64,000 nucleotides of DNA from Oligoflexia bacterium (GTDB taxonomy: Bacteria; Bdellovibrionota; Bdellovibrionia; JABDDW01), in contig JAYTHU010000231.1 in assembly GCA_043732305.1 (NCBI GenBank), positions 28,807 through 92,806 on the forward strand, written 5' to 3'. Positions 1 through 64,000 of the stretch are shown piece after piece; the stretch's first letter is position 1, and each line of letters begins with the position of its first letter. Position numbers and translations under genes: made by a program. The notes under the pieces are model-generated. The model saw only the letters and a list, made by a program, of their open reading frames with translations, was not told where the DNA came from and ran no database searches.

Positions 1-837
1 GGCCGACATTGAAGTCCAAATCACTTTATTTTTAAACAACGTCAAAGGAACAATGGGCTCACTCGCTTTTGTTTCGATGTAAAAGAAAACTCCAAGCATG
101 ATGATCGCACCCGTGATGAAACCTCTGATCAGTAAAGAATTCCAAGCGTAGTCCCGTCCCCCCCAACTGAGTGCGAGTAGAAGAGGAACCACCCAAAGAA
201 CCAGCGAAATCGCTCCTGCGTAATCAATTTTCGGTTTGGCCTTTCGCTTCACCTTGATATGTGGAAAAAAGAAAATGAGAATGAGAATAGCGATCACGCC
301 AATAGGTAAATTCACATAAAATACATAGCGCCATCCCGGACCATCGGTAAGAAATCCCCCAACGGCTGGACCAACCACACTGGCAAATCCAAAAACTGCG
401 CCCATGATTCCCGTCACGCGACCGCGACGCGCGGGTGGAAATAAATCAGCAATGGTTGTGAAGGCCATCGACTGAGTGATGCCCGCGCCTAAACCTTGGA
501 TTCCGCGGAAAGTAATCAGCTGCGCCATGCTCTGCGCACCTCCGCAAAGCACGCTCGCTACAATAAATAAAGTCACACCCATCAGTAGAAAAAATTTGCG
601 TCCGTAAAAATCACTTAATTTTCCGGCAATCGGAACCGCGGTTGTAGCGGCCACCATGTAAGCGGTTAAAACACCTGAATAGTGTTGAAAGCCGTGGAGA
701 TCGGAAATAATTCGCGGCATGGCGGTGCCCACAATTGTTTGGTCAAGTGCTGCTAGAAGCATAGCCGCAACCACGCCTGTCATTGTGGCAAAAACAACTC
801 GTGGTGGAAGATCGTGGTACGCCTCGTGATGAGCCAT
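1..837 (-). CDS. MFS drug:H+ antiporter (EmrB/QacA, DHA2 family), 3' end outside window
   Basis: Manual translation from ATG at 837: MAHHEAYHDLPPRVVFATMTGVVAAMLLAALDQTIVGTAMPRI...GKLSDFYGRK (ALDQTIV motif and MFS motif A). Not in the ORF track because the stop lies off the window. Confidence 0.9.
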   Translation of the reverse strand, partial: MAHHEAYHDLPPRVVFATMTGVVAAMLLAALDQTIVGTAMPRIISDLHGFQHYSGVLTAYMVAATTAVPIAGKLSDFYGRKFFLLMGVTLFIVASVLCGGAQSMAQLITFRGIQGLGAGITQSMAFTTIADLFPPARRGRVTGIMGAVFGFASVVGPAVGGFLTDGPGWRYVFYVNLPIGVIAILILIFFFPHIKVKRKAKPKIDYAGAISLVLWVVPLLLALSWGGRDYAWNSLLIRGFITGAIIMLGVFFYIETKASEPIVPLTLFKNKVIWTSMSA

Positions 838-1008
838 TATTTAGTGGAATTCTCCTATGGGGTTTCTATCTAGTAAATGATAACGCAATTTGTGAACAGT
901 TGTAAAATTTTTCAGCTCCAAAACGAATGTAGGCTCAGCGTGACGCGCTGATTAAAGCACCAAAATTTGATTTGTACCGGCGTACTTTGTCCTATTAGAA
1001 TAGTTCTC

Positions 1009-1803
1009 ATGAAATCCCCTCGCCTCCCTAGTCTGTTCATTGGCCATGGTTCACCGATGAATGCAATCGCAGACAATGAATTCACTGAAATGCTTAAAAA
1101 ACTTGGCGGAGAACTTCCTAAACCCGAGGCGGTTTTATGTATTTCGGCACATTGGTTGACCAAGGGCACGTGGATCACTCATATGAAACAGCCGCGCACG
1201 ATTCATGATTTTCATGGATTTCCACAACCGCTTTTTGACATTCAATATCCTTCACCCGGTAGTCCCGAAATTGCCGAACTTGTGAGTCGCTTGGTTGAAA
1301 AACCTCAGGTTATTTTAGATGACGAAACATGGGGCCTTGATCACGGGACTTGGTCCGTGCTCCGACACCTCTATCCTAAAGCAGATATTCCTGTTTTACA
1401 AATGAGCATAAATATCGAGCAACCCTCCAGTTATCATTTTGAGCTTGGTAAAAAGCTGCGTGTCCTGCGCGAAAATGGAATTTTAGTGTTGGGTAGCGGA
1501 AACATCGTTCATAATCTCCGACAAATCAAGTGGGAGGCAGACGCGGAACCTTTTGATTGGGCGGAAGCTTTTGATCAGTGGGCTAAGGAAAAACTTTTAG
1601 AACGTGATTTTGACTCTCTCGTTTCGAAAGCGAGTTTATCTCCGGCGGGAAAGTTGAGCATACCTACACCAGAACATTATTATCCTTTGCTTTATGTTTT
1701 AGGATCAAGTGATGACAAAGACGATCTCCGATTTGAGTTTGAAGAAATTCAAAATGGATCTATATCTATGAGAAGCCTAAGTTTTGGGAGGAAATCAAAA
1801 TGA
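1009..1803 (+). CDS. DODA-type extradiol ring-cleavage dioxygenase (LigB/YgiD family)
   Basis: FIGHGSPMN, SAHW, DHGTW, SGNIVHNL and PTPEHYYPL motifs. Start moved from the track's 967 to the ATG at 1009. Confidence 0.9.
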   Translation: MKSPRLPSLFIGHGSPMNAIADNEFTEMLKKLGGELPKPEAVLCISAHWLTKGTWITHMKQPRTIHDFHGFPQPLFDIQYPSPGSPEIAELVSRLVEKPQVILDDETWGLDHGTWSVLRHLYPKADIPVLQMSINIEQPSSYHFELGKKLRVLRENGILVLGSGNIVHNLRQIKWEADAEPFDWAEAFDQWAKEKLLERDFDSLVSKASLSPAGKLSIPTPEHYYPLLYVLGSSDDKDDLRFEFEEIQNGSISMRSLSFGRKSK

Positions 1804-3185
1804 AACAGCTTACCGCCTTTGATTTTAAATTGGGAATGGCTTTTATAGGATTGATCATTCTTGCTTTGGCAATATCCGTCACTGCTGCTTACGGGCTGAA
1901 TGAAACAATTAAGACCAGCAGATCTATTGTCGACAATTATGCCCAAGATTTGATCATCTCCGAAAGACTGCGAGCCGAAGAAGAAGCATTGGTTAGCGCA
2001 AGTCGTGGATACCTCATCACCAAGAATCACAGTTTTTTAGCTCGTGAAAACGAGGCACTTGAAAAATTTCTAAAAGATTTGAACACTTTGAAATCCGAAG
2101 ACTCTCCAGCCGAACATCGAAAATTAATACTAGCAATGGAAACGGCAAGCGGCTTTTATCTCAAAATCTTGAATGATTTTATGTCAGCTCACTCTGATAA
2201 AAGCCTCAAGATACTCGCAAAGGCATTTGAAATAAATCTACAACCTCGCCATGATGCTTTCCAAGCGTCAGTTTTAAACTTTGTGAGATACACAAAAAAG
2301 CAACTGGAAGAACAAAAAGTTCTGATCAATCAAACCAATGAAAAGTTTTTAAATATTTTCGTAGCTGTGAGCATCTTTGCGATCACTCTTTCTATTTGGC
2401 TGGCGGCATTTATTTTAAGATCTTCTTCTCGCCAATTGAGAAGAACTCAAGACGCAGTAAAAATTCGTGAGGAAGTGGTCGAGACGGTCGCCCACGATCT
2501 TAAAAATCCTATTGCAGCAATCAAACTGAGCAATGATCTTTTACTTTTTTCAGCTCTGAAAAATGGCAACCTCACTTTAGCGGACGTTCAAAAACGAAAT
2601 AAAAATATTGATCGAGCTTTGAATCGTGCCACGGCCATAATCAACAGTCTCCTCGATCTCACCAAACTTAAAAACAATTCTCTGACGCTCGAAAAGAAAA
2701 ATGTTTCGCTTCAGGGATTACTGCAGGAAGTTTTCGAACTTTTTGAGTTGGCAACTAAAGAGAAGAATATTCAGTTCGAGCTGCGTCAAGGTGACCAATT
2801 ACCGTCACTCTTTTGTGATAGCGAAAGAATCATTCAAGTTCTTTCTAATCTTATGAACAACGCAATCAAATTTTCTCCAGCTGGTTCACAAATTACTTTA
2901 GGAGCTGATCCTGTTGGGCCAGACATGGTTTTTTATATCTCTGACAAAGGACCTGGAATTTCTGAGCAAGAGCAAAAACATATTTTTGATCGCTATTGGC
3001 AAACTGATTCCTCTAAGAAAAAAGGGACCGGCCTGGGACTTGCCATATGCCGAGGAATTGTCGACAGTCATAAAGGGAGAATCTGGGTCGAGAGCTCTAC
3101 TCGCGGTTCCACATTTTCATTTTCAATCCCCCGCTCGAAAGATAAAAAGATTGCCGGAAGATCAACTGAACTCGGGATGTTTTAA
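1800..3185 (+). CDS. Membrane sensor histidine kinase (2 TM, CHASE3/4-helix sensor, HisKA, HATPase_c)
   Basis: H-box VAHDLKNP, N-box NLMNNAIKF, G1 DKGPGI, G2 GTGLGLAI. ATGA overlap with the dioxygenase. Confidence 0.9.
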   Translation: MKQLTAFDFKLGMAFIGLIILALAISVTAAYGLNETIKTSRSIVDNYAQDLIISERLRAEEEALVSASRGYLITKNHSFLARENEALEKFLKDLNTLKSEDSPAEHRKLILAMETASGFYLKILNDFMSAHSDKSLKILAKAFEINLQPRHDAFQASVLNFVRYTKKQLEEQKVLINQTNEKFLNIFVAVSIFAITLSIWLAAFILRSSSRQLRRTQDAVKIREEVVETVAHDLKNPIAAIKLSNDLLLFSALKNGNLTLADVQKRNKNIDRALNRATAIINSLLDLTKLKNNSLTLEKKNVSLQGLLQEVFELFELATKEKNIQFELRQGDQLPSLFCDSERIIQVLSNLMNNAIKFSPAGSQITLGADPVGPDMVFYISDKGPGISEQEQKHIFDRYWQTDSSKKKGTGLGLAICRGIVDSHKGRIWVESSTRGSTFSFSIPRSKDKKIAGRSTELGMF

Positions 3186-3395
3186 AGTGATTTCTTGACC
3201 TCAATGTTGCAACGTTTGTAATCGGGATGTGGGCCGAGATTCACAGTTTTGAAACCGAGCTTGTGATACAAATTGATGGCAGGCTCGAGAACTGTATTTG
3301 AGAGAAAAACAATCTCTGTTCCATGCAATATTAAGATCTCGATAGACATTCTTAAATCTGGAATCGTATGTGATTACCGTGGGTTCAGTTTTCAT
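3182..3395 (-). pseudogene. Internally deleted GNAT acetyltransferase remnant
   Basis: N-terminus MKTEPTVITYDSRFKNVYRDLNIAW joins, out of frame at about 3320, a GNAT C-terminus GTEIVFLSNTVLEPAINLYHKLGF...DYKRCNIEVKKSL*. The central core is missing. Confidence 0.7.
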
Positions 3396-4494
3396 GTTAT
3401 TTCCGTTTTACTCTTGATCGAAGCCATATCAATCACATATCTAAAATCGGCTTTCTTGTCATTTATGATTTCGTAAGCCTCATTCACTTTTTCAATTGAA
3501 ATGATCTTTATATTCGGCTGAATGTTATTTTTAGCGCAAAAATCAAGAACGTCTTGAGTTTCCGCAATACTTCCAATCAGTGAAGAACCCAGACTTCTTC
3601 TATCTGGAATCATTTTAGTCATGTCTATTGGTTTTGTTAAAGGCGCAATACAACCCACAATGACAAGATGCCCATCGAGGTTTAAAAGCTTCACATAGGG
3701 ATTCACGTCGTGGGGCTGCGGAATAGTGCTAATAATAAAATCCAAAGTTTTTTCGTTAGATCTCATTTCTTTATGATCATTCGCATCTATAACTTCTATG
3801 GCACCCAATTCAAGGGCATAATCTTTCTTTTCAATAGAAGTCGTGAGCACCGTCACTTCAGCACCCATAGCGATCGCTAATTTTACTGCCATATGACCCA
3901 ATCCGCCCAATCCCGCTACACCCACTTTTGTCCCTTTTTTCACATCCCAATGGCGCATTGGAGAAAACGTTGTGACACCGGCACAAAGTATTGGAGCTGC
4001 TGCTGCTGGATCAAGATTTGGAGGAATTCTTAAAACGAAATTTTCGGGCACAACAATCGAATCAGAATATCCTCCAAAAGTATTATTTTCTGTTGTGGGT
4101 TTGCGCATATTCCCGTTGTACGTCGCAAGGAATCCGTCATCGCAATAATTTTCAAGACCATCTTTGCATGCGGGGCACTTGTGGCACGAATCAACCATGC
4201 AGCCGACGCCGGCCATGTCTCCAACTTTAAATTTTTTAACATCACCGCCCATCTTCACAATTTTACCAACAATTTCGTGACCTGGGAGGCACGGATAGAC
4301 AGTGTTTCTCCACTCGTTTCTAACTTGATGAATGTCTGAATGGCAAACTCCGCAGTACATAATATCAATAAGAACTTCATTCGGTTGGGGGTCTCGTTTT
4401 TCAAACTCAAATGGTTTAAGTTCACTGTGCGAAGATATGGCTGCATATATATTGGGGCAGATGTATCCTGTTTCACGAGAACAGGCACAGGCAT
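3392..4494 (-). pseudogene. Zn-dependent NAD(P)H alcohol dehydrogenase (CAD/YahK family), frameshifted near the 5' end
   Basis: YCGVCHSD, PGHE, CxxCxxC...C, LCAGVT and GLGGLG motifs. The conserved N-terminus YAAISSHSELKPFEFEKRDPQPNEVLIDI is in frame but has no ATG/GTG/TTG. Removing one AT from (AT)4 at 4445-4452 joins it to the ATG at 4494. Confidence 0.75.
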
Positions 4495-4669
4495 CGCGCG
4501 GTTTGTCCCCGACATGAGATTGAATATTTGATCTACTCTTCTCTTCGGCAAAGCCAACATAAAGGGAGAATTTTTTGAGACCTATAATTTTACTTTTTGA
4601 ATCTAATATTTTTATGACGCGTTTTGCATAATAGGCGCAGTTTATTTTATCTGCCGTAATACGCCATCT

Positions 4670-5539
4670 TCAGTTCGCATCTTTTGCATGAGGCTTACGC
4701 ATTATAAGATCAAAGGTTTCGCCTTCTGAAAGAATATGTAAGCGCACATCGTGACAGGACATGGTTTTATCCGCCGATGCTTCTGAAATATTTGTGTAAG
4801 TGACACCTGTTCCATCAATAATATAAACAGCGTTCTCTCCAATGACGTGAAAATGATCTTGCTTCACAACAATAGCGGTATTCTCGTCGATGCCCACGCC
4901 AAGCACTCCCGGGTTCATGGAGACTGCACCAAGCAAACGGCCAACTCGACCCCGCTGAGCAAAATGTTGATCGATAATCATATTTTCTAAAAGTCCAAGT
5001 CCTGGCGCCATCATCCAATTCCCAATTTTATGAGAATCCAATTGATCATTTCCGACGAGCATCATTTTTCCCATGACTGCCGCACCAGCAGATGTTCCAG
5101 CGATCGTGCCACCTTGCTTAAACAGTTTAAAAATTTTCTCTACGATTGGACTTCCCCCAAGTTTGGTAGTGATTTTAAGCTGATCTCCCCCGGTGAAGAA
5201 AAAAACTTTAGCGTCTTCAAAAAGTAAATCGACATCCACGACTCGAGCTTCATCAGGTTGATTGATATCCAAATGTTCAATAGATTTTACTCCTAAAGAC
5301 TTAAATATTTTATTGTACTCAGTCCACACTTGAGAAGGAATTTGACTGGCGACAGTTGAGACAATGAGTTTTCCGCCATCTACTTTTGCGGCGATCTCTT
5401 TCAAAATGGCAAGATCACCGATTTTATCTTCATTGCCACCAACGATAATCAGACTACCCGCAATTCCTTCAGATTCACGGCGAACAACTACGGGGAGTGC
5501 AGATTTTTTAATTTTTTTTTTAGTTTTAGTGGATTTCAT
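4670..5539 (-). CDS. cphB: Cyanophycinase
   Basis: IVGGNED, TGGDQ, catalytic GTSAGA, DQHFAQRGR, GIDENTA motifs; lies in the cphA operon. Confidence 0.93.
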   Translation of the reverse strand: MKSTKTKKKIKKSALPVVVRRESEGIAGSLIIVGGNEDKIGDLAILKEIAAKVDGGKLIVSTVASQIPSQVWTEYNKIFKSLGVKSIEHLDINQPDEARVVDVDLLFEDAKVFFFTGGDQLKITTKLGGSPIVEKIFKLFKQGGTIAGTSAGAAVMGKMMLVGNDQLDSHKIGNWMMAPGLGLLENMIIDQHFAQRGRVGRLLGAVSMNPGVLGVGIDENTAIVVKQDHFHVIGENAVYIIDGTGVTYTNISEASADKTMSCHDVRLHILSEGETFDLIMRKPHAKDAN

Positions 5540-6671
5540 AAATATCAAATCCTCGGCGTTTCAAATGAGTAAGTTTCGTAAATGATGTGCTTCCGTCCTT
5601 TACAAAAAATTTACCTTTGGACAGAACGTGTCGCAGTTCCAGATCTTGACGAGTAAAAGCAATGATGTCGGCATCGAAACCTTCCTGGAGCTTGCCTTTT
5701 CTAGATAACTTTAAAACATTCGCAGTATTTGACGTGAAGTGAGGAAGAAGGTCGCCGAAGGGGATTTTATGTTCAAGAACACAATTGCGAATTTCCGACC
5801 AAATTTCTTTAGCGGAAGAATATCCAGCATCGGACGAAACGGTCATCTGATTTTTAGGGCCACCCTCGTTTAAATACAACCTATACCAACGAGCAAGATT
5901 TCGTTCGCAAATATCAAAATCCATAAAGCAACCTTTGCGGGCAAGCTCAATTCCTTCTCTCACGAGGGCCTCACTACGATCCATGTGAGTCATAAATAAT
6001 TTTGCCGGATCAATCACTTGTGAATTCATTAGCTCCCGCACAGACTGAAGCTTTCTATCTCCAGTGCCCACATGAAAATGTGTGATGCCAGCCTTTCCAG
6101 AGAGCATGCCGCCAACGGCCGCATCAATAGACGCACGCGCAAGTTCAGCAGGCGTGGGTTCCGGGGCTCGATGATCAGAGATTGCAATTTCTCCCACACC
6201 GATTATTTCAGAAATGAAAATGAGATCGTTCCGAACAGAACCCGTGATTGTTTTCGGAGGGCAATCATAGCCACCAACATAACAAAATGCAGTCAGCCCA
6301 ATCTCATTAAACGATTTTACTTTAGCCAACAAATCAGGCATCGCTTTGGTTGTTGTGTCCACACCAAGTGTGCCCACAACTGTAGTGATTCCCCCAAGAA
6401 CGCATTCTGAAATTAAAACTTCAGGACTCTGGGAGTGAAATCCGCCCCCCTCCCCACTGCCTCCCGCTAAATGCAAATGGGGATCGAGGAGAGCGGGAGC
6501 AAGCCCAAGTCCTTCACAGTCAATGATTTCTACTTCACCTGGATATTTGCAGATCCATTCCGTGGAAATTTTGCCAATCTTTTCAATAGTTGAATCCAAG
6601 ACAAGAACATCTGCCCGAATGACAATGCCCTCCGGTAAAAAGCATTCCCCATTGATCAGTAATTTGATCAC
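5526..6671 (-). CDS. iadA: Beta-aspartyl (isoaspartyl) dipeptidase, amidohydrolase type
   Basis: DPHLHLAGGSGEGG, GEIAISDHR, HFHVG, THMDR, SSDAG motifs. Confidence 0.9.
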   Translation of the reverse strand: MIKLLINGECFLPEGIVIRADVLVLDSTIEKIGKISTEWICKYPGEVEIIDCEGLGLAPALLDPHLHLAGGSGEGGGFHSQSPEVLISECVLGGITTVVGTLGVDTTTKAMPDLLAKVKSFNEIGLTAFCYVGGYDCPPKTITGSVRNDLIFISEIIGVGEIAISDHRAPEPTPAELARASIDAAVGGMLSGKAGITHFHVGTGDRKLQSVRELMNSQVIDPAKLFMTHMDRSEALVREGIELARKGCFMDFDICERNLARWYRLYLNEGGPKNQMTVSSDAGYSSAKEIWSEIRNCVLEHKIPFGDLLPHFTSNTANVLKLSRKGKLQEGFDADIIAFTRQDLELRHVLSKGKFFVKDGSTSFTKLTHLKRRGFDIYEIH

Positions 6672-9406
6672 TTATATCCTATCGAATTAAATACCTGTCC
6701 TGAACTTGATGTATTATCTTTTGCAGCGTAGGCGGAAGTTTGATTTATTCCTGGCTGTTTAACTGGGCCGGGCATATGTGGGATAAAATGAACTGGTGTG
6801 GGATCAAAATTTCTTATGATCTTAAGCGATGTTTCAAGTTGATCATAAAATATGACAACAATTTCCTTTTGTTGCATAGTTGAAAGTGCAAGTTCGATAG
6901 CTACATCCTCACGTGGAATCACCTGGCATTCAATATGTGGGAATTCCCTCTCGATTATACTCGCCATCAAAAGCGGAATTTCCCCCACCTTACGACCGCG
7001 TAAATCTTGGTCCTCTTTAATAATCACCTTATCAAAATACGGAGCAAAACTGCGCACGCCTTGCTCAAGCAATTCATCACGTCGGTCACCCGGAAGGCCA
7101 ACGACTGCCGTGGTCTTATAAAATCTATAATTTTCCAACATTTTACCAATAGCAACGAATGCATCAGGATTGTGTCCGTAATCAAGAACCACATAATTTT
7201 CACGAACGACATAAATATTAAGGCGACCAATATTTTCTTGTGCAGGATTAAAAGTTTTTAATTTTTCAAAAACCTCTTGAGGCCTCATTCCCAAGCCGAC
7301 CGCACCGCAGATAACGGCCAACGAATTCGAGATTTGAAATTCCGCTAGCCCGCCCATTGTCACAGGAAGATCCGAAACTTGGCCTAAGGTCTCAAGCTTT
7401 CCGCTCACACTGCAGTGAACAATTCCTTCTTCCACCCAGCATGCATCTTGTGCCGAATGAAGATGCCGATGAATAGAAAGATTTGCATCTTTCACTGAGT
7501 ACAACATGATATTTCTCTTTAGATTTGTAACAGAACGATGCGCAAGCAGACTCATCGCATTCTTGTCATCGGCATTAAGAACTATTGTTCCGCCTAGCCG
7601 CACTCGCTCGACAACCAGTGATTTAATTCTCACTAAGTCTTCCATATCTTCAATTCCATCTTGGCCAATGTGATCGGGTCTGATATTTGTGATGATCCCA
7701 ATATCCGACCAATCATAAGCAAGTCCTCCGCGCATTATTCCACCACGAGCAAGCTCCAAAACAGCGCAATCAACTTGAGGATCGTTCAAAACTTTTGCAG
7801 CGGAAAGTGGCCCGGATGTATCGCCGTGGTCTATCTTATGATCACCGATCCAAACACCATCACTGGAAGTCATGCCAACGCAATCAAACTTTGCAGAAAG
7901 AACTTTAGCGAGCATACGTACAGAAGAAGTTTTGCCATTTGTACCAGTGACACCTACGATAGGGATTCGAGAAGAACTTGAATCCCCTTTCGGGTAAAGC
8001 ATCCGCACAATATCTTTTCCAACTTGCCGTGGCATTCCTTCATTAGGCGCGAGATGCATTCTCAAGCCAGGACCAGCATTGACTTCAATGACCTTTGCTC
8101 CGTCTTCTACCGGCTTTGAAATATCTGAATGAATCAGATCGACACCACATATGTCGAGACCGACGAGACAAGTCGCCCTTTCGCACATTGCTTTCACAGA
8201 TGGATGAACATCGTCAGTAACGTCTCTTGCTGTCCCTCCTCCAGAAAGATTGGCATTTTCTCGGAGATATATTTTTTCATCAAATTTCGGGATTATTTCA
8301 AGACTCTGATTTTGTTTTTGCAACGTTTTTAACAGCATCTCATCAATTTCGATTTTAGTGAGAGCTCCACCGTGACCTTCCACTCGTCGAGAATCCTCAT
8401 TCAGCACTTCAATTAATTTTCCAATGGTCGACACATTATCACCCGTCACAAAAGGTGGAATCCGCTCTGCAGCAGCAACCATTTTCCCATCGACCATTAA
8501 AACTCGATAGTCTTTACCGGGACACATCTCCTCAATCAAGATTCCATCAGAAAATTTTCGAGCTAATTGGAACGCGAAAGTAGCCTCTTGAATTGAATTT
8601 ACGTTTAAGCAAACACCTTCTCCGTGATGGCCATCATAAGGTTTTATTGCAATAGGAAACTTAATTTCGCTGAGACCATCTAAAAGTTCAGTGATGCTAT
8701 AAACTAAACTCCCTGCAGGCACCGGGACCCCACCGGCTATTAGAATATTTTTGGTCAGAGATTTATCTTGTACAAGTTCAACAGCAATATTGCTCGTTCT
8801 ATCTGTTACCGCCGCTTGCACGTGACGAATATTTTTTCCGTATCCTAATCTAAGAAGAGAATTTTCAGAAACTCGGCGACATGGAATTCCTCGGTCTACA
8901 GCGGCATCATAGATGGCCTGCGTGCTCGGCCCCATTTTTGTTCGAGCCACGGTGCTTTTAATTACTGAAAGCGAAGAGGCTAATTCGAAAAGTTGGCCTT
9001 CCAATAGTTTTGAAACTACTTCGACAGCCAACCTATGACATGCCATCATGCCTTCTTCATTTTCAAAGCAAGTCACGACATCATATAAACCAGGGGATCC
9101 CGCATAGACAGTTTTTCCATAAGTCACGCCAATCCCGGCAAGTTCGCTTAATTCTATGGCCACATGTTCAGTCACATGGGCTAAATATGTTCCACGATTT
9201 AATCTCTCAATAAATCCGCCGCGATAACCCGGAGAACAAGTGTGTTCAACCATGCCAGGGAAAAGGGAAAGCAATCGCGAAACAAAATCCGGAATCTGGT
9301 GGGTACCAGTTTCGGCTAAATTTTTTAGATTTAGTCGCGAGATAATCACAGGCCTATTGTGAAAAATCCCGGGGCCATGAATAGCCTTAATTTTTGTAAT
9401 TTCCAT
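6668..9406 (-). CDS. cphA: Cyanophycin synthetase CphA1
   Basis: N domain (EHTCS...GGFIERL...GTYLAHVTEHVAIE), ATP-grasp domain (KPYDGHHGEGV, EVNAGPGLRMH) and Mur-ligase domain (VTGTNGKTS, ELARGG, DYGHNP). Confidence 0.95.
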   Translation of the reverse strand: MEITKIKAIHGPGIFHNRPVIISRLNLKNLAETGTHQIPDFVSRLLSLFPGMVEHTCSPGYRGGFIERLNRGTYLAHVTEHVAIELSELAGIGVTYGKTVYAGSPGLYDVVTCFENEEGMMACHRLAVEVVSKLLEGQLFELASSLSVIKSTVARTKMGPSTQAIYDAAVDRGIPCRRVSENSLLRLGYGKNIRHVQAAVTDRTSNIAVELVQDKSLTKNILIAGGVPVPAGSLVYSITELLDGLSEIKFPIAIKPYDGHHGEGVCLNVNSIQEATFAFQLARKFSDGILIEEMCPGKDYRVLMVDGKMVAAAERIPPFVTGDNVSTIGKLIEVLNEDSRRVEGHGGALTKIEIDEMLLKTLQKQNQSLEIIPKFDEKIYLRENANLSGGGTARDVTDDVHPSVKAMCERATCLVGLDICGVDLIHSDISKPVEDGAKVIEVNAGPGLRMHLAPNEGMPRQVGKDIVRMLYPKGDSSSSRIPIVGVTGTNGKTSSVRMLAKVLSAKFDCVGMTSSDGVWIGDHKIDHGDTSGPLSAAKVLNDPQVDCAVLELARGGIMRGGLAYDWSDIGIITNIRPDHIGQDGIEDMEDLVRIKSLVVERVRLGGTIVLNADDKNAMSLLAHRSVTNLKRNIMLYSVKDANLSIHRHLHSAQDACWVEEGIVHCSVSGKLETLGQVSDLPVTMGGLAEFQISNSLAVICGAVGLGMRPQEVFEKLKTFNPAQENIGRLNIYVVRENYVVLDYGHNPDAFVAIGKMLENYRFYKTTAVVGLPGDRRDELLEQGVRSFAPYFDKVIIKEDQDLRGRKVGEIPLLMASIIEREFPHIECQVIPREDVAIELALSTMQQKEIVVIFYDQLETSLKIIRNFDPTPVHFIPHMPGPVKQPGINQTSAYAAKDNTSSSGQVFNSIGYK

Positions 9407-9412
9407 AATCGA

Positions 9413-9949
9413 TTATTGTCTTTGGGTTATATCGAAATTCTTAAATTTTTCAGTGAGTCTAGGCGGCATGAGATTAGCAACCATATCCAGAGTAGTTTTA
9501 ACGATTCCTTCACCTTTGATTTCGGGTTTCAATGCATTAAAGGTTTCAGCCATAGAAACAGCTTCGTCCTCGGTAAATAATTTTCTACCCGCAGAAAACA
9601 TTTCCGATTCTTCTTCGCGGATATGATGTTCCAAAGCGTCTCTTAATTTTTTTGCGATGGTTTTCCAAGTCGTGTCTAACTTATCCATCACTTGAAGAGA
9701 ACGCAAAAGTCCTTCAGCCATCATGTGCTCAGCATAGCCGTGCATGGCCAGACTTTTTGATGCGTCCATCATTCGCAATGAATTATAAAGCACAGCCTCT
9801 TCAGCTCGAGAATGTGGAATGAGTTCATCCCTTATATGTGAAATCAATTGATGTCGCACTTCTGAATTTTCTTCGTTCAGATTAACGAGTTGATTAAGAA
9901 GTTGTTTTACTTTGGCGTGATCTGTTGCGAGCGCTTCATATATATCCAT
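9413..9949 (-). CDS. Hemerythrin/HHE cation-binding domain protein
   Basis: DH...PHSRAEE...EH...EHHIREEE pattern; SD GGAGG upstream. Confidence 0.85.
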   Translation of the reverse strand: MDIYEALATDHAKVKQLLNQLVNLNEENSEVRHQLISHIRDELIPHSRAEEAVLYNSLRMMDASKSLAMHGYAEHMMAEGLLRSLQVMDKLDTTWKTIAKKLRDALEHHIREEESEMFSAGRKLFTEDEAVSMAETFNALKPEIKGEGIVKTTLDMVANLMPPRLTEKFKNFDITQRQ

Positions 9950-10106
9950 AAATCCTCCGGGTTAAATTAGCTGATGAGAGCTTCTTTAACCTTAAGGATT
10001 GCAATATCGAGACCTAGCCTGTGATCGATCTAGAAGATTTTACCCTGTGCATATGTGGATTAAGACCACGTAGGCCAGGATTTAAGTGGATATTCTCTAC
10101 TTTATT

Positions 10107-11267
10107 TCAGAGAAAAAGAGGCGACGGCTTGTCCAAGTTCAAAGGGAGATCAACGATAAAAGTTGCTCCTCTGGAAAGCTCACTTTCAACTTTAATGTAT
10201 CCATCGTGACTTCCCAACACTTGTCTCACAATATAGAGACCGAGTCCCAATCCGCTGATCTCACTTCCAGAAACTGCGCGTTCAAATCTTTCGAAAATTC
10301 GCTCGTGGTTTTCTTTTGCGATCCCCCGCCCCTCATCATGGACCAACATTCGCGCTCCACTCGGAGAAAGTTTCACTTCAATCACAATTGATTTTCCACT
10401 TCCATATCGAATGGCATTCGTCAGTAAATTCATAATCACTTGACCGATACGAAAACGATCCCATTTTCCCACTACAGGACCGTCAGATTTTAAACTTACG
10501 GGGCAAAGTGCAGCCTCTGATTGCTCTGAGCATCTTTCAATCTGATCCTGCGCCACTCCTACAAGGTCAAACACTTCAAGTTTTAATGATAATTTACCAG
10601 TATTGATTCGCGTGACATCAAGCATATCTTCAACCAATCGAGAAATTCGGTGGAGTTGCTTCTCATCAGAATCAAACATTTTTGCGAGACGCGAGGGCGT
10701 AAAGCTTGAAACATCACCGCCACTCACAGCTCGCTTTCGAAGTTGCGTCTGCAATAACATTGAAGTGAGGGGTGTATTCAGTTCATGGGAAGCAATAGAC
10801 ATGAACTCATCGCGAATTCTGACAGCTTTCTCAAGTTGAATTTGTGTGTTCATGAGTTTGATCAGCAGATCTTCTTGTTCACGCTTTCGCCGGAAAAGTT
10901 CGATAAAAATACTCACTTTATTTTTAACAGTGTGCGAATCCAATGGTTTTGCCAAAAAATCCACAGCTCCGCTCTCATAACCTTTGAATTGTGATTGCTG
11001 ATCCTTTGCCGTCGCTGAAACAAATATTATTGGAATATCTTTAGTTTTCCTAGTCCCACGCATAAATTCTGCTAACTCAAATCCACTCATCATGGGCATA
11101 TGCACATCTATAAGTGCCAATGCAAACTCGTGAGTGATCATCAGATCTAAAGCTTCAGTTCCTGATTTAGCCGTGAAGATTTTTAAATCGGCACGTCTAA
11201 GAAGAGCTTCCAAAGCAAGAAGATTATCTTTCAAATCATCAACTAGGAGAATGTTAGTTTGTTGCAT
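10107..11267 (-). CDS. Hybrid response regulator-histidine kinase (REC-HisKA-HATPase)
   Basis: ILLVDD, ALIDVHMP, ASHELNTP, NLLTNAIRY, GLGLGLYI motifs. Confidence 0.92.
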   Translation of the reverse strand: MQQTNILLVDDLKDNLLALEALLRRADLKIFTAKSGTEALDLMITHEFALALIDVHMPMMSGFELAEFMRGTRKTKDIPIIFVSATAKDQQSQFKGYESGAVDFLAKPLDSHTVKNKVSIFIELFRRKREQEDLLIKLMNTQIQLEKAVRIRDEFMSIASHELNTPLTSMLLQTQLRKRAVSGGDVSSFTPSRLAKMFDSDEKQLHRISRLVEDMLDVTRINTGKLSLKLEVFDLVGVAQDQIERCSEQSEAALCPVSLKSDGPVVGKWDRFRIGQVIMNLLTNAIRYGSGKSIVIEVKLSPSGARMLVHDEGRGIAKENHERIFERFERAVSGSEISGLGLGLYIVRQVLGSHDGYIKVESELSRGATFIVDLPLNLDKPSPLFL

Positions 11268-14200
11268 CAGTATTCACTACAGAGAAAGCCGACAAAGGAG
11301 TTTCACTATCAGGAATATTCCTCTTAAGCGCCCAAACACGGATGAGGGAAAGAAGTTTCTCTAGGTCAACTGGTTTAGAAACATAATCGTTAGTACCAGC
11401 TTCTAAACACTTCTCTAGATCGTCTTTCATTGCCTTTGCAGTCACGGCTATGATTGGAAGATTAGCAAATCTTTTCTGTTTTCTGATTCTTTTTGTTGCC
11501 TCGTAACCGTCCATTTCGGGCATCATGATATCCATAAGAACCAAATCTATAAGAGGATCCTCATCCAACCTATCTAGAGCTTCTTGACCATTACGGCCCA
11601 CAAATACTGTGGCTCCTTTTTGCTCTAAAACACTAGTTAGAGCAAAAATATTTCTAATGTCATCATCTACCAAAAGTATTTTCTTACCCTTAAATACTTG
11701 TTCATGGTTTCTCACAGTTTTAAGCATCTTTTTTTGAATCTGAGTCATCTTTGATTCGACACTATGAAGAATCAAACTGACTTCATCTAATAATCTCTCG
11801 GGAGACCTGGCCCCCTTGATAATAATTGATCTTGAAAGTTTTTTTAATTTATCTTGTTGAGCCAACGAGAGGTCGCTTCCTGTGTAAACAATGACAGGGG
11901 GACAGGATAAAATCTTTTCCCTAGCCATACGTTCAAGAAGCTCATCACCTGGGAAATCGGGAAGTTTTAAATCCATAATCATGCAATCAAAAGAATTTTT
12001 CTTGAGCTGCTCAAGAGCTTCGCGGGCAGAACTCGCCATAAAAATCTCAGTAGATTCATCGGATATAAGTTGGCAGATACTCGTCCTTTGTAGTTCGTCA
12101 TTCTCGACAACGAGAACTCGATTGATCTTTTGAGAAAACTTAGCGTCGAATCTATCAAAAGCAGATTTAATTTCATCATATTCGACGGGCTTGAAAATAA
12201 ATCCAATGGCACCCATCTGCAAAGATGCATTCGAATAATCTTCAATGGACATCACCTGCACAGGAATGTGTCTCGTGAGAGTATTCTCTTTCAAACGATC
12301 TAGAACGGTAAGACCAAGATGATCAGGAAGTATCATATCTAAAATTATTGCATCCGGATTGTATTCCAATGCCAATTCAAAACCCTCATCGGCGCCTTGA
12401 GCAACGATGCATTTGTATTTAAATTCATGAGCGACATCGAGCAATATTTTTGCAAACTTTGTGTCGTCTTCAATGACCAAAATTGTTCTTCCAGGCGCAC
12501 GCAGATTCGCACGATCATCTTCGAAAGGAAGAGGGGCCCATGGAATAGCCTTTTCAAAATTACGATGATTGATAGGATTTTTTCTAAAAGCCACCTCGGG
12601 AGCAGATTCAGCCATCGTGAATGATTCACTCATGGCTTTTGGTAGTATAAGTGTGAATCGACTTCCTTGACCCGCAGCACTCTCTACTTCAATACTTCCG
12701 CCAAGAAGTTTTGCGAGATCACGTGAAATAGAAAGTCCTAATCCTGTTCCACCATATTTTCTATTTGTTGTGCCATCAGCCTGTCTGAAAGCCTCAAAGA
12801 TTATCGCCTGTTGCTCCCGTGGAATTCCGATTCCAGAATCGCTCACTTCAAAGGCTATGGAACCGTCAGAATGGTTGTACAATCTAATTTTTACCGAACC
12901 CTTTTCAGTAAATTTAAGAGCATTTGAAATCAAGTTTTTCAAAATCTGATCTAAACGTTGACGATCTGTCAAAAATGATTGAGGCACATCAACTTCGTAA
13001 CTGACTTCAAATATTAAATTTTTCTCACGAGCCAGAGATTGGAAGGTGTGCTTCAGACCCTCAATAACTTTTATAATCACAACTTTTTCGACACGGATGT
13101 CTAATTTACCGGCTTCAACTTTTGAGAGGTCTAATATATCGTTGATAAGATTGAGCAGATCATTGCCGGAAGAGTATATTGACGTCGCAAACTGAATTTG
13201 TTCATCAGTCAAGTTATCGCTCGTGTTGTCCATTAAAAGCTTCGCAAGGATAAGAGAGCTGTTAAGCGGTGTGCGGAGTTCATGGGACATATTCGCCAAA
13301 AATTCCGACTTGTACTCACTCGCTCTTTGAACTTCATTAGCTTTTTCTTCTAATAAAACTTGAGCCTTATTCAAAGCCTCATTTTGTTTTTGAACTTTTT
13401 TACGGACATCAGAAGTGTTGATGGCGATTCCAATATTTTCAGAAACGTGACTTAAAAACGCTCGTTGATGCTCTGTAAAGGTATGTAGCGAGCCCAGTTC
13501 AATCACACCTGTAACTTCGTTTTCATATAGAATAGGACAAATTAGAATGGATCTCGGTCGCAGCTCGCCCAAGCCAGATTCTATTTTACTAAAATAATCA
13601 GAAGGCATTTCCTCAATCAACAGAGATTTTTTCTCAATCGCGACTTGGCCTACAAGTCCCTCGCCAAATTCGATGATTCTCTCGGCAGATTTAGTTTTAG
13701 CAAGAGCATGACCACTTACCATTTGTAGTTTTTTATCATCAGTCACCAAGTAAAATGCACCGATCTGGGCATTCGTGAATGGAACCAAATGACTTAGAAT
13801 ACTTTGCCCAAGACGGGAAATGATTTGTTCACCGCGCATTTTTTCTGAAAGCGCAATTTGCCCTTCGCGCAGATAATCCAACTCTCTTAATTTTTCTTTG
13901 AGGGACACCTCAGATTGCTTTCTCTCCGTAATATCGCGTTCGGTAGTGGCAATTCCGGTGAGCTTTCCTTTTTCATCCGTGAGCTTGGTATTTGTCAACC
14001 AGACGTCGATAATTCTACCGTCTCTATGTTTTCTTTTAGTCTCAAGATTAGGTAAAAGTTCTCCACGTTTTAGTGATGCTAAGAACCCACGTGCTTCCTC
14101 TTGATATTCCTTAGGAACGGTATCGACAATATTCATGCTCAAGGCTTCAGCTTGAGAGTATCCGTAAATTATTTCTGCGGCTTTATTCCAGGCTAGAATA

Positions 14201-15102
14201 TTTCCTTCTAAATCTTGGAACGTGATGGCATCGTTAGAATCCTGAATAACTGTAGCCATACGGCGAAACTTTTCAAGCGCGCCCATTCGCTCTGAGATAT
14301 CGCGCTCAGTTGTTGCAATACCAGTGAGTTTTCCTTTGTCATCAGTGAGCTTCGTATTAGTCAACCAAACGTCGACAATTCTACCGTCTTTAGTTTTTCT
14401 CTTCGTTTCAAGCGTCGGCACAAGTTCGCCCCGTTTGAGGGAAGACAAAAATTCGCGAGCTTCTTCCTGATACTCTTTTGGCACGGTATCGACAATATTC
14501 ATACGAAGCGCTTCAGCTTCGGAATAACCGTAAATTTGTTCTGCACCGCGGTTCCAAGCAAGAATGTTGCCTTCTAAATCTTGAAAGGTAATGGCATCGT
14601 TAGAATCCTGGATAACTGTAGCCATACGGCGAAATTTTTCTAAAGTTCTTGTTTGCTCGGTGACATCGCGTCCGGTCGTAGCCACACCAGTCAGCTTGCC
14701 TTGGTCATCGACGAGCTTAGTGTTGGCTAGCCAAACGTCAATGATTCGGCCGTCTTTGGTTTTTCGTTTGGTCTCAAGTGATGAGACAAGCTCGCCCGAA
14801 TTTAATTTGGCGATAAAGTTCATCGCTTCTGATTGATGCGACTCAGGAACAGTATCAACAATATTCATTTGCAGAGCTTCAGATTCGGAATAGCCGTAAA
14901 TGATCTCGGCACCGCGATTCCAAGCGAGAATTCGACCTTCTAAATCCTGAATTGTGATGGCATCGTTAGAATCCTGAATGACCGTGGCCATACGGCGGAA
15001 GCGTTCTTCATTGCTACCGATTTGGGCGTCCATCAAAGGAGGCGGCGAAAAAGATTTAGATCTCACCTTCTTTTTCAAGGAAGAATCCTTCATTTTTTTC
15101 AT
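11254..15102 (-). CDS. Cytoplasmic hybrid sensor kinase: 3xPAS-GAF-HisKA-HATPase-3xREC
   Basis: Three 122-aa PAS repeats, a GAF region, MSHELRTPLNS, GGTGLGLSI and three receiver domains; no TM segment seen. Confidence 0.92.
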   Translation of the reverse strand: MKKMKDSSLKKKVRSKSFSPPPLMDAQIGSNEERFRRMATVIQDSNDAITIQDLEGRILAWNRGAEIIYGYSESEALQMNIVDTVPESHQSEAMNFIAKLNSGELVSSLETKRKTKDGRIIDVWLANTKLVDDQGKLTGVATTGRDVTEQTRTLEKFRRMATVIQDSNDAITFQDLEGNILAWNRGAEQIYGYSEAEALRMNIVDTVPKEYQEEAREFLSSLKRGELVPTLETKRKTKDGRIVDVWLTNTKLTDDKGKLTGIATTERDISERMGALEKFRRMATVIQDSNDAITFQDLEGNILAWNKAAEIIYGYSQAEALSMNIVDTVPKEYQEEARGFLASLKRGELLPNLETKRKHRDGRIIDVWLTNTKLTDEKGKLTGIATTERDITERKQSEVSLKEKLRELDYLREGQIALSEKMRGEQIISRLGQSILSHLVPFTNAQIGAFYLVTDDKKLQMVSGHALAKTKSAERIIEFGEGLVGQVAIEKKSLLIEEMPSDYFSKIESGLGELRPRSILICPILYENEVTGVIELGSLHTFTEHQRAFLSHVSENIGIAINTSDVRKKVQKQNEALNKAQVLLEEKANEVQRASEYKSEFLANMSHELRTPLNSSLILAKLLMDNTSDNLTDEQIQFATSIYSSGNDLLNLINDILDLSKVEAGKLDIRVEKVVIIKVIEGLKHTFQSLAREKNLIFEVSYEVDVPQSFLTDRQRLDQILKNLISNALKFTEKGSVKIRLYNHSDGSIAFEVSDSGIGIPREQQAIIFEAFRQADGTTNRKYGGTGLGLSISRDLAKLLGGSIEVESAAGQGSRFTLILPKAMSESFTMAESAPEVAFRKNPINHRNFEKAIPWAPLPFEDDRANLRAPGRTILVIEDDTKFAKILLDVAHEFKYKCIVAQGADEGFELALEYNPDAIILDMILPDHLGLTVLDRLKENTLTRHIPVQVMSIEDYSNASLQMGAIGFIFKPVEYDEIKSAFDRFDAKFSQKINRVLVVENDELQRTSICQLISDESTEIFMASSAREALEQLKKNSFDCMIMDLKLPDFPGDELLERMAREKILSCPPVIVYTGSDLSLAQQDKLKKLSRSIIIKGARSPERLLDEVSLILHSVESKMTQIQKKMLKTVRNHEQVFKGKKILLVDDDIRNIFALTSVLEQKGATVFVGRNGQEALDRLDEDPLIDLVLMDIMMPEMDGYEATKRIRKQKRFANLPIIAVTAKAMKDDLEKCLEAGTNDYVSKPVDLEKLLSLIRVWALKRNIPDSETPLSAFSVVNTDATN
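13921..15000 (-). repeat. Three tandem intragenic 366-bp repeats (PAS domains)
   Basis: The anchor gccatacggcg occurs at 14255, 14621 and 14987 (period 366 bp). Each copy reads FRRMATVIQDSNDAIT.QDLEG.ILAWN. Confidence 0.9.
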
Positions 15103-15228
15103 CTGAGCCTTTCAGATATCTCGTTTATTGATTGAGTTATTTGTTTGGTTATTGTGCACCCTACTCTTAAAATAACGGGTGTCAATCACCATAGGCGTGA
15201 TGGATTTATAACGAGCAAAGGTCTGTAT

Positions 15229-15738
15229 TTATTGCTCTAGATTTGATTGAAGGCTTAGATAGACGTCAGAATCACCGCTCTTGCTGCCTAATAAAACGCC
15301 GGCAGCTTCGCACTTGAATTGACCTGAAGTTAATTTAGAAGACGAAACACATGGGCCAAAAATTTCTCTGAGTTGAGCGAGTGTTGTTTTTTTAGAAAAT
15401 TTATGTCCATGATAAGTGAGAGCGCGATCAAAGTTTGGAAGTGGAACAGAAACACTACTCACCACATTAGCAAAAAGACTAAATGACAATCCATCGAGAG
15501 TACCAAGAACTTCGCTATCGCTCTCGGCGTCAATCTTGGCACCCAAGTCTAACAACTGCTTTCTTGAATCTCCCAGCGAAACTCTTCCAACTGATTTCTG
15601 AGCCACAATTTCTACGATCAAATTCTGATCAATGCTTTGACGAACGTTTAATGCTTCCGTGTCTTTTCGAACCGGAAGATCGCAACCAGCGATGATAAAC
15701 CCACTAAGAACTATAAGAGTGACAAATAAATTAAACAT
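15229..15738 (-). CDS. Hypothetical lipoprotein
   Basis: Hydrophobic N-terminus with lipobox IAGC. Confidence 0.65.
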   Translation of the reverse strand: MFNLFVTLIVLSGFIIAGCDLPVRKDTEALNVRQSIDQNLIVEIVAQKSVGRVSLGDSRKQLLDLGAKIDAESDSEVLGTLDGLSFSLFANVVSSVSVPLPNFDRALTYHGHKFSKKTTLAQLREIFGPCVSSSKLTSGQFKCEAAGVLLGSKSGDSDVYLSLQSNLEQ

Positions 15739-15798
15739 TCTAGCCGCACACTAGCACCCAAGAGGCCTTCGCTCAAGACAGAAACTATTGCATCGCGC

Positions 15799-16782
15799 AT
15801 GTTAACGCACTATTCTTTGACCGTGGAAAACATACCTATTAAATTGCATTTGGCTCCCATGGAAGGCGTGATGGACTTCGTTTTCCGGGATTTGGTCTCG
15901 GGGCTGGGCGGTCTTGATCTTTGCACCACCGAATTCATTCGAGTAACAACTGAACTTGTGCCAGATCACGTCTTTTTCAGGACCGCTCCCGAACTCAAAA
16001 TGAATTCTCAAACTCGCTCTCAAACACCACTGGCCGTGCAACTTCTAGGTGGAAAGCCTGAACCGATGGCCAGAAACGCATTACGGCTGAGTCAATTAGG
16101 AGCTGGTCAGATAGATTTAAATTTTGGTTGTCCTGCAAAAACCGTTAATAAAAATGATGGAGGCGCATGTTTGCTCAAGACTCCTGAAAGACTTTTTGAA
16201 GTGGTAAGCGCTGTCCGCAAGGCAGTGCCCCCACATATTCCTGTCACAGCTAAAATGCGATTAGGATACAGTTCGCCCGCACTCTGTGTGGAGAATGCTC
16301 TGGCGCTCCAAGAAGCTGGCGCGGCCAAAGTAACTGTTCATGCGCGCACCAAGGAAGACGGATACAAACCTCCGGCCCATTGGGAATATCTGTCTCGAAT
16401 AAAAGAACGCATCTCAGTTCCACTTATTGCAAACGGTGACATTTGGAATTACGAAGATCTTTTGCGTTGTCAGACTATGACGGGATGTTCAGAATTTATG
16501 ATTGGACGGGGAGCTCTTAAAAACCCATTTATATTTTCAGAAATTAAATCTCGATTGCAAACCCATTCAAACGAAATTGAAACACCTTGGGCAGAACAAT
16601 TTAAACTTTTATATTCTTTTTTCGAGGCAAATGAAACCTATTCGTCTGCGGCTTTTGCACAGTCTCGTTCAAAACAATTTTTAAGATATTTGTCAGAAAA
16701 ACATGAGCCCGCAAAAGAGATTTTTGACCGAGTAAAAATAATCAATGATCCAACTCAATTCAAACAGGCTTTACGCAACTAG
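15799..16782 (+). CDS. tRNA-dihydrouridine synthase (DusC-like)
   Basis: APMEG, DLNFGCPAKTV, HART, IANGDI, MIGRG motifs. Confidence 0.9.
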   Translation: MLTHYSLTVENIPIKLHLAPMEGVMDFVFRDLVSGLGGLDLCTTEFIRVTTELVPDHVFFRTAPELKMNSQTRSQTPLAVQLLGGKPEPMARNALRLSQLGAGQIDLNFGCPAKTVNKNDGGACLLKTPERLFEVVSAVRKAVPPHIPVTAKMRLGYSSPALCVENALALQEAGAAKVTVHARTKEDGYKPPAHWEYLSRIKERISVPLIANGDIWNYEDLLRCQTMTGCSEFMIGRGALKNPFIFSEIKSRLQTHSNEIETPWAEQFKLLYSFFEANETYSSAAFAQSRSKQFLRYLSEKHEPAKEIFDRVKIINDPTQFKQALRN

Positions 16783-17199
16783 CACAGCCTCATGCTCAGT
16801 GATAATTTCTACAGAGAAATTAAAAATTTCCATGATCAATAAAGGTTTTCGGGCATAACCCACGACTCCGTAAAGCGAAGCTCTTCGAACGGCAAAGTCA
16901 CTAAGACCAGTAGACATAAGCAACATCGGTACTTTATGCCCATCTAACGTGTCCTGAAGCTTTCGAAGCACATCGAAACCAAAGGTTCCCGGAAGTTTCA
17001 CATCTGTCACAATGAGAGCAGGAATATTTCCACTGGACACTAGCCCAGTTAAAATTGAAGAACCTTTTCCAATGTGTCCCGCCACGTAAACTTTGGCACC
17101 ACTTGCTTCAAAAACCTTCTTCAAAGAGTCACGAGTGATCTCATTATCATCCAGAATCAAAATAGTTTTATTTTTTAGATCAATATTATCTTTATCCAC
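16771..17199 (-). CDS. Stand-alone response regulator receiver domain
   Basis: ILILDD, VTD(V), LMS, ARKP motifs. The GTG at 17199 is the likely start because it avoids overlap with the divergent gene. Confidence 0.75.
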   Translation of the reverse strand: MDKDNIDLKNKTILILDDNEITRDSLKKVFEASGAKVYVAGHIGKGSSILTGLVSSGNIPALIVTDVKLPGTFGFDVLRKLQDTLDGHKVPMLLMSTGLSDFAVRRASLYGVVGYARKPLLIMEIFNFSVEIITEHEAVLVA

Positions 17200-17235
17200 A
17201 TCATAATTATCGGCAATCTGTCCGATAAATGAAGT

Positions 17236-19155
17236 ATGGAAAACTATTTTCACATTCTTAGAGTAGCAGGACTTATTAGCTCGATTGTATTTTTCTACTG
17301 GATCGCAAGAAACAGTATTTCGATTGCTGAAAAGCAAGAAGATGATTTAGACCATGGCCTAGTCGACAAAAATTTACTCGAACAAAGTGTCAAAGCCTTC
17401 GGACGCAACACCAGTTCCATCGTTCATTTTTATGGAGAACTCTCATATTTCACTCCTTTCAGCGAGGAAGAAGCGAAGGACCCAAGATCTTTGATCGGCT
17501 ACATATCTGGCTCAAAAAATAACATCATGATCACGGACCCACTTTGTGATCAGAAGGACGCAAAAGCATCGATAGTCGCTTTCACAAAATTCACACAAGC
17601 GCGCGGAAAAACAAGTTTGCTTTTTCCAATCGACATGGTCACGGCAAGACAAGCCGCTGAAATTGGTTACGGGATTTTACAAGTAGGAAAAGAACCTGTC
17701 TTCGATTTAAAAAGTTACTCCATCGATACCATCGAAAGAAAAGTTCAATCCGCAATCAGACAAGTTTACAACAAAGGAATTATTATTGAACATCTCACTT
17801 TCAAAGAAATTCAGGAGCGCGGATACGAAATAGAATTAGGTCTTGTCCTAGATGAATGGCTTCTCAGTCGGCGCAGCGAGAAAATGGAACTTCTTCTTGA
17901 AGTGAGTCCTTTCAAATATGCCGAAGAAAAAAAATATTTTATTGCTCGATCTCAAAATCAGATAGAAGCCTTTCTTTCTTGCTCACCTATTTTCCCCCGA
18001 AAAGGCTTTTTCATTCACGATCTTATTCGACGCCCCACGGCCATGAACGGGATCGCCGAAGCACTGAACACGGCGGCGCTCAATCAATTCAAATCAGATG
18101 GCTATGAGTTTGCAAGCTTAGGCACGGCACCTCTGGCAGGTCTTGATCAAAAAGGCGCAAATTCAAATTATAAAATTTTAAACAAAATTCTTGTGCATAT
18201 TTTTAATTCTCATAAAATGTTTATGCAGTTTAAATCATTATACAGCTTTAAGAAAAAATTCAAACCTACAGCAGAAGAACCTACATATTTAGCTTTCTAT
18301 CCACCAAGCCTCAAAATGCGGGATGCTCTGACAGTCATTGGACTTTTTAGTAGTCAAGGCCCAGTGGGAAATATTGTATTTAAAATCAAACGATGGTTAG
18401 ACGGAGAGCAATTGCCCCGTCCTCTCATTTCGCTGGTTTCTCCTGACGTGGCGACACTTGCCAGACCAGTGCCTTTCTCGTTTTACGAATTTATTTCCAG
18501 ATTGAAATTTACTTTTCTAATGTTTGCGATGAACGTTTATACCTACGCCACCACCACGGATATGTTTGGCGAAATCAACCGCCAAACAGTTCATGATTAC
18601 GCATTTAGTTACGGCGATTTTTTTGCTCACAAATGGTTTGTTCTTTTCACCTCAAACTTCTTACATTTCAGCTACGCTCATCTCCTCATTAATATGACAA
18701 TGCTTTTCTTTTTCTGCGGAACACTGGAATTTATTGGGGGCAGTAAAGTGGCCTTTGCTAGTTTTGTAATCAGTATGAACGCGAATATTCCTTCGGCGAT
18801 GGTTATTTTGCCGATCCTCAAAATGATTAACGTGAGCGCCTGGCAGCACGTGTTTTCTTACACGGATGTTGGAGCGTCACTAGGAATTATGGGATGCTTC
18901 GGAGCTCTCATTCAGTTTTTTAAGAATAAAAGGCAAGTGTTAGTACTGGCATGTCTTATTTCGATGGGTTTTTGCGTGGTTAACAAAGAGTGGTTCGGAA
19001 TCGATCATACCTTTGCAATTCTCACCGGGTATTTTACGGGCTACCTTTACCTGCATCGAAGATATCAGCTTCGAGGCTTTCAAAGGTTTTTTGCTTCTCC
19101 CGCTCATCCAGGCCAACAAAATTCTCCGATACCTTTCCGGAAGATTTCCCGTTAG
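17236..19155 (+). CDS. DUF2156 (MprF/LPG-synthase C-terminal-like aminoacyltransferase) fused to a C-terminal rhomboid-like membrane domain
   Basis: DLIRR...NGIAE...ASLGTAPLAG and SLYSFKKKFKP (DUF2156); FLHFSYAHLLIN, DVGASLG and DH (rhomboid-like). Confidence 0.75.
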   Translation: MENYFHILRVAGLISSIVFFYWIARNSISIAEKQEDDLDHGLVDKNLLEQSVKAFGRNTSSIVHFYGELSYFTPFSEEEAKDPRSLIGYISGSKNNIMITDPLCDQKDAKASIVAFTKFTQARGKTSLLFPIDMVTARQAAEIGYGILQVGKEPVFDLKSYSIDTIERKVQSAIRQVYNKGIIIEHLTFKEIQERGYEIELGLVLDEWLLSRRSEKMELLLEVSPFKYAEEKKYFIARSQNQIEAFLSCSPIFPRKGFFIHDLIRRPTAMNGIAEALNTAALNQFKSDGYEFASLGTAPLAGLDQKGANSNYKILNKILVHIFNSHKMFMQFKSLYSFKKKFKPTAEEPTYLAFYPPSLKMRDALTVIGLFSSQGPVGNIVFKIKRWLDGEQLPRPLISLVSPDVATLARPVPFSFYEFISRLKFTFLMFAMNVYTYATTTDMFGEINRQTVHDYAFSYGDFFAHKWFVLFTSNFLHFSYAHLLINMTMLFFFCGTLEFIGGSKVAFASFVISMNANIPSAMVILPILKMINVSAWQHVFSYTDVGASLGIMGCFGALIQFFKNKRQVLVLACLISMGFCVVNKEWFGIDHTFAILTGYFTGYLYLHRRYQLRGFQRFFASPAHPGQQNSPIPFRKISR

Positions 19156-19810
19156 TTTTTTCAGCTTCGGTTTTCATGGTAAGAGTGGTTTTTTTTGTAT
19201 TCTCAAAAGTTGTTTCCCAGATCTTGTTCTTAAAAAATGTTCCGGCCATTCCCCACTTTGCATTGAAAAAGTCAACTGAAAGATATTTAGTGGCGCCATC
19301 TTTTTCTTGTAAAAAAATGAAACCATTGGCATCCAAAACATCTTCGCTCTTTTTTAAATTATAGGTCAATATCCCTTTTGTTTTAGTGATTTCAGACACA
19401 GTTTGGGTAGTTTCATACACTGTGTGTGTTCCCATAGGCCCACTAAACTTCCAATGAATATCAAAACTATTGGGAACAATATTTTCAAAAGAAACTTCAT
19501 CTAAACCTAGATAGGCATTTTTATAGGAAGCAATGTCCCGGAGGACTTTAAGTACGATTGATAATTTCGCGGAGAAAGTTGTTTTTGCCATTACTCCGAC
19601 ATACGTGCTGTCTTCCGGCGTGTTTATCGTTTGAATTTTTAATTCGTCAGTTCCCTCGGGAACGTTTAATTCTGTGGCTAAAAGCATCCAAGTTTTTTTA
19701 TATTCGGCGATCTTAGTCGCATACTTTCCAGGAGATTTTTCAGACGCGTTCAAATATGGCGGTAACAACAAAATTAGAAAAATAATTATTGAAAATGTAA
19801 CTCTCACCAT
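19034..19810 (-). CDS. Exported hypothetical protein, possibly START/SRPBCC-like
   Basis: Signal peptide MVRVTFSIIIFLILLLPPYLNA; the start overlaps the stop of the lgt-like gene. The fold call is a guess. Confidence 0.55.
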   Translation of the reverse strand: MVRVTFSIIIFLILLLPPYLNASEKSPGKYATKIAEYKKTWMLLATELNVPEGTDELKIQTINTPEDSTYVGVMAKTTFSAKLSIVLKVLRDIASYKNAYLGLDEVSFENIVPNSFDIHWKFSGPMGTHTVYETTQTVSEITKTKGILTYNLKKSEDVLDANGFIFLQEKDGATKYLSVDFFNAKWGMAGTFFKNKIWETTFENTKKTTLTMKTEAEKTNGKSSGKVSENFVGLDEREKQKTFESLEADIFDAGKGSP

Positions 19811-20652
19811 ACTTTGCCTCTTTGAAGTTTGGTTTGACGAATAAACGAAATATAAAAAGCCAAACTCGCCAAACAAAGTGTGACAATCTGTCTGAAAGAA
19901 AATATCCCAATCATGTTTTCAGCTTGAATTTCAAAATCACGAAATAGCGAAGCGACAATATCTCCCAAAACGGCGTAACCCAAAAGGAAAAGACAAGTCA
20001 TGCGTCCACGATGAGAAAATTGCTTCTTATTTGCAATAAGAATTATTTGTAGCAACAGCCCTTCTGCCAAGGCTTGATACAAACGCAACGGATGCCGGGG
20101 GATATCACCATATCCGGGGAATATGACTCCGTAGACAATATTTGTCGGGCGCCCCGGGGTTGATATGGTCATGAATTCCGAAATGCGAACTAGGAAAATA
20201 AAAGTTGGCGTTATAAATGACAAAATATCCATCAACTTCAAAGTGTTCAATTTTAAACGGTTAGCAATAAACGCGGTAGTAAGAAAAGCTCCGATAACTG
20301 CACAGCTAGATGACAAACCATCACCGAGCGCGTAAATAATCCAAAATGGATTTGCTTGGAATGATGCTTTTTCGAAATTCAAAGCAACGTACCCGATTCG
20401 GCCACCAACTTGCCAACCAAGTGCGGCCCATAGAACAATTTTATTTACCGCTTTGGGATAGTCAATGAACTTAGAATTTTCTTTATCATAAATCGAAAAG
20501 TTGCCGGTGCGGAAAGAAGCCGTGACCAATCTGTGAATGATATAAAGTCCAAAAATGAAAAAAATCCAATACACGCTGAGAACGTGCCCGGCCACAGATG
20601 GACCAGACAGTTGGATACTTCTGTAATCAATCATCAAATATTTTCCAATCAA
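19804..20652 (-). CDS. lgt: Prolipoprotein diacylglyceryl transferase-like protein (degenerate)
   Basis: GGRIGYV, PGRPT...GVIFP and PRHP.RLYQ motifs; several signature residues substituted. Confidence 0.75.
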   Translation of the reverse strand: MIGKYLMIDYRSIQLSGPSVAGHVLSVYWIFFIFGLYIIHRLVTASFRTGNFSIYDKENSKFIDYPKAVNKIVLWAALGWQVGGRIGYVALNFEKASFQANPFWIIYALGDGLSSSCAVIGAFLTTAFIANRLKLNTLKLMDILSFITPTFIFLVRISEFMTISTPGRPTNIVYGVIFPGYGDIPRHPLRLYQALAEGLLLQIILIANKKQFSHRGRMTCLFLLGYAVLGDIVASLFRDFEIQAENMIGIFSFRQIVTLCLASLAFYISFIRQTKLQRGKVW

Positions 20653-20846
20653 TATAGTGTTCTATTTATGATAAACCCCAGCTTGGACATTTGAAAGAAA
20701 TTAGAAATCTCAAGATAAAGGTCTAGGTAAACATAATGAACTGTAAGAAAACCATGAGTCTAGTGCTTGCTCCCCCGAGCCTTGGGTGCGGGACCACGCC
20801 AGTCGAAGCGGGAGGAATGTTATTCGTGTTTCTTTCTGCTATAAAA

Positions 20847-21368
20847 TTACCGCTGAGAATTCAACTGTTCTAGATTTAGAAGAAAAGATTTTACCTTGAG
20901 ACCGCCTGCAAATCCTGTTAGAGCACCACTCGCTCCTATCACGCGATGACATGCCGCTACTATAGAAACCGGATTTCTACCGTTTGCTGCTCCAACAGCC
21001 CTATAGGCTTTAGGTCGCTTTATTTTTTTCGCAATCTGACCATAGGTTCGGGTTTCTCCATATGGTATTGCGAGCAGTTCCTGCCAGACATTTTTCTGAA
21101 AATCTGTGCCCTTAAAATCAAGTTTTAAATCAAAACTTTTGCGCGTTCCTAGAAAGTATTCGCTCAACTGTTTTTCTGCACTAAGCAGATGGGTATTTTT
21201 GCTATTTTCAATTTGGAGACCAAGAGAAATTCTTTTTGGATCGTCATTTTCCCAAAGAACAGCCACCAAACCTTTAGAACTCGCAACAAGTTTTAATTCG
21301 CCCACCGGAGATGCGAAAGTCTTAAAATAATATTCCTGCTTTTTTTCATTACTTTTCAATTTCATCAA
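20847..21368 (-). CDS. ogt: Methylated-DNA-protein-cysteine methyltransferase
   Basis: GTDFQKNVW, IPYGETRTYG, RAVGAANGRNP and active-site CHRVIG. Confidence 0.93.
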   Translation of the reverse strand: MMKLKSNEKKQEYYFKTFASPVGELKLVASSKGLVAVLWENDDPKRISLGLQIENSKNTHLLSAEKQLSEYFLGTRKSFDLKLDFKGTDFQKNVWQELLAIPYGETRTYGQIAKKIKRPKAYRAVGAANGRNPVSIVAACHRVIGASGALTGFAGGLKVKSFLLNLEQLNSQR

Positions 21369-21430
21369 ATACTTATAACTAAAATAATAAATATAAACTA
21401 GCCAATTTCGGATGTGATCAAATCATCAAG

Positions 21431-21961
21431 CTATAGTGACTTTTCGAATCTCACCGTGTTCCGCAAATGCCCTTTTTGAATTTTATCACCAGGCAGAAGC
21501 CCAACTTGATTCATCTTAAGTTTTTCCATTATTCTTATAGAGGCTAAATTTCTCGCGGCACAAGTAGCCTAAATTACTCGAAGTTTTAGATTATCGAATC
21601 CAAATCTCATTAATCTTTCGGATGCTTCGGTAGCCAACCCACGTTTTTGAAATTCTGGGTTTATCATCCATCCTAAGCTTGCGATGCAACTTGACTGAGA
21701 CTCCCTTCGAATGCCACACCCGCCTACGAGTGCCCCAGTCTCTTTCAAACAAATCGCAGCATCAAACTTGTAACGCTCTCGGTCTTCTGACTGTGCGGCC
21801 ATTTCTAAAACAAATTTTTTGGTGTCTTTCATTGTATTTGGGCCCCAAAGTTCAAATTGCGAGAATTCCTTTATAGATGTGTAAATGTGGACTCGCTCAA
21901 TATCACCTCGGTGATAGTCCCTGATTATTAGACGGTCCGTTTCCGATTTAATTTGAGTCAC
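21431..21961 (-). pseudogene. RimJ/RimL-family GNAT acetyltransferase with an in-frame amber stop
   Basis: TAG at 21569-21571 lies within LKLRVI*ATCAARNLASIRIMEKL. The frame stays open for 45 more sense codons to the TAG at 21431. Confidence 0.8.
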
Positions 21962-22246
21962 ACTGTCACCTTATGTAGAATCGTAGTGAGTAAAAAATTC
22001 GCCTCATGACGGAAACTCGATGAGATATGACTAGTCCTAAAATGTTTTCGCGTTTCACGGGAATATCCACGCTCATATATTTGTACGAACTAGTCAAAAT
22101 AATGTCCGCTCTTAACTGTTGGTGCAGAAGAATAGTTTACGCCATCATCTTTCATTAGCACTAAAATTTTCTCTAACCCACCACACGGGCCGAAGGCCCT
22201 TGATATTTTGGTAAATTTACCGATAATCAGTAGAGGAGGGCATTTC

Positions 22247-22774
22247 TTGATTGGACGTATGCGCGGCTTTACACTCATTGAACTTATGATAGTTATTTCC
22301 ATTATGGGAGTGCTTACGGCTGTCGCCGTTCCCAACTATGTAAGATATGTCAACAAATCGAAACAAAATGAAGCAAAAGTCAACCTTGAATCACTTTACG
22401 CAGCAGAGAAATCATTTTACTTTAATCATCTATTTTATTCTCCTCGATTTGATGCAGTCGGCTTCAAGCCAGCAGGCTCTTTGAATTATCACACTGGGTT
22501 TGCAGCGGATTCGAACTCGGGATTCGGCACTGCCGGTTGCATCGACACGAGCTTGGGCACTTGTACAGGATCGGTATGGACGGAAGCCCTTCCTGCTCAG
22601 GTGGCCGGCACTATTGGAGCCTCAAATATTGTTACCACTGGTGCTTTGAATTCATTTTCCGCAGAGGCACGTGGCAAAATTAATGGAGCTATAGTGGATA
22701 TTTGGAATATTCGTGACACTATCGATCCGACAACTAAAGCCCCACTAGTAAATACAAATCCCGGTGTTGATTAA
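22247..22774 (+). CDS. Type IV pilin (prepilin)
   Basis: SD AGAGGAGG before a TTG start; cleavage motif G|FTLIELMIV; deltaproteobacterial-type KSKQNEAKVNLESLY helix; two Cys. Confidence 0.9.
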   Translation: MIGRMRGFTLIELMIVISIMGVLTAVAVPNYVRYVNKSKQNEAKVNLESLYAAEKSFYFNHLFYSPRFDAVGFKPAGSLNYHTGFAADSNSGFGTAGCIDTSLGTCTGSVWTEALPAQVAGTIGASNIVTTGALNSFSAEARGKINGAIVDIWNIRDTIDPTTKAPLVNTNPGVD

Positions 22775-23024
22775 TACTGACCAACAACTTTCGTTTTATT
22801 TTTATGGCTATACGATTTTCTTGAATAATAAGAGATCTGACAACGGTCAGATATTTGAATGGTTGAAAGAACACTTTGGTTATTCTATTTCGACCTCCCT
22901 ACTTAACGCCATTCCGATAGTTTGCTCTACGAAATTCTTTAGCAAGAAATTTTGCCCCTCCGCAAATTTTTAAGCAGCTTTGCGCCTAAAATTTGCGCCA
23001 AATCTATTCAGAATATTTATGGGC

Positions 23025-23040
23025 TGGCACCCTTTTTGAA
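23025..23040 (+). promoter_or_regulatory. Possible sigma54 (-24/-12) promoter
   Basis: TGGCAC-N5-TTGAA (consensus TGGCAC-N5-TTGC; -12 box imperfect), 32 nt before the ATG at 23073. Confidence 0.35.
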
Positions 23041-23072
23041 TTACAGAGGGAAAAAGAAAGGAAGCAGACAAC

Positions 23073-23552
23073 ATGAAATTTTTTAAGCAGATCTTTGCAA
23101 GTCAAATATTACGATTGAGGAACGTCAAAGAAGGAGACGAAATTTACTTTGTGTTTCTTCGCGTGTCCCAAGTTTTGTCCGTCGTGACAACGCTTTACGC
23201 CTTAGTGCTCATTGCACCTATGTCCATAGAACTATCGGAGATAGGTGCCCCTGGATTCACCCCAAAGCTTTTTGTGCCACTCATTATTTCATTTGTGGTG
23301 ATCTTTACTGCGTGTGAAATCGCTCTACGATGCCTCGACAAAAATAAAATCGTTGGATTCTATCTTGGTTTATTTATAGCGATGCATTACTGTTTTGGCA
23401 TCGGCATTATCTTGGGGCTGTTCGGCTTTTATAGTTTACTGAATCCTTCGGCTCAGAAAAGATTTCTAAAAGATGCACCTCCATGGCTCAAAGAGTTCCT
23501 CACTTTTTGCAGAATTAATCACCTGGCCAAAGAGGACACAGAAATAGTCTAA
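23073..23552 (+). CDS. Hypothetical membrane protein (about 4 TM)
   Basis: ORF with hydrophobic segments and a purine-rich SD region. Confidence 0.6.
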   Translation: MKFFKQIFASQILRLRNVKEGDEIYFVFLRVSQVLSVVTTLYALVLIAPMSIELSEIGAPGFTPKLFVPLIISFVVIFTACEIALRCLDKNKIVGFYLGLFIAMHYCFGIGIILGLFGFYSLLNPSAQKRFLKDAPPWLKEFLTFCRINHLAKEDTEIV

Positions 23553-23623
23553 TTTACTCCTCGCCATAGGGCTGGGCGCCTAATGTAACCCCTTTATCAA
23601 ACCGAATAGACACAGGGGTTACT

Positions 23624-25636
23624 TTGGGAAAATTACGAGTCTTTACCAAATCTATTTACAAGAAGGCACTCGAATGCCCGACCAAACTTTTTTATTTAAA
23701 GAAACCCAGCGAGTACGCAAACGAAGACAAGGCCAATGACTTTTTAAAAGCTCTTGCTCGCGGAGGATTTCAAGTCGGAGCTTTGGCTCGATGCTATTAT
23801 CCCAAGGGGCATCTCATAGACACCCTCGATCATGAAGATGCGGTCAGACAAACCGATGCACTTCTGAACGAAAAAAACGTAATCATATTCGAGGCAGCTT
23901 TCAAATTTGAGAATTATTTCATTCGAGTAGATATTCTTCGCAAACAAGGAAATCTTGTCGACCTCATGGAAGTGAAGTCTAAGAGTGCAGATCCCGCAAT
24001 ATTCGAAGATGAGCTATGGGCGGTGAGCCCTTTGAAGCAAGGCATCTATCAGCTTAAGGCAGTTTGGTATGACTATATTTATGATGTCGCTTTTCAAACA
24101 TTTGTTCTTAGAAAATCAAAACCTGATTTTACGGTGACACCGTACCTTGTATGTGCGGACAAATCAAAAAAAGCAACAGTCGATGGACTCAATCAGAAAT
24201 TTTTAGTCAGGAACAATAATAGTTGCGGAAAGATAGAAATCCACGGTGATGTCTCGCTGTCATCTCTCGGCACGCGCATTTTGTGCGATCTCGATGTGAC
24301 CGAGGCTGTAGACAAAATTCTTAGCGACGAAGAAATGAGTGAAAAATCCAACGGGTTGCAGTTCCAAGAATCTGTCGAGCTGTACTCAAAAATGTTCGTC
24401 ACAGACAAAAAGATTTCAACGCCAATTGGGAAACATTGCAAAACATGTGAATTTCGCTCAGATGACGGATTTTTGAAAAGTGGATTTCATGAATGTTGGA
24501 AAGAACTCGCAGATCTGACCGCGGAGCAAATGTCCAAACCATTGATTTATGATATTTGGAGATTCTTAGGCTCTAACGATCTAATAAAAGATAGAAAATA
24601 TTTTTTGACCGATGCTTCAATCGAAGATGTTGATCCCAAAGAAGAACCGAATCGTGCTGGTTTATCTCAAAGCCAACGGCAGTGGCTTCAGGTCGAACAT
24701 GCTCAAAACAATTCACCGGAAGAATACATTGATATGGATGGGCTATCCTCGGCCCTCCGACTTAAATATCCCCTCCATTTCATTGACTTTGAAACTTGTA
24801 TGGTGGCCATCCCATTTTCAAAAGGGAGAAGGCCTTATGAGCAAATCGCGTTTCAATTCTCACATCACATCGTTCATGAAGACGGACGCATCGAGCATCA
24901 GGGGCAATACATAAATGCAAAACCTGGTGTATTTCCTAACTTTGATTTCGTTAGAGCTTTAAAGAAAGAACTTGAAAATGATAACGGATCTATTTTTAGA
25001 TACTCGCATCATGAAAACACTGTTCTTAATCAAATCAGAGATCAGCTTGCTGAAAGCACTGAGAGGGACAAAGACGATCTCATCACATGGATCAAAACTA
25101 TAACTTACCGAAAAGGCGAAGGCATCGGGCTTCGCTCAATGATAGATCTCTGTGAACTTGAAATGCATTATTACTTTCATCCAGCAACTGGCGGTTCAAA
25201 TTCAATAAAGAAAGTTCTTCCCGCAATCTTAAACGAATCAAAATTTTTGCAGGATAAATATTCAAAAGCTATATACGGAAAGCACGAAAAAATCGTGTCA
25301 CGTAATTTTGATTCTCAGATCTGGATAGAATTGAAAGACGGTAAAGTTTTAGATCCCTATTCGAGGCTCCCAAAAGTTTTTAATGATTATGATCGCAATA
25401 CTTTAGATCTCTTGATGGATGATGACGAACTTGCGGACGGTGGCGCCGCCATGACCGCCTATGCCTATTTACAATTTTCAGAAATGTCTGACGACGAGCG
25501 CGGGAAAATAGAATCGGCCCTGCTCAAATACTGCGAGTTAGACACCTTCGCGATGGTTATGATTTGGGAACACTGGATGGAACGGATAAAATCGCCACCA
25601 AATTTAACCGAGCCTGCACGGCAGCGGAAAGAATAA
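23624..25636 (+). CDS. DUF2779-type protein: PD-(D/E)XK/Cas4-like nuclease plus RNase H-like exonuclease domain
   Basis: LECP (Cys1), FEAAF...RVDIL...MEVK, CKTCEF...ECW (Cys2-4), FIDFET, GSNSIKKVLP, KYCELDT. Confidence 0.75.
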   Translation: MGKLRVFTKSIYKKALECPTKLFYLKKPSEYANEDKANDFLKALARGGFQVGALARCYYPKGHLIDTLDHEDAVRQTDALLNEKNVIIFEAAFKFENYFIRVDILRKQGNLVDLMEVKSKSADPAIFEDELWAVSPLKQGIYQLKAVWYDYIYDVAFQTFVLRKSKPDFTVTPYLVCADKSKKATVDGLNQKFLVRNNNSCGKIEIHGDVSLSSLGTRILCDLDVTEAVDKILSDEEMSEKSNGLQFQESVELYSKMFVTDKKISTPIGKHCKTCEFRSDDGFLKSGFHECWKELADLTAEQMSKPLIYDIWRFLGSNDLIKDRKYFLTDASIEDVDPKEEPNRAGLSQSQRQWLQVEHAQNNSPEEYIDMDGLSSALRLKYPLHFIDFETCMVAIPFSKGRRPYEQIAFQFSHHIVHEDGRIEHQGQYINAKPGVFPNFDFVRALKKELENDNGSIFRYSHHENTVLNQIRDQLAESTERDKDDLITWIKTITYRKGEGIGLRSMIDLCELEMHYYFHPATGGSNSIKKVLPAILNESKFLQDKYSKAIYGKHEKIVSRNFDSQIWIELKDGKVLDPYSRLPKVFNDYDRNTLDLLMDDDELADGGAAMTAYAYLQFSEMSDDERGKIESALLKYCELDTFAMVMIWEHWMERIKSPPNLTEPARQRKE

Positions 25637-25694
25637 TAATTTTAATGAAATTGATCAATTTCCCGTGAAGTCAAAAAAGTAAAGAAGCTATTGG

Positions 25695-25713
25695 CATAGT
25701 ATAGGGGACTATG
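25695..25713. promoter_or_regulatory. Putative RcnR/CsoR-family operator
   Basis: CATAGT-ATAGGGG-ACTATG: an inverted repeat around a G-tract, 15 nt before rcnR. Confidence 0.6.
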
Positions 25714-25728
25714 TTATCACTCTTAATT

Positions 25729-26004
25729 ATGGCACACACGCAACATGCAAAATCAAAACTAATTCTACGAGTCCGACGAATGAAGGGGCAACTTGAAGCC
25801 GTGGAGAGAGCCTTAGAAAAAGACGAAGACTGTTCAACTATATTAAGGACTGTTGTTTCCTGTCGTGGCGCCCTCAATGGACTCATGGCAGAACTCATGG
25901 ACGGAGAAATTCGATACCATGTTTTAGATTCCCAAAGCGGCAAAGCTAAACAAATGAAATCTGCGGATGATTTAATTGCGCTCATCCATTCGTACTTAAA
26001 ATAG
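25729..26004 (+). CDS. rcnR: RcnR/CsoR/FrmR-family metal-sensing repressor
   Basis: MAHT (His3), RVRRMKGQLEAV, DC (Cys35), RGALNGL...HV. Confidence 0.88.
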   Translation: MAHTQHAKSKLILRVRRMKGQLEAVERALEKDEDCSTILRTVVSCRGALNGLMAELMDGEIRYHVLDSQSGKAKQMKSADDLIALIHSYLK

Positions 26005-26028
26005 TCTCAACCTACCCCTGGAGCAAAT

Positions 26029-27084
26029 ATGCAAAACCCTCTCAGTCTTGTTTATTTTCCCGCCGCTGTAGCCCTGGGAGCACTTCATGCTCTTGAGCCA
26101 GGGCATGCAAAAGCACTCACAGCTTCTTATCTCATTGGAATAAAGGGCACAAAAAGAGATTCAATTGTCTTAGGACTTTCTGTAGCCTTAACCCATTCTA
26201 TCGTCGTTGTTGGGATATCTTCTATTGGACTTTGGCTTGGGAACGAAGCATTTACGGGCCGCGCGACGGAGTGGCTCGAGTACGGAAGTGGCGTTCTTGC
26301 AATTGTCATTGGAAGCTGGATGCTTTGGAGAAGGCTTGCGCTTCGCCATCGAATTGCTGCTCACGATCACGGTCACCATCACCATGCCCCCGATCCAGTG
26401 CTCGTAAACGGGAAGTCACTGCAAGGCAAACTAGAAATTGTCGATAGTCCACTAGGCGAAAGAATGAAATTCACAGCCACTAAAAATATCTCAGAGAATG
26501 AGCTTGTTATTGAGATTGCGAGAGGTGGAAATTCAATCGAAAAACTAATCCTCATAAAATCTCCAGATCACGACGGAATTTTTCTGAGCACCGCTGCACC
26601 TCAAGAACCCCACGAGTTTTCCGCCCGTCTCATTTTAAAAATGGAAGCAGAAAAAGAAGTTTTTAATTTTTCTATAACTGAACCGGAAGGTCACGGTGAT
26701 CATGATCATCTCGATGACGTCGCCCACGCTAAAGCCCATACCGATACTTTGCCTGATTATGTTAAAAAGGGCGAGAAGCCAAGTATCGGCCAAATAGCAC
26801 TTTTTGGAGCAGCGGGCGGAATGATTCCGTGCCCAGCTTCCATCACAGTCATGCTGCTAGCACTCTCAACTGGTAGAGCTGCAATGGGATTTGTCACAGT
26901 TTTGGGATTTAGTCTTGGTTTGGCCGCATCACTTGTAGGGATTGGCGTATTGGTTGTGACGGGACTAAGTCATATATCAACCTCCGGGCGATTCTCCGCT
27001 GTGAGTAAATTTGCGCCAGTTATAAGCGCCTGCCTGGTTATCCTTTCGGGATTTTTTGCTTTGCTCATTGCTCACAGGGGTTAA
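26029..27084 (+). CDS. rcnA: Ni/Co efflux permease RcnA (NicO family) with an inserted soluble domain
   Basis: GALHALEPGH, THSIVV, His-rich loops, GMIPCP. Confidence 0.88.
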   Translation: MQNPLSLVYFPAAVALGALHALEPGHAKALTASYLIGIKGTKRDSIVLGLSVALTHSIVVVGISSIGLWLGNEAFTGRATEWLEYGSGVLAIVIGSWMLWRRLALRHRIAAHDHGHHHHAPDPVLVNGKSLQGKLEIVDSPLGERMKFTATKNISENELVIEIARGGNSIEKLILIKSPDHDGIFLSTAAPQEPHEFSARLILKMEAEKEVFNFSITEPEGHGDHDHLDDVAHAKAHTDTLPDYVKKGEKPSIGQIALFGAAGGMIPCPASITVMLLALSTGRAAMGFVTVLGFSLGLAASLVGIGVLVVTGLSHISTSGRFSAVSKFAPVISACLVILSGFFALLIAHRG

Positions 27085-27375
27085 AATGGCACTCAACAGC
27101 TCAACAGGCTTCTGAGCATAATTACGAGTAGTTTTGGTACATCCCAATTTTTAATCGGCAATAAACCCTCTATAATTCAATTTCTAACAAACTATATCGA
27201 ACTGCAATCCACCCACATAACTATTTTAGAGGCACGAATTATGCACACTTTAGGATTGTTTTATAAAAACCTGTGCTAAAGGCTAGAGATGAATGCAAAT
27301 CATAAAAAAACACACTTCTACCAATTAAGACCAATTTCTGCTTCGAACAATCTTTTCAAAGCGGAGAGAAAAAAA

Positions 27376-28203
27376 ATGGCCAATCGTAAAATCAAAACAC
27401 TTATAGTCGGAGTAGATTTTTCAAAGTATTCAAAAGTTGTAGTCCAGCAAGCAAAAATGCTTTCTGAAAAACTAAAAATTCCTATTGTCTACGTGAATAT
27501 TTTTGAGCAGCCCTATGTCTCAGAATGGATTTTAAAAACAGCTTTAGCGGAGCTTGAGAGGCACTTTGAAAAAGAAATTAGGAAAACCTATAAACTAAAT
27601 AAAAAAGACAAAGTCATCGTCAGGTGCGGACAGGCATTTCAGCACATTCTAGATATCGCAAAGAAATTCACTAACCCACTTATAGTTGTAGGGCATCGTG
27701 GAAAAAGTGGTGTGTTCGCTAGATTTTTTATTGGAAGCACTGCTGAAAGACTTGCCTTGAAATCTCCTTTTCCCGTATGGATTCATCGCGGGAAAAGGCC
27801 AATTTTTCCCAAACACGTGCTCGTCCCATGTGACCTTACCAAACGCGGCCGTCATGCGCTAGATTCTGTTAAAGCTATGGGATTTGGAAGTAATCTTCAA
27901 GTGGAACTCTATCATGTGATCCAACCACCATTCCCGGTTTTGGACTATGCTGCTTGGTCAAATACATATGAGAGAATAAAAGAAAAAAATATAAGTATGA
28001 TTCGGATGTTCAAAAAGAAGAATCCTGGTTTAAAAGTCGTTGAAATCGAAGGTGATATCAATGAAGAAATTGAACAACAGAGTAGGAAGTTTGACCTCGT
28101 TGCGATCACTCCCCGTGAACACAAAGGTTCATTTGCCAGTTTCGGAAGTGTCACGTCCAAGGTAGTGAGGCAGGGAGATACTTCGGTTCTAGTGGTGCCT
28201 TGA
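27376..28203 (+). CDS. Universal stress protein (tandem USP domains)
   Basis: IVGVDFS, IVVGHRG...FIGSTAERL, VLVPCDL, FGSVTSKVVR. Start refined to the ATG at 27376 after GGAGAG. Confidence 0.88.
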   Translation: MANRKIKTLIVGVDFSKYSKVVVQQAKMLSEKLKIPIVYVNIFEQPYVSEWILKTALAELERHFEKEIRKTYKLNKKDKVIVRCGQAFQHILDIAKKFTNPLIVVGHRGKSGVFARFFIGSTAERLALKSPFPVWIHRGKRPIFPKHVLVPCDLTKRGRHALDSVKAMGFGSNLQVELYHVIQPPFPVLDYAAWSNTYERIKEKNISMIRMFKKKNPGLKVVEIEGDINEEIEQQSRKFDLVAITPREHKGSFASFGSVTSKVVRQGDTSVLVVP

Positions 28204-28263
28204 GGTTATTGGCTGAATTCGAGAACTGATTCACCTAAGACATTTTTAAAGTTGGAGACTAAA

Positions 28264-28323
28264 ATGCTTCCCAAATCTCACCGGACAAACCGCATCGGTG
28301 CTTTCTTTGAAACCGTCGATTGA
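28264..28323 (+). CDS. 19-aa small ORF coupled to the DUF4010 gene (putative leader peptide or split N-terminus)
   Basis: GGAG SD 6 nt before the ATG; MLPKSHRTNRIGAFFETVD*; its TGA overlaps the TTG start at 28320. Confidence 0.35.
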   Translation: MLPKSHRTNRIGAFFETVD

Positions 28324-29171
28324 AGGTCCAAGTAAAACAATGGATTAAGCCTGGTTTGATTTTATCTGTACTTTTTCTTTTCTCGCAGCTTTTACCACCA
28401 AGTCCAATTGATCCCTGGAATCTCTTAAGTCTCAAAAAGATAATGAGTATGATTTTTGTTTTGGCTTTTATTCAAATTTTGGGCTCTATGGCAATTCAAC
28501 TTCTCGGCTTTCGAATCGGAGCGATTTTAACCGGTTTTCTCGGCGGGTTGGTCTCAAGCACAGCAACAACGGCTACTTTGGCTCGAAATAGCATGCTGCT
28601 TCCAAATAAGGATGCCTCTTTAGAAAACTTGACGTTTCTATGCGCGACTCTTGCGATGCTGCTCGAAGCCTTGGCAATAACGGTTTTTGGAACCCAGAAT
28701 TTTCACTTGCACCTATTAATTATATTCTTCGGCCCAATTCTAATCACTTTACTCATGATTATTTTTCAAGCTAGAACTGCCGAACTCAGGCCGTTTTCTT
28801 TGGAAAATACGCAAATTAATATTTTTCCTATTGTCAAGCTTTCTGCTTTTGTAATTGGCATTATAACGCTGTCAAAAATTCTACAGAATATTTTTGGACA
28901 AAGTGGATTGATCGGATTGACTTTCATCGCCTCGCTTTTTGAAATCCATGGATCCATCATTGCCAATACCCAATTGCATGATACAGGCGGGATAACAGTA
29001 AGTTTTCTTGGTGGATTGTTGTCCCTTTCGATTACAGCATCTTATATTTCAAAACTATTCCTTGTAGCAACTTTAGGTAGCCCGTCACTAAAAACTCGTG
29101 TCACCCAATCTACACTCTTCTTATTTTTATCTCTTACTTTAAGTTGGTTGATTTTTTCTTTCTTAAATTAG
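28320..29171 (+). CDS. DUF4010 membrane protein (MgtC/SapB-associated C-terminal part only)
   Basis: LLPPSPIDPWN, GFLGGLVSSTATT, ASLFEIH motifs. Confidence 0.75.
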   Translation: MKVQVKQWIKPGLILSVLFLFSQLLPPSPIDPWNLLSLKKIMSMIFVLAFIQILGSMAIQLLGFRIGAILTGFLGGLVSSTATTATLARNSMLLPNKDASLENLTFLCATLAMLLEALAITVFGTQNFHLHLLIIFFGPILITLLMIIFQARTAELRPFSLENTQINIFPIVKLSAFVIGIITLSKILQNIFGQSGLIGLTFIASLFEIHGSIIANTQLHDTGGITVSFLGGLLSLSITASYISKLFLVATLGSPSLKTRVTQSTLFLFLSLTLSWLIFSFLN

Positions 29172-29207
29172 AAATGACCTTGTGTCTCGAAAAACCTTTC
29201 CAAGCTC

Positions 29208-30524
29208 TCAAATCAGGGGCCCTATGACTCGTCCCAATCCTTCAGCGAGGTCAACCCAGTATCCGTTTCGTAGGTTAGCGATGGAAGATTCTGAGAATGA
29301 ATTTCTAAACCAATTTTCAACTTGGGAAATACCGGCAGGTGATAGCAATGAAACACCAATCTCATAGTTTAAGAGAAGACTTCTCATATCAAAATTTGCG
29401 GATCCAATAACAGCATTCGTCTCATCAAAGAGAACAGCTTTTGCGTGCATCATCCTCGGATAAAAATTAATTCGGCAGCCCGACTGAGAAAGTTGTTTGA
29501 GATAAGTTCCACGAGCTAAATCTGCAAGGAAGTGATTTGAATTTTTAGGCACTAGAATTTGAACGTCCACTCCCCGCTTTCCGGCCAACTCCAAAGCCTT
29601 TGCTAATGACTCATCGGGAATAAAGTAAGGAGTCGCTATCCATACTTTCTTTTTTGCGCCATAGATTGAGGTCAATAACGAATCATAGAGGGCATCCGCT
29701 TTCACATCAGGACCGCTCGGAATAATTTGGGCCATATTGTTACTAGAATTTCCCTCAGCACCGCTTCCTTTTATCAGCAAAGTTTCACCGGTCACGAATT
29801 TCCAATCTTGTCGAAAAATAGCTTCCGTATCACGAGCGGAGGCGCCCTCAATGACAACGCACAAATCCATCCATGTGGAGGGGTTTGAATATAGCCCCAT
29901 ATACTCTCTCGCAATATTTACTCCACCTAAAAGAACTTTTTCCGAATCAACGCTTAAGATTTTCCGGTGATTTCTAAAATTTGATCGCCCCTTAGTTGGC
30001 AAGTGGATCAAAGGCATAAACTGGGCTATCTGACCACCGCAGTTTTTAAATTCTTTGAACGAAGGTTTATTGACCCAAAGAGCGCCAAGTGAATCCAACA
30101 ACACTCGAACCACAACTCCTTCTTTGGCTTTTTTCTCTAAAAGTTTGACCAAGGATTTTCCAACATCGTCATTGGCAAAAATAAAAGTCGAAAGGTAAAT
30201 AGTATTTTTAGCCGATTCTAAAAGCTTCTCGATATTCGAATAAATCTCTTCCTCTGAAGATACTAAATGGATACTTCGATTCTCCTTGGGACGTAGCAGT
30301 CCATCGATATCTTTGTTTTGTGGTTGATTCTTAAATTTACGATTGCTTAGAAAAATATAAACGGGAATCCCTACGTAAGGGATAGTAGCAACAAAGAATA
30401 ACCATGCTAAGGTGCTGCCAGGAGGTTTTTGCGTGCGTCGAAGAATATATGAAATAAAAATCAACGTGAGTACAAAATTTACAACGACGTACGAATGGTG
30501 AAGCGGCCAGGTCTCTATTTTCAT
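29208..30524 (-). CDS. cls: Cardiolipin synthase (PLD family)
   Basis: N-terminal TMs with STLAWL; two HKD motifs, RNHRKILSVD and MHAKAVLFD. Confidence 0.9.
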   Translation of the reverse strand: MKIETWPLHHSYVVVNFVLTLIFISYILRRTQKPPGSTLAWLFFVATIPYVGIPVYIFLSNRKFKNQPQNKDIDGLLRPKENRSIHLVSSEEEIYSNIEKLLESAKNTIYLSTFIFANDDVGKSLVKLLEKKAKEGVVVRVLLDSLGALWVNKPSFKEFKNCGGQIAQFMPLIHLPTKGRSNFRNHRKILSVDSEKVLLGGVNIAREYMGLYSNPSTWMDLCVVIEGASARDTEAIFRQDWKFVTGETLLIKGSGAEGNSSNNMAQIIPSGPDVKADALYDSLLTSIYGAKKKVWIATPYFIPDESLAKALELAGKRGVDVQILVPKNSNHFLADLARGTYLKQLSQSGCRINFYPRMMHAKAVLFDETNAVIGSANFDMRSLLLNYEIGVSLLSPAGISQVENWFRNSFSESSIANLRNGYWVDLAEGLGRVIGPLI

Positions 30525-30544
30525 CGTAACATTATAACTTATTT

Positions 30545-31285
30545 ATGAAAAAACTTAGAGTATTATCCTACAATATGCACAAGGGATTCAGCGGTGGAAT
30601 TCCCAAGTATACCTTCCATCAGATGAGAGCGGAAATCAGGAAACTTGCGCCCGATTTAGTTTTTCTCCAAGAAGTTCAAGGAAATCACTTTGAGCTCATC
30701 GCGGGAGAAATGTGGCCGCATTTTTCATATGGGAAAAACGTCATTCGCCCACGGGGCCATCATGGCAACGCTTTTCTGAGTAAATTTCCGATTTTATTTT
30801 CGGAAAACATCAATATTTCACAGAATCGATTGGAGAAGAGAGGCCTTCTGCATGTTGTTCTGCAACAAGCGCCTGACCTTCCAAAACTACATGCGATCTG
30901 TACCCACCTCAATTTATTTGAAGCTAGCCGCCGAGTACAACTTGAGAAGATCGCTCTTCACATCAAAAACAATATTCCCGAAGTGGATTCACTGATATTG
31001 GCTGGAGATTTCAACGATTGGAGACAAAGTGCCGATGGCATTTTATCAAAAAGTTTAAAACTTACTGAAGCCTTTAAAAAACTTCATGGAAAACACGCCA
31101 AATCTTTTCCCTCAAATTTTCCGATGTTGTCCTTAGACAGGGTTTATTTTCGAGGCTTTCAAACTCACAGAGCTCTATGCTTGAATATGCCGCCGTGGAA
31201 TAAACTTTCGGACCATCTACCTCTATACGTCGAACTTCGCGAAGCAACTCATGAAAGCCAACCAATTATTTCTTCTCGACGATAG
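30545..31285 (+). CDS. Endonuclease/exonuclease/phosphatase family protein (YbhP-like)
   Basis: SYNMHKG, FLQEV, HGNA, CTHL, GDFNDW, LDRVY, SDHLP motifs. Confidence 0.9.
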   Translation: MKKLRVLSYNMHKGFSGGIPKYTFHQMRAEIRKLAPDLVFLQEVQGNHFELIAGEMWPHFSYGKNVIRPRGHHGNAFLSKFPILFSENINISQNRLEKRGLLHVVLQQAPDLPKLHAICTHLNLFEASRRVQLEKIALHIKNNIPEVDSLILAGDFNDWRQSADGILSKSLKLTEAFKKLHGKHAKSFPSNFPMLSLDRVYFRGFQTHRALCLNMPPWNKLSDHLPLYVELREATHESQPIISSRR

Positions 31286-31558
31286 TTTCCTCCTAAAATT
31301 TCACCCCAGGATCAACTTCATCGTCGCGCAAACACACGTGGGCTTCATCTTTGCTTTCTTTCATGACGACGGAGCCTTTCATAGCTCTGTGTAGGGTGAG
31401 TTGCTCGATTCGCTTTTCTGAGTATTCGTTAATTTTCAGTTTTAAGTAATTTCAATAACTTGCCATGCTTCAATTGTCGCTCTTGTCTACTCGTGACCGT
31501 CAGTTTCGACGGGGGACGTTCCACAATTGGAGCGGAAAAGTTTTTTACTTTGTAAAGA

Positions 31559-32725
31559 TTAAGAAAAAGTGACGCGAGAATCAATGGGTAGACGAATCAA
31601 AAAGACTAGTCTGAGTACTAGCAAAAGACATACACTCAAAAGGACTGGGATCATATTTTCAACTTGGACTTTGCTTCCAACAAAAAATCCTAAACATACA
31701 CCCAGATCAATTAAAAAATTGAGGGTGCCGAGGCGTCTTCCCAAACTAATTTCTGGTCCACTAATTCCCGCGTAAATCTGCAAGTAAAAAGAAAATAAAG
31801 GACAACAACAAATATAAAGCGAAGAAAAACCAATCACAACAAATGCTCTTTTTGAGATGAAGGCATAAATGATAAAACCTAAAGCTAATATGGTAATGGG
31901 TAAGAAAAACTGTTTGAGTTTTGCAGTTTCAATTTTTCTTATAAGCAACAGACCAATTAAGCTTGCTATTCCTCCACAAACCCAAAAAGCTGATACAAGA
32001 GATACAGATTTAAACAAAAGAATCTTTTGTACAAAAAAGGGATTCAATGGGATTGAAACTAAGCCAACCAAAATACATCCAAAAATAAAATCAACCGACT
32101 TTAATCCCGCCAACTCCGCTAATATTTCAGAGCTCTTCATAATATCTTTAATTTTTTGTGTTAAAATTAATTCTCTTTTTGTAAGTAGATAGGACTGTAT
32201 GATACCAGCCCCAATATATAGTGTTGCGCAAAAGAAAATGGCCATAAAACCGAAATAGATAAAAATGAGCGGACCTGCACCAAAACCAATCAGTTTTGCG
32301 CACGTCACCAAAAATGTGCGATTGAAGAATCTGTGTTTTAATTCCGCAGTCGAGAAGCCGGCAAGAAGCCACTTAGACTCAACTACATTGCTCATAGCTA
32401 AAATAAAATATAACAAAGGCAGGCTATAAATTGCAAAAACTAGATGTTTTGTTTTCAAAAAGGCAGAAATTGCCATCACTAGTAAAGCACAAAGGAATTG
32501 GCAAACAACGGCTGCGCGCTTTTGGAACCTGGAATCTGATATGATTCCCCCAAGCAAATCAAATCCTAGCGATCCTAAAATAGCGGAAAAATATATTTGA
32601 GAAAGATTATAATCGTTGTGATTCAGCGAAGACAAGAGAAGTGGAAAGCCAGTCCAAAAGAGACAACCAGCTAAAGTACTCATCAACGAAGACCCAAGAA
32701 GCAAAATCATCTTACACCTATCCAA
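31559..32725 (-). CDS. MFS exporter (divergent, about 12 TM)
   Basis: Hydrophobic helices throughout; motif-A-like GGIISDSRFQKR; overlaps the TauD gene by 19 nt. Confidence 0.7.
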   Translation of the reverse strand: MDRCKMILLLGSSLMSTLAGCLFWTGFPLLLSSLNHNDYNLSQIYFSAILGSLGFDLLGGIISDSRFQKRAAVVCQFLCALLVMAISAFLKTKHLVFAIYSLPLLYFILAMSNVVESKWLLAGFSTAELKHRFFNRTFLVTCAKLIGFGAGPLIFIYFGFMAIFFCATLYIGAGIIQSYLLTKRELILTQKIKDIMKSSEILAELAGLKSVDFIFGCILVGLVSIPLNPFFVQKILLFKSVSLVSAFWVCGGIASLIGLLLIRKIETAKLKQFFLPITILALGFIIYAFISKRAFVVIGFSSLYICCCPLFSFYLQIYAGISGPEISLGRRLGTLNFLIDLGVCLGFFVGSKVQVENMIPVLLSVCLLLVLRLVFLIRLPIDSRVTFS

Positions 32726-33327
32726 TAACGCCGAAGAAATCTTGCTGAGTCTTCTGCTAACCTTCCCCTACGATGTAAGTATCTATTGTTGTCAATTATT
32801 AGCAAATCGTGCTTTTCCCAATAAAATGTAACTCGAAACTTTTCACTTTCTTTGATCGCCTTGCAAATACTTCTAACAACGCTTTCCGATTTTTTTTGAG
32901 CTACTAACCAAGGACAAAAATACATTATTTCAACGCCCTTGATATTTCTTAGAAGCATCGGTACGTGAGAAGTCTCTTTAACACCATTTACCTCCGTAAA
33001 AATTTTTCTCATTTTGCATTTAACCGTATTGGAAATGATATTCTGAATATTAAGCCCGTCTAGAATTTCTGTTGCTTCCCGTGGCTGCGAACCCGGATTA
33101 TAGCAATGCCAAGCGATCCATTGTGCCTCGGGTGCATCATTGTGCCAAGCTATCGGTTCCTTTTTAAAAACTTTCGAGTTTTTTAACGGCATCAATTTTA
33201 CATCTGTAACGAGCAAAATCTTACCTAAATATTTAATAACTGACTCAGCACTATCTTTTTTAATGTTTTTGATTAAAACAAAACCATTTGGTCTGAGTTC
33301 TTCGGCCAATATCTTTTTAATCATCAC
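32707..33327 (-). CDS. TauD/TfdA-family Fe(II)/2-oxoglutarate dioxygenase
   Basis: Facial triad WHND...YLH, DLLIIDN, and the 2OG-binding R in RFLRRYW. Confidence 0.8.
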   Translation of the reverse strand: MMIKKILAEELRPNGFVLIKNIKKDSAESVIKYLGKILLVTDVKLMPLKNSKVFKKEPIAWHNDAPEAQWIAWHCYNPGSQPREATEILDGLNIQNIISNTVKCKMRKIFTEVNGVKETSHVPMLLRNIKGVEIMYFCPWLVAQKKSESVVRSICKAIKESEKFRVTFYWEKHDLLIIDNNRYLHRRGRLAEDSARFLRRYWIGVR

Positions 33328-33774
33328 TTATTCCACCATCTCTGGGAAATGCTTTGCGACAAGTCTCAAGGTGTTATCAATCATCTCTTTTTCACAACTG
33401 TGACTAATGAATGTGCCCTTGAGTCCCGCGTAAGGAAAGTGATGCAAATATTTACCGAAGATCAAATTACAATTTTTTTTGTAATTTCTTGTGTCGAGAA
33501 TATGCAAATGCCAAAATTCGTCGATCTCATAGGTGGGAACTATAAACTGCCGCGGGTACCTCTTGCATAAATACAAGAATATCCTGTATTGTTCTCCAAC
33601 TTGATGCGCTTTTTCTTTGCTCCAGCCATATCCTGAGGGCCCGCTAAGGCTTTTAGTCTTAATCCGATTTAAGTTAAGTGTGTCAAGAACCGACAAACCA
33701 GTTCTTAGTTTCTTAAATTGTTTTTCTCCAAATAACTTTTTTGGAGAGTTAAACATATAGTATTTAGATTTCAT
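33328..33774 (-). CDS. GRDP/DUF1399-like ('glycine-rich domain-containing protein-like') protein without a Gly-rich tail
   Basis: QYRIFLYL...IVPTYEIDEFWHLHILDTRNY...C...FGKYLHHFPY; SD GAGG. Confidence 0.7.
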   Translation of the reverse strand: MKSKYYMFNSPKKLFGEKQFKKLRTGLSVLDTLNLNRIKTKSLSGPSGYGWSKEKAHQVGEQYRIFLYLCKRYPRQFIVPTYEIDEFWHLHILDTRNYKKNCNLIFGKYLHHFPYAGLKGTFISHSCEKEMIDNTLRLVAKHFPEMVE

Positions 33775-33796
33775 GACATTTCCTCAATTGAAAAAT

Positions 33797-33819
33797 GCTA
33801 CGGCCTTAAGGTGACCGTA
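33797..33819 (-). terminator. Stem-loop between the small ORF and the GRDP-like gene (stabiliser or attenuator)
   Basis: Minus strand TACGGTC-ACCTTAA-GGCCGTA (7-bp stem with one G-U), just after the sORF stop; only a short U run follows. Confidence 0.5.
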
Positions 33820-33829
33820 CCGAAGCTAC

Positions 33830-33883
33830 TTATTTATAGCTGGTAGGATTTCCAGTTTTATACGACCATTTGATTTTTTTCAT
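33830..33883 (-). CDS. 17-aa small ORF MKKIKWSYKTGNPTSYK (candidate RiPP precursor or leader peptide)
   Basis: SD AAGAAAGGAGG, then AAAT, then ATG at 33883; TAA at 33830; first ORF of the operon. Confidence 0.65.
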   Translation of the reverse strand: MKKIKWSYKTGNPTSYK

Positions 33884-33903
33884 ATTTCCTCCTTTCTTGA
33901 ATT

Positions 33904-33979
33904 AACTCAAATCTGCAAGGTAGGGGCCAATGGATATTTACAGAACATGCGCCTCCCTTATTCACCTAAGATTTGAGTT
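33904..33979. repeat. Perfect 11-bp inverted repeat enclosing 54 bp
   Basis: AACTCAAATCT (33904-33914) and AGATTTGAGTT (33969-33979). Confidence 0.75.
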
Positions 33980-33981
33980 CC

Positions 33982-34008
33982 AAAAAAAAAGAAGTAGGCA
34001 CATCCTAC
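33982..34008 (-). terminator. Rho-independent terminator-like hairpin
   Basis: Minus strand GTAGG-ATGTG-CCTAC followed by TTC and T9. Confidence 0.55.
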
Positions 34009-34014
34009 ACATGC

Positions 34015-34043
34015 AAAATAATTTGCATTTCGCAAATTATTTT
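34015..34043. promoter_or_regulatory. Perfect 12-bp inverted repeat (operator or hairpin)
   Basis: AAAATAATTTGC-ATTTC-GCAAATTATTTT, overlapping a second palindrome ATGCAAA-ATAA-TTTGCAT at 34011-34028. Confidence 0.5.
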
Positions 34044-34159
34044 TTGCGGTTGGGAGAAATGAGGGTTCTCTAGCTAGGTAACTGAGGAATCATATATTCC
34101 GACTTAAAAAAAGTAGGATCTCGTCTAGGGGAAATAATACGGAGGGACTAAAACCTTGC

Positions 34160-34708
34160 TTACAGCTTTGATTTTTGTAACGCCTTAAGTTGTTCTAAGA
34201 AAATTTTCAATTTATCTAACATTCCTTCAGAGGCTGACCATTTCTTTACCTTTTCTAATTTGATGGGATGATTCTTAGCTACTAAAAGTGCCTGCTCTAA
34301 ACTCTGTCTATCCTTCCAATGATAGAAAGCCGCAAGACGGTCCATCACACACTGAGTAGGCGAAAGCAGTTTCAGAACAAATTTACCCGATTTAATTCTT
34401 GCCTCTGGCTTTTCTGGAGTATCACCAATCATGAGGGTCCTTCCAGGAAACTCTACATAAAACGAAGCTCCGGAATGATAAAAATCTTTACCCTCAATTT
34501 TAAAACCTAGGGAGTACATCACTTTCTCAATTTTTTGATGATCGACAATGCTAAGGAAATTAACATCTTTCGATTTATATTTGTTATTTGAATAAATAGA
34601 TACGACTGCGCCCCCAACAAGAATAACATCGATGTCATGTTTTTCTAATTCTGCAGCTACAGTGATCGCAAATTCCCAAAGTGACATTTTTTTATTTAAA
34701 CTTTTCAC
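34160..34708 (-). CDS. Nucleotidyltransferase-fold protein (AbiEii/type IV TA-like)
   Basis: VILVGGAVVSIYS...SKDVNF (GG...DxD-like, second Asp is Asn); paired with an upstream wHTH gene. Confidence 0.55.
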   Translation of the reverse strand: MKSLNKKMSLWEFAITVAAELEKHDIDVILVGGAVVSIYSNNKYKSKDVNFLSIVDHQKIEKVMYSLGFKIEGKDFYHSGASFYVEFPGRTLMIGDTPEKPEARIKSGKFVLKLLSPTQCVMDRLAAFYHWKDRQSLEQALLVAKNHPIKLEKVKKWSASEGMLDKLKIFLEQLKALQKSKL

Positions 34709-35033
34709 AATGCTTTGCCCGTTCTTCGTGGCCTCCGGCGCTGCCTATAATATTTTTTTTTTCTTCTGCTGAAATAAACATGAGGGCCTTTTCACAAAGC
34801 CGTTCCACTTCAATTTTGAGAGGATACCGTGGATTAAATGTGAACATACGAAGATTTCCTAAGTCTCGGCCAACAAGAATTTCACCTTTTTCCAGACGAA
34901 TGAGTTGTTTACGAACTTGTGACTTAGACAACTTGAATGTGTTGGCTATGCCAGAAATATTTCCTTCTCCGTAATTTGTTATATAGAGGAGAATGCGTTC
35001 GGCTGTCTTATTACCTACTAAGGATTCAAGCAT
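34692..35033 (-). pseudogene. Winged-HTH protein, frameshifted in an A10 run near the C-terminus
   Basis: wHTH motif (ISGIANTF...VRKQLIRLE...FNPRYP). A11 instead of A10 (34753-34762) gives ...KKKYYRQRRRPRRTGKAL* with a GTGA stop/start overlap at 34705-34708. Confidence 0.7.
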
Positions 35034-35144
35034 ATGTTTATATTAGCACAAAGTAGAACGATTGTACTATTTAATAGAACGGAAAAATTTGACTCGTTCC
35101 AAGAGCCGAAATTTTTACTAGTGATTTCAAATAGTTATCAGATT

Positions 35145-35234
35145 TGGTGGAGAGGGTGAGATTCGAACTCACGAACCCCGTGAAGGGTCTCCAGTTTTCA
35201 AGACTGGTGCGATCAACCGCTCTGCCACCTCTCC
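35145..35234 (-). tRNA. tRNA-Ser (anticodon UGA), encoded CCA end
   Basis: GGAGAGGTGGCAGAGCGGTTGATCGCACCAGTCTTGAAAACTGGAGACCCTTCACGGGGTTCGTGAGTTCGAATCTCACCCTCTCCACCA; long variable arm. Confidence 0.97.
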
Positions 35235-35256
35235 AAGTGACGGACATTTAAGGATT

Positions 35257-35285
35257 AATGTAAAAGTTCAGGGGGCTAGCGTCAA
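35257..35285 (-). promoter_or_regulatory. Sigma70 promoter for tRNA-Ser
   Basis: TTGACG-17 nt-TACATT, 22 nt upstream of the tRNA; overlaps the last codons of the acyltransferase. Confidence 0.7.
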
Positions 35286-37280
35286 GTACCGACTTAACAT
35301 TTTATCGACCATTAGAGCCCCGCCATCTGCGGAGAGATGTTCTGCATCGGTGTACATCGACTTTCCGCCTCTGAAGATGCTGCAAATGCCATGGACGCAC
35401 ACCTCATCACCGGCATAAAACACTTTTACTCTAGAAGCAAAAAGAGCTTTCTGACGTTCGAGAATCGCCCAATAATTAGCTTGAGAAGCTTGATATTCAA
35501 TAAAGTTCGTATCACAAGACGAGCGAGCGGATTTAGAAAACCGAAAAGGCCTCGCACCCCCACAGTCCTTTGGACTTAAAATATCGAGTGCCATTTCCGG
35601 GTGGGCAGCATAAATAATCACTTTTTTTCCCGCATCGGTGAGACGTCGCAGACTTTTATTTAATCCATATTCATATGCTTCGCCTAAATTTTTGAAACTT
35701 TCGTTATTTTTTTGGATCGTAAAGCCAGTCGGATTTCCCCGCCTTACACCCGTGATATATGGCGCACCTAGCGTTACCATTATCACCGTTTTGATATTCT
35801 CGTTCTGCAAAAGATAATTCATTATTTCTTCGTTAGAAACAACACAAAATTCAGGCATGGATGTGTATTTCAATTGCACGTTTGCTAGTGTGGGACATCC
35901 GCTCTGTTCTAAAAGCAAAGGGAAATGCCCGTAATGCTCAAATCCCAATTGTATGGCTAAACTTAAACTGTCACCCCATACAGCTGTATCAGGGCTAACA
36001 TTTAATTTCTGTCTACAAAATCCGAAAGGAAGATTTTTAAGCTCTGAAGGGCAACCAAAGTTTTTATTTCGCTTGGTAAGAATATCGTGAGGATCTAAAA
36101 AACTCATTTTACTCAAGCCGTTTGATTCTAACCTGTACGGGAATCCTTCATTTTCATAGGTGGTAAAACCTATTAAAAATACCACTGATAAAAGAGCCAA
36201 TGAAAATCCAACAGTTTTTTGGCTCAGCTTTTTATTGTCCTTAAAATTTAATTTGCTTTGAATTGGCTTCTCAATAAATCTGTAAGTCACAAAAGCCAAA
36301 ACAAAAGATAAAATCAAGGCGCACGTTATCTGAAAATTAGAAATCTGACTCACTTCCGTGATGTGTAGTATTGAAAGCAGAGGCCAATGCCAGAGGTAAA
36401 GCGGATAGCTAATAAGTCCAATACCTACAGCCAAAGAATTCTCTAATATTATTTTACATATTTTAGAATGACCTCCAAAATATATCAGAAGTGCAGTGCT
36501 TATAGTTGGAACAAGAGCCCACCATCCAGGATAAGATAATTTTTCAGAATATTTCACGCATGTAATGAGAATCGATAAAATTCCTACGAGTGCCAGAAAT
36601 TCATAAACAATTTTTAATTTTATATTTTCGAGATGAACTTTTCGAGATGGAATAAAAATTAAGAGTGAACCGGCTGCAAATTGCCAGAGGCGCGTGGTCA
36701 TGCCAAAAAATACTGAAGAAGCGTCATGATTTATCTGAGTGACATTTAAAATCAAAGATGCGACGAGAAAAACTATAATCGGGACCTTAGGAAGACGATT
36801 CCAAATTTTATAAGTTAGGAAAAGAAAAAGCGGCCAAAAAAGATAAAATTGTTCTTCTACACCTAGCGACCAAAGATGAAGAAAAGGTTTTGTATTGGCA
36901 CTATGATCAAAATATCCAGCTTCTTTCCACAAGAGAAGGTTAGTCATGAAACTAGCAGCACCCATAAGATGTTTTCCGAAGGAAGCCATCTCATCAGGGA
37001 GAAAAATAAAATAACTGACTGCGGAAACAGTCAATGTCATGATTAAGAAAGCAGGAAGTAGCCTTCGGAATCTTCGAGCGTAAAAAGTCGAGAAATGAAA
37101 AATTCCTGCTTCCAGCTCTCGAAAAATAATTCCAGAAATCAAATAACCTGAGATGACAAAAAATACGTCGACGCCCACAAATCCACCCGGAAGCGCGTGA
37201 GGAAACCCGTGAAATATAAGAACTGCTAAAACTGCCCAGCATCGTATTCCATCTACATGCCGCTGGTAATTTGGAGCCAC
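35268..37280 (-). CDS. Acyltransferase-3 with C-terminal SGNH domain (OafA/OatA-like O-acetyltransferase)
   Basis: DGIRCWAV, GFVGVDVFFVISGYLI, HLWSLGVEEQFY, ISYPLYLWHWP; SGNH motifs GDS and DAEH. Confidence 0.92.
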   Translation of the reverse strand: MAPNYQRHVDGIRCWAVLAVLIFHGFPHALPGGFVGVDVFFVISGYLISGIIFRELEAGIFHFSTFYARRFRRLLPAFLIMTLTVSAVSYFIFLPDEMASFGKHLMGAASFMTNLLLWKEAGYFDHSANTKPFLHLWSLGVEEQFYLFWPLFLFLTYKIWNRLPKVPIIVFLVASLILNVTQINHDASSVFFGMTTRLWQFAAGSLLIFIPSRKVHLENIKLKIVYEFLALVGILSILITCVKYSEKLSYPGWWALVPTISTALLIYFGGHSKICKIILENSLAVGIGLISYPLYLWHWPLLSILHITEVSQISNFQITCALILSFVLAFVTYRFIEKPIQSKLNFKDNKKLSQKTVGFSLALLSVVFLIGFTTYENEGFPYRLESNGLSKMSFLDPHDILTKRNKNFGCPSELKNLPFGFCRQKLNVSPDTAVWGDSLSLAIQLGFEHYGHFPLLLEQSGCPTLANVQLKYTSMPEFCVVSNEEIMNYLLQNENIKTVIMVTLGAPYITGVRRGNPTGFTIQKNNESFKNLGEAYEYGLNKSLRRLTDAGKKVIIYAAHPEMALDILSPKDCGGARPFRFSKSARSSCDTNFIEYQASQANYWAILERQKALFASRVKVFYAGDEVCVHGICSIFRGGKSMYTDAEHLSADGGALMVDKMLSRYLTLAP

Positions 37281-37285
37281 TATTA

Positions 37286-38422
37286 CTAAATATCGAAGCC
37301 AATGAATTGGCATTCAATGGCGCCGTTGAAGACGCGGTGGCGTTCAGCAGGTTTTTGATCGATGGCTTTGATCAAAACTTCGGCCAAATGAGGGTCACTG
37401 GCTAAGGTGAAAAAGCGCCACCCCTTGCCTTTGAAATTCTCGCTCAGCACCTTGCCTAAATTATTGTACAAAGGAATGAGTGCCTCTTGGCTCCCGAGTC
37501 TTTCACCATAGGGTGGATTGACAATAATAATTCCCGGTTCGGGCGCGGGCCGGAATTCCAAAATGTCTTGCTGCTTAAACAAAGTGACAATTTCAGTTTC
37601 AGCATTGGCGGCGTTCGCTCTAGCTGCCGCAAGAGCACGTCCATCATTGTCCGATCCGTAAATTCTAAATGGGACGTCGGAGAGTTCACGCGCGCCAATT
37701 TCCTCGGAGATTTTTTGGAATGCATCTTTTTGGTAGGTCTTCCATTTTTGAAAACCAAAGCGACTACGAAATATTCCGGGAGGACGATTGAGCGCCATGA
37801 GTCCTGCTTCAATACAAAAGGTGCCCGATCCACACATGGGATCCATGAGCGCACTCTTGCCATTCCAACCTGTCATTTTAACGAGAGCTGCAGCGAGATT
37901 TTCTTTGAGTGGTGCAGAAGCTCCGCGGTCCCGGTAACCACGCAAATGCAGTGAACCACCGGAAGTGTCGAGTGAAACTGTGCAGACGTTTTTTACTAAT
38001 CGTAGGGAAATTTGCATGTCGGGATTTTCGGTGTCCACGTTTGGACGTTCACCAAATTTTTTACGGAACTGATCGGCAACGGCATCTTTAGCTTTCAAAG
38101 CCACGATCCGCAAATCTCTGATCACGCTATCACGCACACTTGAGTCCATCGCCATCGTTTGATCGACGTTGATATACTTGGTCCAATCATGCTTGAGCAT
38201 GTTGTGATAAACCTGGTCAGGCTCATAAGCTGGAAAATCTAAAACGGGATAAAGAATGCGAGAGGCGGAAACAACTTCCACGTTGGCCTTATAACAGTCA
38301 GCCCAACTTCCTTCGAATCCAACTCCTGCGATACCAGGAAATGTTTTTAATCCTAATTTTTCTAATTCTTTAGTGAGAACTCTTTCGAGTCCGCGGGGAA
38401 CGGTTGCAAAAAATTTTGGCAT
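37286..38422 (-). CDS. rlmL: THUMP-domain SAM-dependent rRNA methyltransferase (RlmL-like)
   Basis: SLDTSGGSLHLRGYR, APLKENLAAA, DPMCGSGT, NPPYGERL motifs. Confidence 0.88.
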   Translation of the reverse strand: MPKFFATVPRGLERVLTKELEKLGLKTFPGIAGVGFEGSWADCYKANVEVVSASRILYPVLDFPAYEPDQVYHNMLKHDWTKYINVDQTMAMDSSVRDSVIRDLRIVALKAKDAVADQFRKKFGERPNVDTENPDMQISLRLVKNVCTVSLDTSGGSLHLRGYRDRGASAPLKENLAAALVKMTGWNGKSALMDPMCGSGTFCIEAGLMALNRPPGIFRSRFGFQKWKTYQKDAFQKISEEIGARELSDVPFRIYGSDNDGRALAAARANAANAETEIVTLFKQQDILEFRPAPEPGIIIVNPPYGERLGSQEALIPLYNNLGKVLSENFKGKGWRFFTLASDPHLAEVLIKAIDQKPAERHRVFNGAIECQFIGFDI

Positions 38423-39717
38423 TACTTCAGGCCTCTAGTTATCTCTTTTGGAATTTTATCAAATCCGCAATATTTTCTAAGTACTTCAGGAATCAAAACA
38501 CTTCCATCTTCTTGTTGGAAGTTTTCTAAAATCGCAACAAGCGTTCTTCCTACAGCCAATCCTGATCCGTTCAACGTGTGAACAAATTCTGGTTTACCAC
38601 CAGCTTTTGGTTTGAATCGAATATTCGCGCGACGGGCTTGGAAATCTTCAAAATTGCTGCAGCTAGAAATTTCGCGATAAGTATTTTGCCCAGGAAGCCA
38701 AACTTCTAAATCATAAGTTTTTGCCGAACCAAAGCCAATATCTCCAGAACATAAAATCATCGTGCGATACGGGAGCTCAAGTGCTTTCAGAATATTTTCC
38801 GCATGTGATGTTAAAAGTTCGTGCTGTTCATATGAAGTTGCAGGATGAGCGAAACGCACAATTTCAACTTTATTAAACTGATGTTGGCGAATCAATCCCT
38901 TGGTGTCTTTTCCATAAGTTCCCGCTTCTGCACGAAAGCAAGGGCTGTAAGCGGCAAAGGCAATCGGAAGTTGATCTTCATTCAATGTTTCATCGCGATA
39001 GAAATTTGTGACAGGAACTTCAGAGGTAGGGATAAGCATGTAGTCTGGCGATTTGAGATGGAAAAGATCTTCGCCGAATTTTGGAAGTTGGGAGGTGCCC
39101 ACCATCGATGCATTATTCACCATTAAAGGCGGAATCATTTCTTCGTAGCCGTTTTTACCAATGTGTTGATCGAGCATAAAATTGATAAGCGCTCGTTCAA
39201 CACTTGCGCCATATCCACGGACAAAGGTAAATCTTGCTCCCGTGACTTTTGCGGCTCGTTCGAAATCGAGGATTTTTAGATCTTCACCGATTTCCCAATG
39301 CTCTTTGGGTTTGAAGGGAAATTTTCCAGGTTCGCCCCATTTTCTAACTTCTTTATTTGCAGTGGCTGAATCACCAACCGGAACACTTTCGTGAAGATAG
39401 TTCGGTAAACGAAGTGCTAGCTCACGAACTTCGGCGTCTATCAAAGTAGCCAAACCTTCTTGGCGCTTCACTTCTTGAACCATGGCTTTCATCTCATCTA
39501 AAAGGTGAGATGCATCGCCTTTTTCTTTTTTAATTTTAGCAATTTGTTCGGTGACTTTATTTTGCTTTGCTTTTAATTCTTCGGCACTTTGTATGGTTTT
39601 CTTGCGCTCATTGTTTGCGGCAAGAACCTTGTCCACTTCAGAAAGATCGCCACCGCGAGCAGAAAGGGCTTTTTTATATTTTTCGGGGTCGGCGGCTAAT
39701 GCTTTAAGATCGATCAT
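38422..39717 (-). CDS. serS: Seryl-tRNA synthetase
   Basis: [42 protein letters not shown]. Start refined to MIDLK at 39717. Confidence 0.97.
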
Positions 39718-39728
39718 ACATCCTCTGA

Positions 39729-40016
39729 TTATTCGCCGGGAGCGATAAGAATGTACATTCTTAGCAGCATTGCGGTCATGACACAAAACAAATTAAACAG
39801 AACAACTCCTGTGAATTTCCACTTTTGACTTAATTTCACGAATGCGCCAGTCATAGCCACAATCACAAATATAAAAGCAAATGTAGCCATCGAGAAGAAA
39901 CCCTTCAGCACAAGTGCCAGAGTCAGTCCCAATAATATTCCGGAGATCGTCTTAGCGAGCAATAGGCCAAAACCTCTACTTGATTCTTTGAGTCGTCCTT
40001 GCATTTTTTTAATCAT
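39729..40016 (-). CDS. Small hypothetical membrane protein (3 TM)
   Basis: Hydrophobic ORF in the operon between the TPR gene and serS. Confidence 0.65.
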
Positions 40017-40024
40017 ATTTCCCC

Positions 40025-42769
40025 TTATTCCAGATCTTTCATTTTATCTAAAATTACAGCTTTGTCAGGTGGATTTGGGTCTAGGCGCAAGTATTGTTGG
40101 AAACTTCCAACAGCTTCGCCGGCCATTCCTTTTTGTTCGAAAATATAGCCTTGCTCACGATAAATTTCCGCAAACCCAGACTCCTTAGCTTCAGCTAATC
40201 GCAGCATCGCTAACGCTGAATCAAGTGCGCCGGCTCCATGATAGGCTTTGGCCTGCTTCACGTAAATATTTGCCGTCTGTGGTTTTAGTTCTGAAGCTCT
40301 TTGATAATCTTGCGCGGCTTGCTGATATTTTCGCAAAGTGAGATTGATGTCCCCTGAAAGTTCCCAAGGATCGGCTAACCGCGGATTGAGACGCTCTTCC
40401 TCTTTTAATTCTTTGAGAGCAAGATCCCCAGTACCGGACTTAAAATACACTTTAGCGAGATTGTAATGGGTCAACGGAAATTTGGGATTGATCCTTGCCA
40501 CCAATTGAAATTGTTTGACCGCTTCCTGATATTTTCCTGCCTTGGTGTAAACTTCCCCAGATCTAAAAAGTCCTGCTGGATCACTAGGGTCTATGCGGGC
40601 AGCCGATAAATATGCTTGGAGTGCCCCATCACCATTGCGGTTGAAATAATTCGCATCACCCAACAAGAGAAAAGCTTCTTTGTTATTGGGATCATATTGA
40701 ACGACTTGGTTCAGAACTTTTTTGGCTTCATCATATTGTTCGTCTTGAATGTAAACTTCGCTCAATCCAATTCGATATTCGATAGTTGAAGGATAGGTGT
40801 TAATGAGATCCTGAAAAAATCCGACGGCATTAGCCACTCCTTCAAAAGTCGCTCTGATCTTCCCGAAAGTCACCTGAGCTTCGGCATTTCTAGGATCAAG
40901 TTGGACGGCACGCTTGGCGTATTCTTCAGCTTTAACAACATTTTTTTTGCCGAGTAAGATTTTTGCCATCAACTGGTTTCCTAAAACATCAGTCTCATAA
41001 CTTTGTAGTGCTCGTTGCACATAACTCTCAGCCGCAGTGAAATCTCCGCGTCTGTAATAAAATAAGCCGTAGGCTCTTAAAATTTCATAATTTCTGGGAT
41101 TAGCTTTGAATCCTTGCTCAAGAGTATCTGCAGCGCCTTCAAAATTATAGAGGGTGGTTTTATAATCAGTGAGCTTAACGTAGGCAGAAACTAATTTCGG
41201 ATCTGCGCTGATTGCCTTTTGCAAATAATCGATTGCTTCTTGCGGTTGATGTAAACGCCAGAGAGATTCTCCAGCTCGCATAGCCGCTGTGGCATTTCCG
41301 GAATTTGCTTCGAAGGCGGCTTTGAATTGTGCTTGCGAAGCGAGGTAATTCTTCATGCGCCAATATTCTTCACCGAGCTGCATGTATTGTTTGTCGTTGC
41401 TAGAACTCCTAATTTGATTAAAATCTCCACCCATTTTTCGTACTAAATCCCTAAGGGCAGGATCACTTGGATTAAGCGCATATGCCAACGAGGCTTGTTT
41501 AAGAGCTGCTAAATCGTCTCCGGATTTTTTATAAATTTGCGCAAGCACCACACGCCCGCGAGCTTCTGTTTGGGGTAAAAGTTTTTCCGGTGACTCAAAA
41601 GCTAAAATTAGATCTTCTTTCGCTTTCTCAGAATGATTGAAATAAATTTCTTCAACTACTCCCATTTCTAAGCGAGCACCCGAATGGTTGGGATTCATCT
41701 CCAACGCTTTATTTAAATATGCTTTTGCCTGGGAAGCTTGACCAAGCTTGCTGTAACAAACTCCTAACATGTATTGAGGCTTCACCCAGTAAGGCAAAAG
41801 GGTCGCCGCTTTTTCGAAATAATTTCGCGCCTGATCATAATCAGCAGAATTATAGAAATTCTGCGCTTTTAATTCGTAAAATCTTCCCTCAGTTGGATCT
41901 GCAATTAAACCCGAATCAATTTGAGATTTTGAGTTCACATCGTAACTCAAAAGAGTATCCGCAATGGCGGTGGCGAGCGCTCGTTTCTGACCATAAAGAT
42001 CAGCTCTCGAAGCCGCTTGTAAAAGCCACTGGATGACCGCTTGATCATGACTGTCTTGTCGCACGAAGGGCCAGAGTTCATAGTCAGTGAGAAGGAGCAT
42101 TACAATGGCATCGACGTTGCCCGGAGATTCTTCCACCGCACGCACGTAAAATTCTTCGGCCTTAATATAATTTAAAAATGTGTCTTTATAAAAAGCTCCC
42201 CAGCCGATTTTGAACTGTTCTCTGGATTTATTAGCATCACTTTTTTCTTTTGGTTGAGGACTGATGAGATTTAGAGAATGACCGGTCACCACACGTTTAT
42301 GGGTAAGTCCGACCACAAAAAGCGCAATAGCAGCTCCAATAATAAGCAGGGGTATAAAGTTTTGTTTGTGATTAGATTTTTTTCGTCTTTTTTCATTGAA
42401 CTCGGTTGTTGATTTTTGCGCAGATAATGGAGGAACGGCCTTTAATATTTTTGATTTTACGGTTCCCCGCTCGAGTGGAACTTTGATTTCCTCTTTATTC
42501 TCGGAAACAATTGGAGGCAACTCACCCGAAGGTTTTATTTTATTCTTTTTCGATGGATTGGACCCTTGAGATAGAACTTGCATGAAAATTTCAGTGAGTT
42601 CTGCCGCGTGAGAAAATGATTCCCAATCGCCCGCTGGATACTCCGAGGCTTCTTCCTCTCCAGTCAGGACGCCCTTCAATAATAACTCGGAAATTTTATT
42701 TTTATCGAAAGGTCCATAGATGTGCCCGGACGCCATCCGGAAAATCCATCTTTTGTTTTGTGATGTCAT
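40025..42769 (-). CDS. GYF_2-like-TM-TPR repeat protein
   Basis: N-terminal W...GHIYGPF...W motif, one TM, many TPR repeats. Confidence 0.85.
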   Translation of the reverse strand: MTSQNKRWIFRMASGHIYGPFDKNKISELLLKGVLTGEEEASEYPAGDWESFSHAAELTEIFMQVLSQGSNPSKKNKIKPSGELPPIVSENKEEIKVPLERGTVKSKILKAVPPLSAQKSTTEFNEKRRKKSNHKQNFIPLLIIGAAIALFVVGLTHKRVVTGHSLNLISPQPKEKSDANKSREQFKIGWGAFYKDTFLNYIKAEEFYVRAVEESPGNVDAIVMLLLTDYELWPFVRQDSHDQAVIQWLLQAASRADLYGQKRALATAIADTLLSYDVNSKSQIDSGLIADPTEGRFYELKAQNFYNSADYDQARNYFEKAATLLPYWVKPQYMLGVCYSKLGQASQAKAYLNKALEMNPNHSGARLEMGVVEEIYFNHSEKAKEDLILAFESPEKLLPQTEARGRVVLAQIYKKSGDDLAALKQASLAYALNPSDPALRDLVRKMGGDFNQIRSSSNDKQYMQLGEEYWRMKNYLASQAQFKAAFEANSGNATAAMRAGESLWRLHQPQEAIDYLQKAISADPKLVSAYVKLTDYKTTLYNFEGAADTLEQGFKANPRNYEILRAYGLFYYRRGDFTAAESYVQRALQSYETDVLGNQLMAKILLGKKNVVKAEEYAKRAVQLDPRNAEAQVTFGKIRATFEGVANAVGFFQDLINTYPSTIEYRIGLSEVYIQDEQYDEAKKVLNQVVQYDPNNKEAFLLLGDANYFNRNGDGALQAYLSAARIDPSDPAGLFRSGEVYTKAGKYQEAVKQFQLVARINPKFPLTHYNLAKVYFKSGTGDLALKELKEEERLNPRLADPWELSGDINLTLRKYQQAAQDYQRASELKPQTANIYVKQAKAYHGAGALDSALAMLRLAEAKESGFAEIYREQGYIFEQKGMAGEAVGSFQQYLRLDPNPPDKAVILDKMKDLE

Positions 42770-42858
42770 GTATTTAAGTCTACGGGATCAGCGGCTTTTA
42801 GAGAAGATGCATGTCGCCCGCAAACGCAGATCCAGACTGGGCTTTGGCCGGGTCGAGT

Positions 42859-43185
42859 CTAGAGTTTTCCGTTTGAAAGCAAATGCACATGCAAATGAAA
42901 AACGATCTGACCGCCACCAGCACCAGTGTGGATCACGGTTTTATAACCTTGATTCACAAGATTGTCTTTTTCGGTAACGTCTTTCACCGCTAGAAATAGA
43001 TCTGTCATGATCGACATTTTTTCTGCTGGAATATCGGCCAACGAATGAAAATGCTCTTTAGTAACAAAGAGATAATGAACATCCGCCTTAGGTTGAATAT
43101 CTTTAAACCCAAGTATCTTTTCATTTTCAAATATCTTGGTCGCCGGGAGTTGACCCGCCACAATTTTACAGAAGAGACAATCCAT
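42859..43185 (-). CDS. HIT family nucleotide hydrolase (HinT-like)
   Basis: DCLFCKI and the histidine triad FHLHVHLL. Confidence 0.93.
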   Translation of the reverse strand: MDCLFCKIVAGQLPATKIFENEKILGFKDIQPKADVHYLFVTKEHFHSLADIPAEKMSIMTDLFLAVKDVTEKDNLVNQGYKTVIHTGAGGGQIVFHLHVHLLSNGKL

Positions 43186-43338
43186 ATAGTTCCATTCTGA
43201 GACTAAAAAAGGGTTAGTTCCAAATGCGTACCATATGGCTTAGCGCGTTGTCATCTCCTGAAGTCCTTGTTTCATCTGAAGTTTTAAATCGTGACGCTTT
43301 CTGGCACATCGATTGCTATAGTGGCGAGAGAGTAAAAT

Positions 43339-43461
43339 ATGATGTCAAAAAAATTGTTGATCTTAATTTATGTAGTGGCGGTTCTCCTGTTTTCAGGATT
43401 TATGGCTCATGCATCATCAACAAAAGTTTTGAACTCTGTTTTGCTCACAGCTAATCACTAA
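43339..43461 (+). CDS. 40-aa ORF consisting mostly of a signal peptide (or the 5' part of a nonsense-broken gene)
   Basis: MMSKKLLILIYVVAVLLFSGFMAHA|SSTKVLNSVLLTANH*; the frame continues open to 43668. Confidence 0.4.
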   Translation: MMSKKLLILIYVVAVLLFSGFMAHASSTKVLNSVLLTANH

Positions 43462-43673
43462 GCTTCATTGAAGGCACTAAAGCAGCCTCTATTGATGAAA
43501 CGAAGTGAGGAGCAAATTCAAGTCCCCCTCTATGTAGAGCAGATCACCCCCTCCCCCGATCTGCTCTTTTTTTTGTCTTATTTTCAACAAAGCAATCTTC
43601 ATGAGCAAGTTTTGAGCTTGGGCTCAAACCTAGATGATCTCCGCGAGGTATGTTTTTCGCACTGCTGAAATAA

Positions 43674-45467
43674 ATGATTCGAATTTTTCCGATTTTGTTC
43701 TTAGGACTCTTGGCGTTCTCTAGTGATGTCTCACTAGCAAATGAGGCTACCCCAGAAAATCTTCCGGACAACGCTCGCATTCTTGGCGCGGCCACGTATC
43801 GTCCGGAAACACTTCGCAAGCTCGCAAACCCGGTTTTACTTTATGTGGATTTTGATTGGTTAGTCGAACAGGGTTGGAATCTGGAAACTCTCACCTTAGA
43901 AAAGCTATACGACAAATACGCCTATGCCATTCCGATGAAAGGTGAAGTCGAAAGCGCTTACACTTCCGAGACTAAAACTTTTTATTCCGATTTTTATGGT
44001 GGTGATCTCATTGGCTACAACTATGGAAGCGGAAGAGTTGTCACGTCCGAAACATTTCAGATCAAAGGTGCCGGACCAACTTCGATGTTGTCTAAGGCCC
44101 ACAAAGCAAATGATACAAATAAATTCCATGTTGGCGCGGTCACATTACAAGAAGGAATAATCGAAACATTAAAATCTCAGGTGGCACACAACGAGTTTCC
44201 ACAAGGCGCCAATCGAGTTGGGATTTTAATTAAGACTGGAACAAAAGTTAAGATTGGCAAAATTTTTGAAAATCGCGCCATCATTGTCAGAGCAGATGAA
44301 GTCCGGCCGGCCCATTTTATAGAGAATGAAAATCTCACGGGACGCGCTCGAAAAAAAGAAAAAAACCGAGTGGATGAAATCATACATCAATATTTTGAAA
44401 ATAAAACTCCGCCAGGGTTAGACGATTTTTTTACGAATTTATATGTGCAAATGGGAAAATCCGCGGGCTTTGCTTACGCCAACAGACTATACAGCGGCGG
44501 TATCACGGCCTCAAATATTGGAATGAATGGCCGCATTATTGATTTTGGTTGGTTCGTGGGACTGGACGGATATGCATCCGTTGCCGTGACACCGCGCTGG
44601 GATTATAACGGACTAAATGCTGACTACAAAAGAGCGTTGACCGGGTTGTGGAAATCCGTTCGTCAACGCCTCCCTCATTTGCTCGATAAAAAACGCTTAG
44701 AGCTAGTTTTTAACAATGCGGCTAAAACTGAAATGTATGCGCAGTTTCAAAGCCAATTTGGAATGCCATCCGAAATGTTAAAAGATCATTCAAGTTTCAT
44801 AGGAGATACCTTTTATCGTTTAGCTGCAGCTGGAAATGATAATTATATAAACAGAGAGTATTACCCAGGGCGGACGGGATATTTTGATATTCGCCATCTC
44901 CTCACGGTGACCGCCTCTCACCTTTTCATATTACAAAGTACTTTCGATGAATCTACAATGTCTTCATATTTGGATTCTTTGCTTTCGCCAGATATTCCGG
45001 ATAGCGACACCCGAAAATTCTTTATTGAAGAATACATGCACGTGATTCAGGTAGGCCTTGCATGGGCAAAACAGAATGACATCAGCCGCGAAAATTTCTA
45101 CAAGTATATTGCTTTAGCTTCTGAGATTAGAAGCAAACGTCAAATATATATCAATCATGAATATTTACAGAAATTACATTGGCAGGAAATTGAGCGTGAT
45201 CATATAAATACAAATGATCCTCGTCTGATTCAAGATGCACTTCCTCAAGCGATCGCCGCTAGTCGACGCCTATTCAAAGAAGCGGAGCCATTCACACTTG
45301 TGCTTAACGAGCATACAACCGCTGATTATGGAATCAGAAAACAAAGAATTTTTAATTTAAAAACGGGCGTGATCTCGGAAAAAACAGTGGGTCATTTTTT
45401 AAATCGACATAAAGCAGTGCTTCCGGATTACTGCAGGGACGTCTTCATTAAAATCATAGAGAATTGA
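43674..45467 (+). CDS. Exported SelO/YdiU-fold (MchC/MceJ-like) protein
   Basis: Signal peptide; YGGDLIGYNYGSGR, FQIKGAGPT, IIE, RAIIVR...RPAHF, TASNIGMNGRIIDFG. Confidence 0.7.
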   Translation: MIRIFPILFLGLLAFSSDVSLANEATPENLPDNARILGAATYRPETLRKLANPVLLYVDFDWLVEQGWNLETLTLEKLYDKYAYAIPMKGEVESAYTSETKTFYSDFYGGDLIGYNYGSGRVVTSETFQIKGAGPTSMLSKAHKANDTNKFHVGAVTLQEGIIETLKSQVAHNEFPQGANRVGILIKTGTKVKIGKIFENRAIIVRADEVRPAHFIENENLTGRARKKEKNRVDEIIHQYFENKTPPGLDDFFTNLYVQMGKSAGFAYANRLYSGGITASNIGMNGRIIDFGWFVGLDGYASVAVTPRWDYNGLNADYKRALTGLWKSVRQRLPHLLDKKRLELVFNNAAKTEMYAQFQSQFGMPSEMLKDHSSFIGDTFYRLAAAGNDNYINREYYPGRTGYFDIRHLLTVTASHLFILQSTFDESTMSSYLDSLLSPDIPDSDTRKFFIEEYMHVIQVGLAWAKQNDISRENFYKYIALASEIRSKRQIYINHEYLQKLHWQEIERDHINTNDPRLIQDALPQAIAASRRLFKEAEPFTLVLNEHTTADYGIRKQRIFNLKTGVISEKTVGHFLNRHKAVLPDYCRDVFIKIIEN

Positions 45468-46602
45468 TTTTTTTCTTTAACAGTTTGGAGATAATCAGAG
45501 TTGAATGAGCTGGCAATCCTAACTGTTTTAAAACTTCCGAATAATCCAAATTTGAATCGCCAGAAAAACTTTGAGCTAAAGAGCTTTTAAAATCTTGTTC
45601 GCTGGAGACTCGCTCCGCCAAACCGCTATCGATCACAAACGCAGAATATTTTGATCCAGGAACATCAAAAAAGATAGAGCGCTTTTTCATGAAAACAGCT
45701 TGCGTTCCAACGGTGGAGCTTTGGCTTACAATCACGTCCGCAAGCATGGCGACTTCTCTCGTTTTTAAAGACTTGGAGAGAATTAAAATCGGATTACTTT
45801 TGTACTTTGCCAAAATCCTGCGCTCGATAGATCCATCTCCTTTTGGATGAAGCGATACAAAAATATTATAATTTTTCTGGTCTAACGTTGCTTTTACAAA
45901 GAGTTCAAAAGCCTTGTAATAATCATCTCCGTATCCACCAGCGTAGAGAATAGTTTTTAAATTTTTATTATACTTCGGCAGCTCTTTGATGATTGCGGCT
46001 TTATCAATTTTCTCGAAACCCCACACTTCCGTTGTGGGTTGCCCAACGGCTATAACAGGAATTTGAGGATATAATTTTCGAAATTGCGTCACTTGCAAAC
46101 TTGAAGGCATCCAGATTTCAGAAAAGCTACTGAGATATTTCGAAGTGAAAGTTTCGGGCTCGATATAAGAAAGACTATCAGAGTACCCAATCGTTTTTGA
46201 CGAATTTTTAAATGTGAGAGCAATCTGTCTTTGTGCCTCGGAAATCATTCCTGAAACCAAAATTTTAGGGGAAACACAATTCTTAACTTTTGATAAATCT
46301 TCTAAACCTAAAGATCGCTCCTGTGTCCATTGCCCATCATTAATTTCTTTGGAAACACCGCAGTCTTTGACAAGATCAATAACTTCCTTTGAACTCGGAA
46401 ACAGGTTTCGGGAAGTGGCCATCACCAATGCGCGATATTCCACATGATCATGATCGAGTTGTTTTAGAACTGGCTGAAAAGCGAGAGTTTCTCCGGCATC
46501 ATAAAAAACAAACAGCAATGGAATTTTACGAGCTGATAGAGCAAAAGAAGGGAAAAGCAAAATTAAGAAAAGCAGGTTCCGAAAGTGAGTAATGCTTTTC
46601 AT
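45454..46602 (-). CDS. Exported GT-B-fold-like hypothetical protein
   Basis: Signal peptide; YDAGET, VSLHPK and ADVIVSQSSTVGTQA resemble GT-B C-lobe motifs. Confidence 0.5.
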   Translation of the reverse strand: MKSITHFRNLLFLILLFPSFALSARKIPLLFVFYDAGETLAFQPVLKQLDHDHVEYRALVMATSRNLFPSSKEVIDLVKDCGVSKEINDGQWTQERSLGLEDLSKVKNCVSPKILVSGMISEAQRQIALTFKNSSKTIGYSDSLSYIEPETFTSKYLSSFSEIWMPSSLQVTQFRKLYPQIPVIAVGQPTTEVWGFEKIDKAAIIKELPKYNKNLKTILYAGGYGDDYYKAFELFVKATLDQKNYNIFVSLHPKGDGSIERRILAKYKSNPILILSKSLKTREVAMLADVIVSQSSTVGTQAVFMKKRSIFFDVPGSKYSAFVIDSGLAERVSSEQDFKSSLAQSFSGDSNLDYSEVLKQLGLPAHSTLIISKLLKKKINSL

Positions 46603-46608
46603 AACGAG

Positions 46609-47889
46609 CTACTCATGAACTCTAGAAATTTTCGCACCGAGTGATTTTAATTTTTCTTCTAATTTCTCGTAGCCACGATCCAAATGATAAATACGATTCA
46701 CTTTAGTTTTTCCTGTAGCCACTAGTCCGGCGAGAACTAGGCAAGCACTTGCTCTCAAGTCCGTCGCCATAACGGGCGCTCCCTTGAGACCACCGGGTTT
46801 CCCTTTCACCACGGCTACTCGAGCCTTAGAAACAATATCTGCACCTAAACGCAAAAGTTCAGTCACGTGCATAAATCGATTTTCAAAAATTGTTTCAGAA
46901 ATAGTACTCGTCCCATTGGCTACAGCCATCAACACCATGAATTGAGCCTGAAGATCAGTCGCAAAACCTGGATAGGGATCTGTGGTCACATCCACGGCTT
47001 TCCATCCTGAAGAGGCATGGACCTTCACGCTATTTTCAGTCGTGGTGATTTTAAATCCTGCTTCAATCATTTTATCAATAAGTGCTTGAATCAAAACTGG
47101 TTGGACAGATTCGACTTCAACTTCTCCGCCAGTGATTGCACCCGCAATCAATAGTGTTCCGGCCTCGATGCGATCGGGCATAACCTGATGAGAAGAGGCT
47201 TTGAGTGAATGAACACCGACAATCTTAATTGTGTTTGTTCCTTCACCGGAAATATTTGCTCCCATTTTTTTCAAATAAACGGCAAGGTCTACAACCTCTG
47301 GCTCCCTTGCCGCATTCTCTAGAATAGTTTCACCTTCAGCCAATACCGCCGCCATCATGACGTTTTCTGTACCCGTCACTGTCACGCCATCGAACTTAAT
47401 TTTTACACCTTGGAGTTTACCTTGAGGATTTTCTACACTTTTACGAACTGTTGCTTCGACATAACCTTCGTCAATTTTAATTGTTGCGCCCATTCGCTCC
47501 ATAGCATCGATATGCAAATTTATTGGTCTTGCACCAATGGCACAACCACCAGGCAAACTCACGCGTGCATATCCGTAACGGGAAAGCAGGGGCCCTAAGC
47601 AGAGAACACTAGCGCGCATTTTCCGAACCAAATCATAATGAGCTTCTTGTTTCTGCGATGGCTTCACTTCTATGGTTAGCTCATTGCCAGTAAAATTTGC
47701 CTCGCACTGTAAGCTCTTAAGAAGTTCAATTGTGGATTCAATATCTTTTAGCTTAGGTACGTTGCTAAATTTGTGTGTTCCAGAAGTTAACAATGTAGAA
47801 AATAAAAGTGGCAGCGCCGAATTTTTTGCGCCACTCACTTTGACTTTTCCCTTAAGTTTGATTCCGCCTTCGACAAGTATACTATCCAT
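46609..47889 (-). CDS. murA: UDP-N-acetylglucosamine enolpyruvyl transferase
   Basis: GAKNSALP, RASV, PGGCAIG (Cys type), PDRIEAGT, DLRA, HLDRGYE. Confidence 0.98.
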   Translation of the reverse strand: MDSILVEGGIKLKGKVKVSGAKNSALPLLFSTLLTSGTHKFSNVPKLKDIESTIELLKSLQCEANFTGNELTIEVKPSQKQEAHYDLVRKMRASVLCLGPLLSRYGYARVSLPGGCAIGARPINLHIDAMERMGATIKIDEGYVEATVRKSVENPQGKLQGVKIKFDGVTVTGTENVMMAAVLAEGETILENAAREPEVVDLAVYLKKMGANISGEGTNTIKIVGVHSLKASSHQVMPDRIEAGTLLIAGAITGGEVEVESVQPVLIQALIDKMIEAGFKITTTENSVKVHASSGWKAVDVTTDPYPGFATDLQAQFMVLMAVANGTSTISETIFENRFMHVTELLRLGADIVSKARVAVVKGKPGGLKGAPVMATDLRASACLVLAGLVATGKTKVNRIYHLDRGYEKLEEKLKSLGAKISRVHE

Positions 47890-47900
47890 AGAAAAGTCCT

Positions 47901-48869
47901 TTAACTGTTTAAGCTCGATTTCGATATTTTAACAATTCGATCTCTGCTGGAATAATCTTTGATGAAACTGAAGTTAATTTTCTCTTGTAGGTTTGTGGAA
48001 ATCCAATGATTAAGAATTTCTGAAACTTTTTCCTTCTGATCAAAACCAATTTCAGAAAGAATGATCCCGTTGTCTTTCAGTAAGCCAATCATTTGCGGCA
48101 GCCATTTTTGAACTATCTCAATCCCATCATCCCCACCAAAAAGCGCGAGTGCAGGCTCAAAATTTCCGACATCTGGCATGAGCTGTGCATTTTTTGAAAT
48201 GTAAGGGGGGTTTGAAACAATAAGATCAAATTTGTCTTCAAGCTTGTGGTCATGCTTTTGGGCCCATACTGCAAAGTCCGCACACACAGTTGAAATTTTT
48301 GAAGCTTCGCTAGCGAGCGTTGCGAAATTTGCTCGGGCATACTTTAATGCTTCTTCCGAAATATCCAGTGCAGTCAACTCACAATCGGGAATTTCCAATG
48401 CCAGCGTGGCAGCAATACATCCCGATCCCGTTGCCACATCTAGTATTTTAAAACCTTTTGGAATGTCTGTACTTTGTGGATCGCCATCTTCGGTGAAAGT
48501 TCTATTTTCGGCAATCGCAATGGCTTCATCAATCAAATGCTCAGTTTCCGGTCTGGGGATCAAACAACCAGAACCAACGACAAAAGGTCTGCCGTAAAAT
48601 TCCTGCGTGCCTAAAATATAAGCGATGGGTTCAAAACTTGCGCGACGTTTTATAAATTCTCGAAGTTGCGTGAGTTCCTCGGGTTTCAAAGGCTGATCAA
48701 ATCTGAGGTAAATATCAATGCGTTTACATTTAAGGGCGAAACTGATTAAAAGTTCGGCATCTAACCGAGCTGAAGAAATTTTCTTCGCGGTAAAATGTTC
48801 TGTGGTCCAAAGGAGAATTTCTTTTACCGACCAAATTTTTACAAGCGCTGTCAGGGGTTTATTTATCAT
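47901..48869 (-). CDS. prmC: Release factor glutamine methyltransferase
   Basis: EPIAYILG, LIPRPETE, DVATGSG, SNPPY; follows prfA. Confidence 0.95.
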   Translation of the reverse strand: MINKPLTALVKIWSVKEILLWTTEHFTAKKISSARLDAELLISFALKCKRIDIYLRFDQPLKPEELTQLREFIKRRASFEPIAYILGTQEFYGRPFVVGSGCLIPRPETEHLIDEAIAIAENRTFTEDGDPQSTDIPKGFKILDVATGSGCIAATLALEIPDCELTALDISEEALKYARANFATLASEASKISTVCADFAVWAQKHDHKLEDKFDLIVSNPPYISKNAQLMPDVGNFEPALALFGGDDGIEIVQKWLPQMIGLLKDNGIILSEIGFDQKEKVSEILNHWISTNLQEKINFSFIKDYSSRDRIVKISKSSLNS

Positions 48870-49930
48870 TGGCTTTTCAGGGCCTCCGTTTGATAGTGCA
48901 TGATTAAAGGCTGAATGACTTCGTCTAGGTTTCCGGCAACAATTTTGTCAATTTGATACAGTGTCAGCCCGATGCGATGATCCGTCACGCGACCTTGTGG
49001 AAAATTAAAGGTTCTGATTCGCTCACTACGATCGCCCGTTCCAATTTGCCCTTTACGTTGAGCACTCAAAGCATTTTGTTGGCGTAGCATTTCAGCCTCG
49101 TACAGCCTGGCGTACAAAACTTTAAGGGCCTTAGCTTTGTTTTTTATTTGAGATTTTTCATCTTGGCAGACAACCACCAAGCCGCTTGGGATATGAGTGA
49201 TTCGCACTGCGGAATCTGTTGTGTTAACGCTTTGTCCGCCCGGCCCACCACTTCTGAAAACGTCAATTTTTAAATCTATTGCATTCACTTTCACATCGAC
49301 TTCATCTGCCTCAGGCAACACCGCAACCGTCACCGTGGAAGTATGAATGCGTCCTTGCGTTTCTGTTTTAGGGACACGTTGGACACGGTGAACACCGCTC
49401 TCATATTTTAATTTACTGAAAACTTTTTGCCCCTGAATCTCGGCGATAACTTCTTTAAATCCACCCATGTTACCGGGAGACAGAGTAATCATCTCCACTC
49501 GCCAACCATTTTGTGCGGCATATTTTGAATACATCATGAAAAGCTGTTCCACAAAAAGTGCAGCTTCGTCTCCGCCGGCACCGGCTCTGATTTCAATAAA
49601 TATATTTTTGTCGTCATTTGGATCTTTAGGCAGTAGCAAAATTTTAAGGCGAGCTTCTACGGCTTGCGTGTCTTTTTCTAAACCTGGCAGTTCAGCTTTA
49701 GCCATTTCGGAGAGTTCAGGATCTTTTTCAGTATCTAAAATGTGCTTTGTTGAATCGAACTCGGACTTAACTTTCTTATACTCGCGATAAGTTCCAACCA
49801 ACTCCTGAAGCGATGAATATTCTTTCATCAAAGACATATAGCGTTTGTTATCGGACAAAGTTTTCTCATCAGTGAGGAGATTTCCCAACTCAACAAACTT
49901 AGCTTCAACTTCATCCAGTTTTTTAAACAA
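48866..49930 (-). CDS. prfA: Peptide chain release factor 1
   Basis: EIRAGAGG, ESGVHRVQRVPKTE, GGQ, RSERIRTFN. TTG start at 49930 after an AAGGA SD. Confidence 0.97.
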   Translation of the reverse strand: MFKKLDEVEAKFVELGNLLTDEKTLSDNKRYMSLMKEYSSLQELVGTYREYKKVKSEFDSTKHILDTEKDPELSEMAKAELPGLEKDTQAVEARLKILLLPKDPNDDKNIFIEIRAGAGGDEAALFVEQLFMMYSKYAAQNGWRVEMITLSPGNMGGFKEVIAEIQGQKVFSKLKYESGVHRVQRVPKTETQGRIHTSTVTVAVLPEADEVDVKVNAIDLKIDVFRSGGPGGQSVNTTDSAVRITHIPSGLVVVCQDEKSQIKNKAKALKVLYARLYEAEMLRQQNALSAQRKGQIGTGDRSERIRTFNFPQGRVTDHRIGLTLYQIDKIVAGNLDEVIQPLIMHYQTEALKSQ

Positions 49931-49940
49931 TGGTGTCCTT

Positions 49941-49981
49941 AAAAATAAAAAAGCCTTTGCACTCAATTATAGGCAAAGGCT
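49941..49981 (-). terminator. Intrinsic terminator between rpmE and prfA
   Basis: AGCCTTTGC-12 nt-GCAAAGGCT followed by TTTTTATTTTT on the minus strand. Confidence 0.7.
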
Positions 49982-50007
49982 CTCTTAATTTGTTAAAAAT
50001 CGAAAAA

Positions 50008-50220
50008 CTACTTCGTGATAGCGGCAGCAGCGTATTTCTTACGGAAACGCTCAATGCGTCCCTCTGTATCGATTAATTTGTGTTTACCGGTGAAGAAAGG
50101 ATGGCAGTTAGAACAGATATCCAGCTGCATTTCTTTCTTGGTAGAACCAATTTCAAAGACGTTACCGCAAACGCAGGTAGCTTTTCCTTTAAAATATTCG
50201 GGGTGAATTCCAGCTTTCAT
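50008..50220 (-). CDS. rpmE: 50S ribosomal protein L31 (Zn-binding type)
   Basis: [23 protein letters not shown]. Confidence 0.98.
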
Positions 50221-50301
50221 AACAATCCTCCAAAAACTTTCTTCTATGTATGTTTTGAACCTTGTCTATATATGGGAACTATATGCCCTTTGGCAAGACT
50301 T

Positions 50302-51546
50302 TTATGTGTTCATGCTCCCCATGAATTCCATATTCGTCTTTGTTTTCCCAACTTTATCTAATAAAAATTCCATGCTATCCACTGGATTCATGGGCTGGAG
50401 AACCTTGCGGAGAATCCAGACCTTGCTGACCAGTTCTTTTCCAAGAAGCAGATCTTCTTTTCGTGTGCCGGATTTGTTGATATCCATGCAGGGGAAAATT
50501 CGTTTTTCCATGAGCTTACGATCCAAGTGAACTTCAGAGTTACCTGTTCCTTTAAACTCTTCAAAAATGACTTCGTCCATTCGGGATCCAGTGTCGATTA
50601 AAGCCGTAGCAATGATCGTCAGGCTGCCGCCTTCTTCAATATTCCGAGCTGCTCCGAAGAAGCGCTTGGGTTTATGAAGAGCGTTTGAATCCACACCGCC
50701 GGAAAGAATCTTTCCAGAGGGAGGAACAACGGTATTGTAAGCTCTTGCCAAACGGGTAATAGAGTCTAGCAAAATAACGACGTCTTTTTTATGTTCGACA
50801 AGTCGCTTGGCCTTTTCAATGACCATCTCTGCCACTTGCACGTGACGCGTGGCTGGTTCATCAAAGGTAGAGCTAATGACTTCGCCCTTGACGCTTCGCT
50901 GCATGTCCGTGACTTCCTCAGGGCGCTCGTCGATCAAAAGAACAATCAAAACAATGTCTGGGTGATTGGCGGAAATCGCATTGGCAATGTCCTGAAGCAA
51001 CATTGTTTTACCAGTTCTTGGGGGAGCAACAATAAGCGCTCGCTGACCAAGTCCCATTGGAACAAAGAGATCCAAGATACGAGTAGAATAATTGTTTGGT
51101 TTGAATTCGAGATTGATTCGCTCTTGAGGATAAAGCGGGGTCAAGTTATCAAAAAGAATCTTATCGCGAGCTTTCTCTGGCTCCTCATGATTGAGAATGT
51201 CGACTTTAAGAAGAGCAAAGTAACGTTCGCCCTCTTTAGGAGGTCTGATTGCACCAGAGACGGTATCTCCAGTTCTTAGATTGAAACGTCTGATTTGCGA
51301 GGGGGAAACGTAAATATCATCAGGACCTGGAAGATAATTATAATCGGGAGCTCTTAAGAAACCGAAACCGTCAGGCAGAATTTCCAGAACACCTTCGCCA
51401 AAGATCTCGCCTTTTTCAGATTGTTTTTTAAGGATTTCGAAAATTAGATCTTGGCGTCTTAGCCCTGCTCCATTTTCAATGCCCATTTGTTTTGCGAGTT
51501 CGTTGAGTTCGCCAATCTTCTTGTCTTTGAGTTCTCTCAGATTCAT
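50302..51546 (-). CDS. rho: Transcription termination factor Rho
   Basis: [35 protein letters not shown]. Confidence 0.98.
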
Positions 51547-51676
51547 GAGTGAATTTGCTCCTTAGTGGAAATCATTTGGTTTTCTTGGGGTGGGGTTTCT
51601 TTAAGTCAATTACCTTAAGAGGGGTTTAAATCGTTTTTGAGCCAAAAGCTTTGCTAACGGCGGTTGATATGAGCCT

Positions 51677-51704
51677 AGATTACGTCGTTTCTGCACAAAG
51701 TCAA
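51677..51704 (-). promoter_or_regulatory. Possible sigma70 promoter for rho
   Basis: TTGACT-16 nt-TAATCT. Confidence 0.4.
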
Positions 51705-51882
51705 TGACAAATCTCGGGTGACGTTTCTCGGTACATTTCAAAGCTAAGGCGCAAAACTGGCGCTGGTCAAGCGATTCCGGTAGTCCAGATCTAATTGAAA
51801 GCTCTCAAACTAGGCGCGTTTATTGAATTGATAGAGTTCGAAAACCCATGTTTTAGAAACTTGTACTCGGAGGAGTGGCCCC

Positions 51883-52917
51883 ATGAAGGTCTTAAAAAAC
51901 AAATCAACATTAGCTGCACTTGCCACATTATCTTTGTCCCTCGCGGGCTGCGGAAGTGGAAGCGGAAGCGGCGGCGGAAATACTCCGAACACAAATCTGA
52001 ATGCTCAGCAGTTAGCAGCTCAGCAGCTCGCCAGGAACAATCAAAACAATCCTTTGTCTTTCGACATAGTTCAAGGTCGAATTATCAACCGAGAGCTTCG
52101 CTTGATTGATGGAAGAGTCTCTTCTGAAGTTTTGAAAATGTCATGTATGAAAGATTTCGCTAAAAAATCTATTCCTACAATGGGAATGAAACAAAACATG
52201 GATATGAAACTGACCTTTGATGCCAACGGGATTCTCGTTGTCAGTATCAAAGACTTTGGAGGCATCAAGAGATCCGGCGCCATCACACCTGCCGCAGGCG
52301 TTGCATCCCCTACAGGAACGGTTAATTCTAACACTGGATTGCAAGGAACACCTGTTCCCCTGAATAATTCTGCTGCACAAAATGGTCAATCAATGGCTAC
52401 GCAGAATTTTGCAAAGATGACTCCCAGCGGAGCAACCTACACTTTGGCCGATGGACAAAATATTAAAATTGGCGGATTCGATGCTTTTGGAACTCTCTCT
52501 GCCGAATATATCAACGCCGTTCTAAGTGCCGGCGGCGTGTATGATCATGATGCCAAAGAAGCTCGTCGAGAATCTGTTTCCGCAAACGAAGTTTCTAGCC
52601 AATCTACGGCTCGTTCAAGTTCCGGATTTGATCCAAACTATCAATTAGGTCAGTCTTTATTTCCTGTAACTGCACCTGTAAATTATGTTTTGAATCAAAC
52701 CCAATCTGTGACAATGGATGGTAGCTACGCGAAGGCACACTTTGATGGTTTTGAAGCGGCAGTCCTAGTGACCGAGCAAATCAATCGCCAGCACGTCAGC
52801 CGAATTGACGCTCATGGGGTTTACGAGAAACTAGAAGCATTTACCAAAGATCCTAACTCATCTATTAATTGCGTGAACGAGTATGAAAACCACATCGAAG
52901 CGATGTATTTCCAGTAA
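51883..52917 (+). CDS. Hypothetical lipoprotein with a Gly/Ser and Asn/Gln-rich linker
   Basis: SD GGAGGAG; lipobox LAGC followed by GSGSGSGGG. Confidence 0.8.
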   Translation: MKVLKNKSTLAALATLSLSLAGCGSGSGSGGGNTPNTNLNAQQLAAQQLARNNQNNPLSFDIVQGRIINRELRLIDGRVSSEVLKMSCMKDFAKKSIPTMGMKQNMDMKLTFDANGILVVSIKDFGGIKRSGAITPAAGVASPTGTVNSNTGLQGTPVPLNNSAAQNGQSMATQNFAKMTPSGATYTLADGQNIKIGGFDAFGTLSAEYINAVLSAGGVYDHDAKEARRESVSANEVSSQSTARSSSGFDPNYQLGQSLFPVTAPVNYVLNQTQSVTMDGSYAKAHFDGFEAAVLVTEQINRQHVSRIDAHGVYEKLEAFTKDPNSSINCVNEYENHIEAMYFQ

Positions 52918-53041
52918 GCTGTAACAGCCACATTTGACTTAAAATACTCGACGTTGGTTCTGAAGGTCAAAATATTGACGTTTCCCGTTAAGTCTTCTCC
53001 ACCCCCATCCGAAAACTATAATGTAAAGAAAGGGATGGGTA

Positions 53042-53404
53042 ATGGAAACAGAAGAACAAAGAGCGCAGAGATTTAGTGTGGAAGTCGATCTTGATTTCAA
53101 GTGCAACTACGCGCGAGATTTCAACAAAGCTACCATTAAGAATATTTCAACATCGGGTGCAATGATCAGAACTGACATTCCGCTCAAACTCTCAGAAAAA
53201 ATCAACGTGTTTTTCAAAGTAAGCGGCCGAGAGCGAAAAGTTGCCGCCCAGGTTGTTTGGATTGGCGACCGCGGAATTGGCGTGAAGTTTAATCACTTCA
53301 ACAACCGCGATTTGCAAATCGTAGATGATCTTATTTATTTCGCCACGGAAAAAAATTCTTCTACCAAGGATTTGCTCGAAAATATTTTGAGTAAAGTCGC
53401 CTGA
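53042..53404 (+). CDS. PilZ domain protein
   Basis: QRAQR (RxxxR) and NISTSG (D/NxSxxG) c-di-GMP motifs. Confidence 0.88.
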   Translation: METEEQRAQRFSVEVDLDFKCNYARDFNKATIKNISTSGAMIRTDIPLKLSEKINVFFKVSGRERKVAAQVVWIGDRGIGVKFNHFNNRDLQIVDDLIYFATEKNSSTKDLLENILSKVA

Positions 53405-53427
53405 TCTAAAATTTTAAATTCAGCTAA

Positions 53428-53460
53428 TAAAAAACCCCTGGATCTCTCCGGGGGTTTTTA
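53428..53460. terminator. Bidirectional intrinsic terminator
   Basis: AAAAAA-CCCCTGGA-TCTC-TCCGGGGG-TTTTT between convergent genes. Confidence 0.85.
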
Positions 53461-53513
53461 TTTTAATTCATATCTATTAAAAATGGTGGTCCTTTGGACG
53501 AACTAGCCACTCT

Positions 53514-54863
53514 TTAGACTTGGGTGATTCCTTGGTTTCGTTTAGCGCTTCTTCTACGAATCGCGACGAGAGTTCCGCCGCCGATCAAAAGAATCCCTGC
53601 GGCCACTGCGTACATGATGGTGTCTTTATCCACTGCTTCAGCTGGCATTGCCTTTTTCTTCATTGCTGAAGGAGGGGGTGGAAACGCGGGAGCATTCAAA
53701 TCAGGTGGCGGTGGCGGAGGATTCATGCCGTTGTTCATGGTGCCGGCTCCAGGCATTCCATTGTTTGGTGAAGGAGGCATTTGATTTTGTGCCATGTTAG
53801 GAACAGGAGGTGGAGTCATTGGCGCAGTGTTCGCTGCTGCTGGCGCAGGCTCAGGAATTGCGGGAGGCGCTCCATTGTCAGCCACTTGCGTGCCGGCATC
53901 TTTTTTAGCGTAAGCCACAATATTTACTGAAGCAGGCCAGTACTGTAAATCAGTGCCAGCAGGAAGTTCAGTGGTTGAACTTAAGTTTTTGTTGATCGCG
54001 TAAATTTCTTTAAATGAACCTTCAGAACCGTACCACTCCATTGCCAAAGATTTCAAAGTGTCGCCGTCTTTGGAAGTGTAGGTTGTAGCGGGGAGTCCTT
54101 GATCTTCATACACCGTCATCATTTTTTCAGCATCATCTGCACGATTAGGAGAGTTGAAATAAACCTTGTCACCAGCATTCAGATTTGCCTTGAGTGCGGG
54201 ATTAGCTTTTTTCATTTGTTTGACTTTGTTTTCGCCAAAAAGTTTGTCGCTGACCGAATCAATCGTATCGCCTTCTCGAGCTAAATAAACTGTGTTAAGT
54301 AGTTGTCCGCCTTTTTTGAAAGGTTTGGATTTGATATGCGCGAGCATTGCCTTTTTCGGCTTCTCATCTGCTGGAGGAGCAGAGTTAGTAGCGGAATCTG
54401 CTGTCGTTGCAGCAGCTCCACCAAAGAGATCATTGCTTGCTGTTTCAGGAGCAGGCGATGCAGCAGCATCAGGTGCAGGGCTTGCTTGTGCGGTAGCATC
54501 TGCAGGAGGAGTTGTTACTGCAGCGTTTGGATCTGCAGGAGGGGCGTTCGGATCAGCCGGTGGATTATTATCTGGAGTTGCTACAGCCACATTAGGATCA
54601 ATTGCACTTGGATCTGCGGCCATCGAATCTGCGGGAGGAGTAGTTCCGTCGACTGCCGCTTGATCAGTCGCTGCGGCACCATCTGCCGGCGGAGTGTCTG
54701 AAGCGATTGCGTCGGGGTTAGCGGCAGCATCCGTGGAATCTGAAGTGGCTTCCGCTACATCTGAAGATGCGGCATCACCATCTTTATCACCGGAGCTACA
54801 AGAAACTGTTGTTGCAACAATTGCTGCAAGGAAAAGACTCAATAATGAAATTTTTCTGTTCAT
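53514..54863 (-). CDS. Lipoprotein with two LysM-like domains, Pro/Ala/Asp-rich linkers and a C-terminal TM
   Basis: Lipobox TVSC; YLAREGDTIDSV and YTSKDGDTLKSL; C-terminal TM plus RRRS. Confidence 0.7.
   Translation of the reverse strand: MNRKISLLSLFLAAIVATTVSCSSGDKDGDAASSDVAEATSDSTDAAANPDAIASDTPPADGAAATDQAAVDGTTPPADSMAADPSAIDPNVAVATPDNNPPADPNAPPADPNAAVTTPPADATAQASPAPDAAASPAPETASNDLFGGAAATTADSATNSAPPADEKPKKAMLAHIKSKPFKKGGQLLNTVYLAREGDTIDSVSDKLFGENKVKQMKKANPALKANLNAGDKVYFNSPNRADDAEKMMTVYEDQGLPATTYTSKDGDTLKSLAMEWYGSEGSFKEIYAINKNLSSTTELPAGTDLQYWPASVNIVAYAKKDAGTQVADNGAPPAIPEPAPAAANTAPMTPPPVPNMAQNQMPPSPNNGMPGAGTMNNGMNPPPPPPDLNAPAFPPPPSAMKKKAMPAEAVDKDTIMYAVAAGILLIGGGTLVAIRRRSAKRNQGITQV
54400..54790 (-). 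repeat. Low-complexity coding repeats (PPAD/PNA units)
   Basis: TPPADGAA, TPPADSMA, NPPADPNAPPADPNAA, TPPADATA. Confidence 0.7.
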
Positions 54864-55128
54864 GTCCCAATCCTTTGGCTCTGTTAATTAGTTAAGGCAC
54901 TTCCTGGCCCTACAATTATTTAATCACATTCCTTTCTGCGGACGAAGAAGAATAAATTTCAATCCCCACGCGCTGCGTGTTAGGACGTGGTCCTGAAATT
55001 AAATTTTTCTGTGAAGTATTAAATGTTTAGTTAATAAAAACTATTTTTATTTTTATTTGTTTTTTGATATTGCTACGTGTGCACGAATCCTATTTGCATA
55101 GACATTAGACCAGAGAAATCATTGGATT

Positions 55129-55581
55129 TTATTTCACCAAAGAAAATTTCTCTCCGAGATTAATTTTATTTTTTTCAAACCAGCCTTGCGGAACCTCTAG
55201 TGCGTACAAGGCGGGTTTGCCGCTCGAGTAAATAGCTGGACTATTATCCATCGGACTTGCGGGCACCATGTTTCTTATTTTTATCAGTTTCTTGTTTGAA
55301 TCAAAAAAACCTACGCTCAAGGGGATAAGAGTATTCTTCATCCAAAAATTTAAAATTTCTTCACGCGAAAAAACAAAGAGCATTCCCTCTCCAGATTGTA
55401 GCTTTTCGCGGAACATGAGACCCACTTCTTGCTGCTCGGAAGTTTCGGCGAACTCAGCTTTGATTTTTAATCTACCTACGAGCACGTCACCTTTTTCAAA
55501 TTTAACTTTGGCGGCTTGTTCTTTAGTTTGAATTTGAGCGAAACAAATAAAAGGCAATAACAACAAATAAAAAAAATTCAT
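55129..55581 (-). CDS. DUF192 family protein
   Basis: GLMFREKL, GMLFVF, FWMKNTLIPL, ALEV. Confidence 0.9.
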   Translation of the reverse strand: MNFFYLLLLPFICFAQIQTKEQAAKVKFEKGDVLVGRLKIKAEFAETSEQQEVGLMFREKLQSGEGMLFVFSREEILNFWMKNTLIPLSVGFFDSNKKLIKIRNMVPASPMDNSPAIYSSGKPALYALEVPQGWFEKNKINLGEKFSLVK

Positions 55582-56504
55582 GTGAATTCCTCATGGTGAA
55601 TAGCGACTCCGAACCTAAGTCCGCGGGTTGAAACAATCATTTCGGTTGCGTGGGCAAGCTTCAAAGAAATTTCTAAGAGCACGCAGCCAGCCACAATCAC
55701 GTCTGCACGAAGCGGTTCTAAACCTACTATTTTTTTTCTTTCACCGTTGGTCATAGGTATCAATCTATTTTTTAGTTTTAAAATTATCTCTTTAGTTAAT
55801 CTGAACCCCTCGACTTTAGATTCATCAAAATTTATTTCTTGATCGACACAAGCAAGGGTAGTTGGAGTTCCCGCAACCGCCAAAATCAAATCGGCATCAA
55901 CGGAGCCATATCCGCTCATGATGCCATCTGCATATTGTTCAAGAGCTAGAAGATCCTTTGCTTCAACAATGCCTTGAGAATTTTTACTTAGAAACATTTC
56001 TGTGAGACGAACGCAACCCACATCAAAACTCTGGGCTCGAGGTTTTCCTCCAAAGCGAGAGTGAATAAGTTCGGTCGAGCCGCCACCTACATCCACCACT
56101 AAGATTTTTTTCTTCTCTGGATTTCTAAGCGTGCTGATGGCCCCAGCAAAACTAAGTTCGGCTTCACGCGAACCTTCGATGATGTGCAATGGAATTTCGA
56201 GAGTTCTGCAGATTTCGAAAAGCTCTGAGCCATTTTTCGCATCACGCGCCGCACTTGTGGCTATGGCAATCACTTTATCAGGTTTAGCTTTTTTTATAAT
56301 TGCACTGAACTCTTCAAGACAGGCTTTCGCTCTTGATAGAGCCTCGGGAAGGAAAAATTTATTCTGACTTACTTTTTCCCCTAAGCGAACGACACGAGAA
56401 TGATCTTCGAGCACTTTCAAAGTCTTGAGACCATCCGCGCTTTCTACCGCCCCAATCAGGCAAAGAAAACTATTTGTTCCCATGTCGATAGCGGCAATTC
56501 TCAA
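55578..56504 (-). CDS. Ppx/GppA family phosphatase
   Basis: AAIDMGTNS, VVRLGE, ATSAARDA, GSREAEL, DVGGGSTE. TTG start at 56504 after AAGGAG. Confidence 0.92.
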   Translation of the reverse strand: MRIAAIDMGTNSFLCLIGAVESADGLKTLKVLEDHSRVVRLGEKVSQNKFFLPEALSRAKACLEEFSAIIKKAKPDKVIAIATSAARDAKNGSELFEICRTLEIPLHIIEGSREAELSFAGAISTLRNPEKKKILVVDVGGGSTELIHSRFGGKPRAQSFDVGCVRLTEMFLSKNSQGIVEAKDLLALEQYADGIMSGYGSVDADLILAVAGTPTTLACVDQEINFDESKVEGFRLTKEIILKLKNRLIPMTNGERKKIVGLEPLRADVIVAGCVLLEISLKLAHATEMIVSTRGLRFGVAIHHEEFT

Positions 56505-56517
56505 ACGAAGCTCCTTA

Positions 56518-58779
56518 TTAGAAAGGGAGTTTATCCAACAACTGCTTGAGTTGGGGGTTATCAATTTTCTCGGCGGCTTTTCTGAGAGCCTTCACACCTT
56601 GATCTTTTAATGCGCCTTCGCCAATTTCTTTAAAGGCCTGAGATAAATTTAAACAGGGAGAAGAGATTTTGCAACCCACTTCAAAGGGCAAATTGAGTCT
56701 TCCGTCAGCTGTGCGATTTTTGGCGGGGATACCATTTCCTGCAGGCGTGATGAGATGCCCATTGATATCGTTGTTCATATCGAAGTCAACCCAGCCTGTC
56801 CCTGTGATTGTGGTGTTAGGCCCTTCCATATCTGCAATGAGACTTGTGATATTAAATTTTCCGTTACCAATCTTGATGTCAGATTTCAGCTGGCGGAATT
56901 TGTCCGTCACATTTATTTTTCCAATTTGATCCTTTACAGCTTGAATTGGAATGCCAGATAACTTTTCACTGATTTGTTTCATTGCATTGAGAGAGTTCCA
57001 AGAACCGTTTTGGATTTCCAAATGAGCCGTCCCAGTGAGTGATTGCTTCACACGGGGTTTTGAAATTCCTGATCCAGCTATACTGAACTTTCCAAGAGTC
57101 TTTCCGAATAAGGTATCCTTGGCCATGGGCATTTGATTTGAAATTGCGGCATTGATATCAAGTCCCTTTACATCCCCACTAGCTTGGTAGGTTGGTTCGG
57201 CCCCTTTAAAATCCACGCTAGATACAAATTGAACATTGCCGCCAAAGGTTTGCGCGGTTGCTTTTCTCAAATTGATAATCAGATCTTTAAAATTAATTTC
57301 CGCAATCAAGTTTTCGATCAATGCTTTATGGGCCACTATTTTTTTGAAATTTACTTTCGCTGTAAAATCCATTCCGCGCATGATAGGATTTTTCTTCATG
57401 AGATAAATGGGACCGGCAAGAATAGCCGCAGCATCAACATCTGCGCTCTGGCCATTCGTCTTCACTGAAGCTTGCTCCGCTTGCTTTTCTTGGTCAGGTG
57501 TTTTGGCGGGAAGGAGAGCATCCACATCAAGATTTTTACTCAAGACATCAAGAGCGATAACCGGTTTAGCGAAGTTTTTAACAGTGCCATCAAACTCAAG
57601 ATCGCTTGCGCCCATTTTCAAAGCAGCTTGGGAGAGTGTGGCGGTTTCATTATTAAAGTTAAGTGTTGCTCGGAGATCAGTCACTCTCGGAACTATCCCG
57701 GGAGCCTTGAGACTTGCACTAGCCAGAGTGACTTTTCCACCGTAGTTAATTTTACTAGTTGGGCCACTCACTTTTACTCCAAGTTGTGCTACCCCTTGCA
57801 TATCAAAGTCTTTGAGAGGCTTTAGAATATTCTGCCAATGTTCAAAAACGAATTTGCTGCTGTCTATTGTGAGATTCATTTCAGGGTCAGAAAAATTACC
57901 GACCGTACCTTTGACCGTCACGAACGCATCATTGGCTATCAGTTTCACTTCAGTCAGATTTAAAATTTGATCCGTAGTGGATAATTTAGCTTCTATTTTA
58001 AAAGGCACGCCTTTTTGCTTATCAAAGAGCTCGCCGTACTTCACCACTAAATCTGTGAGGTCTATATCGCTCGTCAGGTCGATTCGATCAAATGCTCCCA
58101 ACTTCGTATAGATTCCAGATGTTCCCTTTACGACAATGGGGCCAGAAACAGCGAGTTCTTTAGATTCTTGAGATTTCAAATTTGTTTTGAAAGAAATGTC
58201 AAAAAGCTGGTTGATCCCAAATCTTTTGATGTCTAAGTCCATCCCGGTGAGATCGGTGCGAGAGTGTTTTTTCTCATCGGCATAGACGAGATGACCATTT
58301 TCAATATGAAAACTTAAATCAAACGCCACGACTGCGACTTTCCCGCCGCTCGTTTTCGATGAAGGTTGAGCAGCTACTTGTGCACCACTTGGTTTCATGA
58401 TTTTCATCACGTTCATCTTGCCATCGGGACGGGTGATAAGATTGATCTCCGGATTTTGGACAGACAAGGTGATGTCGGGTTTTCCGCCAAACACAGAAGA
58501 AAAAGGAAGTTCCAACTTTGCATTCTTCATATCAAAAATGCCTTGACCGCCGTGGGTCCCTTTTTCGGAGAGAACCATCTTGTCTATCTCAAGAAATATT
58601 CCTCCCCAGAAGGAAAGCTTGATATTTCCGATTTCAAAATCGGCATTAAGATTATCTGTAACTGCTTTTTCGATTTGAGGTTTGAATTTGTTAGCATCCA
58701 CAAAAACTGGAATGAGAAGGACCGCGACAATAATCAAAACTACAAACCCAGCTAGCCCGATCAAGATTTTCTTAAACAT
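56518..58779 (-). CDS. AsmA family protein
   Basis: N-terminal TM with DANKFKPQIEK and a beta-taco-like C-terminal region. Confidence 0.85.
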   Translation of the reverse strand: MFKKILIGLAGFVVLIIVAVLLIPVFVDANKFKPQIEKAVTDNLNADFEIGNIKLSFWGGIFLEIDKMVLSEKGTHGGQGIFDMKNAKLELPFSSVFGGKPDITLSVQNPEINLITRPDGKMNVMKIMKPSGAQVAAQPSSKTSGGKVAVVAFDLSFHIENGHLVYADEKKHSRTDLTGMDLDIKRFGINQLFDISFKTNLKSQESKELAVSGPIVVKGTSGIYTKLGAFDRIDLTSDIDLTDLVVKYGELFDKQKGVPFKIEAKLSTTDQILNLTEVKLIANDAFVTVKGTVGNFSDPEMNLTIDSSKFVFEHWQNILKPLKDFDMQGVAQLGVKVSGPTSKINYGGKVTLASASLKAPGIVPRVTDLRATLNFNNETATLSQAALKMGASDLEFDGTVKNFAKPVIALDVLSKNLDVDALLPAKTPDQEKQAEQASVKTNGQSADVDAAAILAGPIYLMKKNPIMRGMDFTAKVNFKKIVAHKALIENLIAEINFKDLIINLRKATAQTFGGNVQFVSSVDFKGAEPTYQASGDVKGLDINAAISNQMPMAKDTLFGKTLGKFSIAGSGISKPRVKQSLTGTAHLEIQNGSWNSLNAMKQISEKLSGIPIQAVKDQIGKINVTDKFRQLKSDIKIGNGKFNITSLIADMEGPNTTITGTGWVDFDMNNDINGHLITPAGNGIPAKNRTADGRLNLPFEVGCKISSPCLNLSQAFKEIGEGALKDQGVKALRKAAEKIDNPQLKQLLDKLPF

Positions 58780-58782
58780 TTG

Positions 58783-60219
58783 TCATTCTCCTTTAAGTTT
58801 CTTATTTAAAATGTCATTGATGACCTGAGGGTTCCCTTGGCCTTTCATTTCTTTCATGACTTGCCCAACAAAAAATCCAAAAAGCTTATCCTTGCCCGAC
58901 CGGAACTGTTCAACTTGGCCCGGATTTGCGGCAATGATTTTATCAATGATGGTTTCAATGGCTTTCGTGTCAGTGACCTGAGCGAGCCCATTTTCAGCAA
59001 TAATCTCATTGATTGATTTTCCAGAATATTTGCCTTGCGCGAGATCCTCGAAAATTGTTTTAGCAATTTTCCCAGAAATCTTAGATCCATCAATATTAAT
59101 AATAAGATCTGCCAAAAGTTGACTGCTCACCGGGGATTGCGTGATTTCTTTTTTCTGCTCATTCAAAATTCTTAGAAGATCGCCCATCACCCAATTGCTG
59201 GCAGCTTTTGGATTCTTAGTTTTTTCGGCAACGATTTCAAAATATTCTGCCATGGGACGAGATTGAGTTAAAAGATCCGCATCGTAGGCGGGGAGCCCGT
59301 ACTCTTTTGTGAAACGTCTCATTTTTTGAAGTGGAAGCTCGGGCATTGTCTTTCTGATGCCTTCAATCCAAGCCGCGTCCACTTTGATGGGAAGCAAATC
59401 AGGGTCTGAGAAATAACGATAATCATGAGCTTCTTCTTTGGAGCGCATGCTGACTGTGCGATTTTTATCGGGATCATAAAGACGAGTCTCTTGCACGATT
59501 TTTTCACCGAGCTCGATCAAATCAATTTGCCGACCCATTTCATACTCAATCGCTTTTTCAACAAATCGAAAACTGTTGATATTTTTAATTTCAACACGAG
59601 TTCCGAATTTTTCAGCGCCTTTTTTTCTGACACTGACATTGGCGTCGCATCTCAATGATCCTTCATCCATGTTACCATCGCAAACATCGAGATAAAGGAG
59701 GGTCTGTCTGAGATTTCGCAAATATTCTGCAGCTTGATGGGCAGATCTAAAATCGGGATCGCTGACGATTTCAATGAGAGGAACGCTACTGCGATTCAAA
59801 TTGATCAAACTATATTCACCGTGATGAGTGCTTTTTCCAGCATCTTCTTCCATGTGAATACGTGTAAGACCAACCGTGTTTTCCACACCGTCCATCATGA
59901 AAGTCACTTTGCCTTTTCCGCAAATCGGATCTTCAAATTGAGAAATCTGATAACCCTTGGGAAGATCAGGGTAGAAATAATTCTTACGTGCAAAAACATT
60001 ATGTTCTCTAATTTCGCAATTAAGCGCTAAGCCGGTGAGAATCGCAAAATTCACGACCTGTTTATTAAGGACAGGCAATGCTCCGGGCATCCCAGCACAA
60101 ATAGGACAAGTGTTTTCATTGTCGCCTTTACCGAATTCCGTTGAGCACGAGCAAAAAAGTTTTGTTTTTGTTAAAAGTTGCGCATGGACTTCAAGCCCAA
60201 CGACTAATTCATAATCCAT
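58783..60219 (-). CDS. gatB: Asp/Glu-tRNA amidotransferase subunit B
   Basis: GLEVHAQL, PGALP, RKNYFYPDLPKGYQISQ, HMEEDAGK. Confidence 0.98.
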   Translation of the reverse strand: MDYELVVGLEVHAQLLTKTKLFCSCSTEFGKGDNENTCPICAGMPGALPVLNKQVVNFAILTGLALNCEIREHNVFARKNYFYPDLPKGYQISQFEDPICGKGKVTFMMDGVENTVGLTRIHMEEDAGKSTHHGEYSLINLNRSSVPLIEIVSDPDFRSAHQAAEYLRNLRQTLLYLDVCDGNMDEGSLRCDANVSVRKKGAEKFGTRVEIKNINSFRFVEKAIEYEMGRQIDLIELGEKIVQETRLYDPDKNRTVSMRSKEEAHDYRYFSDPDLLPIKVDAAWIEGIRKTMPELPLQKMRRFTKEYGLPAYDADLLTQSRPMAEYFEIVAEKTKNPKAASNWVMGDLLRILNEQKKEITQSPVSSQLLADLIINIDGSKISGKIAKTIFEDLAQGKYSGKSINEIIAENGLAQVTDTKAIETIIDKIIAANPGQVEQFRSGKDKLFGFFVGQVMKEMKGQGNPQVINDILNKKLKGE

Positions 60220-61657
60220 AGGGGGACTTCCTTACATCAGTTTGGTTTTTCTCAACCACATAAGCAGCATTGATGATTCGTTCTTCTTCAAAATGTGGGG
60301 CAAGTAACTGAAGCCCAATGGGGAGTCCACTCTTTGAATAACCACAATTGAGAGACAATCCAGGAATTCCAGCTAGAGATGGGGTGAGAGTGAAGATATC
60401 ATTCAAATACATAGCAAGGGGGTCATTGGATTTTTCCCCGATTTTAAATGCCGGAGCAGCCGTCACGGGAGTGACAATGATGTCACATTTAGCAAACGCC
60501 TTTGTGTAGTCATCACTGATGAGTCGTCTCACCTGACAGGCTTTTTTATAATAAGCTTCGTAGTATCCACTCGAGAGTGCAAAAGTTCCGAGCATAATAC
60601 GTCTTTTAGGTTCAGGACCGAAACCTTCTCCGCGAGACTTTTTGTACAGTTGCGAAAGTTCCGGAACATTATCTGCACGATGACCAAATCTCACTCCGTC
60701 ATATCTAGAAAGATTCGCACTCGCTTCACATGGAGCAATCAGATAATAAACCGCAATCCCTTCTTTCGTGTGAGGAAGAGAAATATCTACGACGGTCGCT
60801 CCTTGAGCTTTTAAAATATCGATCGCATTTTGAACAGCCTTTGTCACATCGGGATCGATACCTTCAATGAAATATTCTTTTGGTAAACCGATGCGCAATC
60901 CTTTGACGTTGGTCGGAAGATTTTTAGTCCATTCCTTAACAGCCATTTCCGCGGAAGTTGAATCCTGCTGATCTTTTCCAGAAATAACTTCCAGAACAAG
61001 TGCTGCGTCTTCCACTGATTTTCCGAAAGGTCCCACCTGATCAAGTGAAGAGGCAAAAGCCACAACACCAAATCTTGAAACTCGTCCATAGGTTGGTTTG
61101 ATTCCGACAATTCCACAAAAGCTTGCGGGCTCTCTGATACTTCCACCAGTGTCAGTGCCAATGGAAACGGGAGAAATTCCTGCAGCCACTACGGCGGCAG
61201 ATCCTCCACTTGAACCTCCGGGAACGCGCGTGAGATCCCATGGATTCATCGCGGGACCGAAAGCTGAATTCTCATTGCTTGCGCCCATCGCGAATTCATC
61301 CATATTGGTTTTTCCAATGATGATCGCACCTTCAGCTTCAAGCTTATCCACCACGGTGGAAGAATAGGGTGGAATGAAATTGCTGAGAATTTTTGAGGCA
61401 GCAGTGGTACGAATTCCTTTTGTTAAAAGCACATCTTTAATTGAGATTGGAACGCCTGCCAATTTTCCAGCTTTTTTTCCGGAAGCTATCTTCTTGGCTA
61501 TCAAGTTTGCTCGGGCGAGCGCCTCGCTTCTACAAATCGTAATAAACGAATTCAAGTCTTTTTGAGACTTCTCCGCTTTGGCTAATGCTTTTTCAACAAT
61601 TTCAACGACATCGACTTGTCCGTTGTTCACACTTTCAGCAATAGATTTTATTGTCAT
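60209..61657 (-). CDS. gatA: Asp/Glu-tRNA amidotransferase subunit A
   Basis: Amidase signature GKTNMDEFAMG, PGGSSGGS, GTDTGGSIR. Confidence 0.98.
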   Translation of the reverse strand: MTIKSIAESVNNGQVDVVEIVEKALAKAEKSQKDLNSFITICRSEALARANLIAKKIASGKKAGKLAGVPISIKDVLLTKGIRTTAASKILSNFIPPYSSTVVDKLEAEGAIIIGKTNMDEFAMGASNENSAFGPAMNPWDLTRVPGGSSGGSAAVVAAGISPVSIGTDTGGSIREPASFCGIVGIKPTYGRVSRFGVVAFASSLDQVGPFGKSVEDAALVLEVISGKDQQDSTSAEMAVKEWTKNLPTNVKGLRIGLPKEYFIEGIDPDVTKAVQNAIDILKAQGATVVDISLPHTKEGIAVYYLIAPCEASANLSRYDGVRFGHRADNVPELSQLYKKSRGEGFGPEPKRRIMLGTFALSSGYYEAYYKKACQVRRLISDDYTKAFAKCDIIVTPVTAAPAFKIGEKSNDPLAMYLNDIFTLTPSLAGIPGLSLNCGYSKSGLPIGLQLLAPHFEEERIINAAYVVEKNQTDVRKSPYGL

Positions 61658-61980
61658 AAAACTGGTGGCACCTTAAATAAATTTCCGACGCGCTCGGGAC
61701 TATTGGACAAAGCTTCTTCGACATTTATTAATCTTCTTGGAATGTCTTCCCGAAAGGTCACGGGCATTTGCACGGCAGTCACCATTGTTTCAATGCCATC
61801 GGTGTTTACCTTGGAAAGCTCGGAAACATATTCCAAGATTTTTTCCAGCTGTCCTGCATAGAGCTTTTCTTCATCGGGCGTGAGCGAAAGCTGTGCAAGA
61901 TCCGCTATTTTTCGAATGGTTATCTCGTCTATCTTAGTTTGCGTCGATGGTTTTGATTCTGAACTTGATTGGTTTGTCAT
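61654..61980 (-). CDS. gatC: Asp/Glu-tRNA amidotransferase subunit C
   Basis: IADLAQL, ILEYVSELSKVNT, FRED, FKVPPVL. Confidence 0.93.
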   Translation of the reverse strand: MTNQSSSESKPSTQTKIDEITIRKIADLAQLSLTPDEEKLYAGQLEKILEYVSELSKVNTDGIETMVTAVQMPVTFREDIPRRLINVEEALSNSPERVGNLFKVPPVL

Positions 61981-62053
61981 GACCTCATAATGTAGGGGAA
62001 AGGAGTGCTCGGGGCAAATATTTCTTGATCGACCATATGTGTCAGAGCGTTAG

Positions 62054-64000
<1,947 letters not shown>

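What the first reader, a model, noticed from the sequence alone, without database searches (positions are those of the whole stretch)
31559..33895. Candidate new RiPP-like cluster: 17-aa peptide, GRDP/DUF1399-like protein, Fe/2OG dioxygenase and MFS exporter
Seen: four co-oriented genes. A tiny ORF with a strong SD and a 3' hairpin precedes three tightly coupled genes (0-nt gap and 19-nt overlap). The block is visibly AT-rich (for example 14 G+C in 32401-32460) and lies beside tRNA-Ser. Established: precursor, then hairpin, then tailoring enzymes, then exporter is the standard RiPP layout; TauD-family enzymes hydroxylate or cyclise; bacterial GRDP-like domains (TIGR04222-type) often carry tails that resemble RiPP precursors; unorthodox metal-binding DUFs (BURP, DUF3328) turned out to be peptide cyclases. 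No known class-defining enzyme (rSAM, LanM, YcaO, P450, ATP-grasp) is present. Inference: a small aromatic-crosslinked or hydroxylated peptide, with the His-rich GRDP-like protein as the novel modifying enzyme.
Basis: partly seen in the sequence, partly recalled or inferred. Interest (0 to 1): 0.85.

Follow-up and report, generated by a model that had tools for sequence, protein, structure and literature searches.

The report
Tiny conserved peptide gene with novel enzyme
A 17-residue peptide gene, conserved in a dozen related predatory-bacteria genomes, sits in front of an uncharacterised histidine-rich protein, an optional iron oxygenase and an exporter, which looks like a compact factory for a new kind of modified peptide, though no chemistry has been shown.

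Summary
On the minus strand lie a 17-codon ORF with a strong Shine-Dalgarno site, a terminator-like hairpin, a 148-aa GRDP-like protein (Pfam PF27765), a short TauD-type Fe/2OG oxygenase and an MFS transporter.

- **Refutation test passed.** In 12 of 13 related loci, all in Bdellovibrionota-type MAGs or metagenomes, the same tiny ORF precedes the GRDP-like gene. Its motif is W-x-Y-x4/5-T-[S/C]-[Y/F/H], with synonymous codon changes at conserved residues and a hairpin after it.
- **Variable parts.** The oxygenase is present in 6 of 12 loci. The transporter is swapped (MFS, MATE-like, possibly ABC-2). The constant core is peptide plus GRDP-like protein.
- **The domain.** It has invariant D/H/Y residues, a confident all-helical model, and no PDB relative.
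- **Unexpected.** Many of its more than 10,000 distant relatives carry C-terminal tandem repeats of short cores, [A/T]-[Y/F/W]-[S/C]-x, like fused multi-core precursors.

Best reading, at about 0.55: a new split RiPP-like system in which the GRDP-like protein is the modifying enzyme. The chemistry is unknown.

The parts
33888..33895 (-). Shine-Dalgarno site AAAGGAGG, 4 nt upstream of the sORF ATG
   Evidence: Read from the sequence. AAGGAG-type sites precede the sORF in 10 of 12 homologous loci.
33830..33883 (-). sORF of 17 codons plus stop: MKKIKWSYKTGNPTSYK (2.06 kDa, pI 10.1). Proposed precursor or substrate peptide.
   Evidence: Orthologous sORFs occur in 11 further loci with the motif W-x-Y-x4/5-T-[SC]-[YFH]. 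The W-to-T spacing is 7 in 10 loci and 8 in 2. Codons vary synonymously at conserved residues: Thr uses all four ACN codons, Ser uses AGC and TCN, Tyr uses TAT and TAC.
33790..33819 (-). Stem-loop (TACGGTC-ACCTTAA-GGCCGTA) followed by GCATTTTTCA. Terminator-like element between the sORF and the enzyme genes.
   Evidence: All nine loci examined (window included) have a stem-loop of 7-19 bp in the same spacer, with hairpin dG of -8 to -27 kcal/mol. The hairpin sequences are unrelated, and several are followed by T-runs.
33328..33774 (-). 148-aa GRDP-like / PF27765 (UCP032817-like) protein. Proposed core peptide-modifying metalloenzyme.
   Evidence: Pfam PF07173 scores 24.9 bits against a cut-off of 22.7, over residues 61-100 only. 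PF27765 is precomputed for the 100%-identical P0001 and for all 104 homologues. Invariant residues in 90 sequences are Y63, W88, H89, H91, L93, D94, T95, Y98, H111, H112, P114, Y115 and G117. The AF2 model has pLDDT 89.7 and is all-helical. There is no PDB match by fold or by sequence.
32707..33327 (-). 206-aa short TauD/TfdA-family Fe(II)/2-oxoglutarate oxygenase. Optional tailoring enzyme.
   Evidence: Pfam TauD scores 37.6 bits against a cut-off of 27, over the C-terminal 60 residues only. H62-x-D64, H185 and R187 are invariant in 7 orthologues, and the downstream SxRHLxRxW Arg motif is also conserved. The best PDB sequence hits are CarC and FrbJ, and they are weak. The gene is present in 6 of 12 cassettes.
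31559..32725 (-). MFS-type transporter of 388 aa from the TTG start. The probable start is ATG 32710, giving 383 aa. Proposed exporter.
   Evidence: The window protein has no Pfam hit itself. phmmer gives 7.5e-52 and 5.4e-52 to the L001 and L002 orthologues. The L001 and L171 orthologues pass Pfam MFS_1 at 42.5 and 38.2 bits against a cut-off of 33.4. A crude hydropathy scan suggests about 11-12 hydrophobic segments. The ATGA overlap with the TauD stop is shown.

Best explanation
This is a compact, split RiPP-like cassette.

1. The 17-aa sORF is translated from its own strong ribosome-binding site.
2. A leaky terminator hairpin behind it keeps peptide mRNA in excess over enzyme mRNA.
3. The GRDP-like (PF27765) protein binds the peptide and modifies it. 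It is a small helical domain with an invariant Asp/His/Tyr cluster (D85, H89, H91, D94, Y98, H111, H112, Y115), probably a metal site. The reaction is most likely oxidative and centred on the conserved aromatic and hydroxyl residues: W6, Y8 and T14-S15-Y16, held at fixed spacing.
4. Where present, the short TauD-type Fe/2OG oxygenase adds a second oxidative step.
5. The MFS transporter, or a MATE-like transporter in other genomes, exports the small product.

What is shown: gene order, conservation of the sORF and protein-level selection on it, the hairpin, the optional oxygenase, the exporter swap, the invariant residues, and the fused multi-core relatives.

What is inferred: that the peptide is modified, that the GRDP-like protein is the catalyst, that it uses a metal, the type of chemistry, and export of the product.
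For: 1. The sORF is conserved in 12 of 13 clade loci at the same position. Its motif and spacing are fixed, codons at conserved residues vary synonymously, and chance expectation is about 0.
2. Minimal cassettes consist of sORF, GRDP-like gene and transporter only (L002, L004, L171, L175). The GRDP-like protein is therefore the only candidate enzyme there.
3. The TauD gene is present in 6 of 12 loci and has an intact HxD...H...R site.
4. The transporter family is exchanged while the position is kept. It is MFS in most loci and MatE-like in L087 and L173. ABC-2 genes lie next to L167.
5. A stem-loop lies between the sORF and the enzyme gene in every locus, with unrelated sequences.
6. Thirteen columns are invariant across 90 diverse homologues, mostly polar or aromatic. 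This is typical of an active site rather than a passive leader domain.
7. Relatives in Oxalobacteraceae, Variovorax, Thiomargarita and others fuse the same domain to 3-18 tandem repeats of hypervariable short cores, [A/T]-[Y/F/W/H]-[S/C]-x. One of these is TAWSY, which resembles the window's KWSY. The same S/C and Y/F/H alternations are seen in the sORFs, with T-C-F in L173.
8. The layout parallels pantocin A (paaPABC): a tiny precursor, a core enzyme, a 2OG oxygenase and a small-molecule exporter (PMC12250964).
Against: - There is no experimental evidence for any modification.
- The peptide is very short (15-24 aa), with only about 5 residues before the conserved W. There is no recognisable leader, RRE or protease in the cassette.
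- The GRDP-like fold matches nothing known, so catalysis and metal binding are guesses from conservation. I could not inspect model coordinates to check that the invariant residues cluster.
- In the fused relatives the domain could be a large protein-like leader, as in NHLP or Nif11 precursors, rather than an enzyme. Their neighbours are housekeeping genes with no conserved partner.
- The order of aromatic and Ser/Cys residues differs: [SC]-Ar in the sORF C-terminal motif and Ar-[SC] in the fused repeats.
- The hairpin starts 2-21 nt after the stop codon, which is within a ribosome footprint in most loci. A regulatory coupling is therefore possible.
- All cassette examples come from MAGs or metagenomes.
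Confidence: 0.55

Rival explanations
1. Regulatory leader peptide. The sORF is a cis-acting sensor in the style of TnaC, ErmCL or CatA86 leaders. Its translation or stalling controls read-through of the hairpin terminator. This induces a detoxification and efflux operon (GRDP-like, TauD, pump) that acts on a free small molecule.
For: - The ORF is short, has a strong Shine-Dalgarno site, and is followed at once by a terminator-like hairpin in every locus.
- The stem begins 2-10 nt after the stop in 7 of 9 loci, which is inside a terminating ribosome's footprint.
- A conserved Trp is also critical in TnaC (own knowledge).
- Downstream lie an efflux pump and an oxygenase of a family that often acts on small molecules.
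Against: - No conserved alternative (antiterminator) pairing exists between the sORF and the 5' arm. Between 0/12 and 10/15 arm bases pair, inconsistently across loci.
- The peptide C-terminus after the motif varies from 0 to 3 residues (..TSY*..TSYK*..TSYKAM*..TSYKVW*). Stop-codon stalling peptides keep a fixed C-terminus.
- Conservation spans two separated motifs at fixed spacing.
- The same domain is physically fused to tandem peptide-like repeats in thousands of relatives. A leader model does not explain this.
Confidence: 0.12
2. The peptide is real, but the GRDP-like protein is not the catalyst. It is a binding, chaperone or immunity protein, or a detached protein-like leader or recognition domain. 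The peptide is exported unmodified, modified only by TauD where present, or modified by enzymes encoded elsewhere. Candidates for the latter are the YcaO-like genes seen near three loci.
For: - Fused relatives look like the conserved-domain-plus-hypervariable-core precursors of NHLP and Nif11 type, where the large N-terminal domain is non-catalytic (own knowledge; PMC12537861 listed).
- YcaO-like genes lie 2-5 kb upstream in L171, L173 and L002.
- There is no fold similarity to any enzyme.
Against: - Thirteen columns are invariant across 90 diverse sequences, including four His, one Asp and three Tyr (D85 is nearly invariant). This is unusual for a passive domain.
- No YcaO, rSAM, MNIO or other RiPP enzyme lies in the 64-kb window near the cassette, nor in L001, L004 or L169.
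- Minimal cassettes contain no other enzyme.
Confidence: 0.17
3. Peptide-derived small molecule or cofactor, following the logic of PQQ or pantocin A. The sORF is only a scaffold. A cross-linked or oxidised fragment built from W/Y and T/S/Y is excised by housekeeping peptidases. The MFS or MATE pump exports this small molecule. This is a variant of the best explanation that differs in the end product.
For: - MFS, MATE and EamA pumps typically move small molecules.
- Pantocin A uses a 30-aa precursor, a 2OG oxygenase and an EamA exporter.
- PqqA-like size, and a hairpin after the gene (own knowledge).
- The flanks outside the two motifs are variable.
Against: - There is no peptidase in the cassette.
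- The fixed 7-residue spacing between W and T-S-Ar suggests that the whole 10-residue segment matters.
- Nothing indicates a cofactor-dependent enzyme nearby.
Confidence: 0.12

Closest known systems
Pantocin A cluster paaPABC (Pantoea)
   Same: A cassette of about 3.5 kb in one orientation: a tiny precursor gene, then a core-forming enzyme, then a 2OG-Fe(II) oxygenase, then a small-molecule-type exporter that also gives self-resistance (PMC12250964). One homologous locus, L176, has an EamA transporter downstream, as paaC is.
   Different: The core enzyme there is a ThiF-like adenylyltransferase acting on Glu-Glu. Here it is a PF27765 helical domain with no ThiF similarity. The conserved residues here are W, Y, T and S. 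The precursor is 15-24 aa rather than 30.
Plant BURP-domain peptide cyclases (burpitides), fused and split pathways
   Same: The enzyme domain occurs either fused to multi-core repeats in one polypeptide or as a stand-alone protein with a separate precursor. Cores are centred on Tyr or Trp. The chemistry is metal- and O2-dependent side-chain cross-linking. In cyclopeptide alkaloids an Fe/2OG enzyme then modifies the product further (PMC12186524; PMC12871766, abstract). The PF27765 family shows the same fused/split dichotomy.
   Different: There is no sequence or fold relationship. Pfam gives no BURP hit, and Foldseek against the PDB returns nothing with E below 4. The systems here are bacterial. 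The repeats lie C-terminal to the domain. Copper dependence is unknown. Autocatalysis is unproven.
Plant GRDP1/GRDP2 (DUF1399, PF07173)
   Same: They share the short WHxHxLD-containing segment that gives the weak Pfam match. The plant proteins also carry a low-complexity, glycine-rich C-terminal region.
   Different: Only about 40 residues align, at the end of the Pfam model. The plant proteins are described as stress and development factors, with no enzyme activity reported (PMC4299439, PMC13001069). There is no sORF or exporter context.
TIGR04222 membrane proteins (proposed MNIO substrates)
   Same: These are bacterial proteins with a conserved N-terminal part and Cys/Ser/Gly-rich C-terminal tails that are suspected of being post-translationally modified (PMC12452194).
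   Different: Neither the window protein nor six fused relatives hit TIGR04222 in NCBIfam. No transmembrane segments were apparent on reading the fused proteins, and no MNIO gene was seen in the neighbourhoods examined.
Leader-peptide attenuators (TnaC, ErmCL, Cat leaders)
   Same: A very short ORF with a strong ribosome-binding site lies directly upstream of a hairpin and of genes that include an efflux pump.
   Different: There is no conserved competing RNA structure, the C-terminus is variable, and the associated protein domain is fused to peptide repeats elsewhere.

Membership tests
RiPP biosynthetic gene cluster (generic definition) | Short ribosomally encoded precursor gene next to the processing genes, under protein-level selection | tested here: met
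   12 of 13 loci carry it, with a fixed motif and synonymous codon variation at conserved T, S and Y.
RiPP biosynthetic gene cluster (generic definition) | Enzyme that post-translationally modifies the precursor | not testable with these tools
   Inferred only, from the minimal cassette, the invariant residues and the fused multi-core relatives. It needs MS and biochemistry.
RiPP biosynthetic gene cluster (generic definition) | Leader/core organisation with a recognition element and a protease | tested here: not met
   Only about 5 residues precede the conserved W. No protease or RRE-type gene lies in the cassette.
RiPP biosynthetic gene cluster (generic definition) | Dedicated export or immunity gene | tested here: met
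   An MFS or MatE-like transporter lies immediately downstream in 9 loci, and the family is swapped between loci.
PF27765 UCP032817-like / PF07173 GRDP-like | Significant match to the family profile | tested here: met
   PF07173 scores 24.9 bits against a cut-off of 22.7, over residues 61-100 only. PF27765 is precomputed for the identical P0001 and for all 104 homologues. PF27765 is not in the local Pfam copy.
PF27765 UCP032817-like / PF07173 GRDP-like | Signature D-x2-W-H-x-H-x-L-D-T ... H-H-x-P-Y-x-G | tested here: met
   The window protein has EIDEFWHLHILDT ... LHHFPYAG. These columns are invariant in 90 sequences.
TauD/TfdA Fe(II)/2OG dioxygenases (PF02668) | Profile match above the gathering score | tested here: met
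   37.6 bits against 27, but only residues 144-202 align.
TauD/TfdA Fe(II)/2OG dioxygenases (PF02668) | H-x-D/E ... H facial triad plus an Arg for 2OG | tested here: met
   H62, D64, H185 and R187 are invariant in 7 orthologues, and the SxRHLxRxW motif is conserved.
TauD/TfdA Fe(II)/2OG dioxygenases (PF02668) | Full double-stranded beta-helix fold, given the short 206-aa length | not tested
   No structure was predicted. Only two database homologues were available for an alignment.
Major facilitator superfamily | MFS_1 profile match and about 12 transmembrane helices | tested here: inconclusive
   The window protein has no Pfam hit. It is clearly homologous (7.5e-52) to the L001 orthologue, which passes MFS_1 along with the L171 orthologue. 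A crude hydropathy scan gives about 11-12 segments.
BURP-domain peptide cyclases | BURP domain with CH motifs and its fold | tested here: not met
   There is no Pfam BURP hit. The all-helical model has no PDB match. The resemblance is in architecture only.
TIGR04222 domain proteins | Match to the NCBIfam TIGR04222 model | tested here: not met
   There is no hit for the window protein, nor for nine relatives including fused forms, at E up to 1.
Pantocin-type (ThiF-like dependent) RiPPs | ThiF-like adenylyltransferase as the core enzyme | tested here: not met
   No ThiF-family hit occurs in any cassette protein.
Leader-peptide transcription or translation attenuators | Mutually exclusive RNA structures that involve the leader ORF | tested here: inconclusive
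   A terminator-like hairpin is always present. Pairing of its 5' arm with the sORF is inconsistent across loci. No Rfam leader or riboswitch was found.

The most novel reading that the evidence does not exclude
The PF27765 (GRDP-like) domain is a previously unrecognised, very widespread family of bacterial peptide-modifying metalloenzymes with a new fold. It has about 10,000 representative clusters. It occurs either fused to its own multi-core substrate, as autocatalytic precursors in Janthinobacterium, Duganella, Massilia, Variovorax and others, or split from a tiny separate precursor, as in this window. It would be a bacterial counterpart of the plant BURP cyclases and would found a new RiPP class.
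Probability: 0.4. Interest if true: 0.92.

Novelty: new variant of a known kind. Interest (0 to 1): 0.82.

Why it matters
If the reading is right, the cassette defines a new RiPP class. Its class-defining enzyme has no known fold relative and no described function.

The 15-19-residue precursors in most loci would be among the smallest bacterial RiPP precursors known.

It would also give a function to a domain family found in thousands of bacterial genomes and, distantly, in plant GRDP proteins. It would explain why many members carry hypervariable tandem repeats.

The split cassette here is about 2.3 kb, comprising one peptide and one or two enzymes. It is an unusually tractable entry point for finding the chemistry. 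The fused relatives occur in easily cultured Oxalobacteraceae.

Tried and rejected
- **Known fold or structure for the GRDP-like protein.** A profile search of PDB sequences gave nothing below E 0.5. Foldseek of a confident model gave nothing below E 4.
- **NCBIfam naming.** There are no hits, and TIGR04222 is rejected.
- **Literature.** Searches for DUF1399, PF07173, UCP032817, GRDP plus RiPP, and Bdellovibrio plus RiPP found only plant GRDP papers and no RiPP link.
- **Conserved partner genes of the fused relatives.** All-vs-all clustering was dominated by Oxalobacteraceae synteny and spurious high-GC ORFs. Inspection of 10 diverse loci showed housekeeping neighbours. The only suggestive one is a TonB-dependent receptor next to the Thiomargarita gene.
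- **Genomic-island idea (AT-rich, at a tRNA).** The composition dip is modest, and no tRNA lies at other loci.
- **YcaO link.** YcaO-like genes lie near 3 loci but not in the window, L001, L004 or L169. This is more likely local synteny.
- **Rfam scan of the region.** Only the tRNA was found, plus a sub-threshold sX4 hit overlapping it.
- **Homologue search with the TauD-like protein.** It returned only 2 proteins, so no alignment-based structure was attempted.
- **Peptide-enzyme co-folding.** This was not possible. The tool takes single chains only and refuses constructed fusions.
Full report
**What is in the window.** The finding lies on the minus strand.
- A Shine-Dalgarno site AAAGGAGG (33895..33888) lies 4 nt before an ATG at 33883.
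- That ATG opens a 17-codon ORF, MKKIKWSYKTGNPTSYK, with its stop at 33832..33830.
- Ten nucleotides later a 7-bp stem-loop (33819..33799) is followed by GCATTTTTCA. The consensus scan lists it as terminator-like.
- A 148-aa ORF follows (33774..33328), preceded by GAGGAA.
- A 206-aa ORF begins directly after that ORF's TAA (33327..32707).
- A 383/388-aa membrane protein ends at 31559. Its likeliest start is the ATG at 32710, which forms an ATGA overlap with the preceding stop.
- Pfam gives a weak GRDP-like/DUF1399 match for the first protein: 24.9 bits against a cut-off of 22.7, over residues 61-100 only.
- Pfam gives a TauD match for the second: 37.6 bits, over the C-terminal 60 residues only. 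It gives nothing for the third.
- The block is only modestly AT-rich, 0.37 against about 0.42 for the window, and other bins are equally low.
- tRNA-Ser is 1.25 kb away, behind an unrelated pair of genes: an ArsR-like HTH and a DUF2204 nucleotidyltransferase.

**The sORF is conserved.**
- A search with the 148-aa protein found 104 homologues, all carrying the recent Pfam family PF27765, 'UCP032817-like'.
- About 20 share 44-57% identity over their full length and have no C-terminal tail.
- I recovered genomic context for 12 distinct members of this clade. Where named, the sources are Pseudobdellovibrionaceae, Bdellovibrionales and Bacteriovoracaceae MAGs.
- Eleven of the 12 have a tiny ORF 90-135 nt upstream of the GRDP-like gene, most with an AAGGAG-type ribosome-binding site:
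  - MRKIRWTYKKTATSYKAM
  - MRKITWKYSKPTTSY
  - MKTTLKVKWNYRKSTTSFR
  - MKKIKWNYKKEVTSYKVW
  - MRKVKWTYTRSTTSFR
  - MRKIKWNYRGGSVTSYR
  - MRKKTWNYSQPTTSHK
  - VKKVKVTWNYRRTATSYK
  - MRKIKWNYKKPSTSYK
  - MKKISWNYRKPYTSYK
  - MKATQQKQVKPTWTSSKATTCFKL, which is diverged
- The shared pattern is W-x-Y-x4/5-T-[S/C]-[Y/F/H]. The W-to-T distance is 7 in ten loci and 8 in two, the window among them.
- Conserved residues are written with different codons: Thr with ACC, ACT, ACA and ACG, Ser with AGC, TCT, TCA and TCG, Tyr with TAT and TAC. Selection therefore acts on the protein.
- Shuffled upstream regions never give the pattern. It occurs once in 1.23 Mb of unrelated loci and once in the whole window.
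- The thirteenth locus, L167, has only a doubtful variant, LECFIWASKDMKAETSFK. It has no ribosome-binding site and overlaps the end of an ABC-2 permease gene.

**What else is constant and what varies.**
- All nine loci examined (window included) have a stem-loop in the sORF-enzyme spacer: 7-19 bp, hairpin dG of -8 to -27 kcal/mol, unrelated sequences, several with T-runs.
- The TauD-like gene is present in 6 of 12 cassettes (window, L001, L008, L169, L174, L176).
- Its H62-x-D64...H185 iron triad and R187 are invariant in seven orthologues, and a downstream Arg motif is conserved, so it looks active.
- The gene after the enzymes is an MFS transporter in most loci. The L001 and L171 orthologues pass Pfam MFS_1, and the window protein matches the L001 and L002 orthologues at about 1e-52.
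- In L087 and L173 a MatE-like protein of about 430 aa takes that place.
- L167 has ABC-2 exporter genes next to it. L176 has an EamA transporter and an Rce1-like protease 1.8 kb downstream.
- The constant core is therefore peptide plus GRDP-like protein. An exporter of exchangeable family usually accompanies it, and the oxygenase is an accessory.
- Flanking genes differ in every locus, and none has a tRNA.

**The GRDP-like domain.**
- Across 90 diverse homologues, 13 columns are invariant: Y63, W88, H89, H91, L93, D94, T95, Y98, H111, H112, P114, Y115 and G117. D85, D101 and C102 are nearly invariant.
- AlphaFold2 gives a confident all-helical model, with pLDDT 89.7 and pTM 0.85.
- Foldseek against the PDB finds nothing better than E = 4, and a profile search of PDB sequences finds nothing.
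- The family is large. The clade profile hits 10,381 representative proteins (50% identity clusters) at E <= 1e-3 and 3,013 at E <= 1e-10. The tail-less clade of the window accounts for only about three representatives.
- I found no paper that links DUF1399, GRDP, PF07173 or UCP032817 with peptide modification. The hits concern plant GRDP stress proteins.

**An unexpected family-wide pattern.** Most relatives outside the window's clade are longer, and their extra C-terminal part is telling.
- In Duganella, Janthinobacterium, Massilia, Pseudoduganella, Herbaspirillum, Variovorax, Thiomargarita and many metagenomic proteins, the domain is followed by 3-18 tandem copies of a short unit.
- Units include TAYSAAPG, TAYSGR, TAWSARAP, AAWCTRT, AAWCSAEA, AFCAGPG, NAFCGAPDKQ, TAWSYVPP and DTATCTDKIYV.
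- The invariant part of each unit is an aromatic residue (Y/F/W, once H) followed by Ser or Cys. The rest is hypervariable between species.
- 48 of the 145 best representatives have at least three such repeats.
- Others end in a single Cys-rich tail, often C-P-x-C-G-R-R ... R-P-x-L.
- A conserved N-terminal domain with hypervariable repeated cores is the architecture of multi-core RiPP precursors.
- With the domain's enzyme-like conservation, this recalls the plant BURP cyclases. Those exist as autocatalytic fused proteins with repeated cores and as split enzymes with separate precursors (PMC12186524).
- The sORFs of the window's clade share the composition of these cores. KWSY in the window resembles TAWSY in Telluria. 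The T-S-Y/F/H motif becomes T-C-F in L173.
- The order of the aromatic and Ser/Cys residues in the C-terminal motif is reversed relative to the fused repeats.
- The fused proteins are not TIGR04222 proteins. In ten diverse loci their neighbours are housekeeping genes, so no partner enzyme is evident.

**Most likely mechanism.** Confidence is about 0.55.
- The sORF is a precursor or substrate peptide made in excess, because the hairpin attenuates read-through.
- The GRDP-like protein is the modifying enzyme. It probably uses a metal bound by the invariant Asp/His residues.
- It acts on the aromatic and hydroxyl residues held at fixed spacing.
- The TauD-like oxygenase adds an optional oxidation.
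- The pump exports the product, which is small: a 10-residue W...Y segment is about 1.2 kDa.
- Shown: anatomy, conservation, optional and swapped parts, invariant residues, fused relatives.
- Inferred: modification itself, catalysis by this protein, metal use, type of reaction, export.
- A hint on the oxygenase: all six cassettes with TauD have x-T-S-Y with x other than T. Five of the six without it have T-T-[S/C]-[Y/F/H]. Fisher p is 0.06 for Tyr and 0.015 for the preceding Thr, not corrected for phylogeny.

**Rivals.**
- (a) *Regulatory leader peptide controlling a detoxification and efflux operon.*
  - The hairpin begins within a ribosome footprint of the stop codon in most loci, so some coupling cannot be excluded.
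  - Against it, there is no conserved competing structure and the C-terminus varies.
  - The model also does not explain the fused repeats.
- (b) *The GRDP-like protein is a non-catalytic binding, immunity or leader-like domain, and the enzymes lie elsewhere.*
  - YcaO-like genes lie 2-5 kb upstream in L171, L173 and L002. None is in the window or in three other long loci.
  - The enzyme-like invariant residues argue against a passive role.
- (c) *A peptide-derived small molecule, as with PQQ or pantocin A.* This is a variant of the main model that differs in the end product.

**Comparison with known systems.**
- In layout the closest system is pantocin A (paaPABC): a 30-aa precursor, a ThiF-like enzyme, a 2OG oxygenase and an EamA exporter (PMC12250964). 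The core enzyme there is unrelated.
- In family architecture the closest are the fused and split BURP cyclases. There is no sequence or fold relationship, so this is 'works like', not 'is a member of'.
- The protein is a member of PF27765 and marginally of PF07173.
- The oxygenase is a short member of the TauD/TfdA family.
- The transporter is MFS by homology to orthologues that pass the Pfam model.

**Novelty and limits.**
- The logic (precursor, enzyme, tailoring, exporter) is that of known RiPP clusters.
- The candidate class-defining enzyme family, the very small precursor and the fused/split pattern appear undescribed in the literature I could search.
- Everything rests on comparative sequence analysis of MAG and metagenome contigs. 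No modification has been observed, and I could not inspect model coordinates or co-fold peptide and enzyme.

Noticed in passing
L010-L086 and P0107-P0251 (e.g. L065:5986-7068, L081:5986-6834, L013:5992-6684): Distant PF27765 homologues are fused to 3-18 tandem repeats of hypervariable short cores with an invariant aromatic-Ser/Cys pair (TAYSG, AAWCTRT, AFCAGPG and others). 48 of 145 top representatives have them. Many Oxalobacteraceae genomes carry two such genes in tandem with different cores.
   Followed up: partly
Fused homologues, C-terminal ends: Both the multi-core and the CxxCGRR-type relatives usually end in a conserved (F-Y-x-x-)R-P-x-L motif. This may be a processing or sorting signal. 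It is absent from the window's clade.
   Followed up: no
L171:355-2719, L173:326-2957, L002:23-814: An SBP_bac_5 gene followed by a YcaO-like gene lies 2-5 kb upstream of the cassette in L171 and L173, with a histidine kinase also in L173. In L002 a YcaO-like gene (no Pfam hit; matched by phmmer to the L171/L173 YcaO proteins) followed by a kinase lies in the same position. None is in the window. This could be local synteny or a looser functional link.
   Followed up: partly
sORFs of 12 loci: Cassettes with the TauD-like gene always have x-T-S-Y with x other than T. Cassettes without it mostly have T-T-[S/C]-[Y/F/H]. This hints that the oxygenase acts at or next to the C-terminal Tyr. The sample is small and not corrected for phylogeny.
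   Followed up: partly
L167:4720-4776 and 2202-4784: The one clade member without a canonical sORF has a variant ORF, LECFIWASKDMKAETSFK. It has no Shine-Dalgarno site and overlaps the 3' end of an ABC-2 permease gene. A three-gene ABC-2 exporter lies directly upstream in place of an MFS gene.
   Followed up: partly
L176:2199-4163: In this locus no transporter follows the TauD-like gene. A 66-aa ORF, an EamA transporter and an Rce1-like (CPBP) protease lie 1.5-3 kb downstream. CPBP proteases are often linked to bacteriocin immunity or processing.
   Followed up: no
window 34017-34041 and 33994-34008 (minus strand): A perfect 10-bp inverted repeat, AATAATTTGC-GAAAT-GCAAATTATT, is followed by a second terminator-like hairpin (GTAGGATGTGCCTAC plus a T-run). 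Both lie between the upstream gene and the sORF promoter region. This could be the 3' end of the upstream operon or an operator.
   Followed up: no
window 34160-35033 (minus strand): Two overlapping small genes lie between the cassette and tRNA-Ser: an ArsR-like HTH (113 aa) and a DUF2204 nucleotidyltransferase-like protein (182 aa). They look like a separate two-gene module, possibly toxin-antitoxin-like. They are not conserved next to other cassettes.
   Followed up: no
P0107 (459 aa), P0108 (391 aa), P0119 (411 aa): Some relatives contain two PF27765 domains in one protein. P0107 appears to carry a hydrophobic C-terminal segment as well.
   Followed up: no
L071:5800-7800: In Thiomargarita the fused multi-core gene (DTATCTDKIYV, 6 copies) is followed directly by a TonB-dependent receptor (Plug domain). 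This might point to a metal-binding or otherwise imported product.
   Followed up: no
window 35092-35248 (minus strand): A sub-threshold Rfam hit to sRNA sX4 (36 bits against a gathering score of 70) overlaps tRNA-Ser. It is most likely a tRNA-derived artefact.
   Followed up: no

What the first reader, a model, noticed from the sequence alone, without database searches (positions are those of the whole stretch)
33830..33895. Unannotated peptide MKKIKWSYKTGNPTSYK
Seen: below the ORF-track cutoff; SD AAGAAAGGAGG; five Lys, no acidic residues, W6/Y8/Y16, and an internal repeat (WSYK…TSYK) around a GNP turn. Established: aromatic x-spaced motifs (YxH, YxY, WxW) are crosslinked in biarylitides, cittilins and darobactin-type RiPPs, and some have very short leaders. 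An alternative inference is a Trp/Lys-sensing attenuation leader acting with the hairpin at 33797-33819.
Basis: partly seen in the sequence, partly recalled or inferred. Interest (0 to 1): 0.7.

Follow-up and report, generated by a model that had tools for sequence, protein, structure and literature searches.

The report
Conserved 17-residue peptide gene heading operon
The tiny 17-codon reading frame is a real, evolutionarily conserved gene that opens a small operon (an unknown histidine-rich protein, an oxygenase and an exporter) in predatory-type bacteria, and it is most likely the precursor of an undescribed modified peptide.

Summary
The frame is conserved. Fourteen distinct loci carry the same micro-ORF, M-[RK]-K-x-x-W-x-Y-x(4-5)-T-S-[Y/F/H]-x(0-3). 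They come from Bdellovibrionota-type assemblies and one Legionellaceae assembly. The invariant Trp, Tyr, Thr and Ser are written with every synonymous codon, so selection acts on the protein.

Each copy has a strong ribosome-binding site and a stable hairpin after the stop codon. Each precedes a gene of one subfamily of the uncharacterised PF27765 family, which is related to DUF1399/GRDP. A major-facilitator (MFS) transporter usually follows. In 9 of 14 loci a sigma-54-type promoter lies just upstream.

An optional TauD-type oxygenase is present only where the peptide ends in T-S-Y-[K/R] (7/7 against 1/7). A sister locus has two tandem peptide genes.

The best reading is a new RiPP-like (ribosomally made, enzyme-modified peptide) precursor cassette, confidence about 0.5. 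No P450 or radical-SAM enzyme is present, so it is not a biarylitide, cittilin or darobactin system. A Trp/Lys-sensing attenuator is not supported; a nascent-peptide leader remains the main rival. No RNA or peptide data exist. No curated family model and nothing in the searchable literature describes it.

The parts
33914..33929 (-). Sigma-54-type -24/-12 promoter element TGGCCCCTACCTTGCA. Predicted transcription start is near 33903, giving a 5'UTR of about 20 nt that holds only the Shine-Dalgarno.
   Evidence: It scores 10 of 11 specified positions, with GG and GC in place. It is one of two such sites in the 64-kb window on both strands. An equivalent element lies 42-50 nt before the micro-ORF ATG in 8 of 14 loci, and at -65 in a ninth. 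Background is 0.05 per 150 nt. The start site is inferred from promoter geometry, not measured.
33888..33898 (-). Shine-Dalgarno AAGAAAGGAGG of the micro-ORF
   Evidence: AAAGGAG(G/A) is present at the same place in 11 of 14 loci.
33830..33883 (-). Micro-ORF of 17 codons plus TAA, encoding MKKIKWSYKTGNPTSYK. It is the putative precursor peptide.
   Evidence: There are 14 distinct orthologous ORFs of 13-19 codons. W, Y(+2), T and S are invariant, and the last motif position is Y/F/H. Synonymous codons vary freely (Tyr TAT 7 / TAC 7; Thr four codons; Ser AGC/TCT/TCG/TCA). Net charge is +3 to +6.
33791..33819 (-). Stem-loop (7 pairs, loop ACCTTAA) at 33819-33799 plus T5 at 33795-33791. It lies between the micro-ORF and the next gene and is a likely partial terminator or transcript-stabilising hairpin.
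   Evidence: Every one of the 14 loci has a stable hairpin starting 7-20 nt after the stop codon. The hairpin sequences are not alike. About half are followed by a T-run. The hairpin survives in the minimum-energy fold of the whole leader in all loci, and no conserved competing pairing was found.
33328..33774 (-). PF27765 (UCP032817-like; weak PF07173 GRDP-like/DUF1399) protein of 148 aa. It is the putative class-defining peptide-modifying metalloprotein.
   Evidence: Invariant in 30 family members: W88 H89 H91 D94 T95 Y98 C102 H111 H112 Y115. The AlphaFold2 model has pLDDT 86 and is all-helical. There is no fold match and no sequence match in the PDB.
32707..33327 (-). Short, divergent TauD/TfdA-type Fe(II)/2-oxoglutarate oxygenase of 205-206 aa. 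It is an optional tailoring enzyme.
   Evidence: H-x-D, the distal H (LHRR) and an Arg are conserved in nine cassette homologues. It is present in 7 of 14 peptide-bearing loci.
31559..32725 (-). Polytopic membrane protein of 388 aa, MFS-like. It is the putative exporter.
   Evidence: sequence. Orthologues hit PF07690 MFS_1. It is found directly downstream in 10 of the 14 peptide-bearing loci and in two further loci whose peptide region is cut off (L075, L082).
34015..34043 (.). Perfect 12-nt palindrome AAAATAATTTGC-N5-GCAAATTATTTT, about 112-140 nt upstream of the predicted start site. It is a possible enhancer-binding-protein site.
   Evidence: It is not conserved in the other loci, so its membership of the cassette is uncertain.

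Best explanation
The 17-codon ORF is a genuine, translated gene and the first cistron of a four-gene operon, probably sigma-54-dependent, on the chromosome of a Bdellovibrionota (Oligoflexia-like) bacterium.

Its product is a small, strongly basic peptide. It has a short N-terminal M-[K/R]-K-x-x stretch and a core W-x-Y-(4-5 residues)-T-S-aromatic-[K/R]. This peptide is the substrate (precursor) of the genes that follow.

The PF27765 protein is inferred to be a metal-dependent enzyme that modifies the invariant aromatic and Thr-Ser positions. It belongs to a histidine-rich, all-helical family of unknown function related to DUF1399/GRDP. The short TauD-type Fe(II)/2-oxoglutarate oxygenase adds a hydroxylation-type modification when the peptide ends in Tyr-Lys/Arg. 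The MFS protein exports the product.

The hairpin after the peptide gene acts as a leaky terminator or RNA-stabilising element. The short precursor transcript would then outnumber the enzyme transcript, as in the microcin C operon.

Shown: the ORF, its conservation at protein level, the gene order, the hairpins, the promoter-like element, and the co-variation with the oxygenase. Inferred: translation, the enzyme-substrate relation, the chemistry and export.
For: (1) Fourteen distinct loci share the micro-ORF with five invariant positions and free synonymous variation, including the Ser AGC/TCN switch.

(2) Strong Shine-Dalgarno sites are present, and the sigma-54-type element places the start of transcription about 20 nt before the ATG. 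The ORF is therefore the first thing on the message, not part of a long structured leader.

(3) The peptide occurs only with one PF27765 subfamily (at least 51% identity). None of more than 130 loci with more distant family members has it or the MFS. The one subfamily locus without the peptide (L153) also lacks the MFS.

(4) The peptide sequence co-varies with an optional enzyme. All 7 TauD-positive loci end in T-S-Y-[K/R], against 1 of 7 TauD-negative loci. My Fisher calculation from the tabulated counts gives two-sided p of about 0.005, not corrected for phylogeny. TauD presence is scattered over the PF27765 tree.

(5) The TauD-like proteins keep the 2-His-1-carboxylate triad.

(6) A sister locus (L106/L107, 40% identical PF27765 with the same PYAGL motif) has two tandem paralogous peptide genes. 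They encode MLVKIRRYLSTSTKVRSKRMTSCYH and MLKKIRRAIIGSVKSPSQKITSCYNQM. Each has its own Shine-Dalgarno, one hairpin follows the pair, and an MFS gene lies nearby. Tandem precursor copies are usual for RiPPs and unusual for leaders.

(7) The architecture parallels mccA-terminator-mccB...mccC(MFS) (PMC4231749).
Against: There is no expression, ribosome-profiling or mass-spectrometry evidence, and only DNA metagenome runs hold the locus.

PF27765 has no demonstrated activity, no structural relative and no recognisable peptide-recognition (RRE) domain. Most of its large family (9,643 clusters) stands alone in unrelated contexts, including a phage-like one. Peptide modification is therefore not a proven family trait.

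A precursor of 13-19 residues with a 5-residue 'leader' is at the extreme short end for RiPPs.

The position of the ORF, directly before a terminator-like hairpin and an operon, is also what a regulatory leader peptide looks like.

The TauD correlation rests on 14 related loci.
Confidence: 0.5

Rival explanations
1. Cis-acting regulatory leader peptide. Translation of the micro-ORF controls formation of the hairpin 7-20 nt downstream, and so read-through into the PF27765/TauD/MFS genes. The ribosome might stall on the conserved W-x-Y...T-S-aromatic nascent chain in response to a small molecule, as with TnaC or the Erm leaders. The peptide itself would have no function after release.
For: The length is 13-19 codons. 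The ORF lies directly 5' of the operon. A hairpin follows in all 14 loci, 7 nt after the stop codon in about half of them, so a terminating ribosome would overlap its base. About half of the hairpins look like intrinsic terminators. An efflux-type transporter lies downstream. Amino-acid conservation is also expected for nascent-chain sensors.
Against: No conserved alternative (antiterminator) pairing exists, and the hairpin persists in every full-length fold. Half of the hairpins have no T-run. The distance from the invariant Trp to the stop codon varies from 9 to 12 residues, and the tail after the motif from 0 to 3 residues, which fits poorly with a fixed stalling geometry. There are no tandem regulatory codons, and Lys is freely replaced. 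The peptide C-terminus co-varies with the presence of an enzyme gene. There are two tandem peptide genes in L106. In L162 the peptide accompanies PF27765 and TauD without an adjacent MFS.
Confidence: 0.22
2. A functional small protein that is not enzymatically modified. Examples are a secreted cationic peptide (signal or antimicrobial) exported by the MFS, or a small partner or regulator that binds the PF27765 protein. PF27765 would act as binding, immunity or chaperone partner rather than as an enzyme.
For: Conservation is at protein level, and the peptide has high positive charge with aromatic residues. It is strictly associated with one PF27765 subfamily and a transporter. No activity is known for PF27765.
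Against: Invariant His, Asp and Cys residues in PF27765 suggest a metal site rather than a simple binding protein. An oxygenase with an intact catalytic triad lies inside the cassette, and its presence tracks the peptide's C-terminal residues. This is hard to explain without modification of the peptide, or of something made from it.
Confidence: 0.2
3. Chance ORF or non-coding RNA element. The conservation would reflect an RNA structure or a promoter-proximal DNA element rather than a peptide.
For: The ORF is very short. No gene caller annotates it. No RNA or protein data exist.
Against: The nucleotide sequence is not conserved where the amino acids are: there are four Thr codons, four Ser codons across both codon families, and three Arg codons. 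The start, stop and Shine-Dalgarno are maintained in 14 loci whose sequences differ widely. There is no Rfam match even at E up to 1.
Confidence: 0.04

Closest known systems
Microcin C operon (mccA-mccBCDEF)
   Same: The precursor gene is tiny (7 codons in mccA) and is the first cistron. A hairpin/terminator lies between the precursor and the first enzyme gene, which makes the short transcript abundant. An MFS exporter (MccC) is in the operon (PMC4231749; MccC from my own knowledge).
   Different: There is no MccB-type (ThiF/E1-like) adenylyltransferase. Only one of the 14 peptides ends in Asn. The enzymes here are PF27765 and TauD-like. The promoter type also differs (sigma-54-like here).
Biarylitides (bytA MRYYH plus P450Blt) and cittilins
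   Same: The precursor is extremely short with practically no leader. It has conserved aromatic residues spaced i/i+2 (W-x-Y). This comparison rests on my own knowledge of these families.
   Different: No cytochrome P450 is in the cassette or conserved in any homologous locus. The peptide is three times longer and carries a second conserved motif, T-S-aromatic.
Darobactin/dynobactin (darA-E)
   Same: The core resembles W-N-W-S-K-S-F. Several copies read W-N-Y-S-K or W-x-Y-x-K (9 of 14 have Lys at +4 from Trp). The producers are Gram-negative. The darobactin sequence is recalled from memory and is a lead only.
   Different: There is no radical-SAM/SPASM enzyme and no DarBCD ABC transporter. The darobactin precursor has a long leader (about 50 residues), whereas here it is about 5 residues.
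Leader-peptide attenuators (trpL, tnaC, ermCL-type)
   Same: A short ORF followed by a hairpin lies in front of an operon.
   Different: There are no tandem sensing codons and no terminator/antiterminator alternative. The geometry between the conserved residues and the stop codon is variable. The peptide co-varies with a downstream enzyme. A sister locus has tandem duplicated copies.
PqqA (precursor of the cofactor PQQ)
   Same: A peptide of about 23 residues is encoded as the first gene. Two conserved residues (Glu, Tyr) are cross-linked and excised to make a small molecule, and the short transcript is abundant. This comparison rests on my own knowledge.
   Different: No PqqB/C/D/E homologues are present. 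Here the conserved residues are Trp, Tyr, Thr, Ser and an aromatic.
GRDP/DUF1399 proteins of plants (PF07173)
   Same: The PF27765 protein hits the C-terminal part of PF07173 just above threshold (24.9 bits against a cut-off of 22.7). Many bacterial relatives carry Gly/Cys-rich C-terminal tails.
   Different: The plant proteins are linked to stress, growth, ovule development and seed size in the listed papers (titles and abstracts only). None of those papers links them to a peptide substrate. The subfamily here has no tail and a separate peptide gene.

Membership tests
RiPP biosynthetic gene cluster (generic definition) | A short, ribosomally encoded precursor gene conserved with the cluster | tested here: met
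   There are 14 loci with protein-level conservation.
RiPP biosynthetic gene cluster (generic definition) | A co-localised enzyme acts on the precursor | tested here: inconclusive
   A TauD-like oxygenase with an intact triad is present, and its presence co-varies with the peptide C-terminus. PF27765 has invariant His/Asp/Cys but no known activity.
RiPP biosynthetic gene cluster (generic definition) | A modified peptide product exists | not testable with these tools
   This needs expression and mass spectrometry.
RiPP biosynthetic gene cluster (generic definition) | A dedicated exporter or immunity gene | tested here: met
   An MFS-like gene is adjacent in 10 of the 14 peptide-bearing loci.
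Biarylitide / cittilin | A cytochrome P450 next to the precursor | tested here: not met
   Pfam and NCBIfam scans of the neighbours and the gene tables of the homologous loci show no P450.
Darobactin-type | A radical-SAM/SPASM enzyme (DarE) in the cluster | tested here: not met
   The same scans show no radical-SAM domain in or conserved near the cassette.
Microcin C-like peptide-nucleotide | A MccB-type adenylyltransferase and a C-terminal Asn on the precursor | tested here: not met
   No ThiF-like gene is present. Only L009 ends in Asn.
Amino-acid-sensing attenuation leader (trpL type) | Clustered codons for the sensed amino acid, and biosynthetic genes downstream | tested here: not met
   There is a single Trp codon. 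Lys positions are not conserved. The downstream genes are PF27765, TauD and MFS.
Transcription attenuator (any) | Mutually exclusive terminator and antiterminator structures overlapping the leader ORF | tested here: not met
   Folds of the 14 leaders show no competing pairing with the hairpin. The T-run is missing in about half.
Sigma-54 promoter | GG at -24 and GC at -12 with the TGGCAC-N5-TTGCW spacing, at a consistent position | tested here: met
   The window has TGGCCCCTACCTTGCA at 33929-33914. Equivalent elements lie at -42 to -50 in 8 of 14 loci and at -65 in a ninth, against 0.05 expected per 150 nt. Activity is not testable here.
PF27765 (UCP032817-like) | A match to the family profile, with the conserved WHxHxLDT...HHFPY motifs | tested here: met
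   The precomputed Pfam assignment covers the window protein and all 104 hits. The motifs are invariant.

The most novel reading that the evidence does not exclude
The micro-ORF would be the founding precursor of a new class of ribosomal peptide natural products. The class-defining enzyme would be the PF27765/DUF1399-like protein. That would give the first biochemical function to a domain family of roughly ten thousand sequence clusters, found in bacteria and in a phage-like context and related to the plant GRDP/DUF1399 family. The product, from predatory-type Bdellovibrionota, would be a cross-linked cationic W-x-Y-x-K peptide reminiscent of the darobactin core. It might therefore act on the envelope of Gram-negative prey.
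Probability: 0.35. Interest if true: 0.85.

Novelty: new variant of a known kind. Interest (0 to 1): 0.66.

Why it matters
If the peptide is a precursor, this is a new minimal RiPP-like system. It would have a 13-19-residue precursor, an enzyme family with a new fold and no known chemistry, and an optional oxygenase whose presence tracks the peptide sequence. It would be small enough (about 2.4 kb) to test directly by heterologous expression.

It would also give a first handle on the function of PF27765/DUF1399 (GRDP) proteins. These are widespread, including in plants where they affect stress tolerance, with no peptide link in the papers found.

The carriers are uncultured Bdellovibrionota-type bacteria, a group whose secondary metabolism is, to my knowledge, little explored.

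If it is instead a nascent-peptide leader, it would be a new conserved sensor peptide family placed on a sigma-54-type transcript, which is also unusual.

Either way, it shows that a frame below every gene caller's cutoff is a real gene.

Tried and rejected
- A plus-strand reading of the coordinates gives no ORF. The feature is on the minus strand.
- Rfam found no RNA family in the region, at gathering threshold or at E up to 1.
- Pfam and NCBIfam scans of six extended versions of the peptides found no family. The peptides themselves are below the 20-residue limit of the tool.
- PADLOC found no defence-system match for the cassette proteins.
- PDB sequence search and Foldseek search with the PF27765 model gave nothing significant.
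- The TauD-like protein has only remote PDB matches, such as carbapenem synthase at E about 0.01 over the C-terminal 40 residues. The MFS-like protein has none.
- Literature searches for DUF1399, UCP032817, PF07173, and 'glycine-rich domain-containing protein' with RiPP returned only plant GRDP papers or nothing.
- Expression evidence could not be found. Only DNA metagenome runs hold the window stretch. No RNA runs exist for two homologous loci.
- A sigma-70 promoter scan found nothing convincing before the ORF. This led to the sigma-54 element.
- The upstream palindrome was tested as a conserved enhancer site and is not conserved.
- Other small ORFs upstream of more than 130 distant PF27765 genes were searched. 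Only L106/L107 gave a related peptide pair.
- The metagenome scan returned mostly distant relatives, so the set of informative loci stayed at 14.

Full report
**What is at the coordinates**

The feature is on the minus strand. The Shine-Dalgarno AAGAAAGGAGG lies at 33898-33888, and the ATG at 33883. Seventeen codons encode MKKIKWSYKTGNPTSYK, and the TAA stop is at 33832-33830.

Ten nucleotides after the stop codon comes a 7-pair stem-loop at 33819-33799, followed by TTTTT at 33795-33791. A second ribosome-binding site (GAGGA) follows, and then the ATG of a 148-codon gene at 33774.

This holds for the residue counts, the positions of W6/Y8/Y16 and the hairpin.

By itself such an ORF is not very rare. 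Six ATG ORFs of 10-30 codons with a strong Shine-Dalgarno exist in the window. The case therefore rests on comparison with other genomes.

**Surroundings**

Four genes lie in a row on the minus strand.

- The micro-ORF.
- A PF27765 'UCP032817-like' protein. It gives a weak hit to the end of PF07173 GRDP-like/DUF1399.
- A short TauD/TfdA-type oxygenase.
- A 388-residue polytopic membrane protein. Its orthologues match MFS_1.

Upstream lie a terminator-like hairpin at 34008-33994, an HTH plus DUF2204 nucleotidyltransferase pair, and tRNA-Ser(UGA).

The rest of the window is chromosomal housekeeping: SerS, RlmL, Rho, RF1, PrmC, GatA/B and cyanophycin synthetase.

The nearest named relatives of SerS are Oligoflexia assemblies at 71-72% identity, then Bdellovibrio and Pseudobdellovibrio at 63-64%. 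The stretch is found in two sediment metagenome samples, identical in both.

**Conservation of the frame**

Homologues of the PF27765 protein at 51% identity or more were traced to their contigs. In 13 further distinct loci the intergenic DNA just upstream holds a micro-ORF of 13-19 codons.

| Locus | Peptide |
|---|---|
| L001 | MRKIRWTYKKTATSYKAM |
| L002 | MRKITWKYSKPTTSY |
| L004 | MKTTLKVKWNYRKSTTSFR |
| L006 | MRKKTWNYSQPTTSHK |
| L008 | MKKVTWNYSKTSTSYK |
| L009 | MRKISWKYSKPATSYN |
| L011 | MKKIKWNYKKEVTSYKVW |
| L012 | MTWTYTKKVTSFK |
| L073 | MRKVKWTYTRSTTSFR |
| L154 | MRKIKWNYRGGSVTSYR |
| L155 | MKKVKVTWNYRRTATSYK |
| L162 | MKKISWNYRKPYTSYK |
| L163 | MRKIKWNYKKPSTSYK |

The carriers are Bdellovibrionales, Bacteriovoracaceae and Pseudobdellovibrionaceae assemblies and one Legionellaceae assembly.

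Trp, Tyr at +2, and Thr-Ser are invariant, and the next residue is Tyr, Phe or His. The spacer is 4 residues in 12 loci and 5 in two, the window being one of the two.

The codons show that the peptide is under selection, not the DNA or RNA.

- Tyr is TAT in 7 loci and TAC in 7.
- Thr uses all four codons.
- Ser uses AGC, TCT, TCG and TCA.
- Arg2 uses CGA, AGA and CGC.

No Rfam family matches the region.

**Signals around it**

AAAGGAG(G/A) precedes the start codon in 11 of 14 loci.

A sigma-54-type element with GG and GC at the canonical spacing lies 42-50 nt before the ATG in 8 loci, and at -65 in a ninth. In the window it is TGGCCCCTACCTTGCA at 33929-33914. The same scoring gives 0.05 hits per 150 nt elsewhere in these loci.

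From promoter geometry, transcription would start near 33903. The message would begin about 20 nt before the micro-ORF with nothing but its ribosome-binding site. This is an inference.

Every locus has a stable hairpin starting 7-20 nt after the stop codon. The hairpin sequences differ, about half have a T-run, and in none does the ORF offer a competing pairing.

**Specificity of the association**

More than 130 loci with more distant PF27765 genes (48% identity or less) have neither this peptide nor the MFS gene. Their contexts are unrelated, and one looks like a large phage.

The whole family is large, with 9,643 clusters at E up to 0.001. The full-length subfamily is represented by only a few 50%-identity clusters.

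One subfamily member, L153, has no peptide gene, and it also has no MFS.

**Evidence that separates precursor from leader**

The first line of evidence is the oxygenase. It is present in 7 of the 14 loci, and all 7 peptides end in T-S-Y-[K/R]. Of the 7 loci without it, only L163 does; the others end in TSY, TSYN, TSFR, TSFR, TSHK and TSFK.

My Fisher calculation from these tabulated counts gives a two-sided p of about 0.005. It is not corrected for relatedness. However, presence and absence are interleaved on the PF27765 tree.

The cassette oxygenases keep H-x-D, the distal His and an Arg. They are so divergent that a word-indexed search of 5.8 billion proteins found only one relative.

The second line of evidence is a sister locus from ocean metagenomes, L106/L107. 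It has two tandem paralogous peptide genes, encoding MLVKIRRYLSTSTKVRSKRMTSCYH and MLKKIRRAIIGSVKSPSQKITSCYNQM. Each has its own Shine-Dalgarno. A terminator hairpin follows the pair, then a PF27765 gene with the same HHFPYAGL motif, and an MFS gene lies nearby.

A basic N-terminus and a C-terminal T-S-(C)-Y are shared with the main family.

Both observations are what a substrate-enzyme relation predicts. They are awkward for a purely cis-acting leader.

**The PF27765 protein**

Thirty family members share invariant W88, H89, H91, D94, T95, Y98, C102, H111, H112 and Y115. I read this as a metal site; that is an inference.

The AlphaFold2 model is confident (pLDDT 86) and all-helical. It has no significant structural neighbour in the PDB and no sequence match there.

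Many distant relatives carry Cys/Gly-rich C-terminal tails, some with repeated short motifs after a signal peptide. The subfamily here has no tail.

I found no paper linking DUF1399, PF07173 or UCP032817 to peptide modification.

**Most likely mechanism**

A sigma-54-type promoter drives a message whose first and best-translated cistron is the peptide. The hairpin lets only part of the transcripts continue into the enzyme and exporter genes, as shown for mccA (PMC4231749).

PF27765 modifies the peptide at the invariant W-x-Y and/or T-S-aromatic positions. The TauD-type enzyme adds an oxygen-dependent modification where Tyr-Lys/Arg is present. The MFS protein exports the product.

- The gene, its conservation, the gene order, the hairpins and the co-variation are shown.
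- Translation, enzyme activity, the chemistry and export are inferred.
- I put this at about 0.5.

**Rivals**

- A nascent-peptide regulatory leader, about 0.22.
- An unmodified functional small peptide that works with PF27765, about 0.2.
- A chance ORF or RNA element, at most 0.04.

**Comparison with known systems**

The cassette resembles the microcin C operon in architecture. It resembles biarylitides in having a minimal, nearly leaderless precursor with i/i+2 aromatics. Its W-x-Y-x-K core recalls darobactin; the darobactin sequence is from memory.

It fails the defining test of each of these families, because there is no MccB, no P450 and no radical-SAM enzyme. It also fails the tests for an amino-acid-sensing attenuator.

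I therefore file it as a new variant within the general RiPP-like logic, not as a member of any described class.

**Limits**

All carriers are uncultured, and no RNA, ribosome-profiling or peptide data could be found. The comparative set is 14 loci plus one sister locus.

Noticed in passing
window 33914-33929 (-): A sigma-54-type -24/-12 element lies just upstream of the micro-ORF. It recurs at the same distance in 8 of 14 homologous loci and at -65 in a ninth. No enhancer-binding-protein gene was seen among the window ORFs that I scanned.
   Followed up: yes
window 34015-34043: A perfect 12-nt palindrome AAAATAATTTGC-N5-GCAAATTATTTT lies about 112-140 nt upstream of the predicted start site. 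It could be an activator site or part of the terminator region of the upstream gene. It is not conserved in the other loci.
   Followed up: partly
window 33889-33914 and 33969-33994: This is a 26-nt imperfect inverted repeat (73% complementary, with an 11-nt perfect core AACTCAAATCT/AGATTTGAGTT). Its proximal arm covers the micro-ORF Shine-Dalgarno. In read-through transcripts from upstream it could mask the ribosome-binding site. The distal arm lies before the predicted sigma-54 start site.
   Followed up: no
window 34160-35033 (-) and 35145-35234 (-): An HTH protein (ArsR-like, weak) and a DUF2204 nucleotidyltransferase, with overlapping genes, form a toxin-antitoxin-like pair. They sit between tRNA-Ser(UGA) and the peptide cassette. 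GC is 0.35-0.38 across 31.5-35 kb against 0.40-0.46 in most of the flanking sequence, so the block may be a small acquired islet.
   Followed up: partly
L106 991-1743 (and L107): Two tandem small ORFs with C-terminal TSCY lie before a 40%-identical PF27765 gene in ocean metagenome contigs. A 471-residue MFS gene is on the opposite strand. This looks like a sister peptide family.
   Followed up: partly
proteins P0105, P0106, P0107, P0115, P0119: Distant PF27765 proteins show several unusual architectures. Some have tandem duplicated domains, some have signal peptides, and some have C-terminal tails of Gly/Cys runs or repeated short motifs (for example ALCIGEKGTRC three times in P0107). These may be fused substrate-like tails.
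   Followed up: no
L156-L158: A PF27765 gene sits in a phage-like context, alongside an RNA ligase, a Cpn10 and an SNF2 helicase-peptidase C39 fusion. The family is therefore not confined to cellular genomes.
   Followed up: no
window 32707-33327 (-): The cassette's TauD-like oxygenases are unusually short (about 200 residues) and very divergent. A search of 5.8 billion proteins returned only one relative besides the protein itself.
   Followed up: partly
window 17236-19155 (+): This ORF fuses a phosphatidylglycerol lysyltransferase C-terminal domain (LPG_synthase_C) to a rhomboid protease domain.
   Followed up: no
L012 1889-1996: In the Legionellaceae locus the short start (MTWTY...) has a poor ribosome-binding site. 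An in-frame upstream ATG with GGAGAG gives a 35-residue form, MVDTIKLANIQKNTSKTKKSKRMTWTYTKKVTSFK. This copy may carry a longer leader.
   Followed up: no
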